Source of the DNA: Clostridia bacterium
Lineage (GTDB): Bacteria; Bacillota; Clostridia; TANB77; UBA1234
DNA: 64,000 nt
Assembly: GCA_900753975.1 (NCBI GenBank)
Contig: CAAEBC010000038.1
Coordinates: 268-64,267, forward strand
Reading direction: 5' to 3'
This document shows positions 1-64,000 of the stretch, piece after piece (the stretch's first letter is position 1; every line of letters starts with the position of its first letter). The notes beneath the pieces are model-generated. The model ran no database searches. It was given only the letters and a program-made list of their open reading frames with translations, and was not told the DNA's origin. Both the position numbers and the translations under genes were made by a program.

Positions 1-690
1 CAATACGTAAACTATGTTTGCATGACACAATATGATGAAACAATTCCAAATGTTGAGATTGCATTTAAGCCTACGAAAATAGAAAATACTTTTGGTGAGT
101 ATATTAGTAAACTTGGATATAGTCAATTAAGAATCGCCGAGACTGAAAAGTATGCACACGTAACGTTTTTCTTTAATGGTGGTAACGAAGTTGAATATGA
201 TAAAGAAGACAGAATATTAGTAAATTCACCTAAAGTTGCAACTTATGATTTAAAGCCAGAAATGAGTGCTTACGAAGTTACAGACAAAGTTGTAGATGTA
301 ATCCGAAAATCTATGTATGATGTAATTATACTAAATTTTGCAAACTGTGATATGGTAGGACATACAGGAGTTTTAGATGCAGCTGTTAAGGCTGTTGAAA
401 CTGTAGATGAATGTATTGGTAGAATTGTTGAAGAAGTAAGACGAGTAGATGGTGTGATTTTAATAACAGCTGACCATGGAAATGCAGAACAAATGATAGA
501 TTACACAACTGGTGATCCTCACACAGCACACACAACAAATCCAGTTCCACTTATAATTGCTGGACTTGGAGATGATGTTAATTTACGTGATGGTGGAAGA
601 CTTGCAGATTTAGCACCAACAATGTTAGATATAATGGGCGAAGCAAAACCGGTTGAAATGACAGGCGAATCGCTAATAATAAAAGAATAG
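1..690 (+). CDS. gpmI: 2,3-bisphosphoglycerate-independent phosphoglycerate mutase, C-terminal part (5' end lies outside the window)
   Basis: The frame is open from nt 1. The translation ([14 protein letters not shown]..., [20 protein letters not shown]) matches the conserved C-terminal region of iPGM. A hairpin terminator follows. Confidence 0.9.
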
Positions 691-698
691 GAAATGTA

Positions 699-735
699 AG
701 TCTAGAATTCTTTTATGGGTTCTAGGCTTTTTATT
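699..735 (+). terminator. Rho-independent terminator after gpmI
   Basis: Stem AGTCTAGAA/TTCTAGGCT (one G-U pair) followed by a T-run. Confidence 0.6.
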
Positions 736-845
736 AGAGAAAATTATGCACAATTTGACATATTTGTAAAAATACTGTAAAATATTGGTATATGAAAATA
801 TTTTGAAAGTACGGAAGATGTGGTTAAATAAAGGGGTTGAAGCTT

Positions 846-2795
846 ATGAGGAAAGTATTAATAGCTTTGTTGTGTGTGATGTGTGTGTGCATAATAGTGG
901 GGTGCCAGAAAAAAGAAGTAATAAATTCGGAGAATATTTCTGGTGAGTCAGATGAAAAAGTAAGTGGCGAAAGCGATTTGAAGGATGCTTCTGGTATTTT
1001 AAGTGGAGATGAAACTAATATTGATAATAACGAAAAAAATGTACTCAAAGATAATGAACATATTTTTCCTAATGATGTAACAAAAGAAAATGTGGTTAGT
1101 TATGAAGAATTGATGGATAAATGGGACAGAAAAGCAATTATTGAAATTAATTTTATAGATATTAATATGCAAGAATTTGATAAAGAGTATGATCAAAAAG
1201 CATATGTGTCATTTAATAATAAAGATACTGTGATTGCTTATTTAGCAAATATAAGTGGAAAAAACATTATTTATTTTGTATCGGATGGATCAATTAAACT
1301 GTTAAGTGGCAATAGTATGTTTAAAAACTTTGAAAATTGTGAACAGATTAATGGAATTGAATTGTTAGATACATCAGATGTAATTGACATGGCTGGTATG
1401 TTTTATAATTGTAGAAAACTAAAAAGTTTGAATTTAAGTAGTTTTGATACAAGAAATGTAATTCAAATGGGGTCTATGTTTTTTTTGTGTAATGATTTAA
1501 TGAATATAAATTTAAATAGTTTTGATACAAGTAATGTAAAATATACTGAATATATGTTTGGGTCTTGTAGCAGTTTGACAAATTTAGATGTAAGCAGGTT
1601 TAATACAAGTAATGTTGTTAATATGAATGGTATGTTTGATTGGTGCAAAAGGTTAACCAATCTAGATGTAAGAAACTTTGATACAAGTAATGTTACGAAT
1701 ATGTGGTATATGTTTAACGGTTGTAGCAATTTAACAAATTTAGATGTAAGTGGATTTAATACAAGTAATGTTGTTAATATGAATGATATGTTTGCTTCGT
1801 GTAGCAGTTTAACAAACTTAGATGTAAGGAACTTCGATACAAGCAAAGTAATATCTATGAATGGTATGTTTGATTCATGTAGTAGTTTAATAAATTTGAA
1901 CGTAAGTAATTTTAATACAAGTAGAGTGGAACATATGGGATATATGTTTAAAAATTGTAGCAGTTTAACAAATCTAGATGTAAGAAATTTTGATACAAGC
2001 CATGTAAGAGGTATGAATAATATGTTTGCTTCATGTAGTAGTTTAACATATTTAGATTTAAGCAATTTTGATACAAGTAAAGTAACAGATATGAGTGAAA
2101 TGTTTTTGGAGTGCCGAAATTTAAAAGACTTAGATTTAAGTAATTTTAATACAACTAATGTAACAAAAATAAATGATATGTTTAAGGAGTGTACTAATTT
2201 AGAAGTATTGCAATATTACTATTTAAGTGAAGAAATAATTTCTTGGTATGATTTAAATTATTTGACTAGATATGAGTTAGAATTGGTGAAATATGAGATT
2301 TACGCAAGAAATGGTTGTGAAATAGATGATAAAGTTTTAGCACAATATTTTATGAGCAAAGATTGGTATAAGCCTATATCGGGTAAGAAAGTAGCTATTT
2401 CAGAATTAAATGAAATAGAGCAAGCAAATGTAGAACTAATAGACGAAAAAATAGTAATGAAAAAAGATTTTAATCGAGATATAAAGTTAAATAGAACTCC
2501 TATATTTGATATGCCAGATTATTTTGAGATAAGGCTTGATGGCATTGATATTGGAATAAAGATTGGAAAGAGAATATTTACTCTAACTAATTTAAAGAAT
2601 GGCAATTCAGTTGAAAAAAATACCGATAATGTTTGGTATTTAGATACATTTGAGGATAAATATTTAATGCTTGTTGGTGGACCTACTTCTGAATCTTCAG
2701 ATATTGAAATATTAGATACCAATTTAATCTCAAAAATAAGTGCTCCTATCTATGGTGATATGTATAAAGTAGTTAATGATAAAATTGAATTATAA
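846..2795 (+). CDS. Surface lipoprotein with about 13 BspA/DUF285-type leucine-rich repeats and a C-terminal YARHG-like domain
   Basis: AAAGGGG RBS 9 nt before the ATG at 846. Signal peptide with a lipobox-like IIVGC. Repeats of about 24 aa of the form NLDVSxFNTSNVxNMxxMFxxCSSLT. YARHG-like segment YELELVKYEIYARNGCEIDD...WYKP. Confidence 0.8.
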   Translation: MRKVLIALLCVMCVCIIVGCQKKEVINSENISGESDEKVSGESDLKDASGILSGDETNIDNNEKNVLKDNEHIFPNDVTKENVVSYEELMDKWDRKAIIEINFIDINMQEFDKEYDQKAYVSFNNKDTVIAYLANISGKNIIYFVSDGSIKLLSGNSMFKNFENCEQINGIELLDTSDVIDMAGMFYNCRKLKSLNLSSFDTRNVIQMGSMFFLCNDLMNINLNSFDTSNVKYTEYMFGSCSSLTNLDVSRFNTSNVVNMNGMFDWCKRLTNLDVRNFDTSNVTNMWYMFNGCSNLTNLDVSGFNTSNVVNMNDMFASCSSLTNLDVRNFDTSKVISMNGMFDSCSSLINLNVSNFNTSRVEHMGYMFKNCSSLTNLDVRNFDTSHVRGMNNMFASCSSLTYLDLSNFDTSKVTDMSEMFLECRNLKDLDLSNFNTTNVTKINDMFKECTNLEVLQYYYLSEEIISWYDLNYLTRYELELVKYEIYARNGCEIDDKVLAQYFMSKDWYKPISGKKVAISELNEIEQANVELIDEKIVMKKDFNRDIKLNRTPIFDMPDYFEIRLDGIDIGIKIGKRIFTLTNLKNGNSVEKNTDNVWYLDTFEDKYLMLVGGPTSESSDIEILDTNLISKISAPIYGDMYKVVNDKIEL

Positions 2796-2989
2796 CATTA
2801 TCAATGGGTACTTCCAGAAGAAATATCTGAGGATGATCCACATTATCCTCTTACTCCTATGTATAGAGTAGACTACGAAATTGTAAAAGATGGTAATGAG
2901 TTCAAATTAAATAAGATAAAAGAAGACAGAAATGACATAAAATATAGTGCTGGTACATATTAGAAATATTTATACATTGTTGTATACAT

Positions 2990-3029
2990 GAGTGGGAATA
3001 TAATTAAATTTATTCTCACTCTTTTTTTA
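2990..3029 (+). terminator. Rho-independent terminator
   Basis: Stem GAGTGGGAATA/TATTCTCACTC (one G-U pair) followed by T7. Confidence 0.65.
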
Positions 3030-3045
3030 TTTCTCGAAAATTCCA

Positions 3046-3074
3046 TTGATAAATTTTCGTATTTCCTATATAAT
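3046..3074 (+). promoter_or_regulatory. Sigma-A-type promoter of the NifU-like/GGGtGRT operon
   Basis: TTGATA, 17-nt spacer, TATAAT. Confidence 0.55.
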
Positions 3075-3155
3075 TCTATATGCGAAACGAATTTTGTTGA
3101 AATTTGGAAAATTGTCGTTTTCTAAGGAGACAAATTTGAAGAAGGAGGAAGTAAA

Positions 3156-3848
3156 ATGATATATTCAAAAGAAGTAGAAGAGATGTGTCCAGTAACGAAA
3201 GGCGTTAATCATGGACCAGCACCAATTCCAGAAGAGGGAAAATGGGTTAAAGCTAAAGAAATTAAAGATATTTCTGGTTTGACTCATGGTGTGGGCTGGT
3301 GTGCTCCACAACAAGGTGCTTGTAAACTAACTTTAAATGTTAAAGATGGAATTATTCAAGAAGCTCTTATTGAGACTATTGGTTGTAGTGGTATGACTCA
3401 TTCAGCAGCTATGGCAGCTGAGATTTTAACAGGTAAGACTATTTTAGAGGCTTTAAATACAGACCTTGTTTGTGATGCAATAAATACTGCAATGAGAGAA
3501 TTATTCTTACAAATTGTTTATGGTAGAACTCAAACAGCTTTCTCAGAGGGTGGATTACCTATAGGTGCAGGACTTGAAGATTTAGGTAAAGGTTTAAGAA
3601 GCCAAGTTGGTACTATGTATTCAACTTTAGACAAAGGTCCTAGATACTTGGAACTAGCTGAGGGATATGTCACAGAGATTGGTTTAGATGAAAATGGTGA
3701 AATTATAGGATATAAATTTGTACATGTTGGCAAAATGATGGACTTCATTAAAAAAGGTGTTGATCCTAAAGAAGCTATCGAAAAGGCTAGTGGTAAATAT
3801 GGAAGAATTGACGAGGCTGTTAAGAGAATAGATCCTCGTAAAGAATAA
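3156..3848 (+). CDS. IscU/NifU-like scaffold-fold protein (the partner usually found with GGGtGRT proteins)
   Basis: GGAGG RBS. The segment GVGWCAPQQGACKLTLNVKDGIIQEALIETIGCSGMTHSAAMAAEILTGKTILEA resembles the Cys-containing core of IscU. Confidence 0.65.
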   Translation: MIYSKEVEEMCPVTKGVNHGPAPIPEEGKWVKAKEIKDISGLTHGVGWCAPQQGACKLTLNVKDGIIQEALIETIGCSGMTHSAAMAAEILTGKTILEALNTDLVCDAINTAMRELFLQIVYGRTQTAFSEGGLPIGAGLEDLGKGLRSQVGTMYSTLDKGPRYLELAEGYVTEIGLDENGEIIGYKFVHVGKMMDFIKKGVDPKEAIEKASGKYGRIDEAVKRIDPRKE

Positions 3849-3875
3849 TATGAGAAAGTAGGAAGGTGAAAAAAT

Positions 3876-4874
3876 ATGAGTTTGTTTGAAGGCTATGAAA
3901 GAAGAATTGATCAAATCAATGAAGTTCTAGAAAAATATGGTATTGAGTCTTTAGAAGAGGCTAAAAAAATGTGTGAAGATAAAGGCATAAATGTTTTCGA
4001 AATCGTAAGAGGTATTCAACCAATTTGTTTTGAAAATGCATGCTGGGCATACACTTTAGGTGCTGCAATAGCTATAAGAAAAGATATTAAACTTGCAAGC
4101 TATGCTGCACAAGCTATTGGTGAAGGATTACAAGCTTTTTGTATTCCTGGAAGTGTTGCTGATGATAGAAAAGTTGGTCTTGGACATGGTAATTTGGCAT
4201 CTATGCTTTTAAGAGAAGAAACAAAATGCTTTGCATTTTTAGCAGGTCACGAATCTTTTGCTGCTGCTGAAGGTGCTATAGGTATTGCAAATTCTGCTAA
4301 TAAAGTAAGAAAAGAGCCACTAAAAGTTATCTTAAATGGTTTAGGAAAAGATGCTGCTCAAATTATTTCAAGAGTAAATGGTTTTACTTATGTTCAAACT
4401 AAGTTTGATTATTTTACAGGTAAATTAGAAGTTGTTAAAGAAGTTGCTTATTCAAAAGGAGAAAGAGCAAAGGTTAGATGTTATGGTGCGGACGACGTTA
4501 GAGAAGGTGTTGCAATAATGCATTATGAAGATGTTGACGTTTCTATAACAGGTAACTCAACTAACCCAACAAGATTCCAACACCCTGTTGCTGGAACATA
4601 TAAGAAAGAATGTTTAGACAAGATGAAACGTTATTTTTCAGTTGCTTCTGGTGGTGGAACAGGTAGAACTCTTCACCCAGATAATATGGCAGCTGGTCCT
4701 GCTTCTTATGGTATGACTGATACTATGGGAAGAATGCACTCTGATGCTCAATTTGCTGGTTCTTCATCGGTTCCTGCACACGTTGAGATGATGGGATTGA
4801 TTGGTATGGGTAATAACCCTATGGTTGGCGCCACAGTGGCTGTAGCAGTGGCTGTCGAAGAGGCTATGAAATAG
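3876..4874 (+). CDS. GGGtGRT family protein (function unknown)
   Basis: Contains the family signature SGGGTGRTLHPDN. RBS GGAAGGTG. Lies 27 nt downstream of the NifU-like gene. Confidence 0.85.
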   Translation: MSLFEGYERRIDQINEVLEKYGIESLEEAKKMCEDKGINVFEIVRGIQPICFENACWAYTLGAAIAIRKDIKLASYAAQAIGEGLQAFCIPGSVADDRKVGLGHGNLASMLLREETKCFAFLAGHESFAAAEGAIGIANSANKVRKEPLKVILNGLGKDAAQIISRVNGFTYVQTKFDYFTGKLEVVKEVAYSKGERAKVRCYGADDVREGVAIMHYEDVDVSITGNSTNPTRFQHPVAGTYKKECLDKMKRYFSVASGGGTGRTLHPDNMAAGPASYGMTDTMGRMHSDAQFAGSSSVPAHVEMMGLIGMGNNPMVGATVAVAVAVEEAMK

Positions 4875-4877
4875 ATG

Positions 4878-4906
4878 TTGACATTTTATGTAAAGTGTGG
4901 TACTAT
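4878..4906 (+). promoter_or_regulatory. Sigma-A-type promoter for paralog A
   Basis: TTGACA, 17-nt spacer TTTTATGTAAAGTGTGG, TACTAT. Confidence 0.55.
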
Positions 4907-4950
4907 TAGTTGTGTTGAATTCTGAAAATTTTTGATTGGAGGGCATTAAT

Positions 4951-5358
4951 ATGTACTACGATAATACGTCTGCATGGGCACCTACTTCGCGTCGTGGAAT
5001 TACAGAAGCTACGATAACTGAGCAGTATTTGGCAAAACATCCAGAAATTCAGCAAATGATTAAGGGCTGTCAAGAAGAGATGGAGAGGTTGCTGGCAAAC
5101 TATGATCGTGTGCTGGGAATCGAAGAAAGGTTGAAGGCTAAGACGCTAAATACCTTTATAAGGGAACCTATGGATTATAGGCGGAGCTTTATGGTTAATG
5201 TGGTTTTTTCGTCTTATCATGTGTGGGACGAAAGCCACAAAAAGTATCCCGAAATGCTAAAGCTAATTGCAGAATACAATCCGGAATATTTGCGTCAGGC
5301 GATAGCTGACCATGACCGGAAACTTAAGGTTTGTAAAGTAGAGGTGTATCATATTTGA
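4951..5358 (+). CDS. Hypothetical protein, paralog A (135 aa, predicted helical, no family recognised)
   Basis: TTGGAGGG RBS 7 nt before the ATG at 4951. Has its own promoter and terminator. Clearly homologous to the ORF at 5584-5997 (shared LNTFIREP..Y..SFMVN, KYP..L.L, ADH..KL..CKV). Confidence 0.75.
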   Translation: MYYDNTSAWAPTSRRGITEATITEQYLAKHPEIQQMIKGCQEEMERLLANYDRVLGIEERLKAKTLNTFIREPMDYRRSFMVNVVFSSYHVWDESHKKYPEMLKLIAEYNPEYLRQAIADHDRKLKVCKVEVYHI

Positions 5359-5402
5359 TGATGCTTGGTTTACATCTTATTAAAAAATAGTTTGTTTTTT
5401 GG

Positions 5403-5435
5403 GCTGTTAACAATGTTGTTAGCAGTCTTTTTTTA
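5403..5435 (+). terminator. Rho-independent terminator after paralog A
   Basis: Stem CTGTTAACA/TGTTAGCAG (one G-U pair) followed by TCTTTTTTT. Confidence 0.6.
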
Positions 5436-5508
5436 TAGTGTTTATTCATAAAATATTGTGAAATTAGAAAATAATAGAATATATTTGCAATGAATTTTCT
5501 TATAGCCA

Positions 5509-5537
5509 TTGATTAATTATGTAAATCGTGGTATCAT
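5509..5537 (+). promoter_or_regulatory. Sigma-A-type promoter for paralog B
   Basis: TTGATT, 17-nt spacer AATTATGTAAATCGTGG, TATCAT. The spacer resembles that of the paralog A promoter. Confidence 0.5.
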
Positions 5538-5583
5538 ATTATTGTTGGTAAATACTTGCTAGAAGAATAAGGAGGAACTTAGA

Positions 5584-5997
5584 GTGATTAGAGATTACAC
5601 TAGTGCATTTTGCCTGCCGAGCGCCCAGAAGGCGATGATTGAAGCTTCGATGACTGAAACCTATTTGGCTCATCATCCGAATGTTCGACAGTCAATTTGC
5701 GAAACGCAACGGCTCATGGACGATTTGGTAAAAACGTATCAGGAAGTTCTTGGTACAGAAGGGAGCATTAAGGCGAAATGCCTTAACACATTCATCCGTG
5801 AACCACAGGAATACAAGAGTTCCTTTATGGTCAACGCATTAATGATGTGTTATCGGGTATTCGACAAGACTCATGCGAAGTATCCCAGGCTGCTGGAACT
5901 TGTTAGTGAAAACGATCCAGATTGGCTGAAAGCAATTAAAGCCGACCATGAGGCGAAACTTGCAAGATGCAAAGTTCCAATCGTAGAGATTAATTAA
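5584..5997 (+). CDS. Hypothetical protein, paralog B (137 aa)
   Basis: AAGGAGG RBS before the GTG at 5584. Paralogous to 4951-5358. G+C-rich relative to its neighbours (31 G+C in nt 5601-5660). Confidence 0.75.
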   Translation: MIRDYTSAFCLPSAQKAMIEASMTETYLAHHPNVRQSICETQRLMDDLVKTYQEVLGTEGSIKAKCLNTFIREPQEYKSSFMVNALMMCYRVFDKTHAKYPRLLELVSENDPDWLKAIKADHEAKLARCKVPIVEIN

Positions 5998-6008
5998 TTT
6001 CAACTTAA

Positions 6009-6046
6009 AAAGTGCTGTTAGACTTGTTTCTGACAGCACTTTTTTC
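6009..6046 (+). terminator. Rho-independent terminator after paralog B
   Basis: Stem AGTGCTGT/ACAGCACT followed by T6. Confidence 0.6.
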
Positions 6047-6093
6047 GTATTATTTGTTAATTTGTGGATATAATATCGTTTGAGGTGAAATAT

Positions 6094-7353
6094 ATGATTA
6101 GACGAATTGAAATAGAAAGTGTTTTGGCTAGAGAAGTTCTAGATTCAAGAGGAAATCCAACTGTTGAGGTGGAAGTTAAAACTGAGAAGAATGGTTTTGG
6201 GAGAGCGATTGTACCATCAGGTGCTTCTACTGGAAGTAGTGAAGCTGTGGAGCTTAGAGATAAGGATAAAAAGAGATATGATGGCAAAGGTGTTCTAGAA
6301 GCAGTTAACAATGTGAATAGGTTAATTAGTAAAGAACTAATTGGCATGAATGTTTTAGAACAAACGAAAATCGATAATTATCTAAATTATATGGATGGCA
6401 CGAAAAATAAGTCGAGCTTGGGAGCAAACAGCATTTTAGGGGTATCTATGGCTGTCTCGAGAGCTGCTGCTGATAGTCTCAAGATTCCACTTTATATGTA
6501 TTTAGGCGGTGTATCTGGAAGCCATTTGCCAATACCGATGATGAATATTTTAAATGGTGGAAAGCATTCGGACAATAATGTTAATATTCAAGAGTTTATG
6601 ATTGTTCCAAAGGATATTGATTTATTTTCTGAAAGACTTAGGATGTGTGTTGAAGTTTATAAGGAATTGAAGAAGATTTTGCGAAAAGATGGGCTTTCAA
6701 CAGGTGTTGGAGATGAGGGAGGATTTGCTCCAAATTTGAAAAGTGATGAAGAAGCTATTAGTTATATTATGAAAGCTATAGAGAGTGTAGGCTATTTGGA
6801 TAATTTCAATATTGCTTTAGATGTGGCTGCCAGCGAGATGTACAAAAATGGAAAATATGAGTTTTGGAAAACTGGCGAAGTTAAAGAAGTTGATGAAATG
6901 ATTGATTATTATAGGGAACTTATTTCTAAGTACCCAATAATTTCGATAGAAGACGGATTAGCTGAAGAAGATTGGAGTGGATGGAAAAAGCTTACGAATG
7001 AGCTTGGCGAAAAGATTTATTTAGTTGGTGACGATTTGTTTACTACAAATACGGAAAGATTACTAAAAGGAATAAGAGAAGAGACTGCAAATAGTATTTT
7101 AATTAAGCCTAATCAAATTGGTACTGTTACAGAGACTATTGAAACTATAAAGATGGCAAAAGCGAATGGATATATGCCTATAATGTCGCATCGTTCGGGC
7201 GAAACAGAGGATACGTTTATATCTGATTTTGCTGTAGGACTTAATTTGAAATATATTAAAACAGGAGCACCTTGCAGAAGTGAACGTGTAGCGAAATATA
7301 ATGAACTTTTGAGGATTGAAGAAAATCTTAGAAATGTGTTTGAAGAGATGTAA
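6094..7353 (+). CDS. eno: Enolase (phosphopyruvate hydratase)
   Basis: GAGGTG RBS before the ATG at 6094. The translation [22 protein letters not shown]..., [17 protein letters not shown] is canonical enolase. Confidence 0.95.
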
Positions 7354-7446
7354 CAAAACTTTTCATCTCTCAAGGATTAACTTGCAAATTTTGTTAAAAA
7401 GCTGTAATATATATGTATTGTATATGAAAGATGGAGGTTTTTGTAT

Positions 7447-9120
7447 ATGGCGGAATTGCATTTTAAGGATTTGAGAGATATGCTTTCTCAAACAGAGAAA
7501 AAATACTCTGATGAAATTGCTTTTAAAATGAAATATAGAAATGAAGTTGTGGGTATAAAATACTCGAAATTTATAGAGGATATTAAGTGCTTAGGCTCTT
7601 ATTTCACAACATTAAATTTAGAAAATAAAAGAATAGGTATTTTCTCAGAAAATAGATACGAGTGGAATGTATCATATTTGGCTACGGCAACTTCTAATAT
7701 GGTTGTTGTTCCAATAGATAAGGCACTTCCAGAAAACGAGTTCTTATCTTTGGTTCAAAGAGCTCAAGTAGAGGTTTTGATATATGATAAAAAACATTCG
7801 CCATTTGTGCAAAAATTGGTTGAAAGTTCGAATTCACCTGTTAAATATTATATTGGTATGGATGATGACTTTAATCAAAAAATTGACGAAGGTAGAATTA
7901 TTTTAGGAAGAAAAGATAATAAATATAATAAAATTAAAATAGAAAATGATAAGCCAAAGTTTATGCTTTTCACATCTGGTACTACATCTACATCTAAATG
8001 TGTACTTCTTTCACACAGAAATATTTGTAGTAACATCGAAGGAATTGCAGACGCCTTGGACGTAACTAAAGATGATACACTTTTATCTTTTTTACCTGCA
8101 CATCACACTTTTGAATGTACTGCTGGATTTTTATATCCAGTATCTGTTGGTGCTAAAATTGCTTTTTGTGAAGGTTTAAGACACATGGTTGATAACATGA
8201 AAGATTTTGAAGTTTCAGCTATGATAAGTGTGCCACTTCTTTATGAGGGCATCTACAAAAAGCTTTGGAAACAAATTGTTAAATCTAAAAAAGAAAAGCA
8301 AGTAAAAGTTGCTTTAAAGGCAAGCGAGGCATTATTAAAAGTTGGTGTAGATATGAGAATGCAACTTTTTAAACAAGTTCATGAAGCTCTTGGTGGAAAA
8401 ATGAGGCTTTTAGTAAGTGGTGCTGCTGCAATTACGCCAGAAGTTGCCAAAGGGTACAATGACTTTGGTTTCACAATGTATCAAGGATACGGATTAACTG
8501 AAACGTCACCTGTTGTTGCTGTTGAAAAAGTTGATCATGTAAAAAACGGTTCTGTTGGTGTGCCTCTTAAGAAAATTGAAGTTAAAATCGATGAACCAGA
8601 TGATACTGGAATAGGCGAGATAATGGTAAAAGGTCCGTCTGTTATGCTTGGATATTATAATGATGAAAAAGCAACAAATAAAGTTTTAGAACATGGTTGG
8701 TTTAGAACAGGCGATTTAGGTAGAATAGATGAGGGCGGATACATTTTCATAACAGGAAGAAAGAAAGATGTAATTGTCTTAAAAAATGGTAAAAATGTAT
8801 TTCCAGATGAGCTAGAAATTTTAGTTAATAAACTTCCTTGCGTTAAAGAATCTTTAGTTTACGGCTATACACTAGAAGACGGAGACGTCGAAATAAGAGC
8901 GAAAATTGTTTATGATAAAGATGAATTTGTACAAGAAATAGGCATTATGCAAGATGAAGAAATGTATGAAATGTATATGAAAAAAATAAAAGAATTAAAT
9001 AAGAAAATGCCTACGTATAAATATATAAGAAATCTTATCATTACAGATGAACCACTTATAAAGACGACTACAAATAAAGTTAAAAGGCAAGAGGAACTAA
9101 AGAAAATATTAGGCAAATAA
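7447..9120 (+). CDS. AMP-binding long-chain fatty acid--CoA ligase-like enzyme
   Basis: Motifs FTSGTTSTSKCVLLSH, GYGLTETSP, TGDLGRIDEGGYIFITGRKKD. GGAGG RBS before the ATG at 7447. Confidence 0.85.
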   Translation: MAELHFKDLRDMLSQTEKKYSDEIAFKMKYRNEVVGIKYSKFIEDIKCLGSYFTTLNLENKRIGIFSENRYEWNVSYLATATSNMVVVPIDKALPENEFLSLVQRAQVEVLIYDKKHSPFVQKLVESSNSPVKYYIGMDDDFNQKIDEGRIILGRKDNKYNKIKIENDKPKFMLFTSGTTSTSKCVLLSHRNICSNIEGIADALDVTKDDTLLSFLPAHHTFECTAGFLYPVSVGAKIAFCEGLRHMVDNMKDFEVSAMISVPLLYEGIYKKLWKQIVKSKKEKQVKVALKASEALLKVGVDMRMQLFKQVHEALGGKMRLLVSGAAAITPEVAKGYNDFGFTMYQGYGLTETSPVVAVEKVDHVKNGSVGVPLKKIEVKIDEPDDTGIGEIMVKGPSVMLGYYNDEKATNKVLEHGWFRTGDLGRIDEGGYIFITGRKKDVIVLKNGKNVFPDELEILVNKLPCVKESLVYGYTLEDGDVEIRAKIVYDKDEFVQEIGIMQDEEMYEMYMKKIKELNKKMPTYKYIRNLIITDEPLIKTTTNKVKRQEELKKILGK

Positions 9121-9299
9121 ATTTAAATAAATAACCTCTTTTTCTCAAATACTATAATTAGCTGCTGTGTAATATTATTGTAACATAAACTTAATAATAC
9201 TGTAATTGTAAAAAAAAGTTGAAAAATGTATAATTAACATAGTAGATTAACTAAAGAGAAAGGGAGGTTTCTTAGGTAACAGCAAATTACCTAGGTAAA

Positions 9300-10067
9300 G
9301 TGCGTATGGATACAAATACAGTTGATGTAAAAGCAGTTGAACTACAAAGACAAGTTCAAAAGCTTGAAAAATTAGAAAAGATGATTAATCCAAATAGTAA
9401 AAAATCACTTATTTTGTGGGAAGAAGATGACAGCTTCAAATCACTTATTTTTGGCATTGTTGAATATGCTAAAACATGTGATACAGAAGAAGCTTTTCCT
9501 GTAGAATTATTAGATAAATTAAATGCATTAGATAGTGACGTTAAGACTCAAATTATTGCGGGAAAGGAAAAAATAGAGTCTTTAAACGAACAAGCAAATA
9601 AAAACTTAGAACTAAGCAGACTTTTGTCTACAATATATATATCTGCAATGGCAGCCAATCCTTTAGATGAGTACGAAGAAGCGATTGCAAACAATCCAGA
9701 AATTACTGGAATGAAAGAATATTTACAAGCAATAGCTACTTGCGTATCAAATTCTGAAGAATATGTTAAAGCCGAAAAAACAATAAAATCTAAAATTAGC
9801 AATTTAGAAAATAGTGTTCATATAACTATAGATTTGGAAAGAACAACAAGCAAATCAGGAGCACTTGAGTATATTGCAAAAGAAATAGAACCAGCAATAA
9901 AAAGACTTCAAACTCTATACGATGAAAAATATTCTACAGTTGCAGATGGCGACGAAGACGTAGAAATGTCACTTGCACTTAGAAAAACCCTTAGAGAAAA
10001 AGTTTACGATGCTGTTATCAAACCATTTGCTTCATTATTTAAATGGAAAAAGAAAGCTAAAAATTAA
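9300..10067 (+). CDS. Hypothetical protein (coiled-coil-rich, about 255 aa)
   Basis: Long ORF with host-like composition, followed by a strong terminator. The start is uncertain (GTG 9300 or ATG 9306). Confidence 0.6.
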   Translation: MRMDTNTVDVKAVELQRQVQKLEKLEKMINPNSKKSLILWEEDDSFKSLIFGIVEYAKTCDTEEAFPVELLDKLNALDSDVKTQIIAGKEKIESLNEQANKNLELSRLLSTIYISAMAANPLDEYEEAIANNPEITGMKEYLQAIATCVSNSEEYVKAEKTIKSKISNLENSVHITIDLERTTSKSGALEYIAKEIEPAIKRLQTLYDEKYSTVADGDEDVEMSLALRKTLREKVYDAVIKPFASLFKWKKKAKN

Positions 10068-10083
10068 TTTTGTCTATACAAAA

Positions 10084-10118
10084 AAGATTGCAAACCCAAA
10101 GGTTTGCAATCTTTTTTT
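10084..10118 (+). terminator. Rho-independent terminator
   Basis: Stem AGATTGCAAACC/GGTTTGCAATCT, loop CAAA, followed by T7. Confidence 0.8.
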
Positions 10119-10139
10119 ATTGTGGTCAGAAAATATATT

Positions 10140-10249
10140 GAGGTATGATAATACTTTTAGTAGCGTTTTTTGTCAAGGTGGAGATTGCGAAGCAATACTA
10201 CCTTGACAAAACCTAGCGGATAAAAGTTTTATCATACCTTAGCACATAT
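10140..10249. repeat. Compound inverted repeat of about 110 nt (three-tier hairpin) between convergent genes
   Basis: Outer arms AGGTATGATAATACTTTT / AAAAGTTTTATCATACCT. Inner perfect arms TTGTCAAGGT / ACCTTGACAA. Apical mini-hairpin ATTGC-GAA-GCAAT. Confidence 0.6.
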
Positions 10250-10261
10250 ATATTTTGGGGT

Positions 10262-12631
10262 TTATTTGAGTATAGCAATAGTAACTCCAGAGTCGCCTTC
10301 ACCATACACCCCTAATCTAAACTCACTTACATGTGGATTAGATTTCAAATACGATTGAACTCCTTTTCTTAAAAGTCCTGTACCTTTTCCATGCACAATT
10401 CGTATTTCGTGCAAACCAGAAAGGTAAGCATCATCTATATATTTTTCTAACACAGCTGTAGCTTCGTCGACAGTCATTCCAAGTAAATTTATTTCTGTAG
10501 AAATATTTTGAGATTTTTTAACACTAGTTCTATTTCTTTGAGCAGTATTTTTATTAGTTAAATTTCGCTTTGGTTTTTCTATATTTGAAATGTGCATTGT
10601 TAGTTTTATAAGTCCAGATTGTACAACGACATTTCCGTTTTTATCTGGAAGAGACACTACTGTTACATTTTGGTCTATAGTAGGAACATACACTTCCATA
10701 CCTTTAAGAATTTCAGATACTTTAAGCGAATTTGAAGTGCTTTCTTTTGGAGCTAATAAATCTTTTTGTATCTCAGAAATACTCTTTTTAATTTTTTGTC
10801 TATTTTCTTCAGCTTTTTTATATTGGTCTTTTGAAGAAGTAGTTTTAATTTCTATTAAGTCTTTTATTATTTGATTTGCTTCTTCTTCAGCATTTAAAAG
10901 AATATCTCTAGCTTCGATTTTTGCTTTAGTTAAAATATCCGCTTTCTTTTGCAATATATCATCTTTAGTTTTTTGAGCAGTTTCTTTGATTGTTTTAGCT
11001 TCGTATAGCATCTTATCAGATAGTTCTTTTTGCTCTTTTATAGCTTTTTTATCTTGTTCGATATTTGTTAGGATATCTTCAAACTTAACATTCTCTTCAC
11101 TGATATAAGCACTTGCGTCACCTAGAATTTTATCTGATAATCCCAACTTTTTAGAAATTAGAAAGGCATTACTGCGACCTGGTACACCAATTAAAAGTTT
11201 ATATGTTGGTGTAAGTTTTTCAAAATCAAATTCACAGCAAGCATTTTCCATTCCGTTTTTTTGCATTGCAAAAGTTTTTAACTCACTATAGTGGGTGGTA
11301 GCAATAGTTCTACAATCAAAATCGTGTAAATAGCTTAAGATTGCTCTAGCAAGTGCACTTCCTTCAACGGGGTCTGTACCAGAACCAAGCTCATCTATTA
11401 AAACTAAATCTTTTTTGGTTATATTGTCTGTGATGTTAACTATGTTTGTCATGTGAGCAGAAAATGTACTAAGTGATTGTTCAATACTTTGCTCGTCGCC
11501 AATATCTGTGTAAACGTTATCAAAAACAGAAATCTCAGAGCTTTCACTTGCAGGAATATGTAATCCAGCTTCTGTCATTAAAGTAAGCAGACCGACAGTC
11601 TTTAATGTTACCGTTTTGCCGCCTGTATTTGGACCAGTAATTACTAAACAATTAAATTTATCGCCAAGCCATACATCAATAGGGACAACTGTTTTAGGAT
11701 TTAGTAGTGGATGTTTTGCCTTTTTTAAATTTATATAGCCTCTGTCATTTAATTTTGGCATAAATGCATCCATATCAAATGCAAGCTTTGCTTTTGCAAA
11801 TGCAAAATCTATTTTACCAATTAAAATAGTATTTTCTTGTAGTTCGTTTGTAATAGGGCTTACCATTTGAGATAGAAGAGCTAAAATACGTTCTATTTCA
11901 GTTTTTTCTTTTAATTGTAATTCTTTAATTTCATTATTTATATTAAAAATAGAAGTTGGCTCTATAAATATTGTGCTACCAGATGCAGAAGAGTCATGCA
12001 CTAAGCCGTTTATTTCATTTTTGTATTCTTGTTTTACTGGAATTACATATCTTCCATTTCTAAAAGTAACAACAGCATCTTGTAAGTATTTTGAAGTAGA
12101 AGAAGAGTGTATAAGATTATTTAGTTTGTCTTTGATTTTATTTTCTGCATCATGAATTTGCTTTCTAATTTTATGCAGCATAGGACTTGCGTAATCATCT
12201 AATTCAGTATCTGTTTTTATACATCTAAAGATTTCGCTTTCAAGATTTCTATTTGTATAGATTGCTTCAAAATAGTTATTTAATATTTCTATGCCATCTA
12301 TATCGTCGTTTTTATAATATTCTTTTATCTCTCTTGAAATTTTTAAAGTTGTTGCTACAGTAAGTAGCTCTTCAATATTTAAAACCCCACCAACATTTAG
12401 TTTGTTAATAATATTTTCTAAATTTGCGATAGGCGAGAGTGGTACACTATTTTTTCTTAAACTAAAAGAACAAGCTTCTTTTGTTTCTGTTTGAAGCATT
12501 TGCACAGTTTCTATATGGTTACTTGGTAATAGTTTTTCGGCAATTTCTTTGCCTATATATGTTACACAGTTTGATGACAATAAGCTTATTATTTTGTTAT
12601 ATTCCAAATTTTTTAAAGTTCTATTTTGCAT
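10262..12631 (-). CDS. mutS2: Endonuclease MutS2 (MutS ATPase plus C-terminal Smr domain)
   Basis: Walker A motif ITGPNTGGKT, DELGSGTDP, and a C-terminal Smr-like segment IRIVHGKGTGLLRKGV. Confidence 0.92.
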   Translation of the reverse strand: MQNRTLKNLEYNKIISLLSSNCVTYIGKEIAEKLLPSNHIETVQMLQTETKEACSFSLRKNSVPLSPIANLENIINKLNVGGVLNIEELLTVATTLKISREIKEYYKNDDIDGIEILNNYFEAIYTNRNLESEIFRCIKTDTELDDYASPMLHKIRKQIHDAENKIKDKLNNLIHSSSTSKYLQDAVVTFRNGRYVIPVKQEYKNEINGLVHDSSASGSTIFIEPTSIFNINNEIKELQLKEKTEIERILALLSQMVSPITNELQENTILIGKIDFAFAKAKLAFDMDAFMPKLNDRGYINLKKAKHPLLNPKTVVPIDVWLGDKFNCLVITGPNTGGKTVTLKTVGLLTLMTEAGLHIPASESSEISVFDNVYTDIGDEQSIEQSLSTFSAHMTNIVNITDNITKKDLVLIDELGSGTDPVEGSALARAILSYLHDFDCRTIATTHYSELKTFAMQKNGMENACCEFDFEKLTPTYKLLIGVPGRSNAFLISKKLGLSDKILGDASAYISEENVKFEDILTNIEQDKKAIKEQKELSDKMLYEAKTIKETAQKTKDDILQKKADILTKAKIEARDILLNAEEEANQIIKDLIEIKTTSSKDQYKKAEENRQKIKKSISEIQKDLLAPKESTSNSLKVSEILKGMEVYVPTIDQNVTVVSLPDKNGNVVVQSGLIKLTMHISNIEKPKRNLTNKNTAQRNRTSVKKSQNISTEINLLGMTVDEATAVLEKYIDDAYLSGLHEIRIVHGKGTGLLRKGVQSYLKSNPHVSEFRLGVYGEGDSGVTIAILK

Positions 12632-12792
12632 TTTAAGTTCCTTTCAAAATAAATTATTTTAGCATTATTATTACACAAAAATGCCTAAAAATCAATAGCA
12701 TGGGCTTGACTAAATAGGAAGGTCTATGCTAAAATATGGGCGAAAAGGGTATCTATGATCTTCGGACTTTAATTAAGGGAGGATGGTATCTA

Positions 12793-13227
12793 ATGGGTAA
12801 AAGCAAGATGACTGCTGAGGAAAAACTCATTAACATTTTGTTTGAAAATTGTTATGAAAAGCCGTTACCTAGAGAAGATGATGAGTTGTTTTTCGTCTTA
12901 GTTGGCATTGATCTAGCAAAGAACTCTTGCAAATTCGCAAAAAGAGTTATGGATACACAAACTTTTAGCTTGCAGTCTGAACTTGAAAAGAGACGTAATG
13001 AGCAAAAGATTAAGATGCTTTCTGAATGTTATCAGAATTTCATGGAATACGTCTGTGAAGTTAAGGGATTTCCGAAGAAAGATAGGGCAGAACTTTACGG
13101 TAATTGGTATAGAATGATGATAAAGAAATATGAAGAGAACCAAAAAGTATGGTATAAACGTATAAAAGAAGAGACATATTACGTTTTGGCTGTTAATGAT
13201 ATGCAGATGCAAAAAATGGGTATATAG
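12793..13227 (+). CDS. Hypothetical protein (144 aa)
   Basis: AGGGAGG RBS 9 nt before the ATG at 12793. Followed by a bidirectional terminator. Confidence 0.55.
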   Translation: MGKSKMTAEEKLINILFENCYEKPLPREDDELFFVLVGIDLAKNSCKFAKRVMDTQTFSLQSELEKRRNEQKIKMLSECYQNFMEYVCEVKGFPKKDRAELYGNWYRMMIKKYEENQKVWYKRIKEETYYVLAVNDMQMQKMGI

Positions 13228-13263
13228 AAAAAAGAACTTCCGAATTTGGAAGTTCTTTTTTTG
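13226..13263. terminator. Bidirectional rho-independent terminator
   Basis: Stem AAGAACTTCC/GGAAGTTCTT flanked by an A-run and a T-run, between convergent genes. Confidence 0.75.
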
Positions 13264-13264
13264 A

Positions 13265-14197
13265 CTATTCTTTTGTAATTTCTTTTAAAGTACCAAGTCC
13301 TGCAAGAGTGTTTGTAGCATCGAAAGGAATAAACACTTTGTTTGCACTACCGTTTGCAACTTTTTCTAATGCTTCCAAAGTTTTAATTGCAACTAGTTTG
13401 TCATCCGGATTTGAAGCTTTTATAGCACCATATACGTATTCGATTTCTTTTGCTTTAGCTTGTGCTAATTTTTCAATAGCTTCAGCCTCACCGGCAGCTT
13501 GAAGGATGGTAGATTGTCTAGCACCTTCAGCTCTTCTAATTTCAGCTTCTCTGTCAGCATCTGCATCAAGAATTCTTGCTTCTTTTTGACCTTCTGCGAT
13601 AGTAATAGCAGATTGCTTTTCACCTTCAGCTTGAAGGATTGCAGCTCTTTTTGTTCTTTCAGCATTCATTTGTTTTTCCATTGCTTCTCTAATATCCTTT
13701 GGAGGATCGATGTCTTTTATTTCTACACGATTAACTTTACAACCCCATTTGTCTGTAGCTTCATCAAGGATTTGACGAAGTTGGAAGTTGATTTGTTCTC
13801 TTGAACTAAATGTGCTATCTAAGTCCATCTTACCAACAACGTCACGGATTGTGGTTGTTGTAAGGTATCTGATACCGTTTTGTAAATTTTCAATTTCATA
13901 AACAGCTTTTTTAGCATCTGTTATTTGGAAGAATACAACTGTATCAATTCTAATTGTAACGTTATCTTTTGTGATAACACTTTGTGGTTGAACGTCCATT
14001 GTTTGTTCTTTCAAGCTAACTGTTGCACGAACTCTATCTAAAAATGGAACGATAATATTTAATCCTGCTGTAGCAGTTTTTAAATATCTACCAACTCTTT
14101 CGATAATCATTACTTCTGATTGAGTAACTACTTTAAATGATTTAATTGCAACTATTAAGATAATTATTATTGCTATAATAAAAAACGTTGGTCCCAT
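13265..14197 (-). CDS. SPFH/band 7 (stomatin/HflK/C-like) membrane protein
   Basis: N-terminal TM segment, an SPFH core (VVTQSEVMIIERVGRY..., TKDNV...D) and an Ala/Glu-rich C-terminal coiled coil. Confidence 0.85.
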   Translation of the reverse strand: MGPTFFIIAIIIILIVAIKSFKVVTQSEVMIIERVGRYLKTATAGLNIIVPFLDRVRATVSLKEQTMDVQPQSVITKDNVTIRIDTVVFFQITDAKKAVYEIENLQNGIRYLTTTTIRDVVGKMDLDSTFSSREQINFQLRQILDEATDKWGCKVNRVEIKDIDPPKDIREAMEKQMNAERTKRAAILQAEGEKQSAITIAEGQKEARILDADADREAEIRRAEGARQSTILQAAGEAEAIEKLAQAKAKEIEYVYGAIKASNPDDKLVAIKTLEALEKVANGSANKVFIPFDATNTLAGLGTLKEITKE

Positions 14198-14226
14198 AGG
14201 TTTAAACCTCCTTAAAATTTTAAATT

Positions 14227-14658
14227 TTATACTTTTTTAACAACTGTTTTAACTCCATCAATTCTAAGTATTTCAACTGTCGAACCTTCTGGAATAATCT
14301 CATCATCTTCATCTTCTGTTTTAGCAGACCAAATGTCTCCATCGATTTTTATCTGACCTTCTCCTTTTATATTATTTATTGCGTAAGAAACGGTAGCCTT
14401 TTTACCAATGATAGAGTACACATTAGTAGGAGTTGTTTTTGGCTCTACTTTTTTTGCAAACTTTCTTGTGCAAAGTACTAGAATAGTTGATGAAATAGCA
14501 AATGTGGCTATTTGAATTAAAAAATTGTCACAGAAGAAACTTAAGCACATAGAGATTAATGCACCAACTCCATACCAAAATACAAGAAAGCCTTCTGTAG
14601 CAATTTCAATTATAAAACATATACCAGCAAGTATAAGCCACCATGTCCATATTTCCAT
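14227..14658 (-). CDS. NfeD-family membrane protein (partner of SPFH proteins)
   Basis: GGAGGGG RBS before the ATG at 14658. Two to three TM helices plus a C-terminal OB-like segment (GEGQIKIDGDIWSAK). Lies immediately upstream of the SPFH gene. Confidence 0.8.
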   Translation of the reverse strand: MEIWTWWLILAGICFIIEIATEGFLVFWYGVGALISMCLSFFCDNFLIQIATFAISSTILVLCTRKFAKKVEPKTTPTNVYSIIGKKATVSYAINNIKGEGQIKIDGDIWSAKTEDEDDEIIPEGSTVEILRIDGVKTVVKKV

Positions 14659-14820
14659 TTTTTCCCCTCCTTTTTCGTGTAATATACACACAATAAAATT
14701 ATATAATAAACTATTAAAAAAAGAAATAGAAAGTTTATAAAAAATATATTTATTTTATTGATTTAATGTAAGTTTTTGTATATCATTTAAGTATAAATTT
14801 AAGGAGGTACGAAAAGCAAT

Positions 14821-16500
14821 ATGAAAAACATTTTACTTATAAAAAATATTATAATAATAGTTATAACACTATTTATAGCAATATTTATATTTAAAACAGC
14901 TCCTTATTATGAGCCTAGAGAAAAATTTGAAGAAGGAGTTACGAGGCTTGTTGTAGACAGCAAAGATATTACTAATTCAATAAAAAATAATGTTTTTGTT
15001 GAAGATGATGTAATAATGATGCCAAGTAGCCTTGCAATAAAATATTTTAATATTTATGTATATTATGATGAACCGTATGATACAGCCATCATAACTTCAG
15101 CAACAGATGTTGGTAAAGTTAAGCTTGGTGAAAATAGAATATATTTAAACGGAAATTATGAATCTTTAAAAGGCACAGTAAAAAAGATAAATGATGTTTT
15201 ATATGTTCCTATAAGTTCACTTGATAAATTTTATGATGCAACAGTTTATTTTGACGAAAAAGTAATTGTAACTACAACTGATGGTTGGGAAAGAATACAT
15301 ACAGTAAAAGTTTCTGAAAAAGAAAAATTAAAATCATATAAAAAAGAACTATCTAGAACGACTGGAATTGCAGAGAAAGACGAGCTTTTATATCTTTTTG
15401 ACGAACAAACAATCAGTGGTGATTACATAGTTGCTAGAAATGAAAGAGGCGATATAGGATATATAAAATTAGACAAAGTAAAAAATAACGAAACAGTTGC
15501 GAATTTATATACTAAACCAGATGAAGTAAAAAGAAAAGAAAAAATATCACTTGCTTGGGAGTATGCAGAAAACTTTACACCAGATAGAACAGGAGAAGCA
15601 AAGATAGAAGGATTAAACATTCTTTCTCCTACATGGTTATATTTAAGCAAAGATTATACACTAAAAACAACTACTGATAGTAATTATATAAGATGGGCAA
15701 GAAGTAGAAATTATGAGCTTTGGCCAACTTTAAAAAATGATGGAAGAAGTTTAGAAGAAGTATCGAAATTTGTAAACGATATGAAAGCAAGAGAAAGTTT
15801 TATAAATGAAGTTACATCTTATGCTGTTAAAAACGGATTTGAAGGTGTAAACATAGATTTTGAATACATGTACAAAAAAGATAAAGATGTATTTTCAGAA
15901 TTTGTAAGAGAACTTTCAGCAAACTTAAGAAGAAATAACATAATAGTTTCTGTAGACGTGACAGTTCCAGGAGGAAGTGATAATTATTCACTATGTTACG
16001 ACAGACCAGCACTTGCAAAAGCAGTAGACTACATGATGTTAATGGCTTATGACCAATACGGAACATGGTGCATAGGTACAGAAAAACATGGACCTACAGC
16101 TTCATTAGAATGGGTAGAAAGCAACTTAGAAACAATGCTTGGATATGAGGGAGTTAGCAAAGAAAAACTAGTTTTGTGTATACCTTTTTATTATAGGTCT
16201 TGGCTTGTAAATAAAGATACAGGTAAAACAAAAACTACGGCTACATATTATATTAAAGGAGCAAAGGATATTTTAGAAAAGTATAAAAATATCGCAGTTT
16301 GGGATGAGGTAGATGGTCAGTATTACGTAGAAACTCCAGAAGGCACTTCTATTCGTAAAATTTGGGTAGAAAGCGAAGAGTCATTAAAGAAAAAATTAGA
16401 AGCAGCTAAGAAATACGATTTAGCCGGAATTGCTGCTTGGAGACTTGGTTATGAAAGTAGTGAAGAATGGAAAACAATAAATAATGAATACATGAAATAA
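14821..16500 (+). CDS. Glycoside hydrolase family 18 (YdhD/YaaH-like peptidoglycan/chitin hydrolase) with an N-terminal membrane anchor and a stalk domain
   Basis: GH18 catalytic motif GVNIDFEYM. AAGGAGG RBS. Confidence 0.75.
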   Translation: MKNILLIKNIIIIVITLFIAIFIFKTAPYYEPREKFEEGVTRLVVDSKDITNSIKNNVFVEDDVIMMPSSLAIKYFNIYVYYDEPYDTAIITSATDVGKVKLGENRIYLNGNYESLKGTVKKINDVLYVPISSLDKFYDATVYFDEKVIVTTTDGWERIHTVKVSEKEKLKSYKKELSRTTGIAEKDELLYLFDEQTISGDYIVARNERGDIGYIKLDKVKNNETVANLYTKPDEVKRKEKISLAWEYAENFTPDRTGEAKIEGLNILSPTWLYLSKDYTLKTTTDSNYIRWARSRNYELWPTLKNDGRSLEEVSKFVNDMKARESFINEVTSYAVKNGFEGVNIDFEYMYKKDKDVFSEFVRELSANLRRNNIIVSVDVTVPGGSDNYSLCYDRPALAKAVDYMMLMAYDQYGTWCIGTEKHGPTASLEWVESNLETMLGYEGVSKEKLVLCIPFYYRSWLVNKDTGKTKTTATYYIKGAKDILEKYKNIAVWDEVDGQYYVETPEGTSIRKIWVESEESLKKKLEAAKKYDLAGIAAWRLGYESSEEWKTINNEYMK

Positions 16501-16517
16501 ATTTAGCAGTATTTTAA

Positions 16518-16560
16518 GAGACGGCGAGAAAAGGGGACGGAGGAAAATTCTCGCCGTCCC
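16518..16560 (+). repeat. GGGACGG-box repeat, copy A (also forms the hairpin after the GH18 gene)
   Basis: GACGGCGAGA...GGGGACGGAGGAAAATTCTCGCCGTCCC. Shares GGGACGGAGGAAAATTCTC with copies B, C and D. Confidence 0.6.
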
Positions 16561-16640
16561 TTAGTTTTAATTGAAAATTAGTTATAAAGTTAAAGGGGAG
16601 ATAATATATTTAGATTAGATTTTAAAAGGAGGAATTAAAT

Positions 16641-17510
16641 ATGTCTTATGCAATAGTTGACTATTCAAATAAAAGCTATTTGGGAATTCTAAAAGTTAGC
16701 AGTAATACCATCGGCGAAATTAGCATTTCAATGCCTCCGTTTAAAAATAATAAATCAAAAAAATATGCACTCAAACTTGTAAAACTATTAAACAAAAATA
16801 AAATTGAAAATGTTGTCTTGAGTGAAAAACTATTGTCAAACTCTATTTTTTGTGGAGAACTAATAAAAAATAGAAAATACATAGTAACCGGTAGACGATT
16901 ATATAAAGTCCTACTTTGCAGAATGTTAAATGATATTGCTAAACAGATGGACGTAAGCATTCAGAAATTAAAAGTTGTGCTACTTGTGAAAGAATACTCA
17001 TTAGAAAGTATGGACTTAATTAATAATATAGCCAAAAATGTTAAATCACTTATCATAGTAACAAACGACGCAGACAGATACAGAAGACTTGCAGAAGAAC
17101 TTTTCGAAAAATATGGAATAATACTTAAAGTATTTGAAAAAGAAAAAACAAATTTCAAATATGCTCATATAGTTATAAATATAGATTTTTTAAGCGAAGA
17201 ACTAAACAAAATAGCAGTAAACCCAAATTCACTTGTAATCTGTGGATTTGCAAAAAAATATAAACCAAAGAATAATTTTAATGGAATTGTTATAAAATAT
17301 GTTGACATTATATCAGGAAGAGAAGAAATACCAGGAGTTGACAATTTAGCAATTTGCGAAGTCAAAATATACAACTATTTACGAAAGATAAAAGAGAATG
17401 ACAGAGTTTTTGAAAGAGAAGGGTATAGAATAAACGGATATTTTGGCGAAAATGGTAAAATAATGTCAGATGAATTCCTAAAACTGGGAAAAAATATACT
17501 TGACAAATAA
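16641..17510 (+). CDS. Hypothetical protein (289 aa)
   Basis: AAGGAGG RBS. Long ORF with host-like composition. No family recognised. Confidence 0.6.
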   Translation: MSYAIVDYSNKSYLGILKVSSNTIGEISISMPPFKNNKSKKYALKLVKLLNKNKIENVVLSEKLLSNSIFCGELIKNRKYIVTGRRLYKVLLCRMLNDIAKQMDVSIQKLKVVLLVKEYSLESMDLINNIAKNVKSLIIVTNDADRYRRLAEELFEKYGIILKVFEKEKTNFKYAHIVINIDFLSEELNKIAVNPNSLVICGFAKKYKPKNNFNGIVIKYVDIISGREEIPGVDNLAICEVKIYNYLRKIKENDRVFEREGYRINGYFGENGKIMSDEFLKLGKNILDK

Positions 17511-17612
17511 ATTTTAAATGCGTATCATATAACGGTATACATTATAAACATTCATGGAAAGGAAAGTTTTGTTTCCTATACACATGATAAGATAAAAAGG
17601 AGATTGATAAAT

Positions 17613-18089
17613 ATGCCACAAAAAGAAACATTATTGACATATGAAGGACTAAAAAAATTAGAAGAGGAATTAGAATACTTAAAAACAGAAAAAAGAAGAG
17701 AAGTAGCAGAAAGAATTAAAGTTGCACTTGGATTTGGAGATTTATCAGAAAACTCAGAATATGATGAGGCAAAAAACGAACAAGCTCAAGTGGAAATGAA
17801 AATAGTAGATTTAGAAAACAAACTTAGAAACGTTAAAATTATCGACGAAGATGAAATAGACACAAAAACAGTTCAAGTTGGTAATACAGTTCAAGTTTTA
17901 GATATGGAATACGATGAAAAAATTGATTACACAATAGTTGGTTCAGAAGAAGCAGATTTATTAGAAAACAAAATTTCAAACGAATCACCAATCGGCAAAG
18001 CTTTACTTGGAAAAAAGAAAAACGAGGTAGTTGAAGTAGAAGCACCTGGTGGTTTACTTTCTTTTAAGATTTTAAAGATAACAAAATAG
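17613..18089 (+). CDS. greA: Transcription elongation factor GreA
   Basis: Translation [17 protein letters not shown]...[40 protein letters not shown] before the ATG at 17613. Confidence 0.93.
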
Positions 18090-18138
18090 TATTAAATCAC
18101 TATCATTAATTTGTAATGTGAGGTATTTTAAAGTATGT

Positions 18139-18184
18139 ATTGAGATATAAGGGTAAAAGAGGCCCCTGTATCTCAATATTTTTA
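18139..18184 (+). terminator. Rho-independent terminator after greA
   Basis: Stem ATTGAGATA/TATCTCAAT followed by ATTTTT. Confidence 0.55.
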
Positions 18185-18347
18185 TGTGTAAGTTTTACTT
18201 TTTGAAATTTGATATTAAAGTAATTTTTAACATTATCTAAACTTGATTTCTTAAAGTAATAGTGCTAATCTAATTTTAGAGAAAATGGTCAATATTTAAA
18301 ATTGATGGAATACTTGAGTTTGAATTTAAAGTGTAGGAGAAAAACAT

Positions 18348-19472
18348 ATGATAAAATTTGAAAAAGTCGGAAAATCTTATAAAGAAAAGAAAGTTTTGCA
18401 AGATATATCTTTTGATATAGACGACGGAACAATCACGACAATAATTGGTGAAAGTGGTTGTGGCAAGACAACTACTTTGAAAATGATTAATAGGTTAATA
18501 GAACCATCAACTGGTATTATAACTATTAATGGTGAAAACATAAAAAGGAAAAACCCAATTAAACTTCGCAGAAATATTGGGTATGTAATACAACAAACAG
18601 GGCTGTTTCCACATATGACGGTAAGAGAAAATATAGAATTGATTTCAAAACTAGAAGGAAAAAGACAAAATGAAATACATGAACGTACGTTAGAAATGAT
18701 GAAAATGGTTTCACTTAATCCAGAGGATTTTTTGGACAGATATCCTTCAGAGCTTTCAGGTGGCCAACAGCAGAGAGTGGGTATAGCAAGAGCATTTGCT
18801 ACGAATCCAGAAATAATATTGATGGATGAACCGTTTAGTGCATTAGATCCCATGACTAGAATTTCTTTGCAAGATGAACTTATAAAACTTCAAGAAAAAT
18901 TTCACAAAACTATTGTATTTGTAACACATGATATGGACGAAGCAATAAAGATATCGGACAAGATTGCTATTATGGATAATGGATATTTAGTACAATATGA
19001 TACTCCAGAGATGATTCTAAAGCATCCAGCTAATGAGTTTGTCAAAAGTTTTGTTGGTAATAAAAGAATATGGACATCACCAAATTTAATTAAGGTTGAA
19101 GATATAATGATTGAACATCCAGTAACAGGCAGACCAAATTTTTCAATATTTTATTGCTTAAATAAAATGAAAATGGCACGTGTAGATAGTTTACTTATTA
19201 TTGACGAAAATAGAGTATTGAAAGGTATTTTGTATGCGTCAGCAATTACAGGAAATGATTTTTCTGATAAAAAGGCAGAAGACTTTATAGAAAATGATTT
19301 TGTTGCGGCGAAAATGGGTGATTCTATTGTTGAATTGTTAAAAATTGTTGATACAAATAAGATTTCTGTAATTCCGGTAATTGATGAATTTGGAATATTA
19401 AAAGGTCTTATAACTAGAAGTAGTTTGATAACTTCTTTAAGTCAACAATTCTTAGAAGAGGAGGAAAACTAA
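18348..19472 (+). CDS. Glycine betaine/carnitine/choline-type ABC transporter ATPase with tandem C-terminal CBS domains
   Basis: Walker A GESGCGKTT, signature LSGGQQQRV, Walker B ILMDEP, and a CBS-like C-terminus. Confidence 0.88.
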   Translation: MIKFEKVGKSYKEKKVLQDISFDIDDGTITTIIGESGCGKTTTLKMINRLIEPSTGIITINGENIKRKNPIKLRRNIGYVIQQTGLFPHMTVRENIELISKLEGKRQNEIHERTLEMMKMVSLNPEDFLDRYPSELSGGQQQRVGIARAFATNPEIILMDEPFSALDPMTRISLQDELIKLQEKFHKTIVFVTHDMDEAIKISDKIAIMDNGYLVQYDTPEMILKHPANEFVKSFVGNKRIWTSPNLIKVEDIMIEHPVTGRPNFSIFYCLNKMKMARVDSLLIIDENRVLKGILYASAITGNDFSDKKAEDFIENDFVAAKMGDSIVELLKIVDTNKISVIPVIDEFGILKGLITRSSLITSLSQQFLEEEEN

Positions 19473-19473
19473 T

Positions 19474-21031
19474 ATGACATTATTTAATTATTTACAAGAA
19501 AACTTCTCACAAGTATTATCATTATTACTTGAACATATTGAACTCACTTTGTTATCAGTATTTGTTTCAGTGATGATAGGAATTCCTATTGGAATATTGA
19601 TTAGTTATATAAAAAAGCTCGGAAAACCAATAATTGGTGTTATAAATATTATACAAGCAATCCCATCAATGGCACTATTAGGTTTCATGATTCCGATTTT
19701 AGGCATTGGAACTTTACCAGCAGTAGTTATGGTTGTTTTGTATTCTTTATTACCAATAATCAAAAATACATATACAGGAATAAAGAATATAAATGAACAA
19801 ACAATTGAAGCTGCTACTGGAATACGGCCTAACAAAATGGCAAATATTAACTAGGATTCAAATACCACTGGCTTTTCCAGTGATAATGGCAGGTATAAGG
19901 ATATCGGCTGTTAGTGCTGTGGGACTTATGACTCTTTCGGCATTTGTTGGTGCTGGTGGACTAGGCTATCTGGTCTATGCAGGTATTAGGTCTGTTAATA
20001 ATTCTCAAATTTTAGCAGGAGCTATTCCTGCATGTTTATTAGCATTGCTTATTGATTATGTAATGAGTATTATCGAAAACTTAACAACTAATAAAGATAG
20101 GCAAGAATCAACTAAAAAGAAAAAAATAATTCAGAAAATATTTTTGATGTTGATTTGTATCTGCGTAATGTGGCTTTTCTTTTACAATTATTTTGAAAAA
20201 AGTGGAAATGAAAATTCAAGATCTATTGTGATTGGAAGTATGGATTTTACAGAGCAAGAAATTTTATCGTATATGATAGATGAATTAATAGAAAAAAATA
20301 CAGATATTAAAGTCGAACAAAAACTTTCTCTAGGTTCTTCTTCTATTGTTTTAGGTGCTATAGCTAAAAATGATATAGATTTATATGTGGATTATACAGG
20401 AACGATTTATGGTAGTGTATTAAAGCATCAACCAAATAGTGATGCAAAAGAAGTATACAATATTTCTAAGAAAGAATTAAAAGAACAATACAATCTTAAT
20501 ATTTTAGATGATTTGAATTTTAATAATACATATACTTTAGCAATAAAAAAAGAAACGAAAGAGAAATATAATATAAAAACAATAAGTGATTTATGTAATG
20601 TATCTGAAGAATTGGTATTTTCACCAACATTAACATTTATGGAGAGAAACGACTGCTATAAGGGACTAGAAAAAATATATCCTTTAAAATTTAAAGAAGT
20701 TATAGCAATAGATGGTTCACCAAGATATGTGGCACTAATGAACGGAGAAAGCGATGTTGTAGATGCGTATTCAACAGATGCATTGTTAGAAAAGTTTGAT
20801 TTATATGTGCTAGAAGATGATAAAGATTTCTTTTTACCATATAATGCAGTTCCGATAGTAAATGAAAATGTTATGGAAAATCATAAGGAAATAATACCAT
20901 TACTAAAAAAGTTAAGAATGTCTTTAAGTGATGATATAATGAGAAAATTAAATTATGCTGTTGATGAGGAAAAAAGATTACCTTCTGAAGTGGCACACGA
21001 ATTTTTATTGGAAAATAATTTAATACACTAA
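19474..21031 (+). pseudogene. OpuC-type permease fused to a substrate-binding domain, interrupted by a +1 frameshift near 19822-19828
   Basis: ORF 19474-19854 (permease N-terminal half) and ORF 19793-21031 (rest of the permease plus the SBP) overlap in different frames. Skipping one base (for example C19825) gives a continuous ...EAATGIGLTKWQILTRIQIPLAFPVIMAG... Confidence 0.75.
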
Positions 21032-21043
21032 AAGAATAACTGA

Positions 21044-21075
21044 AATGCCAATCTAAAACGGTTGGCATTTTTTAT
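21044..21075 (+). terminator. Rho-independent terminator after the opu operon
   Basis: Stem ATGCCAA/TTGGCAT followed by T6. Confidence 0.65.
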
Positions 21076-21092
21076 TTAATATTCTTTGATTA

Positions 21093-21114
21093 AATTTACA
21101 TTTAATTTACATTT
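21093..21114. promoter_or_regulatory. Perfect 11-bp tandem direct repeat (AATTTACATTT x2), a candidate OmpR-family response-regulator site
   Basis: The reverse strand reads TGTAAA-N5-TGTAAA. The second unit supplies a -35-like TTTACA that lies 17 nt upstream of TAATAT (21130-21135). Confidence 0.35.
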
Positions 21115-21431
21115 AGTTTAAAACGTATTAATATCTTGCGTATATTATATAGGCGAAAAATAAAAAGCTATGTAACAATAAAGTAACAGTTTATATATCG
21201 AAACTAGATTACTGCTCTTATCAAATTTCGATTAATAAACTTGCACTTTATTAATTTGTGTAACGTTTTACCAGATTTCGCGCATCTAGTAAAACAAAAA
21301 GCAAGTTTACGTAGCTTAATTATTTTATAGCCATTTCAAAAATGGCTAAAATATGCTAAGCTAGGGGCGCTTTTAAAAGCGCTCCAATGCAATGCATAAA
21401 AGCTTTACTTATATTTAAGGAGGATGGTTCT

Positions 21432-22133
21432 TTGAAAAAGGTTCTTGTTGTAGATGATGATAAAAACATATGTGAGTTATTAAAATTGTATTTAAATAAA
21501 GAAGGTTTTGAAACATATTTTGCTTATGATGGAAGCGAAGCAGTAACATCTGCAAAAGAAAATGAACCAGATATAATCATTTTAGATGTTATGATGCCAG
21601 TAATTAACGGTTGGGAAGCTTGTAAATTAATTAGACAATTTTCAGATGTTCCAATCATAATGCTAACAGCTTTGGATACTACAGAAAATAAAGTTCAAGG
21701 ACTTAATATTGGTGCTGATGATTATATAGTAAAGCCATTTGAACCAGTTGAGGTAATCGCGCGAATTAATGCACATTTAAGAAGAGCTGATAAATCATTA
21801 GGCGATGATACTGAAGAAAATAAACATGAAACTAAACTTGTTGTTGATAATATAGACATTGATTTAGATAAATACGAAGTAAAATTAGACGGTAAGATTG
21901 TAAAAGATCTTAAACCTAAAGAAATTCAACTTTTGTATTTCTTTATGAGCAATAAAAATCAAGTATTTACTAGAGAACAACTTTTAGATAAAGTATGGGG
22001 GTATGAATACTTTGGTGGAACAAGAACGGTTGACGTTCATATAAAATCTTTAAGAGAAAAGTTAAAGAGTAAGAAAAGTAAGTGGGAAATAAAGACAATA
22101 TGGAATGTAGGATATAAATTTGAAATTAAGTAG
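21432..22133 (+). CDS. OmpR/PhoB-family response regulator
   Basis: AAGGAGG RBS 8 nt before the TTG at 21432. Receiver domain (VLVVDDD...ILDVMMP...KPF) plus a winged-helix C-terminus (VDVHIKSLREKL...GYKF). Confidence 0.9.
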   Translation: MKKVLVVDDDKNICELLKLYLNKEGFETYFAYDGSEAVTSAKENEPDIIILDVMMPVINGWEACKLIRQFSDVPIIMLTALDTTENKVQGLNIGADDYIVKPFEPVEVIARINAHLRRADKSLGDDTEENKHETKLVVDNIDIDLDKYEVKLDGKIVKDLKPKEIQLLYFFMSNKNQVFTREQLLDKVWGYEYFGGTRTVDVHIKSLREKLKSKKSKWEIKTIWNVGYKFEIK

Positions 22134-22150
22134 TAAGAATGGAGATACAT

Positions 22151-23542
22151 ATGTTTAAAGGAATATATTTTAAGCTTGTTACAACCTATCTTTCACTTTT
22201 TATGGCAATTGTACTTTTAGTTTCTTTTTTCATAAGTAGTGTTTTTTATAAGCAATTTACAAATCAAATACAAGAAGAATTAGTAAATGCTTGCGTTAAA
22301 ACGAATGTACTTATGCAAAGGTACTATAATAACGAGATTACGAAAGAAGAGTTAACAGCCTGGATTAACGCAATGGCATATATATCAAACTTAAAGATAT
22401 ATATATTAAATCCTGATGCTTCAGTACTTCACAAAGTATCTGAATCAGAAGAAATGAGCATGAATATTCAAATAAAACAAGATATATTAAAAGTTATGGA
22501 AGGCGAAACTGTTAGTAGAATGAATGCAGTTTCATTAAACCAAGAAAGTAATCTTGTTTATGTTGGAATTCCTTTAACATATAACGATACTGTAAGTGGT
22601 GTTATTATGGCATTTTCGCCAATAACCGAAATGGAAGTATTAATAAGTGAAGTCTTAAAAATTATAGGTATTATCTTAGTGATAGTAATCCTTATAGGAA
22701 CTATTGCAATTTTGCGTGTCTCTGTAAAAATTTCCGAGCCTATTACTGAAATAAGTAAATATGCAAGACGTATTGGTAAAGGAGAAGAAGTTCCAGATGT
22801 AGAGATTGCAAGTAATGATGAAATCGGAATGCTTGCTGCATCTTTTAACGAAATGAAAAGAGAGATTGCAGTTTCAGAGCAAATGAGAAAAGAAATTGTT
22901 GCGAATGTTTCGCATGAATTAAGAACTCCATTAACTTCTATAATAGGTTTTATAAAAGGAATTTTAGATGGAGTAATTCCAGTAGAAGATCATGAAAAAT
23001 ATCTATCTATTGTTTACAATGAGGCTAATAGACTAAAAGAGCTAACTAAAGATATCGTTGATGTTGCAAAACTTGAGTCTGGTAGCATATCATTAAATAA
23101 AGAAAAATTTAATTTAAATGAACTTACAAAAGAAGTTTATACAGAAATGGAAGAATTAGTAAAAGAAAAAAATCTTGAATTTATTCTTGAAGAGTTAAAA
23201 AGCGACATAAGCATATATGCAGATAAAGCAAGGATAAGACAAGTTCTTATAAATATAATAAATAACTCTATTAAGTTTACAGACAAGGGTTATATAAAAG
23301 TAGTATTAGATAGAGAAAAAGATAAAGCTTGTATAAGCATTGAAGATACGGGTAGTGGAATAAAAGAAGATAAAATAGCATATTTGTTTGATAAGTTTTA
23401 TACAGCAAACGATTATGGTAATGCAACAAATGGTGCCGGACTTGGACTAAATATTGTTAAAAATATTGTTGACTTACATGGTGGCAGCATAGAAGTTTTG
23501 AGTACTGTTGGCAAAGGAACAAGAGTAAATATTAAAATTTAG
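22151..23542 (+). CDS. Sensor histidine kinase (2 TM, HAMP, HisKA, HATPase_c)
   Basis: H-box VSHELRTPLTSI, N-box INNSIKFT, G-boxes DTGSGI and GAGLGLNIV. Confidence 0.9.
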   Translation: MFKGIYFKLVTTYLSLFMAIVLLVSFFISSVFYKQFTNQIQEELVNACVKTNVLMQRYYNNEITKEELTAWINAMAYISNLKIYILNPDASVLHKVSESEEMSMNIQIKQDILKVMEGETVSRMNAVSLNQESNLVYVGIPLTYNDTVSGVIMAFSPITEMEVLISEVLKIIGIILVIVILIGTIAILRVSVKISEPITEISKYARRIGKGEEVPDVEIASNDEIGMLAASFNEMKREIAVSEQMRKEIVANVSHELRTPLTSIIGFIKGILDGVIPVEDHEKYLSIVYNEANRLKELTKDIVDVAKLESGSISLNKEKFNLNELTKEVYTEMEELVKEKNLEFILEELKSDISIYADKARIRQVLINIINNSIKFTDKGYIKVVLDREKDKACISIEDTGSGIKEDKIAYLFDKFYTANDYGNATNGAGLGLNIVKNIVDLHGGSIEVLSTVGKGTRVNIKI

Positions 23543-23561
23543 AAAAAGGAAGTGATGATTA

Positions 23562-24029
23562 GTGAAAGCAGATTTTAAAATTATTTCTAGCATACTTATA
23601 GCTGTACTTACAGTTTTACTTGCCGTTGTTTTAATTTCATACTATAGAAAACCGTTAAAAATAAATACTGATATTTTAAATGATCCTACTTTGACTAATC
23701 GTAGCGAAATAGTAAATAATATAGGTCAAGAACATAAAAACGATTTAGTGAGTGGAGAACAAATAATTGAAAATACAAATCAGTCTGGGGAAAATAGTTC
23801 TGGAGAAAAGATAGACGATAATTCTCATATAATTTCGCCATCTAACAAGCCACGAAATGATGACAAGACGGTTATAATAACTTCTGATGACACTATGACG
23901 AATAAAGAAAAGAGACAAATTTTAACAGAGTTAGATACAACTCTTATGGAGCTTTTAGAGGCAGTAGATAAAGTTCAGACTGTAGATGAAACTCGTCTCG
24001 TAAATAAAGAAGAGAGTGGGGTGCAATAA
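23562..24029 (+). CDS. Hypothetical membrane-anchored protein
   Basis: GTG start after a GGAAGTG RBS. N-terminal TM helix. Low-complexity extracellular part. Confidence 0.5.
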   Translation: MKADFKIISSILIAVLTVLLAVVLISYYRKPLKINTDILNDPTLTNRSEIVNNIGQEHKNDLVSGEQIIENTNQSGENSSGEKIDDNSHIISPSNKPRNDDKTVIITSDDTMTNKEKRQILTELDTTLMELLEAVDKVQTVDETRLVNKEESGVQ

Positions 24030-24526
24030 TGAAGAAATTATTTTATACTATTTCTTTGATTTGCATGCTTGCACTTTTTGGAAGTAATGTTTATGCGACA
24101 GAGATAAATACAGATATTCCAGAAATGAGTCTTGAACAGCTTATTATGAGCATGCAAGCAAGACAAGGAAAAGTTGATATAATAAAGAAAAATAATGTTC
24201 AAATTACAGATTTGAAAGAAGAGCTAAAAGCAAAAATCATAGTTGCAGCAGAAAAGGTAAATAGTTTAAAATTAAACATATCTAGTGGTACAGTTTCTAT
24301 ATCTGATAGCGAGATAAATGAGCTAAAAAGCCTTTTAGAATTTTTACAACAATCTACGAAAACATTAAATGAAGATACCGAAAAAGTTTCAAAGGAAATA
24401 GATGCGATACTTGATTTAATTCAAACAAGAGGTATGGATCTTGGACAGTATGACTTAATAATTGAGAAACAAAATTTGGTAATAGTAAACATGAAAGACA
24501 TTTTAAAGAAAGTAAATCAGATTTAG
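24029..24526 (+). CDS. Hypothetical secreted protein
   Basis: The start overlaps the preceding stop by 1 nt. Signal peptide (LICMLALFGSNVYA) followed by coiled-coil-like sequence. Confidence 0.55.
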   Translation: MKKLFYTISLICMLALFGSNVYATEINTDIPEMSLEQLIMSMQARQGKVDIIKKNNVQITDLKEELKAKIIVAAEKVNSLKLNISSGTVSISDSEINELKSLLEFLQQSTKTLNEDTEKVSKEIDAILDLIQTRGMDLGQYDLIIEKQNLVIVNMKDILKKVNQI

Positions 24527-24580
24527 AAAAGGTTATAGGTAATCCGAAAAACCTAAATATTCAATGTAAGGAAAAATACG

Positions 24581-25489
24581 ATGTCATTTTTTGAAAAATT
24601 AAAACAAGGTTTAACAAGAACAAAAGAAGCAATAACTGGAAAAGTAAATGAAGTTTTTAGCAATTTTAGAAAAGTAGATGAAAATCTATTAGAAGAATTA
24701 GAAGAAGCACTTATCTTATCAGATGTTGGTGCTGAAACAGCTATGAAAATAGTAGATAATCTAAGAAAGAGAATTAAACTTGAAAAAATAGAAGATTCTG
24801 AAAAAGTTAAAGATGCATTAAAGGAAGAAATATATAAGATTTTGACAGAAAAGGATAATTCGTTAAATCTTTCTACAAAACCAGCTATAATGTTAGTTGT
24901 TGGTGTAAATGGTGCAGGCAAGACAACATCTATAGGCAAGATTGCAGCTAATCTAAAGGCAGAGGGTAAAAAAGTTTTGGTTGCAGCAGCAGACACTTTT
25001 AGAGCAGCTGCTATCGAACAACTAGAAGTTTGGACAGAGCGTGCTGGTGTTGATATAATAAAAAGACCAGAAGGTTCAGACCCTGCTTCTGTAGTTTTTG
25101 ATGCTATTTCAAAAACTAAAAGTGGAGATTATGATGTAGTGATTATAGATACAGCAGGAAGATTACATACTAAAAAGAATTTGATGGACGAGCTTGGAAA
25201 AATGCAAAGAATTATTGATAGAGAGTTGCCAGATGCTGCTAAAGAAGTACTTATAGTGCTTGATGGAACAACAGGTCAAAATGCTTTGGTACAAGCCAAG
25301 GAGTTTTCAGAAGTAACAAACATTACTGGCATAATATTAACAAAGTTAGATGGTACAGCAAAAGGTGGAGTTGTAATTGGTATTTGTAGTGAACTAAATG
25401 TACCAGTAAAACTAATTGGTGTAGGAGAAAAAATAGAAGATTTGCAAGTATTTAATGCAGAAGAATTTGCTAAAGCATTATTTGAGTAA
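24581..25489 (+). CDS. ftsY: Signal recognition particle receptor FtsY
   Basis: Motifs [28 protein letters not shown]. Confidence 0.95.
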
Positions 25490-25523
25490 AATCTGTAAAA
25501 GATAAACATTAGGAGGTTTCTTA

Positions 25524-25814
25524 ATGTTTATTTTTTTTAGAAGAAAGAAAAGTTTAGAAAATAAAATTGACGAAATATTAGAGGCGCTAAACGAAAAAAG
25601 CCTTAATAAATTTATGGAGATAATATCTTCACCAAGAAAATTATTTTGGCGAAACTTTATTGCTGGTATTGCCAAAGGAATTGGCATCGCCATTGGTTTC
25701 TCTCTTCTTGGTGCAATACTTATCTATTTATTAAGATATATCGTCATGCTAAATCTACCAGTTATCGGTGCCTTTTTGCGAGAAATCTGGGAAATTATGC
25801 AAAATGAGAGCTAG
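25524..25814 (+). CDS. Small membrane protein, DUF5665-like
   Basis: GGAGG RBS. The segment FWRNFIAGIAKGIGIAIGFSLLGA is typical of the small protein often encoded after ftsY in Clostridia. Confidence 0.6.
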   Translation: MFIFFRRKKSLENKIDEILEALNEKSLNKFMEIISSPRKLFWRNFIAGIAKGIGIAIGFSLLGAILIYLLRYIVMLNLPVIGAFLREIWEIMQNES

Positions 25815-25876
25815 GACGGTATAAGAATTAGGGACGGAGGAAAATTCTCATTTTTGAGAAAAAGGGACGGACCTAA
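25813..25876 (+). repeat. GGGACGG-box repeat, copy B (opposite orientation to C and D, truncated)
   Basis: AGGGACGGAGGAAAATTCTCATTTTTGAGAAAAAGGGACGGACCTA equals the reverse complement of the core of copies C and D. Confidence 0.7.
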
Positions 25877-25997
25877 AAATTACATTAATTACTTTGAAAT
25901 ATTTGACTTATAAGTATCAGCTAAGTTTTATATTGCATTTTTTGTTGTTTTAAATTAAAATGTTTTTAGAAAGAAAATTGAAAAAGAGGTTTTAAAT

Positions 25998-27248
25998 ATG
26001 AAGATTGGATTTGTTTCATTAGGATGTAGCAAGAATCTTGTTGATACTGAAATGATGATTAAATTTTATCAAGACAAAGGAAATGAGATTGTGCAAAATC
26101 CTGCAGAAGCTGAGGTTATTATTATTAACACTTGTGGATTTATAGAGGCTGCCAAAAAAGAGGCAATTGATACTATTTTTGAGATGGCAAGATATAAAGA
26201 GTTTGGCAAGTGTGAGACTTTGATTGTCACAGGTTGCTTGGTTGAGAGGTATTTTGAAGAGCTACAGAAAGAGCTTCCAGAAGTTGATTTGTTTATACCA
26301 ATTAGAGATTACGATAAGATTTTTGAAAAGCTTGATTTTAAAAATAGAACTATTACTACGGGAGATTTTGCTTATTTAAAAATTGCAGAAGGTTGTAGTA
26401 ATAATTGTACATATTGTGCGATACCTTATATAAGAGGAAAATATGTTAGCAGACCTTTTGAAGATATAATCGAAGAAGCAAAAGAACTATATAAGGCAGG
26501 GTATAAAGAAATAATTGTAATTGCTCAAGATACAACTAAGTATGGAATTGATTTGTATGGTAAAGCAAGATTACCAGAGCTTTTAAGAGAGCTTTCAAAA
26601 ATTAATTTTATTTGGATTAGATTTTTATATGCTTACCCAGAATCGATTACTGATGAGCTTATAGAAACTGTTAAAGATTGTGATAATGTTTGTAATTATT
26701 TTGATATCCCTGTTCAACATATTTCTGATACAGTTTTAAAAAGAATGGGAAGACATACTAATAGTGAAGCTATCTATGGTGTTATTTCTAAACTTAGAAG
26801 AAAAATACCAGATGTAATTCTTAGAACTTCTTTAATCGTTGGATTTCCAGGCGAGACTAAAGAAGATTTTGAAGAATTAAAAGAGTTTGTGAAAGCTACT
26901 AAGTTTGATAGACTAGGAGTTTTTAAATATTCTATTGAGGACGGTACACCTGCTGAAAAGCTTGATGGACATATGGATGAGAGTATAAAAGAAGAACGTA
27001 GAAATGAAATAATGGAGATACAGCAAAAAATTTCTAAAAAGAAAAATGAAGAAATTATCGGAAAAGAGCTTGAATGTAAGATTGATTCAAAAGCAGATTT
27101 GGGGTATATAGCAAGAAGCTATAGAGATGTCCCAGATGAAGATGGTCTTGTTTTTATAGAAACACCAAAAGAGCATCGTGCCGGTGATATTGTACTTGCA
27201 AAGGTAACAAATGCAGAAGAATATGATTTGATTGCAGAAGAAATATAG
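25998..27248 (+). CDS. rimO: Ribosomal protein S12 methylthiotransferase RimO (radical SAM)
   Basis: N-terminal FVSLGCSKNLVDTE, radical-SAM motif CSNNCTYCAIP, C-terminal TRAM-like domain. Confidence 0.85.
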   Translation: MKIGFVSLGCSKNLVDTEMMIKFYQDKGNEIVQNPAEAEVIIINTCGFIEAAKKEAIDTIFEMARYKEFGKCETLIVTGCLVERYFEELQKELPEVDLFIPIRDYDKIFEKLDFKNRTITTGDFAYLKIAEGCSNNCTYCAIPYIRGKYVSRPFEDIIEEAKELYKAGYKEIIVIAQDTTKYGIDLYGKARLPELLRELSKINFIWIRFLYAYPESITDELIETVKDCDNVCNYFDIPVQHISDTVLKRMGRHTNSEAIYGVISKLRRKIPDVILRTSLIVGFPGETKEDFEELKEFVKATKFDRLGVFKYSIEDGTPAEKLDGHMDESIKEERRNEIMEIQQKISKKKNEEIIGKELECKIDSKADLGYIARSYRDVPDEDGLVFIETPKEHRAGDIVLAKVTNAEEYDLIAEEI

Positions 27249-27267
27249 TTTAAGGAGGAATTTTTTT

Positions 27268-27867
27268 ATGAATTTACCTAATAAAATAACGATAGCAAGA
27301 ATTTTACTTGTGCCAATTATGATGTTAATGCCATACATTGGAATTACTGCAAAAACTAGCTTTGGACTTCCGATAGTTAATATAATTATTTTAATTATAT
27401 TTTTAGTAGCATCTTTTACAGACTATTTGGATGGACACATAGCAAGAAAGAGAAATATAGTTACTAATTTTGGAAAGTTTTTAGATCCTATCGCAGACAA
27501 ACTTTTGGTATTAGCTGCACTTGTAATGCTTGTAGAAGCTAGAATTATACCAGGTTGGATTCCAATAATTATAGCTGCAAGAGAATTTATGGTTTCTGCT
27601 ATAAGAATGCTTGTAGCTACAGAGGGTAAAGTAATAGCAGCAAGCAAACTTGGAAAAATAAAAACAGTTACTCAAATGGTAGCTATATCACTCGCATTTT
27701 TAGACACTAATTATTTTATGAGCTTCGTATGTGGTGGGCTTACAGGCTTTGCACTTATTCTAAATATATTAATGTCAGTTGCTATGATACTTGCTGTCAT
27801 TGCTACAATTTGGTCAGGTGTTGATTATTTTATGAAATCTAAAGACGTTGTATTGCAATCAAAATAG
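27268..27867 (+). CDS. pgsA: CDP-diacylglycerol--glycerol-3-phosphate 3-phosphatidyltransferase
   Basis: AAGGAGG RBS before the ATG at 27268. CDP-alcohol phosphatidyltransferase motif DYLDGHIARK...GKFLDPIADK. Confidence 0.9.
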   Translation: MNLPNKITIARILLVPIMMLMPYIGITAKTSFGLPIVNIIILIIFLVASFTDYLDGHIARKRNIVTNFGKFLDPIADKLLVLAALVMLVEARIIPGWIPIIIAAREFMVSAIRMLVATEGKVIAASKLGKIKTVTQMVAISLAFLDTNYFMSFVCGGLTGFALILNILMSVAMILAVIATIWSGVDYFMKSKDVVLQSK

Positions 27868-27871
27868 ATAA

Positions 27872-29473
<1,602 letters not shown>

Positions 29474-29516
29474 TTAGTAAGTATTGTTCTATATTTTTTA
29501 GATTAAGAGGAGTATT

Positions 29517-29663
29517 ATGAAAGAGAATTTGAGTGATTTTTTAAAGATAGCATATAAATATAATCGAGTAAAAGACTTAAATGAAGCTTTTGAAGAATAT
29601 CCTGTGGAAGAAGAATGGCACAAAGGAAAAATTGAAAATGTTTTAGAAGAAAACTTTAGATGA
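29517..29663 (+). CDS. Small hypothetical protein (48 aa; below the size cutoff of the ORF track)
   Basis: AAGAGGAG RBS 5 nt before the ATG. Translation MKENLSDFLKIAYKYNRVKDLNEAFEEYPVEEEWHKGKIENVLEENFR. A strong terminator follows 13 nt later. Confidence 0.5.
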   Translation: MKENLSDFLKIAYKYNRVKDLNEAFEEYPVEEEWHKGKIENVLEENFR

Positions 29664-29675
29664 AGGTGAATAAGA

Positions 29676-29708
29676 AAAGACGGTGAATTTTACATTCACC
29701 GTCTTTTT
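29676..29708 (+). terminator. Rho-independent terminator
   Basis: Stem AAAGACGGTGAAT/ATTCACCGTCTTT followed by TTTG. Confidence 0.8.
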
Positions 29709-29797
29709 GTCATTCACAAAAAATACATGTAAAAATTAGAAATATGTGGTATAATACTTGTGGACTTATTTTATTTTTGAAATAGGAGGTATGTTTA

Positions 29798-30511
29798 ATG
29801 TTTGGACGTAGTAGCCAGATGAATATCATTTTTATAATTATTTTGGTAATGATAGCTATAACTAGTAGTAGTTTTGATTTAGAGCAAACACTTCTTACAT
29901 TGCCTGGCCTTATTTTGGCACTTACTTTTCACGAGTATGCACATGCTAAAATGTCAGATAGGCTAGGAGACCCAACACCTGCTGCACAAGGAAGACTTAC
30001 ACTTAATCCTTTTGCACATCTAGACCCATTAGGAACATTTTTCTTGATTTTTGCAGGTTTTGGATGGGGTAAACCAGTTCAAATAGATGAGAGATATTAT
30101 AGAAATCCTACTCGTGACACGATGCTTGTCGCACTTGCGGGTCCGGTTAGTAATTTTATACAATCAATTATATGGTTTTTCGTGTTTGGAGCACTTGCAA
30201 AGTTTTGTCCTGAAAATCCTAGTCAAGCACTTGTAATATTATCAAGTATGGTGCTTTATGCTGCACTAATTAATGTATCTTTGGGTGTATTTAATTTATT
30301 ACCTTTGCCACCACTTGATGGTTCAAAAATATTAAGATATTTTTTACACGGAAAAGCAAGAGAAGTTCTATACATGATAGAGCAGTATTCAACGATTATA
30401 TTACTTGTGTTATTTGCTACAGATTTAACAAGCATAATAATTTCACCAATTATTGGATGGATCACAGAGGCTATGCTTTGGCTTGTTAATGCTTTTTATG
30501 GATTATTTTAA
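29798..30511 (+). CDS. Site-2 protease family (peptidase M50) membrane metalloprotease
   Basis: HEYAHA (HExxH) in a TM segment, a downstream LLPLPPLDGS motif, multiple TM helices. Confidence 0.85.
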   Translation: MFGRSSQMNIIFIIILVMIAITSSSFDLEQTLLTLPGLILALTFHEYAHAKMSDRLGDPTPAAQGRLTLNPFAHLDPLGTFFLIFAGFGWGKPVQIDERYYRNPTRDTMLVALAGPVSNFIQSIIWFFVFGALAKFCPENPSQALVILSSMVLYAALINVSLGVFNLLPLPPLDGSKILRYFLHGKAREVLYMIEQYSTIILLVLFATDLTSIIISPIIGWITEAMLWLVNAFYGLF

Positions 30512-30536
30512 TTATATAAATAAAGGGAGAATTTAA

Positions 30537-31538
30537 ATGGAAAAAGATATATTAACACTTGGAATAGAGAGTAGTTGTGATGAAACTTCTGTTGCTGTAG
30601 TTAAAAACGGCAGAGAAGTTTTATCAAACGTTATTGCAACTCAAATAGATATTCATAAAAAATACGGCGGAGTTGTTCCAGAAATTGCTTCTAGAAATCA
30701 TGTGGAAAATATCACATATGTAGCCAAGGAAGCACTTCAAAAATCTGGAGTTACTTTGGACGATATAGATGCTATATGCTGTACGTATGGCCCAGGCTTA
30801 GTTGGAGCTTTATTAGTTGGACTTTCTACTGCAAAGGCAATGGCTTATGCTTTAAATAAGCCGTTTGTAGGAGTTCATCACATAGAGGGACATATTGCAG
30901 CAAATTATATAACACATAAAGAACTAGAACCACCATATTTATGTTTGGTAGTTTCTGGTGGACACTCACATTTGGTTCATGTAAAAGATTACACTAAGTT
31001 TGAAGTGCTTGGAAAAACTAGGGATGATGCTGTTGGTGAGGCTTTTGACAAAGTCGCTAGAGTTGTTGGAATTGGTTATCCGGGTGGTCCGGTTATAGAC
31101 AAACTTGCAAAAGAAGGTAAGCCTATCTATAACTTGCCACGTACACATTTTGAAAATTTAGATTTTAGTTTTAGTGGAATTAAAACAGCTGTAATCAATT
31201 TAGTACATAAAGAGGGCGACAATATAAATATAAATGATTTATGTGCAAGTTTTGAAGAAGCTGTTACAGACATATTAACTCAAAATTCATTAAAGGCAAT
31301 GAAAGAGCTAGGAGTTAATAAAATCGCAATTGCCGGGGGCGTTTCAGCAAATAGTTATTTAAGAAACAGAATGCAAGAATTAGGTGAAAAAGAAGGCTTC
31401 AAAGTATATTATCCTGAACTAGTTTTATGTACAGATAACGCAGCGATGATTGCTTCTGCAGGATATTATAATTATATGGCGGGAAAATGTTCACCTTGGA
31501 ATTTAAATGCCGTGCCTAATTTAAAAATTGGTGAATAA
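30537..31538 (+). CDS. tsaD: tRNA N6-adenosine threonylcarbamoyltransferase TsaD
   Basis: Motifs [35 protein letters not shown]. Confidence 0.95.
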
Positions 31539-31562
31539 TGAAACATGAAAGGAGCTTCATGA

Positions 31563-32234
31563 ATGGCAATATATGCAATATCAGATTTCCATTTATCTTT
31601 GGGGATAGAAGCAAAACCGATGGATGTTTTTGGAACACATTGGACTAACTATGTTGATAGACTTAAAGAAAATTGGTTAAATGTAATAAAAGAAGATGAT
31701 GTAGTGCTTATGGCAGGAGATTTTTCTTGGTCTACATATCTTGAAGACAGCAAACCAGATTTTGAGTTTTTAGAAAGTTTGCCAGGGAAGAAGATTTTGT
31801 TAAAAGGAAATCATGATTATTGGTGGACTACTTTAAAAAAGTTAAATGAATTTATTGAGGAAAACGACTTTAAATCTATTAGTTTTGTATATAATAATTC
31901 GATAGAACTTGAAAATGCTGTGGTTTGTGGAACTAGATATTGGGCTCACGAAGAAGCTTATGACAATGAAAAAATTTTTAATAGAGAGTGTGAAAGAGCT
32001 AAAATATCTTTAAAAAGCATACAAGAAACGGCAAATAAAAAGCCGATAATATTTATGACACATTATGCTCCAGATGAACGTATAATTGATTGTGTGAAGG
32101 ATTTTGATATCAAATACTGGATTTATGGACATATACATAGTAATTACGAGGAAAACATAGTAAACGTTCCTGGAATTGAAACATATTTGACATCATGTGA
32201 TTACTTGAATTTCAAACCATTACGCATAATGTAA
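31563..32234 (+). CDS. Calcineurin-like metallophosphoesterase
   Basis: Motifs ISDFHL, GDFSW, GNHDYWW, GHIH. Confidence 0.8.
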   Translation: MAIYAISDFHLSLGIEAKPMDVFGTHWTNYVDRLKENWLNVIKEDDVVLMAGDFSWSTYLEDSKPDFEFLESLPGKKILLKGNHDYWWTTLKKLNEFIEENDFKSISFVYNNSIELENAVVCGTRYWAHEEAYDNEKIFNRECERAKISLKSIQETANKKPIIFMTHYAPDERIIDCVKDFDIKYWIYGHIHSNYEENIVNVPGIETYLTSCDYLNFKPLRIM

Positions 32235-32323
32235 TAACTTAGCTAAAAAGTACTTGGAATATGTTGACAAATGTGTTATAATACAAAAATGCATAATAAA
32301 TAAGTAAAGGAAGGATTTTTAAG

Positions 32324-33607
32324 ATGAACGTAAAAGTAGAAGAATTAGAAAATAGTGAAGTTAAACTAGAGATAACAGTAAGTGCAGAGAAATTCGAAGA
32401 TGGAATGAACAAAGCTTTCTTCAAGAATGCAAAATATTTTTCAGTTCCGGGTTTTAGAAAAGGAAAAGCTCCAAGAGCTAGAGTTGAAAAGTATTATGGA
32501 GAGCATGTTTTATACGAAGATGCTTTTAACGAAATTGCACCAGAAATATACGAAGAAGCATTAAAAGAAAATAATATAGAAGCAGTAGCAAGACCAGAGA
32601 TTGATATTACACAAATTGGAAATGGTAAAGATTTAATTTTTACAGCTATTGTTACAGTTAAACCAAAGGTTGAACTTGGCAAATACAAAGGCATCAAAAT
32701 CGAAAAGAAAGAATATCCGGTAACAGACGAAGATGTTGATAATGCTATCAAAGCTATGGCAGAAAAAAATGCTAGAATTATAACTTGTGATGATGATAAA
32801 ATTCTTGAAAAAGGAGATACAGCTGTTATTGATTTTGAAGGTTTTGTTGGTGGAGAAGCTTTTGAAGGTGGAAAAGGTGAGAACTATTCATTAGAAATTG
32901 GCAGCAATACATTTATCCCAGGTTTTGAAGATCAACTAATCGGTCTTAAGAAAGGTGAAGAAACAGATGTAAATGTTAACTTTCCAGAAAACTATTTTTC
33001 TAAAGAATTAGCTGGAAAGCCTGCTACTTTTAAAGTAAAAGTAAACGAAATCAAGACAAAAGAATATCCAAAGATGGATGATGAGTTTGCTAAAGATGTT
33101 AGTGAATTTGATACTTTAAAAGAACTTAAAGCTGATACAAGAGCTCACTTAGAAGAAGAAAATAGTAGAAGAGCTAAATATGAAATGGAAGAAGATGCTA
33201 TCGAAGAAGTAACTCATAGTGCTAAAATCGATATCCCTGCAAAAATGTTAGATGCAGAGATCGATGGATACATACATGATATGAATCATCGTTTAGAGCA
33301 TCAAGGAATGACACTTGATATGTATATGCAAATGATGAACACAGATTTAGCTTCTGTAAGAGATGGGTTCAGAGGTAAAGCTGAACACAATATCATGACA
33401 AGACTTGTTCTTGAAGCTATTTTCGAAGCAGAAAAAATTGAAATTACTGACGAAGATATAAATAAAAAATTAGCTGATGTTGCAAAAGAATATGGTAGAG
33501 ATGCTGAAGAATTTGTCAAAAAAGCAAATGACCAAGTAAAAGAGTTCGCAAAAGAAGAACTTAAATATGATTTGGCTGTTAAATTTATTATGGATAATGC
33601 AAAATAA
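32324..33607 (+). CDS. tig: Trigger factor
   Basis: N-terminal FSVPGFRKGKAPRARVEK and an FKBP-type central domain (IDFEGFVGGEAFEGGKG). Confidence 0.95.
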   Translation: MNVKVEELENSEVKLEITVSAEKFEDGMNKAFFKNAKYFSVPGFRKGKAPRARVEKYYGEHVLYEDAFNEIAPEIYEEALKENNIEAVARPEIDITQIGNGKDLIFTAIVTVKPKVELGKYKGIKIEKKEYPVTDEDVDNAIKAMAEKNARIITCDDDKILEKGDTAVIDFEGFVGGEAFEGGKGENYSLEIGSNTFIPGFEDQLIGLKKGEETDVNVNFPENYFSKELAGKPATFKVKVNEIKTKEYPKMDDEFAKDVSEFDTLKELKADTRAHLEEENSRRAKYEMEEDAIEEVTHSAKIDIPAKMLDAEIDGYIHDMNHRLEHQGMTLDMYMQMMNTDLASVRDGFRGKAEHNIMTRLVLEAIFEAEKIEITDEDINKKLADVAKEYGRDAEEFVKKANDQVKEFAKEELKYDLAVKFIMDNAK

Positions 33608-33621
33608 TGTTATATTTTTCA

Positions 33622-33662
33622 ATTTGTGGATATAATTAAGTTTGTATCCACAAATGATTTTA
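33622..33662 (+). terminator. Hairpin terminator after tig
   Basis: Stem ATTTGTGGATA/TATCCACAAAT followed by GATTTTAT. Confidence 0.55.
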
Positions 33663-33716
33663 TAATATTTAGATTGTTTGTAGATTTATTTATACAAAAG
33701 GAGGAGATTATTAAGT

Positions 33717-34304
33717 ATGATAACAAATGATTTAGTGCCTTATGTTGTAGAGCAAACGAGCCATGGAGAAAGATCTTATGATATTTTTTCTAGACTTTTA
33801 AAGGATAGAATTATATTTATTGGAGATGAAATTACTGATGCAACTGCAAGTGTAGTTGTTGCACAGCTTTTGTTCTTAGAGTCAGAAGACCCAGACAAAG
33901 ATATTCACATATATATAAATAGCCCTGGTGGCAGTGTTACTGCTGGTATGGCAATTTATGATACAATGAATTACATCAAACCTGATGTTTCAACTATATG
34001 TGTTGGCTTAGCTGCAAGTATGGGAGCATTTTTACTTTCAGCAGGTAAAAAAGGTAAGAGATTTGCTCTTCCAAATTCAGAAATAATGATACATCAACCA
34101 CTAGGTGGTGCAAAAGGTCAAGCATCAGATGTTAAAATACATGCAGAATTTTTACTTAAAACTAGAGATAAATTAAATAAGATTTTAAGTGAAAATACGG
34201 GTAAGCCTTTAGATATAATAGAAAAAGATACAGACAGAGATAACTTTATGACTGCAGAAGAGGCTATGCAATATGGTCTTATAGATAAAGTTATGGAAAG
34301 ATAG
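33717..34304 (+). CDS. clpP: ATP-dependent Clp protease proteolytic subunit
   Basis: Motifs [17 protein letters not shown] and [11 protein letters not shown] (catalytic Ser), followed by MIHQP. Confidence 0.97.
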
Positions 34305-34422
34305 ATAAAAATTTACTTTAGACTTAGTTTTTTTACTTGTGCTTTTGCACATCAAAAATTAAGTCTTTGTCTGTTAAAAGAGGTTTTTACAAAAGATAAA
34401 AAAAGAGAGGAGTGGAGTTTTA

Positions 34423-35736
34423 ATGGCAAAATACGAAGACAAAAAAACAGTTAGATGTTCTTTTTGTGGTAAAGCACAAGAAAATGTTAAACGTATAATT
34501 GCAGGACCAGGTGTTTATATTTGTGATGAATGCGTTGGTTTATGTTCAAATATCATTGAAGAAGAGTTTGAGGAAATGTGCACAGAAGAAAAAGCACAAG
34601 AAAATCAGTCTCTTAGTCCAAAAGAAATAAAAGAAAAATTAGATGAGTATGTTATCGGGCAAGATGAAGCAAAGAAATCTTTAGCTGTTGCCGTATATAA
34701 TCATTATAAAAGAATAAATAATATTGATGCAAAATCTGATGACGTAGAAATTCAAAAGAGCAATATATTAATGCTTGGTCCTACTGGATGCGGAAAAACA
34801 TATTTAGCACAAACGTTGGCTAAGATATTAAATGTACCTTTTGCTATTTCAGATGCTACAGCTCTTACAGAAGCTGGTTATGTTGGTGAGGATGTGGAGA
34901 ATATTCTTTTAAAACTTATTCAAGCAGCTGACTACGATATAGAAAAAGCACAAAAAGGTATTATTTATATAGATGAAATAGATAAGATTGCCAGAAAATC
35001 TGAAAACGTTTCTATTACAAGAGACGTAAGTGGTGAAGGTGTTCAACAAGCATTACTTAAAATTATTGAAGGTACTGTTGCATCTGTTCCACCACAAGGA
35101 GGAAGAAAGCATCCACAACAAGAATTTATTCAAATTGATACAACAAATATTTTGTTTATTTGTGCAGGTGCTTTTGAAGGATTAGATAAAGAAATTGGTG
35201 CAAGAATAGGAAAAACAGGTTTAGGTTTTGGAGTAGAAGTACCTAAAAAAGATGATAGTAATGTTTCGCAGATGCTTGAAAAACTATTACCACAAGATTT
35301 GGTTAGATACGGTCTTATCCCAGAATTTATCGGAAGATTACCAGTAATAACTACTGTTCAACCACTTAGCAGAGAAGCATATATCGATATACTTTCTAAG
35401 CCTAAAAATGCACTTTTAAAACAATATAAAAAGCTTTTTGAATTAGATGGAGTAAAGCTTGAATTTGATAAAGATGCACTAGAAGCTATAGTAGATAAAG
35501 CTATTGAAAGAAAAACAGGTGCAAGAGGTTTAAGAGCTATACTTGAAGAAACAATGCGTGATGTTATGTTTGAAATTCCTACAAATAAAAATATTGTTGA
35601 ATGTGTTATAACACGTGAAACTGTAAAAAATGGGGCAGAGCCAAAATTAACTTATAATGAAGTGAAAAAGGCAACTAGAAAAACGAATAAATCTGTAAAA
35701 GAGAAAGAGGAAAGTAACGTAGAATCAGCATCATAA
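34423..35736 (+). CDS. clpX: ATP-dependent Clp protease ATP-binding subunit ClpX
   Basis: Zinc ribbon CSFCGK...CDEC, Walker [17 protein letters not shown]. Confidence 0.97.
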
Positions 35737-35747
35737 GGAGGTCGCTT

Positions 35748-35927
35748 ATGAACGAGTACAAAGTAGGAGATATAGTAGAAACAAAAAAGCAACATCCTTG
35801 TGGCAGTAAGACTTGGGAGATTACCAGAGTGGGAGTTGACTTTAAGTTAAAGTGCACAAATTGTGGTCATGTAATAATGGTAGAACGAGAAAAGGCACTT
35901 AAGATGATTAAAAGAATAGCAAATTAG
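35748..35927 (+). CDS. DUF951-family small protein (59 aa; not in the ORF track)
   Basis: AAGGAGG RBS before the ATG at 35748. MNEYKVGDIVETKKQHPCGSKTWEITRVGVDFKLKCTNCGHVIMVERE matches the C-x-C...C-x2-C pattern of DUF951. Confidence 0.7.
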   Translation: MNEYKVGDIVETKKQHPCGSKTWEITRVGVDFKLKCTNCGHVIMVEREKALKMIKRIAN

Positions 35928-35982
35928 TTAAAAGAAAAACTTGGTTTGCGATAAGCTTTGCAAAATGTATAATAAATAAAAA

Positions 35983-36251
35983 TACAAAGTGGTGACGAAA
36001 CTTTCTTTCGCCACCACTTCGCTTAATATATGTCAAGTAGAAGCACATACCAAACATATATTGATATGTGCCTACTACATTTCAGACGCTTCCATACAAA
36101 GCTCCTTTTAAAAATATATTTCTACTAACTAGATACATTACCGGACACTACAAACCATCAACGGAATCTTCTCCTCCAGCCTAGTGAACACTACAACTTG
36201 ATATCAGTGGAACCTCTTCCATCTGTACCAGCCATCAATATCTGTTAGATT
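35983..36251 (-). ncRNA. Candidate small RNA of about 270 nt (orphan promoter-to-terminator unit, class not recognised)
   Basis: Bounded by the near-consensus promoter at 36258-36286 and a minus-strand terminator (hairpin 35988-36018, perfect only on the minus strand through a G-U pair, then a U-run). Only 6-14 codon ORFs are present. Contains imperfect tandem repeats ending in UGUAGUG. Confidence 0.5.
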
Positions 36252-36257
36252 GTATTA

Positions 36258-36286
36258 ATTATAGCATTGTTTACATAAAAAGTCAA
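36258..36286 (-). promoter_or_regulatory. Near-consensus sigma-A promoter driving the candidate sRNA
   Basis: The minus strand reads TTGACT, 17-nt spacer TTTTATGTAAACAATGC (TGn extended -10), TATAAT. Confidence 0.65.
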
Positions 36287-36460
36287 TATATTTTTATTAA
36301 ACTTTATTATATAGAATTATTATTCAAAATTAAATTAGCCAAAAGCTTCATATTACTTTTTCTTAAATTAAAATAGGAATTATAATATAAAAAAAAGCAG
36401 GTAAAATGAAATGAACCCAAAATGTTAGACAAAAAGTTTAACAAGGAGGGTTCATTTTTT

Positions 36461-36967
36461 ATGTCAAAATATTCAAAAGAATTTAAAATTAAAGTAATTG
36501 AATATTACTTGAGTCATGATTATGGGTATATGAAAGTAGCAAAACATTTTAAAATTAATTATGAACATTTAAGAAAGTGGGTAAAAAAGTATCAAGAGCA
36601 TGGATTAGAAGGATTATCAAGAAATAAAATAGCATATGATGGAAATTTCAAACAATATGTAGTAGAATATATGCATGAAAACCATTTATCATTAGCAGAA
36701 ACATGTATACAATTTAATTTAGGGAATCATTATGTTGTTAGTAGATGGGAACGCATATATTATGAGGAGGGACCACAAGCGCTATACAAGGAGCAACGTG
36801 GCAGAAATAAGAAAATGAGTTCTAAACCAAGAAAAAAGAAATTATCTAAAGAAGTAGAAGAAGATTTAATTGCAGAGAATCAAAGACTCAGAATGGAGAA
36901 TGAATACTTAAAAAAATTAAATGCCTTAGTTCAGGAAAGAATCAAGCGAGAGAACAAGAGAAAGTAA
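36461..36967 (+). CDS. IS3-family transposase OrfA (HTH)
   Basis: AAGGAGGG RBS. Translation MSKYSKEFKIKVIEYYL... plus a leucine-zipper-like C-terminus. The A7 slippery run at 36910-36916 lies near its end. Confidence 0.88.
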   Translation: MSKYSKEFKIKVIEYYLSHDYGYMKVAKHFKINYEHLRKWVKKYQEHGLEGLSRNKIAYDGNFKQYVVEYMHENHLSLAETCIQFNLGNHYVVSRWERIYYEEGPQALYKEQRGRNKKMSSKPRKKKLSKEVEEDLIAENQRLRMENEYLKKLNALVQERIKRENKRK

Positions 36968-36999
36968 TTGTTGTCAATGAATTAAGGCAGAAATATAGC

Positions 37000-37821
37000 T
37001 TGAAAGAATTATTAAAATTAGCAAATATAGCAAAAAGTACATTTTATTACCATTTAAACAATCTAAATAAAGAAGATAAATATAAAGAATTAAAAGATGA
37101 GATATTCTCAATATTTCATGAAAACAAAGGAAGATATGGTTATAGAAGAATAACATTGGAATTAAAAAATCGAGGATATAAAATAAATCATAAAACAGTT
37201 TCGAGATTAATGAATATGCTAGGATTAAAAAGTATACAAAGACCAAAGCGAAGATACAGTTCATATAAAGGAACAGTAGGAAAAATAGCAAATAATTTAT
37301 TAAAAAGAGATTTTGGGGCTGATAAACCAAATGAAAAATGGGCTACAGATATAACAGAATTTAAAGTAAATAACGAAAAGTTGTGCTTATCTCCAATAGT
37401 AGATTTATTTAATGGAGAGGTAGTAAGCTTTAACTTATCGAGACATCTAGTGTTTCACCAAATAGTAGATATGCTAGAGAAAGCTTTTAGTAAAATACCA
37501 AATAATACTAATTTAATACTACACTCAGATCAAGGATGGCAATATCAAATGAAGCAATATCAGTATTTATTAGAGCAAAAGGGAATTAGACAGAGTATGT
37601 CAAGAAAAGGAAATTGTTTAGATAATGCTTGTGCAGAGAACTTTTTTGGAATATTAAAATCAGAACTTTATTACATAAAAGAAAAAGAATATAAAAATAT
37701 AGAAGAATTAGAAAAAGATATAATTGAATATATAGAATATTATAATAACAGAAGAATTAAGAGCAAACTAAAAGGAATGTCCCCTGTTCAATACAGAGAA
37801 CATTCCCAGTTAGTAGCCTAA
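37000..37821 (+). CDS. IS3-family transposase OrfB (DDE catalytic domain), probably made as an OrfAB fusion by a programmed -1 frameshift at 36910-36916
   Basis: It is in the -1 frame relative to orfA, and that frame is open from upstream of the A7 run. Motifs WATDITEF, HSDQGWQY, DNACAENFFGILKSE. Confidence 0.85.
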   Translation: MKELLKLANIAKSTFYYHLNNLNKEDKYKELKDEIFSIFHENKGRYGYRRITLELKNRGYKINHKTVSRLMNMLGLKSIQRPKRRYSSYKGTVGKIANNLLKRDFGADKPNEKWATDITEFKVNNEKLCLSPIVDLFNGEVVSFNLSRHLVFHQIVDMLEKAFSKIPNNTNLILHSDQGWQYQMKQYQYLLEQKGIRQSMSRKGNCLDNACAENFFGILKSELYYIKEKEYKNIEELEKDIIEYIEYYNNRRIKSKLKGMSPVQYREHSQLVA

Positions 37822-37875
37822 TTTATACTGTCCAACATTTTGGGTTCAGTACAAAAAACCTGCTTTTTTAGGTAT

Positions 37876-38850
37876 TTAATTCGAAAGTGCGTAACGTCGC
37901 ACAGTGGCAAGAGAGATAGAAAACTGCTCGGAAATTTCACTTAAAGACATGCCATTCAAGTAAAATTTCTTAATTGCTTTTTTCTCTTCCTCACTCAAGC
38001 GCTCACCGGTATATCTGCTTTGGCTTCGATCGTTAGCTTCTCGCATCATTTCGTCGGGTATGAGCTTTCGTACGAAATTGGAAGACTTCTTGATACGTAC
38101 TGCAATACTATCGACCGAATAACCAAGCAAATACATTTTGGTTACTAAGTTTCTGATATACTCATCAGGGGTTGTAGTTGCGAATCTCAAGAATTCCATA
38201 GGAAACTTGTAATCCTTGAGCAAATCTTCCACAAGAAGATTTCCATGTCGATTAAGCTCAATGTACAAGTGCAAGAGAGTAGAGACATTGGCATCCTCAA
38301 AGGTCTTGGCAATTAGGCTGAAATCGATTTGTTTGCCAGGAGTATTTTGAGAAATAGTATCTGTTTTTTGTTTGTTATCCTCCTTTTTTACGGATGTTTG
38401 AGGAGGTACTTCCTCTTCGAGCTGTGGCAGAGGTGCCTCAGAATCTTTAATAGTGTCACAAGATACTTTCTTTCCTGTTTGTCTAAGTTCAACACCATTC
38501 TCAATCAGAATATTTCTTAGAGTCTGAAAAGAAAGGTGGAACCTTCTTTGCAAGTTTTTGAATGAGGTTGTTCGATATTCTCGAACAATTCTCTGTATCT
38601 CTTCATCAGAGATTTTTTTATACTTGCTAGAATGTACTAAATCAGAGTCATTTCCTTCACCTGAGTAATCTGAATTTTCGGATTCATCCTCATCATCTTC
38701 TTCGTCAGTACTAGTTTCTTCATGCGATTCCGTAGCTACCTTGTTGAACCGTTTGGAATAGGATGCCTTGATTACAATTCTCTCTTTTTCTCCAACGGTG
38801 ACAGAAACGCAAATTCCGTCTTCGGCTTTGATCAGGAAATTACAATTCAT
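37876..38850 (-). CDS. Hypothetical DNA-binding protein with two HTH-like segments and an acidic Ser/Asp/Glu-rich linker (325 aa)
   Basis: AGGAGGG RBS 5 nt before the ATG at 38850. HTH-like segments are SFKNLQRRFHLSFQTLRNILIENG and the C-terminal MSLSEISEQFSISLATVRRYA (sigma-70 region 4-like). G+C-richer than its neighbours (26 G+C in nt 38041-38100). Confidence 0.65.
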   Translation of the reverse strand: MNCNFLIKAEDGICVSVTVGEKERIVIKASYSKRFNKVATESHEETSTDEEDDEDESENSDYSGEGNDSDLVHSSKYKKISDEEIQRIVREYRTTSFKNLQRRFHLSFQTLRNILIENGVELRQTGKKVSCDTIKDSEAPLPQLEEEVPPQTSVKKEDNKQKTDTISQNTPGKQIDFSLIAKTFEDANVSTLLHLYIELNRHGNLLVEDLLKDYKFPMEFLRFATTTPDEYIRNLVTKMYLLGYSVDSIAVRIKKSSNFVRKLIPDEMMREANDRSQSRYTGERLSEEEKKAIKKFYLNGMSLSEISEQFSISLATVRRYALSN

Positions 38851-38913
38851 ACAATCCCTCCTAATTTTTTGTCTTACATTTGTTCGACGCGTATGTAACA
38901 ATAAACCATGACT

Positions 38914-38942
38914 ATATTAACATAATTTGGATTAAAAGTCAA
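38914..38942 (-). promoter_or_regulatory. Sigma-A-type promoter of the HTH gene
   Basis: The minus strand reads TTGACT, 17-nt spacer TTTAATCCAAATTATGT, TAATAT. Confidence 0.5.
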
Positions 38943-39093
38943 GTTGTTATGATAATATGGCTTGCCTTATGATTAGATAACACAAAAAAGGTTGTAGCTT
39001 TTACTTATTATTTTTTGATTTTTCACTTTAATTTTTAATGTGCATGTGATAAGATTTTTATGTCGAAAAACGAAAGATGGAGGCAGTTAGAAA

Positions 39094-42000
39094 GTGGAAA
39101 ATAATGGTTTTAATTGGAATGAAGTTGTAGATTTTTTTTCTAAGAAATATGTTTCTTCACGAGCAGCATTTACTGGTAGTGAAGCTTATATAAATAATAA
39201 TGTTATAGAGGTTAATTTAAAGTCAAAAAGTAAGTTTATGATGCTTTCAAGAAATATGGATAAGCTTATTTCAGATTTTGTTATGAATTCTAGTGGAAGT
39301 AGATATGAAGTAAAGTTTAATGAACCAGATTCTTTTGATGTTATTCCAAAACAAGATGAGATTATAAAAAAGATGATGGAAGAAAATATGGCTAGACAAG
39401 CTGAGCTTGCAGCACAAAGAGAGTCAGAGACACATAGTAAAAAAGTAAATGGAATGCCTGATGGATATGGTACAAAAGCACAATCAAACAATATAAATGA
39501 TGCAGACATTCCTAATTGGCAACCACCCACAGATAGCGACATTGCTGGTAATAGTGCACCAGCACAGCAATATCCACCAAAACAGGCTACACAAAACTCT
39601 TGGCAGGGCGGAAATAATTGGCAAGGTGGACAAAATGGCGGTGCGCCTAGAAGGGCTCCGAAAAAGAAAAATTTAGACATGGTTGAAGACATAGAAAAAC
39701 TTATTTATAAAGGTTGGAGAGAGACGCAAAATCCAAAGAATATGAGAATTGTCGATTTTTCTCCAGAACAACCAGGTGTAATTATAAAAGGTAAGACAAG
39801 TAATTATGAAAGCAGAGAGACGAAAAACGGCGGATACCTTATTTCGTTTGATATATATGATGGAAGTAGTTCAATAAATGTTAAAGCTTTTTTAAAAGCA
39901 AATGAGTACGAAGAAGTGCATCCTAAAATGAAAGGCTGTCCACCAGTTAGATTGATAGGAACTTACGAATATAATAACTTTTCTAGAGAATTCGGTGTAA
40001 TTGCAGATATGATAGAAGAAACTACATGGGAAGAGAAAATTCGTATGGATAATGCACCAGAAAAAAGAGTAGAGTTACACATGCATACTCAAATGAGCCA
40101 GATGGATGGAATGACTTCTGCAACAGCATTAATAAAGAGGGCAATAAAATGGGGACATAAAGCAGTAGCTATAACAGATCATGGTGTTGTTCAAGCATTT
40201 CCTGAAGCAAAGAAAGCTATTAAGGATTCGGACTTAAAGGTCTTATATGGAGTTGAAGCTTACTTATCGCCAGATAGATTTACTTCGATAATTAACCCGG
40301 GCGATCAATTATTAAAGGATGTTACGTATTCTGTTTTAGATATCGAGACTACAGGACTTTCAAAGAATACAGATAAAATTACCGAGTTCGGAATTATAAA
40401 AGTTAAAAATGGTGAAAGACTTGGCGAGTTTGAATGTTTTGTAAATCCTGAAAAAGAGATACCTCAAAGGGTTGTGGAAGTTACGAATATTACAAATGAT
40501 ATGGTTAAAGATGCTGAAACAATCGATAAAGTTTTGCCAAAAGTTTTGGACTTTGTAAAGGATACAGTCCTAGTTGCACACAATGCTACTTTTGATATCG
40601 GCTTTATCAAGCACAATGCAGACCAGTTAGGGCTTGAGTTTAACCCTACATACATCGACTCTTTGCCACTTGCAAAAGAGTTATTTCCACATTTTAAAAA
40701 GTTTAAACTTGGAATTATTGCAGATAATTTAGGTATAGAAGTAGATGTAGCACATAGAGCTTTAGCGGATGTTGATACACTTGTAAAAGTAATGGAAGTA
40801 ATGCTAAAAATGCTTGATGAAAAGGGAATAACAAAACTATCTGAGGTTGATGATAAACTAGCTGGAGATATTAACTTTACTACACTTCCTACATATCATG
40901 CGATTGTTCTTGCTAAAGATAAAGTTGGACTTAAAAATTTATATAAATTGATTTCAATTTCAAATCTTGATTACTTTTATAAAAAGCCTAGAATGTTAAG
41001 AAGTATTTTACAAAAACATAGAGAAGGTTTAATTTTAGGAAGCGCATGTGAGCAGGGAGAACTTTTTAGAGCTATTGTAGAGGGAAAGTCTGATGAAGAA
41101 TTAGAAGAAATTGCAAGTTTCTATGATTATCTAGAAATTCAGCCACTTGGAAATAATATGTTTATGGTCAGAGATGGCACAGTTAAAGGAATTAATGATT
41201 TAATAGCTTTTAATAAAAAAGTTGTTGAGATTGGAGATAAGTTAAACAAACCAGTTGTGGCAACTTGTGATGTACACTTTATGGACCCAGAAGATGAGAT
41301 TTATAGAAGAATTTTGCAAGCTGGTCAAGGCTATGATGATGCAGATCAACAAGCACCATTATATTTTAGAACTACAGAGGAAATGCTTAAAGAATTTGAA
41401 TATTTAGGTAAAGAAAAAGCTTATGAGATTGTTGTAACTAATACAAATAAAATAGCAGATATGTGTGAAAAATTTAGTCCTATTGCAGACTATAAGGCTG
41501 CGCCTTATATCGAAGGTTGTGAAAATACGATTAGGGAACTAACTATGAAAAGAGCACATGAATTATATGGTGATCCACTTCCAGAAATAGTTCAAAATAG
41601 AATAGATAAAGAGCTCGATTCTATAATAAAAAACGGATTCTCCGTAATGTATATCATAGCTCAAAAACTAGTTGCTAAGTCTAATGAAGATGGTTACTTG
41701 GTTGGCTCAAGAGGAAGTGTTGGTTCTTCTTTTGTGGCGAATATGACGGGTATAACAGAGGTTAATTCTTTACAACCACATTACAGATGTCCTAACTGTA
41801 AGTATTCAGACTTTACTGATTATGGAGTAAAAAATGGTTTCGACCTGCCAGATAAAGATTGTCCAAAGTGTGGTCATAAATTAGATAAAGATGGTATGGA
41901 TATACCTTTTGAAACGTTCCTTGGTTTTGATGGAGATAAAGAGCCAGATATAGACCTTAACTTTTCAGGAGAATATCAAGCAAAAGCTCATAGATATACA

Positions 42001-43374
42001 GAAGTTATTTTTGGTAAAGGCACTACATTTAAAGCTGGAACAATAGGCACTATAGCCGATAAGACAGCTTATGGATATGTAAAAAAATATTATGAAGAAA
42101 GACATATTCCAATAAATAATGCGGAAGTAATAAGACTTGCACAAGGTTGTACAGGAGTTAAGAGGACTACTGGTCAGCACCCAGGAGGAATTATAGTTGT
42201 TCCTGTTGGAAATGAGATATTTGAATTTTGTCCTGTACAACATCCAGCAGATGATCCAAATACAGATATAAAGACAACCCACTTTGATTATCACTCAATA
42301 GACCAAAACCTATTGAAACTAGATATATTAGGTCATGATGATCCTACAATGATAAGAATGTTACAAGATATAACAAAAGTAGATCCACAAAAAATTCCAC
42401 TTGATGATAAGAAAACGATGTCTATATTTAGTTCTACAAAAGCATTGGGCGTAACTGAAGATCAGATACATTCACCTGTGGGAACATTTGGAATTCCTGA
42501 ATTTGGAACTAAGTTTGTAAGAGGAATGCTAGTTGATACTATGCCTACGAAATTTGAGGAGTTGCTTAGAATTTCTGGACTTTCTCATGGTACAGATGTG
42601 TGGCTTAATAATGCTCAATCGCTTATTGAAGCAGGTACTATAAAACTAGAAGATGCTATATGTACACGTGACGATATTATGCTTTATCTTATAAAGAAAG
42701 GTATGCCACCGAAACCATCATTTAAGATAATGGAATGTGTTCGTAAAGGAAAAGGATTAACAGAAGAACAAGAAACATTGATGCGTGAAAATGATGTACC
42801 TGATTGGTATATAGATTCATGTAAAAAAATTAAATACATGTTCCCAAAAGCACATGCTGCAGCATATGTAACGATGGCATTTAGAATAGCTTGGTTTAAA
42901 GTGCACATACCGATGGCATATTACACGGCATATTTTTCAATAAGAGCAGATGCTTTTGATAGCGAATACATGATACATGGCAAAGAAAAAGTTATCAATA
43001 AAATGAGAGAAATAGATGCTGAGGGAAATGCAGCAACAGCAAAAGATAAGGATATGTATTCAACACTTGAAATAGTACTTGAGATGTATGAAAGAGGTAT
43101 AAAATTCTTGCCGATAGATTTATATGAATCAGATGCAACTAAATTTATAATGGAAGAAGACGGAATAAGACCACCTCTAAATAGTATCGCAGGACTTGGA
43201 AATGTTGCTGCACTAAACATACAAAATGCACATCAAAAAGAAGGAAAATTTATGTCAGTAGAAGAACTAAAAATAAGAGCTGGTGTAGGCAAATCAGCAG
43301 TAGAACTTCTAGAAAAAGCAGGTTGTTTAAAAGGTATGACATTGAGTAATCAGATGAGTTTGTTTACATTTTAG
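39094..43374 (+). CDS. polC: DNA polymerase III PolC-type alpha subunit
   Basis: 1426 aa with a PHP domain (ELHMHTQMSQMDG), an embedded DEDDh exonuclease (SVLDIETTGL...AHNATFDIGF...HRALADV) and a polymerase core. GTG start after a GGAGG RBS. Confidence 0.97.
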   Translation: MENNGFNWNEVVDFFSKKYVSSRAAFTGSEAYINNNVIEVNLKSKSKFMMLSRNMDKLISDFVMNSSGSRYEVKFNEPDSFDVIPKQDEIIKKMMEENMARQAELAAQRESETHSKKVNGMPDGYGTKAQSNNINDADIPNWQPPTDSDIAGNSAPAQQYPPKQATQNSWQGGNNWQGGQNGGAPRRAPKKKNLDMVEDIEKLIYKGWRETQNPKNMRIVDFSPEQPGVIIKGKTSNYESRETKNGGYLISFDIYDGSSSINVKAFLKANEYEEVHPKMKGCPPVRLIGTYEYNNFSREFGVIADMIEETTWEEKIRMDNAPEKRVELHMHTQMSQMDGMTSATALIKRAIKWGHKAVAITDHGVVQAFPEAKKAIKDSDLKVLYGVEAYLSPDRFTSIINPGDQLLKDVTYSVLDIETTGLSKNTDKITEFGIIKVKNGERLGEFECFVNPEKEIPQRVVEVTNITNDMVKDAETIDKVLPKVLDFVKDTVLVAHNATFDIGFIKHNADQLGLEFNPTYIDSLPLAKELFPHFKKFKLGIIADNLGIEVDVAHRALADVDTLVKVMEVMLKMLDEKGITKLSEVDDKLAGDINFTTLPTYHAIVLAKDKVGLKNLYKLISISNLDYFYKKPRMLRSILQKHREGLILGSACEQGELFRAIVEGKSDEELEEIASFYDYLEIQPLGNNMFMVRDGTVKGINDLIAFNKKVVEIGDKLNKPVVATCDVHFMDPEDEIYRRILQAGQGYDDADQQAPLYFRTTEEMLKEFEYLGKEKAYEIVVTNTNKIADMCEKFSPIADYKAAPYIEGCENTIRELTMKRAHELYGDPLPEIVQNRIDKELDSIIKNGFSVMYIIAQKLVAKSNEDGYLVGSRGSVGSSFVANMTGITEVNSLQPHYRCPNCKYSDFTDYGVKNGFDLPDKDCPKCGHKLDKDGMDIPFETFLGFDGDKEPDIDLNFSGEYQAKAHRYTEVIFGKGTTFKAGTIGTIADKTAYGYVKKYYEERHIPINNAEVIRLAQGCTGVKRTTGQHPGGIIVVPVGNEIFEFCPVQHPADDPNTDIKTTHFDYHSIDQNLLKLDILGHDDPTMIRMLQDITKVDPQKIPLDDKKTMSIFSSTKALGVTEDQIHSPVGTFGIPEFGTKFVRGMLVDTMPTKFEELLRISGLSHGTDVWLNNAQSLIEAGTIKLEDAICTRDDIMLYLIKKGMPPKPSFKIMECVRKGKGLTEEQETLMRENDVPDWYIDSCKKIKYMFPKAHAAAYVTMAFRIAWFKVHIPMAYYTAYFSIRADAFDSEYMIHGKEKVINKMREIDAEGNAATAKDKDMYSTLEIVLEMYERGIKFLPIDLYESDATKFIMEEDGIRPPLNSIAGLGNVAALNIQNAHQKEGKFMSVEELKIRAGVGKSAVELLEKAGCLKGMTLSNQMSLFTF

Positions 43375-43381
43375 TAATTAT

Positions 43382-43431
43382 AGAACTTAGTCAAGTATTT
43401 ATGCTTAAAAACTTGACATAAGTTCTTTTTT
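43382..43431 (+). terminator. Rho-independent terminator after polC
   Basis: Stem AGAACTTAGTCAAGT/ACTTGACATAAGTTCT (one bulge) followed by T6. Confidence 0.7.
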
Positions 43432-43499
43432 ATCCTTGAAAATACCGATGTTTTGATATATAATTATCAATGATTATTTTATATGAAAAGGGGATTTTC

Positions 43500-46400
43500 A
43501 TGGAGGAACTTGCTAAGGTATTACCTAAGATGAAGAAGTTTGATGCGTATATAAATGATGTAAAAAAAGATAATTTTCCTATCTTTCTTTCTGGACTTTC
43601 AGATAGCCAAAAGGTACATTTTGCATACTCTACAAGATTTTATACTGAAAGACCTATATTAATCATAACGTATAATGACATTCAGCTTAAGAAAATTTAC
43701 GAAGATTTGAAATTTTTTGAAGATGAAGAAATTTTGCTTTTTCCAAAAAGAGAAGTTGTTTATTACGATATCGATACGATGAATAAAGATGTTACTATGG
43801 ATAGGCTTAGTATTTATACTAAGCTTTATGAAAGTAGTGCAAAAGTTATTTTGACTAGTATTGAAGCTTTGATGCAAAGGACGATTTCTAAAAATAAGCT
43901 TTTTGAAAAAGTTTTGCAATTAGAGGTTGGAAAAGAAGTTTCTTTAGATACATTAAAAGAAAGCCTAAATGATTTAGGTTATGAAAGAACAGATATGGTA
44001 GAGGGTCGTGGTCAATATACGGTAAGAGGTGGTATCATAGATTTCTTTCCACTTACTACTAAAAACCCTGTAAGAGTTGAATTTTGGGGAGATGAAATTG
44101 ACTCTATTAGATTTTTCGATGTTGAATCTCAAAGAACAGTAGAACCTCTTAAAGATATTAGCGTTTTCCCAGCAGAGGAATATTTAGTTGATAAAAACGA
44201 TTTAAATAGCATTGGTGATGAAATCTTAAAAACATATCCAAATGCTATTTCAGATGTTGAAGCTATTAAGAATGGAAATTATCTTACGAAGATAGATAAG
44301 TATTTTAAATTCTTTTATAAAGAAACATCTAATTTGCTTGACTATATTAGTAAAAACACTATTGTATTTTTAGATGAACCATCTAGAATCGCTCAAAAGG
44401 CTCAAACTATAGAGTATGAAAACAAAGAGATTATAGAGCAATATTTAGATAAAAATAAAATTATTCCTAGTTATACGGAGTCTATGACTCTTTGGGATGA
44501 TATTAATTTTGAACTTGAAAAGAAAAATATTATAAATCTCGAGAGAACAGATACTATGCATGCAAAAAGAAACGGATACAGTTTTAACTGTAGGGAGGTG
44601 AGCTTTTTTCGTGATTCAGTGGATATATTTGTACAGGAAGTACAAAAGCAGCTTGAAGACGGAAAAGAGCTTTTAATCCTAGGTGGAACTGTATCAAAAG
44701 CACGTGGTATTGCAACTATGCTTTTGGAACACGGCGTTTCAGCCACTTTCTTAGAAAAATTAGATATTAACTTTTTGCTACCTAAAAAAGTTTTAGTTAT
44801 TCCAGGTAATCTTTCGGAAGGTTTTGAATATGTTGATATAGGCTTGGTTGTTGCTGTTCAGAGTATTGGAGCAAATAAAGAAGCTGTTAAAAGAAGTTAT
44901 AAACCACAAGTATTTAAAGAGAGCAAAAAGGTTGTTTTTGCTGACTTGAATGTTGGAGACTATATAGTTCATTCTGTACATGGAATTGGACAATATATGG
45001 GCATTAATACACTTTCTGTAGATGGTGCAAAAAAAGATTATATAAAACTTAGATATAAAGATGATGGTGTTTTATATATTCCAACAAATCAGTTAGACAA
45101 TATAAGAAAATATATTGGTAGTGGCGATACAGCACCAAAACTAAATAAATTAGGCAGTAAAGATTTCGCTAAAACTAAAGCTAAGGTAAAAGCATCTCTT
45201 AAGGATATTGCAAAAGGACTCATTGAGCTTTATGCTAAAAGAAAACAGGAAAAAGGGTATAAATTTTCACCTGATACTGTTTGGCAAAATCAATTTGAAG
45301 AGGCTTTTCCTTATGAAGAAACTGAGGATCAACTAAGGTGTATAGAAGAAGTAAAAAAAGATATGGAAAGCGATATGCCTATGGATAGACTACTTTGTGG
45401 TGATGTTGGATACGGAAAAACAGAAGTTGCAATTCGTGCAGCCTTTAAAGCTGTTATGGACGGTAAACAGGTTGCGTATCTTGTACCTACTACGGTTTTG
45501 TCAGAGCAACAATTTAATGAGTTTAGAAATAGAATGAAAGATTTTCCTGTTAAGATAAATGTCTTAAATAGGTTTAAATCTGCAAGGGATAAAAAGGAAG
45601 TTTTAAGACAATTAAGAACAGGTGAGTTAGATATAATTATAGGAACTCATAGGATAGTTCAAAAAGATATTGAATTTAAGGATTTAGGATTGCTTATAAT
45701 CGATGAGGAGCAACGTTTTGGAGTAAAGCATAAGGAGGCTATTAAAAAATTAAAAAATAATGTGGATGTCTTAACTATGACAGCTACACCTATTCCAAGA
45801 ACTTTACATATGTCGGTTGTTGGAATTAGGGATATGAGTGTTATTTATGAACCACCAAAAAATAGAATTCCGGTTCAGACTTATGTTTTAGAATATGATG
45901 AAGAGGTTATTAGAGAAGCTATAATAAAGGAAATTGGTAGGGGTGGACAGGTATTTTATTTATATAATCGTGTAGAGGGAATCGAAAAGAAAGCTTCAGA
46001 GATTTCAAAACTTGTACCAGAAGCAAGAGTAGCATTTGCTCATGGTCAGATGGAAGGTAGAGAACTTGAAGATATAATGAAAGCTTTTATGGATAAAGAG
46101 TTAGATGTAATTGTATGTACTACTATTTTGGAATCTGGTATAGATATTCCAAATGCAAACACTATAATAATTGAAGATGCAGATAGACTTGGACTTTCAC
46201 AGTTGTATCAAATTCGAGGAAGGGTCGGACGTAGTGATAGAAAAGCGTATGCATATATAACTTATAGACGAAATAAGCTTTTATCTGAAGCTTCAGAGAA
46301 AAGATTGAAGGCAATAAAAGAGTTTACAGAATTTGGAAGCGGCTTTAAAATAGCACTTCGAGATTTAGAAATACGTGGTGCCGGTAATATTTTAGGACCT

Positions 46401-46940
46401 GAACAACACGGACATATGGAAGCGGTGGGTTATGAAATGTATTGTAAACTGCTTGAAGAAGCTGTTAAAGAAATGCAAGGTGAGGCTGTTTTAGAAGAAG
46501 TTGATACACAAATTGATTTAAATGTTACGGCATATATACCAGATACGTATATTGAAAATATCAATCAAAAGATTGAGGCTTATCAAGATATTGCTAATAT
46601 AAGTGATGAAAATGAGATAATAGATATTATAGATGCTTTGATAGATAGATATGGTGAAGTTCCAAAAGAATGTGTAAATCTACTTGAAATTGCAAGAATA
46701 AAAATATACGCAAGAGCCCTTAAGGTTTTGGCTATAAAGCAGACTGGCAAAAATGTTGTCATTAAATTTAGTAGTGAAGAATTTATTATGGATAAGGTTC
46801 AAGTTTTAATAGATTTATACAAAGGTGACCTTATGTTTTCAACAGGTGTTACACCATATTTAACTTTAAAGTTGCAAAGCAAAGAAGATAGTGATATATT
46901 AAATGATGTATTAAAATTACTTAAGATTGTGAAAGGATGA
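43500..46940 (+). CDS. mfd: Transcription-repair coupling factor
   Basis: AAGGGG RBS before the ATG at 43500. UvrB-homology N-terminus, CarD/RID-like segment (VGDYIVHSVHGIGQYMG), SF2 helicase motifs (GDVGYGKTEVA, DEEQRFG) and a TRG motif. Confidence 0.95.
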   Translation: MEELAKVLPKMKKFDAYINDVKKDNFPIFLSGLSDSQKVHFAYSTRFYTERPILIITYNDIQLKKIYEDLKFFEDEEILLFPKREVVYYDIDTMNKDVTMDRLSIYTKLYESSAKVILTSIEALMQRTISKNKLFEKVLQLEVGKEVSLDTLKESLNDLGYERTDMVEGRGQYTVRGGIIDFFPLTTKNPVRVEFWGDEIDSIRFFDVESQRTVEPLKDISVFPAEEYLVDKNDLNSIGDEILKTYPNAISDVEAIKNGNYLTKIDKYFKFFYKETSNLLDYISKNTIVFLDEPSRIAQKAQTIEYENKEIIEQYLDKNKIIPSYTESMTLWDDINFELEKKNIINLERTDTMHAKRNGYSFNCREVSFFRDSVDIFVQEVQKQLEDGKELLILGGTVSKARGIATMLLEHGVSATFLEKLDINFLLPKKVLVIPGNLSEGFEYVDIGLVVAVQSIGANKEAVKRSYKPQVFKESKKVVFADLNVGDYIVHSVHGIGQYMGINTLSVDGAKKDYIKLRYKDDGVLYIPTNQLDNIRKYIGSGDTAPKLNKLGSKDFAKTKAKVKASLKDIAKGLIELYAKRKQEKGYKFSPDTVWQNQFEEAFPYEETEDQLRCIEEVKKDMESDMPMDRLLCGDVGYGKTEVAIRAAFKAVMDGKQVAYLVPTTVLSEQQFNEFRNRMKDFPVKINVLNRFKSARDKKEVLRQLRTGELDIIIGTHRIVQKDIEFKDLGLLIIDEEQRFGVKHKEAIKKLKNNVDVLTMTATPIPRTLHMSVVGIRDMSVIYEPPKNRIPVQTYVLEYDEEVIREAIIKEIGRGGQVFYLYNRVEGIEKKASEISKLVPEARVAFAHGQMEGRELEDIMKAFMDKELDVIVCTTILESGIDIPNANTIIIEDADRLGLSQLYQIRGRVGRSDRKAYAYITYRRNKLLSEASEKRLKAIKEFTEFGSGFKIALRDLEIRGAGNILGPEQHGHMEAVGYEMYCKLLEEAVKEMQGEAVLEEVDTQIDLNVTAYIPDTYIENINQKIEAYQDIANISDENEIIDIIDALIDRYGEVPKECVNLLEIARIKIYARALKVLAIKQTGKNVVIKFSSEEFIMDKVQVLIDLYKGDLMFSTGVTPYLTLKLQSKEDSDILNDVLKLLKIVKG

Positions 46941-46948
46941 TTTAAATA

Positions 46949-48010
46949 ATGGATAAGAAAACAGGTATTATAATTGGAGTATTAGGAGCTATCGTTTTGA
47001 TTTTAGTATTGGTAGTGTTTGGATTAGAAACAAAGTCTACAGGACTTACTTCTAGTGATGTTTTAAGAATTAATAATGAGATATATTCAAGAAGTGAGTT
47101 TGAAGACTTTTTAAGGTATACTCTTTACAAAAATGATGGTGAAATAAAAATAGACGAAGAAGATGAAGACACAGCACACGCTTTAGAAGAGGGCACTTCA
47201 AAAGAAGAAATTTTTAAATCAAATACATTAAATTCTTTTTATCAAATGAAGGTTTGTGAGCTAGTTGCAAATGACAAGAATATTGTAGTTGAAGCAGAAA
47301 AGTTAGAAGAGATTAGCGGAGATTTTGAAAAAAACAAAGAAAAGTTAGAAAAGTTTGGATTGGGTAAAGAAAGCTTTGTTAATATAGAAAAAGGACAAGC
47401 TGTAGTTCAAATGATTTCAAATGAACCTAGCAAATATTTAACACTTCCAGATGGTGTTTATGATGAATATTTAAAACAATTTTCTGGCGATGATTTGAAA
47501 TCTTACACTTATAGAATGATACAAGTAAGTTATACAGCAGACAAAGTTTCTGGTGAAACTTCAGGAGAATCTGGCGAAGTAGTTCCAGGAAACAGAGCAG
47601 AAAAAGAAGCATATATGAACGAGATCGTTGCAAGAATTAAGTCTGGTGTATCTTTTGAAGAAGCTGCTGAAAGCGGAGATAATAGACTTATATTTGTTGG
47701 TAATGGAATACAATTTGCTAAGAGCATAGAAGAAAATGCAGCAGGATTTTTACTAGAACAAAAATTAAATAATGAAGATGCTCTAAAGGCAGTAAAAAAT
47801 GCTAAAGATGGTGAAATGACAGATGTTATAGATACTGGCGATGCTTTTGAAATATATTTAGTAGAAAAGGTTCAAGATGGAATTGTTGGAAAAGCAAAAG
47901 ATGAACTTATTGAACTTATGATTTCAAGTTATGCAAAAGATTTGATTTACCAATATGTAAAGGATATGGAAGTAAATAATGCAGCACTAGCTAGAATTAA
48001 AATTAGATAA
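46949..48010 (+). CDS. Membrane-anchored PrsA/SurA-like chaperone or degenerate parvulin PPIase
   Basis: N-terminal TM anchor. Position after mfd is typical of prsA-like genes in Clostridia. The C-terminal GEMTDVIDTGDAFEIYLVEKV resembles the end of a PpiC domain. The assignment is weak. Confidence 0.45.
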   Translation: MDKKTGIIIGVLGAIVLILVLVVFGLETKSTGLTSSDVLRINNEIYSRSEFEDFLRYTLYKNDGEIKIDEEDEDTAHALEEGTSKEEIFKSNTLNSFYQMKVCELVANDKNIVVEAEKLEEISGDFEKNKEKLEKFGLGKESFVNIEKGQAVVQMISNEPSKYLTLPDGVYDEYLKQFSGDDLKSYTYRMIQVSYTADKVSGETSGESGEVVPGNRAEKEAYMNEIVARIKSGVSFEEAAESGDNRLIFVGNGIQFAKSIEENAAGFLLEQKLNNEDALKAVKNAKDGEMTDVIDTGDAFEIYLVEKVQDGIVGKAKDELIELMISSYAKDLIYQYVKDMEVNNAALARIKIR

Positions 48011-48016
48011 TGTTTT

Positions 48017-48057
48017 GTGCCGTGATTTTTCTTAAGTCACGGCACGTATTTTTTTAT
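48017..48057 (+). terminator. Rho-independent terminator
   Basis: Stem GTGCCGTGA/TCACGGCAC followed by GTATTTTTTT. Confidence 0.75.
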
Positions 48058-48076
48058 TAGCAAAGGAGAATGTGAT

Positions 48077-48841
48077 TTGATTACAAGTAAAACTAATGAA
48101 CTTATTAAACATGTTAAGTCGTTACATCAAAAGAAATTTAGAGATGAGTATAAAGAGTATTTTGTAGAGGGAGTAAAGCTTATAAATGAAGCAATTTCTG
48201 AAAATAAAGAGATAAGAAAAATTTTAATTTGTGATGAGCTTTTGAGAGAAGAGTTTTCTATACCAAGTGAGGATATTGTTGAATATGTGGCAAAAAATGT
48301 TTTTGAATATGTTTCTGATACTCAAAGTCCACAAGGTATTTTGGCTGTAATTAAGATGGATGAGTTTAATGGAGAGGTATGTGAAAATACCGTTTTTGCT
48401 CTTGACGATTTACAAGATCCTGGAAATTTAGGAACGATTTTAAGGAGTTTAGATTCGGCTGGGATTAATACTTTGTTACTTTCTAAGGATACGGTGAATT
48501 TATATAATCCTAAGGTTATTAGGAGCACAATGGGAGCTATTTTTAGGGTAAAGGTTTTGGATAATTTGAATTTGAAAGAGGAGTTACTTAAATTAAAAAA
48601 GGCTGGATATAAGGTGGTCATAACATCGCTTGATACTAACGAAATGCATTATAATTTGAATTTTAGTGATAGGCTTGTAATTGTTATAGGCAATGAGGCT
48701 AAGGGGGTTAAAAAAGAAATTCAGGACTTGGCTGATATTAAGGTTAAGATTCCTATGCTTGGTAGGACGGAGAGTCTTAATGCTAGTGTGGCGGCTAGTG
48801 TGATTGCGTATGAAAAAGTTAGACAACAAGTCTACCATTAA
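48077..48841 (+). CDS. TrmH/SpoU-family RNA 2'-O-methyltransferase
   Basis: TTG start after an AAAGGAG RBS. Motifs DPGNLGTILRS, IVIGNEAKGV, SLNASVAASV. Confidence 0.85.
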   Translation: MITSKTNELIKHVKSLHQKKFRDEYKEYFVEGVKLINEAISENKEIRKILICDELLREEFSIPSEDIVEYVAKNVFEYVSDTQSPQGILAVIKMDEFNGEVCENTVFALDDLQDPGNLGTILRSLDSAGINTLLLSKDTVNLYNPKVIRSTMGAIFRVKVLDNLNLKEELLKLKKAGYKVVITSLDTNEMHYNLNFSDRLVIVIGNEAKGVKKEIQDLADIKVKIPMLGRTESLNASVAASVIAYEKVRQQVYH

Positions 48842-48944
48842 CTTAATCAAGCTTTTGCCGGTTTTGATAAGAGTTAGTTATGAAAAAACGAATTTGCACT
48901 AGCTGCTGCAGAATTGGAGTATTAAAGATAAAAGAGGTAATAAG

Positions 48945-49895
48945 ATGTATAAACAATTAAAGCCAATGCTTAATTCAAAAGAGCAAATTGAACATCTGAA
49001 GGATAAAGGCGTGAAATTTGAATTGATATCTGATATTGATGCGGAGAAATATTTAAAAGATAATAACAATTACTTTAAATTAACTTCTTATAGAAAAAAT
49101 TTTCCTAAGTATGAGAATGGCTGTAATATGGGGAAATATATAAATCTAGATTTTAAGATGTTATTGGACATGTCTATTATTGATATGAGACTCAGAAAGG
49201 TTATGCTTAGTATTGTTTTAGATTTAGAACACTATATTAAAGTTAGGATACTAAATATCATAGAAAATACATCAAAAGATGGATACACAGAAATAGAAGA
49301 ATATATTAGCGCTTTAAAAAGCAAAGATGAATATGACAATTTGAAAATAGAATTGTCAAAAAGCTCAAGAAGTACATATTGTGGCGAAATGGCACAAAAG
49401 TATAGTGATAACTATCCAGTTTGGGTATTTATCGAAATTATTCCGTTTGGGCGTCTAGTAAACTTTTATATGTTTCTTGCAAATAAAATTGGTGACAAAA
49501 AAATGATAGATGAGGCATATTTACTGAAAAATGTAAGAGAGTTAAGGAATGCCTGTGCACATAATAATTGTATTTTAAATGATTTAAAAACTGGCACCGC
49601 TACGCATAAAGCAAATTACAATGTTTTAAAGGAATTATCAAATACTAACATGTCTAATACTAGAATATCGAAAAGAATGAGCAACGTAAGAATGCAACAG
49701 ATAATAACTATGTTGTATTTGTCAAAAAGGTTTGTTACTAGTAAAGGAGTATTACAGTATCATTGTAATATGTTAAATGAATTAAAAAATCGAATCGAAC
49801 ACCATATAGACTATTACAATAAAAATTTGTTAATATATGGAAGTTTTTCTTTTTTGAATAAAATAATTGACACTTGGTACAATAAAGGCGTATAA
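48945..49895 (+). CDS. Abi_2 (AbiD/AbiF-like) abortive-infection family protein
   Basis: The pattern LTSYRKNF......IDMRLRKVML...LEHYIKV...RNACAHNNCIL is typical of Abi-like proteins (the RNxxAH motif). Confidence 0.7.
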   Translation: MYKQLKPMLNSKEQIEHLKDKGVKFELISDIDAEKYLKDNNNYFKLTSYRKNFPKYENGCNMGKYINLDFKMLLDMSIIDMRLRKVMLSIVLDLEHYIKVRILNIIENTSKDGYTEIEEYISALKSKDEYDNLKIELSKSSRSTYCGEMAQKYSDNYPVWVFIEIIPFGRLVNFYMFLANKIGDKKMIDEAYLLKNVRELRNACAHNNCILNDLKTGTATHKANYNVLKELSNTNMSNTRISKRMSNVRMQQIITMLYLSKRFVTSKGVLQYHCNMLNELKNRIEHHIDYYNKNLLIYGSFSFLNKIIDTWYNKGV

Positions 49896-49929
49896 TACAA
49901 TTATACAGAAAAAGTATGTTACTTTTGCG

Positions 49930-49967
49930 GAGTTATGTTTCATAGAAAGCATAACTCTATTTTTCTG
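49930..49967 (+). terminator. Rho-independent terminator after the Abi gene
   Basis: Stem GAGTTATG/CATAACTC followed by TATTTTTCTGTTT. Confidence 0.6.
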
Positions 49968-50022
49968 TTTGACATTAGTAAAATTCTTGCTAAAGCCTAT
50001 TGTTTAAAATCTTTAAATTATA

Positions 50023-50101
50023 ATTTTTGAGAGTATAAAATAAAGTGCGTAAGTTGAAAACGGTCAAACTTATGCACTTTATTTTATACTCTCAAAAATT
50101 G
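50023..50101. repeat. Long near-perfect inverted repeat (arms of about 34 bp, 10-nt loop)
   Basis: AATTTTTGAGAGTATAAAATAAAGTGCGTAAGTT - GAAAACGGTC - AAACTTATGCACTTTATTTTATACTCTCAAAAATT. The single mismatch is a G-U pair on the + strand. Confidence 0.7.
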
Positions 50102-50164
50102 CGACAAAAAAGTTTTGTCATACCCTTTCACCATTTTTAAAGTCTGACGTAAAGGTGCAAGTCT

Positions 50165-51892
50165 CTAACTTTTTTTACTTTCAAGGACTTTTTTTAGTTC
50201 TTCAAATCTTTTTATTTTTTGTGTGGATGTTTTTATAAGTGGCTCTGTTGTAAGTGTCATGTCTTTTATGTATTTGTACATTGGTAGTGTTTTGTTTATG
50301 ACTTTTATTTTGTTCCAAAGTAAGGTGTGAAGTTCTTCTTCGCTCATGTCTGGATGTTTTGATTTTATATTTTTTTCGTCGTAGACAATTTTTACTGCAA
50401 TTTTAACATCGTTTTTGTCGTTATCTTCTGGAAGTCCATAAATAAATGATTCTTCAACTTCTTCTAAGTTATTTACAAGTAGTTCTAGTTCTTCTGGAAA
50501 TACTTTTTTACCGTTTTTCAAAACTATCATGTCTTTTTTTCTGCCGGTGATGAATAGAAATCCATCTTTATCAATATATCCTAGGTCGCCTGTGTGGAAC
50601 CAGCTATCTTTTATAACGGTGTCTGTTAGTGCTTTATCGTTATAGTATCCAAGCATTACGTTAGGTCCTTTGGCTGTTATTTCACCAATTCCAGAGGTAT
50701 CTTTGTCTACAATTTGTATTTCTATATCTTGCATAGGTTTTCCTACTGAACCTGCACGACGTTCATAGCTGTTTTCGGCAGCGATTACAGGAGAGGTTTC
50801 TGTTAGGCCATATCCTTGAACAAGGTATATGCCAATGCTATTAAACCAATTCGATATTTTTTTATCTAACGGTGCGCCACCAGAGATTATAAATCTCATG
50901 CTTCCACCAAGTGCATCTATTAGTGGCTTGAATAGTTTTCTACGTATATCGATATGTAGTTTTAAAAGAAAATTGCTTAAACCTATTAAAAAGTTAACTA
51001 GTTTAAGTTTTTTTCTTTTTTCTAATTCTTTTTGAACTGTAGAATACATTTTTTCAATTAGGATTGGGACCCCAACAAATACGGAAACTTTATATTCTGC
51101 TAAGTTTTGTTTTATGTATCTTAGTCCATCTGGAAAAACTGTTTTCATACCTGAAGCAAGCATAACTAACATACCGGTAGAACCGAAGATGTGATGGAAT
51201 GGTAAGAAGGCTATGTTTACATCTGTATCGTAAAATACTTCTACAAGTTGCATATCGTATATGTTTGTAGCTATTCCGTTTTGGTTAAGCATAACGGCTT
51301 TAGATAGAGAAGTTGTACCTGATGTAAAAAGAAGTATGCTCATTTTGTGTGGGTCAATTTTAGCATTTATATAGTCTTTATTTCCTTTTTCTATTTCTCT
51401 TTTCCCGTCAGCTAGTAAGTCGTAAAAGTATAGATATTCTGGCATTTTTTCTGTGCATATATAATATTTAATTTTTGTTTTTCCGTTTTTAATTATTTCT
51501 TTCATTACTTCTTCTAATTTGTGGTCGAATACTATTGCTTCGACTTCACTTCTTACAAGAGAATTTTCTAGCTCTCCAATTTGAAGTCCTTTATCTAAAG
51601 GTACAGAAACGATATTACCTAGAAGATTACTTAAGTGGGCAACAGCCCATTCGTAGCAATTGTATCCAATTACTGCAACTCTTTTATTTTTTAAACCTAG
51701 TTTGTATAGAGATGTTCCAAAAGCATTTATATCATTTAGTAAATCAGTGTAAGTGTGATTTATATATTCTGTTTCATTATGTGTATTTTTTATTTTAGTT
51801 GTGAATGCTATATTGTTTGGATATAGTTTAGCAGAGTTATATATAAGTTGTTTTATATCTCTAAACCTCTTAAAACTTTTATTATTATTCAT
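50165..51892 (-). CDS. AMP-binding long-chain fatty acid--CoA ligase-like enzyme (paralog of 7447-9120)
   Basis: Motifs FTSGTTSLSKAVML, GYGLTETSP, TGDLGYIDKDGFLFITGRKKD. AAGGAG RBS. Confidence 0.85.
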   Translation of the reverse strand: MNNNKSFKRFRDIKQLIYNSAKLYPNNIAFTTKIKNTHNETEYINHTYTDLLNDINAFGTSLYKLGLKNKRVAVIGYNCYEWAVAHLSNLLGNIVSVPLDKGLQIGELENSLVRSEVEAIVFDHKLEEVMKEIIKNGKTKIKYYICTEKMPEYLYFYDLLADGKREIEKGNKDYINAKIDPHKMSILLFTSGTTSLSKAVMLNQNGIATNIYDMQLVEVFYDTDVNIAFLPFHHIFGSTGMLVMLASGMKTVFPDGLRYIKQNLAEYKVSVFVGVPILIEKMYSTVQKELEKRKKLKLVNFLIGLSNFLLKLHIDIRRKLFKPLIDALGGSMRFIISGGAPLDKKISNWFNSIGIYLVQGYGLTETSPVIAAENSYERRAGSVGKPMQDIEIQIVDKDTSGIGEITAKGPNVMLGYYNDKALTDTVIKDSWFHTGDLGYIDKDGFLFITGRKKDMIVLKNGKKVFPEELELLVNNLEEVEESFIYGLPEDNDKNDVKIAVKIVYDEKNIKSKHPDMSEEELHTLLWNKIKVINKTLPMYKYIKDMTLTTEPLIKTSTQKIKRFEELKKVLESKKS

Positions 51893-52124
51893 TATAAATC
51901 TCCTTAAATTTATATTTTTAATATCTAGTATTCAAGACCATTATATCTTGTCTTGATGTGCAAGTCAAGTTTTTGGAAAATTGAGTACTTACAAGTTTTT
52001 ATGGATTATGATGAATTACATAATATCAAAGTATTAGCAATTTTTCCTTGAATAATCGCTATTTTTGCTATACAATTATATCGAACGTTTACTAAGCTAT
52101 TTTAAGTAGCGGAAAGGAATTAGA

Positions 52125-53810
52125 ATGAATAAAAAATGGGAGTATATTGGAGTAGATGATGAAAAGGTAAAAGATATTGCATTTAATCATAATATTTCAG
52201 AAATTATTGCTAGAGTTTTGTTAAATAGGGGAATATGCGAGGCAGAAGAGATTGATAAATTTTTACATCCAAAGTTAGAAAATTTGCATGATCCTTTTTT
52301 ACTAAATGATATGGGAATTGCAGTTGATAAAATTATTGAATGCATGAATAAAAAAGAAAAAATTACGATTTATGGTGATTATGATGTTGATGGTATAACG
52401 AGCATTGCAACACTTTCTAAGTTCTTGACGGAGCTTGGTGTAGAAAATGATTATTATTTACCAAACCGTTTGGACGAAGGATATGGATTAAATAATAATG
52501 CTTTGGATAAAATTGCAAAAGGCGGCACAAAGCTTTTGATTACAGTTGACTGTGGTATTTCTGCTTATGAAGAAATTGAGTATGCAAAAAAACTTGGCTT
52601 AGAAGTAATTGTTACAGACCATCATGAATGTCCAGAAAAAATACCAGAAGCACTTGCAGTTATTGACCCCAAACGTGAAGATTCTACTTATCCATTTTCT
52701 TCACTTGCAGGAGTAGGAGTTACTTTTAAATTAATACATGCTATTTCTATAAAGCTTTCTTTAGATAGAAAAAGATATCTTAAATATTTAGATATAGTAT
52801 GTCTTGGAACTGTAGCAGATATTGTTCCACTTGTTGATGAAAATAGGATTATAGTTAGTTTTGGACTTATGCTCGTCCGTGAAACAAGAAATATAGGCCT
52901 TAGAGCTTTGATAGAAATTACAGGATATACTGCGATAGATTCTACAGCGATATCTTTTGGAATTGCGCCAAGAATAAATGCTTGTGGAAGAATGGGAGAG
53001 GCTGAGATAGCTCTTAAATTATTGCTTACTGCTTCACCAGAAGAGGCAAAAGAGATAGCAAACAAGCTAAATCTTTTAAATAAAGAACGTCAAGAAGTTG
53101 AAAAGAGTATAATTAATGAAGCTATAGAAATGATAGAAAGGGACAAGCTTTATAATAAGGACATTATAATTGTTGGAAGCAAGAACTGGCATCATGGTGT
53201 TATTGGAATTGTTGCTTCAAAGATTACAGAGCTTTATTATAAACCATCTGTGTTAATATCTTTTGAGGATGGCATAGGAAAAGGTTCTGGCAGAAGTATT
53301 GAAGGTTTTGATTTGCATGAAGCTCTTACGAAATGTGGAGATTATTTAGAAAAGTTTGGTGGTCATGAAATGGCAATTGGACTAACTTTGAAAGAGGAAA
53401 ATTTTAATGCTTTTAAAACTAAACTTGAAGAAATTACATCTGAAACGATTGATAAAGAGGCTGTTCCAAGCATTAAGGTTGATGCAATTATTGAACCAAA
53501 GAGTATAAATATGGACATCTTTGCTTCGATGAAACTTTTAGAACCTTATGGCGAAAGTAATTCTTCTCCACTTTTTGTTTCTAAAAATTTAAAAGTAGAA
53601 AGTGTTAGACTTCTTTCAAATGATAAACACATAAAACTTACATTAAGAGATGGTAACATTTTGCTTAGTGCAATAGGCTTTAATCTAGGAGATAAAGTAG
53701 TTAGACTTGGAGACAAGATTGATTTAGTCTATGCACTTGAAATTAATAAATATAACAATACTGAAACTATACAATTAAATGTTAAGGATATAAAAAAGAG
53801 TTTAAATTAA
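52125..53810 (+). CDS. recJ: Single-stranded-DNA-specific exonuclease RecJ
   Basis: DHH motifs (IYGDYDVDGITS, VTDHH) and a DHHA1 domain (GGHEMAIG). Confidence 0.93.
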   Translation: MNKKWEYIGVDDEKVKDIAFNHNISEIIARVLLNRGICEAEEIDKFLHPKLENLHDPFLLNDMGIAVDKIIECMNKKEKITIYGDYDVDGITSIATLSKFLTELGVENDYYLPNRLDEGYGLNNNALDKIAKGGTKLLITVDCGISAYEEIEYAKKLGLEVIVTDHHECPEKIPEALAVIDPKREDSTYPFSSLAGVGVTFKLIHAISIKLSLDRKRYLKYLDIVCLGTVADIVPLVDENRIIVSFGLMLVRETRNIGLRALIEITGYTAIDSTAISFGIAPRINACGRMGEAEIALKLLLTASPEEAKEIANKLNLLNKERQEVEKSIINEAIEMIERDKLYNKDIIIVGSKNWHHGVIGIVASKITELYYKPSVLISFEDGIGKGSGRSIEGFDLHEALTKCGDYLEKFGGHEMAIGLTLKEENFNAFKTKLEEITSETIDKEAVPSIKVDAIIEPKSINMDIFASMKLLEPYGESNSSPLFVSKNLKVESVRLLSNDKHIKLTLRDGNILLSAIGFNLGDKVVRLGDKIDLVYALEINKYNNTETIQLNVKDIKKSLN

Positions 53811-53825
53811 AGAGAAGGTGAGTTA

Positions 53826-55997
53826 ATGGCAACTATAGATGATATTATTTCAAAAACGAAAAAGTATAACAGAAAGTCTGATACAAAATTAATTATGCGT
53901 GCATACAATTATGCCAAAAGTGCACATGATGGACAACTTAGAAAATCTGGCGAGCCATATATTATACATCCTGTTGAAGTAGCATATATTGTATCTACAC
54001 TTGAGCTTGATGACTATGCAATTTGTGCTGCACTTCTTCATGATGTTGTAGAAGATACATCTGTAACTTTGGAAGATATAAAGACCGAGTTTGGGCCAGA
54101 AATAGCAGAGCTTGTTGATGGTGTAACAAAACTTGGAAAAATTATTTCTTATTTTGATAAAGAAGAAGAACAAGTTGAAAATTATAGAAAATTCTTTATG
54201 GCGATGGCAAAAGATATTAGAGTTTTGATGATAAAACTTGCTGATAGACTTCATAATATGCGTACTTTGAAACATCTTAGTGATGAGAGAAAAACTGCTA
54301 TTGCAAAAGAAACTTTGCAACTTTATGCACCACTTGCTAATAGGCTTGGTATATATTCTATAAAATGGGAACTAGAAGATTTAAGTTTCTTATACTTAGA
54401 GCCAGAGGCATATGCGGAGCTTGTTGATGGAATTAAATCTAAAAGAGATGAACGTGAAAAGTTTATAAATGAAATCATAGTGGAAATAAGAAAAAAACTT
54501 AAAGAAATGCGAATCGAAGCCGAAGTTTATGGACGTCCAAAACATTTTTATAGTATTTATAGAAAAATGCAAAATGGCAATAAAACTTTAGACCAAATCT
54601 ATGATTTGTTTGCTATGAGAATTATTGTTAATTCTATAAAGGATTGTTATGCAGCACTTGGACTTGTGCATGAGCTTTATAAGCCAATGCCTGGAAGATT
54701 TAAAGATTATATTGCTATGCCAAAACCAAATATGTATCAATCACTACACACGACCCTTATTGGTACAGGTGGCATACCTTTTGAAGTACAAATTAGAACT
54801 TGGGATATGCACAGGGTTGCTGAATATGGTATTGCTGCACACTGGGCTTATAAAGAAGGAAAAAATATTACGGCAGCTGATGAAAAATTATCTTGGCTTC
54901 GCGAAACGCTAGAGTGGCAAAAGGATACAAACGATGAGCATGACTTTTTAAATAAATTAAAAGGTGATTTATTTGAAGATGAAGTTTTTGTATTTACTCC
55001 TAAGGGAGATATAAAGTCTTTACCTGCAGGTAGTACACCAATTGATTTAGCTTACCAAATCCATGAGCAAGTTGGCCATAAAATGATTGGTGCTAAGGTA
55101 AATAGCAAAATGGTTCCAATAACGACAAAGCTTGCAAATGGTGATATAGTTGAGATTATTACTTCAGATAATTCTAAAGGACCTAGTAGAGATTGGCTTA
55201 AAATTGTAAAAACTGTACAAGCTAGAAATAAAATTCAAAACTGGTTTAAAAAAGCTCAAAAAGAAGAAAATATTGTTAAAGGTAAAGAGTCTATTGAAAA
55301 AGAATTGAAAAGAATTGGTATGTCTTTTGCTGATTTGTTTAAAACAGATTGGGTTGAAAAGACTTTAGCAAGATATAAATATAATACCCTAGAAGATTGT
55401 TATGCTGCGATTGGTTTTGGTGCCATTTCACCACAGAAAATTATAACAAGGCTTTTGGAAGAATATAAGAAAGAAAATAAAGAAGAAGAGATTGAAAAGA
55501 AATTAGAAGAACTAAGAGAAGCTAAAATTGCACCAAAGAGCAAACCGTCGAAGACAGGCATTATAGTTAAGGGGATAGATAATTGTTTGGTAAAACTATC
55601 AAGATGTTGTAATCCACTTCCTGGTGATGAGATAATAGGTTATATCACAAAAGGTAGAGGAGTTTCTGTTCATAGAGCAGACTGTGTAAATTGCAAAAAT
55701 CTTGTTACGGATGAACAAAGACTTATTGATGTTGAGTGGGTTAAAGAAACATCTGCATCTTATATTGCAGAACTTGAAATTTACGCAAATGACAGAAATG
55801 CTTTACTTGCAGATATAACGGCTGTTGCAAACGATTTGAAGATTACACTTATGTCTATAAATGCTCGTAGTGTAAATAATAATCGTGTAGCTGTTATCAC
55901 ACTTGGAGTTGAAGTTTCTGATACAGATAAATTAAATAAGCTTATTAAAGGTATTAGAAAAGTTGACTCTGTTTATGATGTTCATAGACAAAAATAG
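53826..55997 (+). CDS. relA: Bifunctional (p)ppGpp synthetase/hydrolase (RelA/SpoT homolog)
   Basis: HD domain (HPVEVA...LLHDVVEDT), synthetase domain (YRKFFMAMAKDIRV... / YQSLHTT), and TGS and ACT C-terminal domains. Confidence 0.95.
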   Translation: MATIDDIISKTKKYNRKSDTKLIMRAYNYAKSAHDGQLRKSGEPYIIHPVEVAYIVSTLELDDYAICAALLHDVVEDTSVTLEDIKTEFGPEIAELVDGVTKLGKIISYFDKEEEQVENYRKFFMAMAKDIRVLMIKLADRLHNMRTLKHLSDERKTAIAKETLQLYAPLANRLGIYSIKWELEDLSFLYLEPEAYAELVDGIKSKRDEREKFINEIIVEIRKKLKEMRIEAEVYGRPKHFYSIYRKMQNGNKTLDQIYDLFAMRIIVNSIKDCYAALGLVHELYKPMPGRFKDYIAMPKPNMYQSLHTTLIGTGGIPFEVQIRTWDMHRVAEYGIAAHWAYKEGKNITAADEKLSWLRETLEWQKDTNDEHDFLNKLKGDLFEDEVFVFTPKGDIKSLPAGSTPIDLAYQIHEQVGHKMIGAKVNSKMVPITTKLANGDIVEIITSDNSKGPSRDWLKIVKTVQARNKIQNWFKKAQKEENIVKGKESIEKELKRIGMSFADLFKTDWVEKTLARYKYNTLEDCYAAIGFGAISPQKIITRLLEEYKKENKEEEIEKKLEELREAKIAPKSKPSKTGIIVKGIDNCLVKLSRCCNPLPGDEIIGYITKGRGVSVHRADCVNCKNLVTDEQRLIDVEWVKETSASYIAELEIYANDRNALLADITAVANDLKITLMSINARSVNNNRVAVITLGVEVSDTDKLNKLIKGIRKVDSVYDVHRQK

Positions 55998-56027
55998 GTG
56001 TGTTATTTTAGAAAGGATATGAATATA

Positions 56028-56651
56028 ATGTTACTAAAGATGTTTAGAGAAATGGTAGTAAACATGAACATATACACAAATGTTTATGTTGTTGCTGATG
56101 AGACCACTAAGGAAGGAATTGTTATTGATCCAGGTGGTGCTATAGATAAGATATATAATTATATTGAAAATATGCAAATAAAATTGAAGTATATCATACT
56201 TACACATTGTCATGCTGATCATACTGCTGGGCTTGTGAAGCTTAATAAATATTATCCGAATGCTAAAATTTTAATACACGAAGATGATAGCGAAGGCTTA
56301 ACTAAACCAAGCATAAATATGTGTGAAACTGTTGGCGTTCCTAATAATTATCTTGCTGCGGATGTAATTTTAAAAGATGGTGATGAGGTTAATTTTGGTA
56401 ATTTAAAAGCTAAAATTATTCATACACCAGGTCATACAAAAGGTAGTATTAGCATATTAATTAATGATGCTGTATTTACTGGAGATACACTTTTTAAACG
56501 TCTATATGGCAGAACAGATTTGCCTACTGGAAGCGAAGAAGATATGATGGCATCTATAAAAGCTTTGCTAACTCTTGACGGAAACACTATTATATATCCT
56601 GGACATGGGGCTATTAGCATAGTACGAGAGGAAAGGGAACATTATAATTAA
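56028..56651 (+). CDS. MBL-fold metallo-hydrolase (glyoxalase II-like)
   Basis: Motifs THCHADHTAG and HTPGHTKGS. Start chosen at ATG 56028 (GAAAGGA RBS 10 nt upstream); the start is uncertain. Confidence 0.8.
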   Translation: MLLKMFREMVVNMNIYTNVYVVADETTKEGIVIDPGGAIDKIYNYIENMQIKLKYIILTHCHADHTAGLVKLNKYYPNAKILIHEDDSEGLTKPSINMCETVGVPNNYLAADVILKDGDEVNFGNLKAKIIHTPGHTKGSISILINDAVFTGDTLFKRLYGRTDLPTGSEEDMMASIKALLTLDGNTIIYPGHGAISIVREEREHYN

Positions 56652-56668
56652 AAAAAGTGTTTTTTCTC

Positions 56669-56697
56669 TTGCAATGGAGAAAAATATAGGTTATAAT
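56669..56697 (+). promoter_or_regulatory. Sigma-A promoter for the tRNA pair
   Basis: TTGCAA, 17-nt spacer, TATAAT, about 20 nt upstream of tRNA-Leu. Confidence 0.6.
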
Positions 56698-56718
56698 TAC
56701 GAAGTAACGTTTTGGTAT

Positions 56719-56801
56719 GCCCGAGTGGCGGAATTGGCAGACGCACACGACTCAAAATCGTGCGGGAAACCGTGCGGGTTCAAGTCCCGCCTTGGGCACC
56801 A
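56719..56801 (+). tRNA. tRNA-Leu (anticodon CAA), class II with a long variable arm and encoded CCA
   Basis: Acceptor GCCCGAG/CTTGGGC. Anticodon arm CACGA-CTCAAAA-TCGTG. T arm GCGGG-TTCAAGT-CCCGC. 3' ACCA. Confidence 0.9.
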
Positions 56802-56821
56802 AGTTTACTTTATTTTAATAC

Positions 56822-56895
56822 GGCGACATAGCCAAGTGGTAAGGCACGGCTCTGCAAAAGCCTGATCATCGGTTCAAATCCGATTGTCGCCTCCA
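56822..56895 (+). tRNA. tRNA-Cys (anticodon GCA), U73 discriminator, encoded CCA
   Basis: Acceptor GGCGACA/TGTCGCC. Anticodon loop CTGCAAA. T arm ATCGG-TTCAAAT-CCGAT. 3' TCCA. Confidence 0.88.
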
Positions 56896-56900
56896 AATTA

Positions 56901-56953
56901 AAACAACCTTGAAAGTTGCTTAAAAAGCAATACTTTCAAGGTTGTTTGTTTTT
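56901..56953 (+). terminator. Rho-independent terminator after the tRNAs
   Basis: Stem AAACAACCTTGAAAGT/ACTTTCAAGGTTGTTT followed by GTTTTT. Confidence 0.8.
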
Positions 56954-57029
56954 GATTTTAATTCAATTGAGATTTTATAGATTCTAAATATTTATTTAAT
57001 CTATTTTCTTTAAAATGATTAAATGATTC

Positions 57030-57105
57030 AATTGAGACGGACTTGCAATTATGTAGGTCCGTCCCTTTTTCTCGAAAATGAGAATTTTCCTCCGTCCCTT
57101 TTTCT
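57030..57105 (+). repeat. GGGACGG-box repeat, copy C (76 nt)
   Basis: AATTGAGACGGACTTGCAATTATGTAGGTCCGTCCCTTTTTCTCGAAAATGAGAATTTTCCTCCGTCCCTTTTTCT. Differs from copy D at one position. Confidence 0.85.
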
Positions 57106-57137
57106 CGTTCGAAAGACATGAATATGTCATATTGGTA

Positions 57138-57166
57138 TTGAAATAGAAATTTTTTATTGCTATACT
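57138..57166 (+). promoter_or_regulatory. Sigma-A-type promoter of the SLH gene (implies a 5' UTR of about 210 nt)
   Basis: TTGAAA, 17-nt spacer, TATACT. Confidence 0.5.
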
Positions 57167-57381
57167 AAATTTGAGAGGAAAATAAAGGATATACATAACG
57201 AATATTGTGCAAAGTGAAAGGAAAGAGATTCATCGTAAATAAGGGGGAATTTATATGTTGTAGTATGGAATGGTGAAACATGATAAAGTAGAAAAAGTAA
57301 GAGGTTAAGTGCTTTGTGAATGTTTAAGTGGTTAAGTGAAGAGTATGAAATCAAAACATATGAAAAGAGGTTGAAAAATTT

Positions 57382-59802
57382 ATGAAAAATTTAAAAGTTA
57401 AAATAGCTTTGGCACTTTTATTAGTTATAATGTCTTTCAGTACTTGTTTTGCGGGTAATGAATTTAGTGATGTTGAAGGTACTGAATATGAAATACCGGT
57501 TAAAATACTAGAAAAGTTAGATATTATAGATTTATATCCTGATGGTACATATTTGCCAGATAATAATGTAACGCGAGCAGAACTAATAAAAATACTGATT
57601 AAAGCTTATGGTTTAGGAAATGCAGTTAAAGTCTCAAAAGGTGATACTATATTTAATGATGTTCCATCTAATTACTGGGCTAGTGGATATATAAATCTTG
57701 CATATGATTGGGATTTTTTAATAGAATCCGCAGATACAGATTTTAGACCAGATGCGACAAGTACGTATTCTGAGGCAGTAACATATGGTTTAAGAGTTTT
57801 AGGTTATGCTAAAGAGATTGATTCAAGGGGAACATGGCCAACAAACTATATAGCAAAAGCACAAAATCTTAAATTAATGAATGATATCGAGGCATATAAT
57901 TTTAATGATGGTGTGAAAAGGGGCAATCTTGCAATATTAATTTGGAATCTCATGAATACAAAAGTATGGGAGATTAAGGGCGAAACATCAGAGGGTCTTG
58001 TGTCAGCTCCTGGAAAAACATTGCTTGAAACTATATACCCGGAAAAGGTAGATGAAGTTAATGCACTTATAAAAGAGTTGTCAGAGATATTGCCAACAGA
58101 TATAACATTAAGTAAGACTAAAACTACCACATGTATTGGTGCTAATGGTGTAGACACTAAACTTCGTTGCTCGGTGTTAACAGTACCAACATTAACACCT
58201 GAAAATGTAACAGATAAAACAATAACATGGACAAGTAGTGATGATTCTATAGTAAGCATAAAGAATGGTTATATAATTGCTAAACAAAAAGGAAAAATTG
58301 TATTAACAGCTGAGACAGTAAATGGTTTAACTGCTAATTGTGATGTCGAAATTGTTGATCATCAATGCTTTACAAGTGATGAATTCAAGTACGATGCAGA
58401 CAGCCATTGGCAAATGAGAGTGTGTAGCTTGTGCTTAGACGATATAGAAAAGGTAAATGTAGAAAATCATACTTTTGTAAATGGAGTATGTAAGTGTGGA
58501 AAGAAAGAACCACGAGGTGCAATTTCTGCGATGAATTTCGAAACAGATATTATGAATTTAGAAATTGGAGATACAAAACAATTAAATCTGAAAATAACAC
58601 CAAGTAATGCAAGTGAGAAAATAAAATATACTAGTAGCGATGAAGATTATGTAACTGTTAATAGTACTGGAAAAATAAAGGCAATAAAAACTGGAAAAAT
58701 AGTAACTATAACAGCCAAATCTTCAAGTGGAAAAACTGCTACTTGTAAAGTAGTTGTTCCAAAGAGCATTGTAAGTAAAATGGTTCTTGGAAAATCTTTG
58801 GCTAAAGATGGATTAAATAGCAATGATATATGGGTAAGTAGTGATGAATCAGTAGTAACTTTTGAAGGAGAAAAATACGTAGCTAAGAAGCTTGGCAAAT
58901 GTAAGTTAACTGCTTATTTAAAGGATAATCCAGATATAGTAACAACTGAGATTGAAATTGAAGTCGTGGAAACACTTGGCTCTATGAGTATAGAAGTAAA
59001 AGGTGGAAAAAGTTATACTTTAGAAGTTGGAGAGAAAATTGATTTAGAAGCAGAAATAATATCAACTGTTGAAAACAACGATGGTTCTAGATATAAACTT
59101 ACTTGGAAAAGTAGTGATTCAAATATTGTTGCAGTTAAGGAAAACAATAGAAAAGCTAAATTAACTGCTAAAAATCCTGGAACTTGTAATGTTGTTGTAA
59201 GTTGTGAAGGTATGCAAACAACTATAAAAGTAAATGTTATAGATCCTAATGCTTTAGTAGAATATGATGACGTAAAAGAAGACGATTGGTTTGAAAAATC
59301 AGTTAAATATGTTACTAATAATAACTTAATGAATGGAATGGGAGAAAATCAATTTAGTCCGAAAAGTAATATGACTAGAGGAATGCTAGTAACAGTATTG
59401 TATAGAATGTCTAATAGTAGTTACAATGGCAAATCTACGTTTGTAGATGTAAGTGAGAGTGAGTATTATTCAACTGCTATTGCTTGGGCGGCAGAAAATA
59501 AAATTGTGAATGGAGTTGGAAATAATAGCTTTAATCCAAATGCGGAAGTAACAAGGGAACAATTGGTAGTAATTCTTTACAGATATGCCAAAACAATGAA
59601 AATAAATACTAATACAACTGAAAAATCTGACATTTCATCCTATGATGATTTTAATGAAATTTCTGAATATTCAGTTTCTGCATTTCAATGGGGATACGAA
59701 AGAAAGATTATATCTGGCAGAACATCTTCAACACTTGTTCCAAAGGGAACAGCATCAAGAGCTGAAGTTGCGACGATGCTTATGAGATTTAAGGAAAATT
59801 AG
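57382..59802 (+). CDS. Cell-wall-anchored surface protein with SLH domains at both ends and central Big_2 (Ig-like) repeats
   Basis: Signal peptide. SLH-like segments (FSDVEGTEYEIPV..., YDDVKEDDWFEKSV..., FVDVSESEYYSTAI..., YDDFNEISEYSVSAF...). Big_2-like TWTSSD/YTSSD/WKSSD repeats. Confidence 0.85.
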   Translation: MKNLKVKIALALLLVIMSFSTCFAGNEFSDVEGTEYEIPVKILEKLDIIDLYPDGTYLPDNNVTRAELIKILIKAYGLGNAVKVSKGDTIFNDVPSNYWASGYINLAYDWDFLIESADTDFRPDATSTYSEAVTYGLRVLGYAKEIDSRGTWPTNYIAKAQNLKLMNDIEAYNFNDGVKRGNLAILIWNLMNTKVWEIKGETSEGLVSAPGKTLLETIYPEKVDEVNALIKELSEILPTDITLSKTKTTTCIGANGVDTKLRCSVLTVPTLTPENVTDKTITWTSSDDSIVSIKNGYIIAKQKGKIVLTAETVNGLTANCDVEIVDHQCFTSDEFKYDADSHWQMRVCSLCLDDIEKVNVENHTFVNGVCKCGKKEPRGAISAMNFETDIMNLEIGDTKQLNLKITPSNASEKIKYTSSDEDYVTVNSTGKIKAIKTGKIVTITAKSSSGKTATCKVVVPKSIVSKMVLGKSLAKDGLNSNDIWVSSDESVVTFEGEKYVAKKLGKCKLTAYLKDNPDIVTTEIEIEVVETLGSMSIEVKGGKSYTLEVGEKIDLEAEIISTVENNDGSRYKLTWKSSDSNIVAVKENNRKAKLTAKNPGTCNVVVSCEGMQTTIKVNVIDPNALVEYDDVKEDDWFEKSVKYVTNNNLMNGMGENQFSPKSNMTRGMLVTVLYRMSNSSYNGKSTFVDVSESEYYSTAIAWAAENKIVNGVGNNSFNPNAEVTREQLVVILYRYAKTMKINTNTTEKSDISSYDDFNEISEYSVSAFQWGYERKIISGRTSSTLVPKGTASRAEVATMLMRFKEN

Positions 59803-59883
59803 TACTTGAAATGTTGAAAAAATACTTGTTATACAGTAAAGTTATAAATGTAAACGAAATAGACGGATAATTATAAATAATTG

Positions 59884-59959
59884 AATTGAGACGGACTTGC
59901 AATTATGTAGGTCCGTCCCTTTTTCTCAAAAATGAGAATTTTCCTCCGTCCCTTTTTCT
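59884..59959 (+). repeat. GGGACGG-box repeat, copy D (76 nt, direct repeat of copy C); its first hairpin plus T-run probably terminates the SLH gene
   Basis: Same 76-nt block as 57030-57105, with A instead of G at one position. Confidence 0.85.
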
Positions 59960-60027
59960 TACTTTTTCTTAAAAATGAATTTTTTATTAGGTAGCTGAAT
60001 ACATTTGAGATATGAGGTGATTTATAA

Positions 60028-60306
60028 ATGCGTGAAAAGAAAAAGGAGAGTAAGGATTTTAAAGAAAGGGTTGGAACGGCACTTGAAATGCCACTTGATA
60101 TGATAAATGGATGTAGTAGGATTACGATTATTGGGAATAGGCTTATGTATTTGGAGAATTATAAAGGAATTATTGAGTATGAGGAAAATGTGATTAGACT
60201 TAGTAATGATATCAATGTATTTGGAACGAAGCTTAATATAGAAGAGATAAATGATGACGATATTTTGATTAGTGGAAATATTAGAAATGTTGAATTTGAA
60301 ACTTAA
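60028..60306 (+). CDS. yqfC: Sporulation protein YqfC
   Basis: 92 aa. The segment ITIIGNRLMYLENYKGIIEYEENVIRL is typical of YqfC. Lies immediately upstream of yqfD. Confidence 0.85.
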   Translation: MREKKKESKDFKERVGTALEMPLDMINGCSRITIIGNRLMYLENYKGIIEYEENVIRLSNDINVFGTKLNIEEINDDDILISGNIRNVEFET

Positions 60307-60320
60307 ATCTTGGAGGTATT

Positions 60321-61506
60321 ATGTTTTTAGATAAAACAGCAAGTAAAGTTAAAGGATATGTAAATATAAGTGTTTGCGGATTTTTTGTTGAGAGATTTTT
60401 AAATCTTGCACTTAAAGATGATATAAAGCTTTGGAATCTTAAAAGAGACGTTGATTTGGAAGTGAAAGCATCTGTCAGTATTTTTGATTATAAAAAGCTT
60501 GTAAAAATAGCTAAAAAGACAGGTTGCAAAATAAGCATTGTAAAAAAAGTTGGTATCCCATTTTTATTATTGAAATATAAGAAAAGAAAAGCTTTTGCTA
60601 TTTTTTCAATTATGATTGCAATTTTTATATATGTTTATGGATTACATGTTTGGAATATAGAAATTGTGGGTGATTTTACATTTCCGATTGAAGATATTAA
60701 AAGTGAACTTATTATGGAGAATGTCAGAATTGGTGTTTTAAAAAATTCTTTGGATGTGCCTAGAATTAAAAATAATATATACATGAGGAGACATGATATC
60801 GCATGGATAGGAATCTCTTTTAAAGGGACTAAAGCGATAGTTGAGATAGTTGAGGCGAATCTAAAAAAGATTGATGAGTTTGATAAAGTCCCATGTAATA
60901 TTATTTGCACTAAAGACGGAGTTGTACAAAAAATAAATGTTTTAGAAGGAACGGCGATTGTTGAACCACGGAGATATTGTAAAATCTGGCGACATACTTA
61001 TACGTGGGGTTATGACAAGTAAAACCGGTGAAGATAGGTTAGTAAGTGCAAAAGGAAGTGCTTTAATTAAGACTTGGTATGAAACTAAAATGAAATTTCC
61101 TTATGAAAGGGATATTGTTTCAAAGAGTGGAAGAAAGGAGAATTCATATATTTTAGAAATAAAAAATTCTAAAATAAATTTAGTAAATAACGATACAAAA
61201 TTTGAAAAGTATGATACAATAAATTCGTGCAATAACTTGGTACTTTTAGGAAGGTTTGTGTTACCAATTAAACTTACAAAAATAGTACGTGAAGAGTTAT
61301 GCATTGATACATTAAAATATACTAAAGAGCAAGCTATTTTAAATGCTAAAAATGAAGTTACGAATAATGTTGTAAATAAACTTTGTGGTAGTGGCGAAGT
61401 TGTTAATACAAAAGTAGATGTAGTAGAAGATGAAGATGGCATTATAACTATGGTTACAGTAGAATGCATAGAAAATGTAGGAATAAAACGAAAGTTGGAG
61501 GAATAA
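60321..61506 (+). pseudogene. yqfD: Sporulation protein YqfD (stage IV) interrupted by a +1 frameshift near 60966-60971
   Basis: ORFs 60321-61022 and 60958-61506 overlap in different frames. Skipping one base (for example C60969) yields a continuous ...EGTAIVEPGDIVKSGDILIRGVM..., which matches the conserved YqfD segment. Confidence 0.75.
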
Positions 61507-61509
61507 AAG

Positions 61510-62715
61510 ATGGCAGATGTGCAATTAAAACTAGTTAAAAAAACTAATGATGGCGTGTTTGGAAAAGCTATTAATAATTTTAATAAAATACTTTATTCAC
61601 CAAGTAGTAGCTTTTTTAATATTGCTATTAATTCTAAGAGAAATACTGTTGTTAAGAATTTTCTTTTAAGTGAAAGTTATGAAAAAAATGTTAATGAAAA
61701 AAAGAAAAATCATTTTATGTCAAAGTATGAAAAAAACTATGAGACATATCTTGGAATGCTTGAAAATTACATAACTGACACGGTTTATAACAAAGTAAAA
61801 AAAGAAGTTAGTTCACTTAAAGAAAATCAATTACTTTCTAGTTATTATGAGCTCATAGCTCTTAAGAGCACTGATTTTGTTGAGTACAAATATAGGAGAC
61901 AAACACTTCTTTTAGCAATGGATTGGGATAACGTTATCTCAAATAAATCTAATGCTTTTGTTGAAAAATATAAGAAGTTTTATCTTTCTGTTTGTGAGCA
62001 ACTTTATAAAGCTCTTATGAGACACTATGCTATAAATCTTACTGATGCGACAAAGGATAAAGCTCAGACTTATTCACACATATATAACTTGATAGAAGAT
62101 TACATAAAAGTAATTTTGCCATTTCAAGAAGAGACAGAAACTAATAAGCGAATTATAGAAGTATATAAAAATCAAATTATGACGATAGATACCTATAATA
62201 AAAAATCATATAGTGAGATTAAAAGAAGTATGCTTCTTTTAGAGCTTAGCAAGTTTATGTTTGCATACAGTTTGCCAATGGTTGCTTTAGATCAATGTTA
62301 TGTTGAACTTATCGAAGCTGCTAGGACAGCTATTATGAATACATATTTAGATGCGGACAAGTTTGAAGTATATCAACTATTAATTGATTTAATAGAAAGT
62401 TACAATCTTAATGTTTTATCTAAAAAGATATATTGGGAAACTGATATGGAAAAAGAAGAATATATGCGTTTCTTTAATAAATATCAAGAATTCAAAAAAT
62501 TAGAAAGAATTGATTATGCTGAGTATATAAGACTTCGTGAAGTTCATTTTATAATGGACGATTTACAAAAAATTAAACAGGATAAAAAATACGAAGAAGT
62601 AAGAAAATATTATCGTGAAAGAATGAAACAACAAAAAGGATTTAAAGTTCTTAGCAAAAAGCCAAATCTGATGAAAGGTTCTTGGAGAACTAAAAGAAGA
62701 TTAGCAGCTGATTAA
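61510..62715 (+). CDS. Hypothetical protein (401 aa, predicted helical, basic C-terminus)
   Basis: GGAGG RBS. Tightly packed between yqfD and ybeY. No family recognised. Confidence 0.6.
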   Translation: MADVQLKLVKKTNDGVFGKAINNFNKILYSPSSSFFNIAINSKRNTVVKNFLLSESYEKNVNEKKKNHFMSKYEKNYETYLGMLENYITDTVYNKVKKEVSSLKENQLLSSYYELIALKSTDFVEYKYRRQTLLLAMDWDNVISNKSNAFVEKYKKFYLSVCEQLYKALMRHYAINLTDATKDKAQTYSHIYNLIEDYIKVILPFQEETETNKRIIEVYKNQIMTIDTYNKKSYSEIKRSMLLLELSKFMFAYSLPMVALDQCYVELIEAARTAIMNTYLDADKFEVYQLLIDLIESYNLNVLSKKIYWETDMEKEEYMRFFNKYQEFKKLERIDYAEYIRLREVHFIMDDLQKIKQDKKYEEVRKYYRERMKQQKGFKVLSKKPNLMKGSWRTKRRLAAD

Positions 62716-62746
62716 TGTTTTGACAAATTATAAGAGGAGTATAAAA

Positions 62747-63214
62747 ATGATTGAAGTAAATTATAATGCAATTAGCGAGCTTCCAAACGAAGAAAAACTT
62801 ATAAAAGAAGTTGTAAGTAGAGTACTAGAAGAAGAAAAAGTTTTACCAGAGGTTGATGTTTACATCACTTTAACAAATAATGAAGAGATTCATAAAATAA
62901 ATAAAGAGTACAGAGATGTGGACAGGCCTACTGATGTGCTATCTTTTCCGATGTATGAAAGAGATGAGATTGCAGGCTTAAAAAATGATACAGATGATGA
63001 GATTGAAAAAATTTTAGGAGATATTATAGTTTCTATTGAAAAGGTAAGAGAACAAGCCGAAGAGTATGGACATTCTTTTGAAAGGGAACTTGCTTACCTT
63101 GTAACTCATGGAATGCTTCATTTACTAGGCTATGATCACATGATAGAAGAGGAAAAGGCAGTTATGAGAAAACGAGAAGAAGAAATTTTAGAAACTTTAA
63201 ATATCACAAGATAA
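62747..63214 (+). CDS. ybeY: rRNA maturation endoribonuclease YbeY
   Basis: AAGAGGAG RBS before the ATG at 62747. Metal-binding motif HGMLHLLGYDH. Confidence 0.93.
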   Translation: MIEVNYNAISELPNEEKLIKEVVSRVLEEEKVLPEVDVYITLTNNEEIHKINKEYRDVDRPTDVLSFPMYERDEIAGLKNDTDDEIEKILGDIIVSIEKVREQAEEYGHSFERELAYLVTHGMLHLLGYDHMIEEEKAVMRKREEEILETLNITR

Positions 63215-63245
63215 AATTCATAAATGTAGAAAGGAATGAATAATA

Positions 63246-64000
63246 TTGGATAAGAAGAGTATAGTAATACTTTCAGTTGTAGGTGTTATACTTATTTTAG
63301 TAATTGTTTTTTCTTTAAGTGTTTTGTTTAGAAATCCAAATAATGAAACAAAATCTGGAGATGTTTTAGGAGTTTCAGATATCCCAAGTGGTGAGTTATC
63401 TGGTGAAAACGTATCTGGTGAAAGTGGTGAAATTGAAGAATCAGTAGACGAGCCAAAGATATTTAGTGGTGATGCCAGACCAATAGCTGTCATGATAGAT
63501 AACGAAAAAGGTGCTTGGCCACAAGCTGGATTAAATGATGCGTATATGATATACGAAATCACAGTTGAAGGTGGAGAAACTAGATTTATTGCATTTTTCA
63601 AAGGACAAGATACTGCAAAAATAGGACCAGTAAGAAGTTCAAGACATTATTTTCTTGACTATGTTTTAGAACATGATGCTATATATGTACATTTTGGTTG
63701 GAGCCCTCTTGCACAGTCTAACATAAAGACATTTGGAATAAATAATATCAACGGAATATATGATAATTTTTATTGGAGAGAATTACCAAAAGGTTCATAT
63801 CATAACGCATTTACAAGTATGTCAAACATAATGAAATTTGCAACTAGAAAAAAATATAGAACCACTTCGGACAAAGAATGCGTAGTAAAATTTAATGATA
63901 AAGACACAAATATTGAAAGTGAAATGACAGCAAATAACGTAAAAATAAAGTATTCTTATGTTCAAAATACTTCTTACGTATATGATAAAGATAGAAAAGT
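63246..64000 (+). CDS. DUF3048-domain (YerB-like) membrane-anchored protein, 3' end outside the window
   Basis: The frame is open from the TTG at 63246 to the end of the window (not in the ORF track). N-terminal TM segment, then RPIAVMIDNEKGAWPQAGLNDAYMIYEITVEGGETRFIAFF, typical of DUF3048. Confidence 0.7.
   Translation, partial: MDKKSIVILSVVGVILILVIVFSLSVLFRNPNNETKSGDVLGVSDIPSGELSGENVSGESGEIEESVDEPKIFSGDARPIAVMIDNEKGAWPQAGLNDAYMIYEITVEGGETRFIAFFKGQDTAKIGPVRSSRHYFLDYVLEHDAIYVHFGWSPLAQSNIKTFGINNINGIYDNFYWRELPKGSYHNAFTSMSNIMKFATRKKYRTTSDKECVVKFNDKDTNIESEMTANNVKIKYSYVQNTSYVYDKDRK

Follow-up and report, generated by a model that had tools for sequence, protein, structure and literature searches.

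A conserved promoter-to-terminator unit beside the DUF951 gene of gut Clostridia: a candidate structured small RNA with a six-codon mini-cistron

The locus and its transcription signals

The 64,000-nt stretch of DNA analysed here (the window) comes from an uncultured gut Clostridia bacterium. Around the unit under study it carries tig, clpP, clpX, the DUF951 gene, the unit itself on the opposite strand, an IS3-family element, a gene for a 341-aa protein, and polC. The DUF951 gene (35748-35927, plus strand) had been named in the original prediction as the convergent neighbour, and its identity is clear (PF06107, E=3e-28); the literature on DUF951 yielded unrelated mentions only. DUF951 and the upstream polC are the only conserved neighbours of the unit.

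Upstream, the IS3-family element of 1447 bp (36407-37853; orfA 36422-36967, orfB 37000-37821) has TGAAATGAACCCAAAATGTTAGACA and TGTACTGAACCCAAAATGTTGGACAG as its imperfect terminal inverted repeats, is flanked by a 3-bp AAA target duplication, and has landed in the loop of the hairpin that terminates the 341-aa gene. Metagenome contigs of the same species (L003-L005) lack the element, so its insertion is recent. With the element removed, the DNA reads as the 341-aa gene, its own terminator, about 90 nt of A/T-rich DNA and then the promoter of the unit. The 341-aa gene (37876-38901, minus strand) encodes a sigma-70 region-4-type helix-turn-helix (HTH), and its product matches the NCBIfam entry for the HTH of Cbp1, a CRISPR repeat-binding protein, below threshold (39 bits, where the cut-off is 140). 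Two haplotypes exist upstream of the unit within this one species, with either a 324/341-aa gene or, at the same position, a 109-aa gene (L002, L006-L010 and L101, in the last of which the protein is called as 134 aa), and a sigma-70 region-4-type HTH forms the C-terminal end of both proteins. The haplotypes cease to be homologous just upstream of the -35 box, and the unit is near-identical in both. This break, together with the upstream gene's own terminator, indicates that the unit is discrete and separate from the upstream gene.

A near-consensus extended -10 promoter, followed about 270 nt later by a strong terminator that pairs fully in the minus-strand RNA alone, had been proposed from the sequence, and both elements were recovered. 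The predicted sigma-A-type promoter (36258-36286, minus strand) matches the consensus at 11 of 12 positions, with the -35 box TTGACT at 36286-36281, an extended -10 TG at 36266-36265 (-15/-14, inside the 17-nt spacer) and the -10 box TATAAT at 36263-36258, and places the transcription start near A36251. The pattern TTGAC-N15-TG-N-TATAAT occurs once in the window and in none of 100 shuffled sequences, and the elements TTGAC, TG and TATAAT are unchanged in all nine species described below. The intrinsic terminator (35974-36022, minus strand) consists of a 17-pair hairpin (36022-35984) and a U-rich tail (35983-35974; AUUUUUAUUU), lies about 275 nt from the promoter, is detected on the minus strand only, and is the sole terminator-like site of the region. 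Its arms are 93% complementary as DNA; the one mismatch is a G.U pair in the minus-strand RNA, and an A-U pair in the same-species variant L005. The same terminator probably ends the convergent DUF951 transcript too. The predicted whole transcript folds at -89.2 kcal/mol (z = -5.8 against shuffles), and the raised G+C content that had been remarked upon is real, at 0.43 for 36150-36249 against about 0.30 in the surroundings. From these promoter and terminator signals, the unit would be an independently transcribed, discrete element.

One statement about the unit, that none of its ORFs exceeds 14 codons, has to be corrected. A 49-codon ORF (35908-36057, minus strand) starts in the loop of hairpin P4 (described below), crosses the terminator and passes the predicted end of the RNA, and GTG or TTG starts give ORFs of 15-18 codons; none of these has a Shine-Dalgarno (SD) sequence. 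The 49-codon ORF is almost certainly spurious, because it is preceded by no SD and is not conserved.

Distribution, selection and the fold of the 5' domain

Homologues of the unit were found in nine species, that of the window and those represented by L012, L011, L092, L095, L094, L096, L102 and L105. All are uncultured gut Clostridia of one clade, with ClpX at least 85% identical to that of the window, and in every one the unit lies between DUF951 and polC and converges on DUF951. A scan with the DUF951 protein, one genome per species, gave 80 loci, with the unit in the two closest only (L011 and L012); the further members came from a ClpX search, from sister-lineage contigs and from a DNA-pattern scan of metagenomes. 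The first metagenome pattern gave no match, and the second returned one same-species contig and one new species. No member was found in about 85 other DUF951/clpX loci of related Clostridia with nhmmer (single sequence and profile) or the covariance models R1 and R2, and the two models found nothing further in about 550 kb of related loci. The same tools, nhmmer and covariance models, found no second copy within the window. The unit is absent from the viral contigs, phage genomes and plasmids searched, where the sole match was a promoter-like stretch of 37 nt on a plasmid of Ruminococcus albus. Lineages with 83-87% ClpX identity and another gene order (L093, L098-L100 and L103) are without the unit. 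In L093, L103 and L104 (ClpX 86-87%), pyrH, frr and uppS come immediately after clpX, and the DUF951-RNA-polC segment is missing from that position; this gene order implies a rearrangement that separates them from the RNA-bearing species.

Across the nine species the conserved span runs from the -35 box to hairpin P4. The 5' 130 nt or so of the RNA have a mean column identity of 90%, and a 48-nt core, CUGRUACAGAUGGRAGAKGUUCCACUGAUAUCAAG..UAGUGUUCA, is almost unchanged. For comparison, the DNA of the DUF951 gene is 78-83% identical between species, a value that falls to about 50% at third codon positions. Purifying selection on the unit is strong, and the unit is conserved well beyond the synonymous sites in its neighbourhood. 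No ORF beyond a few codons is conserved on either strand in the nine species, and specifically none of 20-60 aa; the antisense ORFs differ in every species. A pseudogene or protein gene on either strand was considered and rejected, given the lack of a conserved ORF and the invariant synonymous positions of a short frame in helix P2.

RNAalifold gave the same consensus model from eight and from nine sequences, in which the 5' domain (36125-36248, minus strand) is a three-way junction of about 125 nt. Helix P1 (36248-36238 paired with 36136-36125) begins 3-4 nt from the predicted 5' end; it is formed by CUAACAGAUAU with GUAUCU-bulge-GUUAG and encloses the hairpins P2 and P3. P2 spans 36235-36193, with the apical part UGGAA-GAGG-UUCCA at 36221-36208, and P3 spans 36190-36142, with the apical part GGA-GAAGAU-UCC at 36174-36163. 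The A/U-rich linker that follows (36108-36124) is unpaired in the consensus and varies in sequence and length, with indels between species.

The three-way-junction fold is supported by covariation. In the nine-sequence alignment 95.9% of the cells are standard pairs, and 11 pairs have changed on both sides, where column shuffles give 5.8±1.4 (0/500 shuffles reach 11) and slid controls, in which the partners were moved by 1-3 columns, give one to four. Read on the opposite strand, the same pairs are standard in only 84% of the cells, owing to 64 G.U cells, which marks the minus strand as the functional one. The best-supported helices are P3, with four of nine pairs double-changed, and P4, with six of 16. 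In P3, GAAAC/GUUUC is exchanged for GAAAU/AUUUC and AAAAC/GUUUU, and CAC/GUG for CAU/AUG; at the base of P2, G.U becomes U.G in four species. P1 is largely invariant, with C-G replaced by U-A once (L011) and a bulge that changes position. The apical halves of P2 and P3 are invariant and hence outside the reach of covariation, and the signal as a whole is drawn from closely related sequences of one narrow clade. Within-species SNPs in the helices are changes from G.U to A-U. The covariance model R1 scores 127-150 bits in every member. The proposal of an orphan promoter-to-terminator unit, a candidate novel small RNA, has thus withstood the collection of homologous regions and the covariation test.

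The internal tandem units that had also been proposed did so only in part. The elements GGCUGG..UUCC..UUGUAGUGU do occur twice in the window, at 36233-36188 and 36181-36145, with none expected, but neither Tandem Repeats Finder nor a repeat finder reports an array. The second unit corresponds to P3, and its likeness to P2 (GGCUGG, UUGUAGUGU) is particular to the species of the window; since the other eight species lack its GGCUGG and UUGUAG (having, for example, GAACUG...UUUGAGUGUCC), the repeat is largely species-specific. The supposed degenerate third unit, UGUAGUAGG, is in fact the end of the mini-ORF and the foot of P4. A tandem repeat was accordingly dropped as the organising feature.

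The six-codon mini-cistron and hairpin P4

A six-codon mini-ORF is the sole conserved coding-like feature of the unit. As the original prediction had it, a perfect SD precedes the start codon (AAGGAG-N6-AUGGAAGCGUCUGAAAUGUAG), and a hairpin follows directly. The SD AAGGAG lies at 36102-36107 and the putative mini-cistron, AUG GAA GCG UCU GAA AUG UAG (MEASEM*), at 36075-36095, both on the minus strand. The AGGAG is kept in all nine species amid the variable linker, at a spacing of 5-8 nt from the AUG, and every species has an AUG, exactly six codons and then a stop (UAG, UAA or UGA). The hexapeptides themselves are all different: MEASEM, MEVSEM, MMYSAM, MEETAM, MEDSAM, MYDATM, MYLAAK, MYCATM and MYLTTM. 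Substitutions are spread over the three codon positions without bias (6/6/7), and codons 2-5 vary freely, with no conserved regulatory or stalling codon among the nine species. The mini-ORF itself is free of indels, which are found in the SD-AUG spacer and the P4 loop. The lack of in-frame stops in codons 2-5 is by itself only marginally unlikely by chance (P ~0.05).

Hairpin P4 (36037-36078, minus strand) has 16 pairs, with 97% of its cells paired. Its 5' arm begins at the last base of codon 6 and includes the stop codon, whose third base covaries with its partner in P4 (G-C three times, A-U four times). The absence of peptide conservation and of codon-position bias, together with the fixed length, indicates with moderate confidence that what has been conserved is the loading of a ribosome, the distance to P4 and termination within P4, and not the peptide, in a frame whose translation is predicted from its signals.

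Directly 3' of P4 lies the tail UUGACAUA (36029-36036, minus strand), and a tail CUUGA(C/U)AUA follows P4 in six of the nine species. Further downstream the species diverge. Clear terminators after P4 are present in six of nine, and they are non-homologous between species. Those of L094 and L012 are long G+C-rich stems, L096 and L102 have a weak A/U-rich hairpin or a U-rich tail of P4 instead, and L011 has no terminator 3' of P4. That terminators have been replaced and are nevertheless clear in most species argues that selection maintains a terminated, stand-alone RNA. Since they are non-homologous, no conserved antiterminator can exist. In no species does the 3' arm of P4 with its tail pair with the 5' domain (UCAAGUUGUAGUGUUC) better than shuffled sequences do (z -2.0 to +0.6), and such pairing is far weaker than P4 itself.

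Known RNA classes, a proposed mechanism and its alternatives

The original prediction could match the unit to no riboswitch or RNA class, and database searches agree. At gathering thresholds, Rfam 15 finds only two tRNAs in the window, far from the unit. At E<=10 over 35700-36500, the best matches reach 12-23 bits against thresholds of 45-176; none is relevant, and all of them rest on the terminator hairpin. ARAGORN has no match over 35700-36500. Neither a known family nor a decayed gene, either of which would have spoken against a novel RNA, was found. Judged by its sequence and by these searches, the unit would found a new small-RNA family, so far of one clade.

Three groups of known systems are among the closest. 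Dual-function small RNAs are exemplified by SR1/SR1P of Bacillus subtilis, RNAIII/hld of Staphylococcus aureus, SgrS/SgrT and Spot 42/SpfP. Like these, the unit is stand-alone, with its own predicted promoter and terminator, a structured part, a ribosome-binding site and a short conserved ORF that would be translated. Unlike them, its ORF has six codons only, of which the start, length and stop are conserved and the amino acids are not, and its structured part, a 125-nt three-way junction, is conserved in sequence much as a riboswitch would be. Leader-peptide attenuators include the erm, cat and ARE-ABCF leaders, the leaders of amino-acid operons, and the trans-acting trp attenuator RNA of Sinorhizobium, rnTrpL/peTrpL. 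The layout of the unit resembles theirs: an SD and a tiny ORF overlap a hairpin in all nine species, a terminator mostly comes next, and a ribosome would melt the hairpin. The unit differs in having no stalling codons, no conserved antiterminator pairing and, in eight of nine species, no downstream gene, the only gene there being the convergent DUF951; it also has an additional large conserved 5' domain. The original prediction had likewise found no gene for the RNA to regulate in cis. The third group comprises riboswitch-bearing or riboswitch-derived small RNAs, such as EutX/Rli55 with its AdoCbl riboswitch and SreA/SreB, and orphan structured RNAs of Firmicutes such as the raiA motif, all of which are in Rfam. 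The unit shares with them a conserved folded 5' domain, with P1 near the 5' end, followed by a terminator and no gene behind. As in riboswitches, that domain has covariation and invariant junction and loop nucleotides; a consistent gene association, as a riboswitch in a 5' UTR would have, is missing. The unit further differs from this group in lacking any Rfam match at E<=10 and in carrying a translatable mini-cistron.

Further classes were compared as well. Like the CsrB/RsmZ sponges, the unit has several GGA motifs, and the five counted agree with the earlier tally of at least five; a protein-sponge role, which had been suggested, is not borne out, because they are too few and mostly lie in stems. 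The conserved ones sit in the P2 and P3 stems and in the SD, and not in repeated hairpin loops or spacers. tmRNA similarly joins a structured RNA to a short frame ending in a stop codon, but the unit has no tRNA-like domain, and its frame has an SD and an AUG of its own. Nor does the unit fit a type I toxin-antitoxin system, whose conserved small hydrophobic toxin ORF, overlapped by an antisense RNA, has no equivalent among its ORFs. Binding sites of ANTAR or CsrA proteins were considered and rejected, as loop sizes and sequences seem not to fit the usual definitions. Base-pairing targets were sought among 53 translation-start regions of the window in a scan of low power, and the best duplex energies were no better than those of shuffled RNA. 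By analogy, its mode of action may be closest to that of a dual-function small RNA, or of a leader-peptide attenuator turned free-standing, and its 5' part looks like an aptamer; the unit is a member of none of these families.

The reading that we favour, at somewhat better than an even chance, is that the unit is a genuine stand-alone structured small RNA of about 275 nt, transcribed from its predicted promoter, with a translated mini-cistron, and acting in trans. The near-consensus promoter would drive it constitutively, and it would act on something other than a downstream gene. Because it is conserved at the nucleotide level even inside helices, the 5' domain would most likely be the part that does the work, serving as a platform to which a protein or a small ligand binds specifically. 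Translation of the mini-cistron would most likely be an end in itself: a ribosome would load at the SD, terminate six codons on, and have to unwind the 5' arm of P4, so that ribosome traffic would toggle P4 between closed and open. The opening of P4 could affect the stability of the RNA, the choice of its 3' end, or the exposure of the pyrimidine-rich 3' arm. The hexapeptide would probably be non-functional.

A more specific version of this reading is speculative, and we give it only a small chance. In it, the three-way junction is an orphan sensor within a stand-alone RNA, and its output is linked to the ribosomes that load onto a six-codon "dummy" cistron and so open P4, making the unit a translation-gated riboregulator acting in trans; or else the RNA is a subunit of a clade-specific housekeeping ribonucleoprotein. 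We know of no described counterpart of a translation-gated, trans-acting riboregulator. The near-perfect promoter, the nucleotide-level conservation and the covariation-supported junction are marks of an important RNA. What is unusual is that a frame is held at exactly six codons while its peptide drifts, with the stop codon inside a hairpin. If such a frame is translated only to remodel the RNA, it would be a clear example from nature of translation serving to switch the structure of an RNA that acts in trans. To our knowledge, there has been hardly any study of small RNAs in uncultured gut Clostridia; the reach of the finding is limited by the narrow clade that holds the family so far.

Foremost among the alternatives, though unlikely, is that the unit is an orphaned cis-regulatory leader, in which an aptamer-like junction is joined to a ribosome-dependent attenuator and the downstream gene has been lost in most species. 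Its layout is that of leader-peptide attenuators and riboswitch leaders, and the U-rich tail directly after P4 in several species could make P4 a weak first terminator. In L011, where no terminator follows P4, the next gene on the same strand encodes 60 aa. This gene (MSKKNKQLLKQYKETPKARAERVRNEAGMFRPRVETPKTVYSRKGKSYRKEGKDYGIEIP; L011 665-1033) lies between the RNA and DUF951, and its stop codon is inside its own terminator hairpin. The very basic protein, which has no Pfam, NCBIfam or PDB sequence match, may resemble the rescue factors ArfA/BrfA. However, the gene has a promoter-like site of its own, a higher G+C content and, behind it, three copies of a 29-nt G+C-rich repeat (TTGAAACAAGGGGACGGAGCAAACTTTCA), for which reasons it looks like an insertion. 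Also against an orphaned leader are the strong purifying selection in the eight species that have no gene to regulate, the replaced yet clear terminators, and a mini-ORF without conserved regulatory codons.

An improbable alternative is a conditional antisense regulator of clpX-DUF951, in which either the 5' domain or ribosomes translating the mini-ORF would govern read-through past P4 and the terminator, giving RNA antisense to both genes. The convergence of the unit with DUF951 in all nine species speaks for it, as does the fact that in eight of them one shared hairpin of about 50-60 nt alone separates the two. Set against this are the strength of the terminators, both the 17 pairs in the window and the long stems of L094 and L012, and the gene and three repeats that intervene in L011; moreover, synteny in a narrow clade may be merely inherited.

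Marginally less probable still is a small-peptide locus, in which the RNA would be the mRNA of the 6-aa peptide or of a 13-15-aa frame in P2, MEEVPLISSCSVH(..). In its favour, SD, start, length and stop are all conserved for the 6-codon ORF, and the frame MEE/DVPLIS(S/R)(C/F)SVH is open in all nine species. Yet the 6-aa sequence drifts without codon-position bias, and the 13-aa frame starts, without an SD, at an AUG within the stem of P2. The 39 nt of that frame are near-invariant, synonymous sites included, whereas the third positions of DUF951 are about 50% identical, which points to constraint on the RNA. The C-terminus of the P2 frame varies, giving 13 to 31 aa. Of the two mini-ORF endings, CSVH and CSVR, that had been singled out as possible peptides, CSVR is not conserved and the CSVH frame persists through invariant nucleotides alone. 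That the unit has no function, being a chance promoter-terminator pair or the decaying remnant of a protein gene, is conceivable for an element known here from its sequence, but can be dismissed on the compensatory base changes, the conserved promoter, the absence of a conserved long ORF on either strand and a conservation so far above the third codon positions of DUF951 that it excludes both.

Two minor observations concern single contigs. In L005 (5898-8180), polC is called as two ORFs, one of 658 aa and the remainder, which reflects either a frameshift or an assembly error. In L105 (4340-4396), the G+C-rich inverted sequences GGGACGG/CCGTCCC occupy the contig end and closely precede the RNA promoter; together with the repeats of L011, which they resemble, they may form a small family of mobile repeats with this intergenic region as its target.
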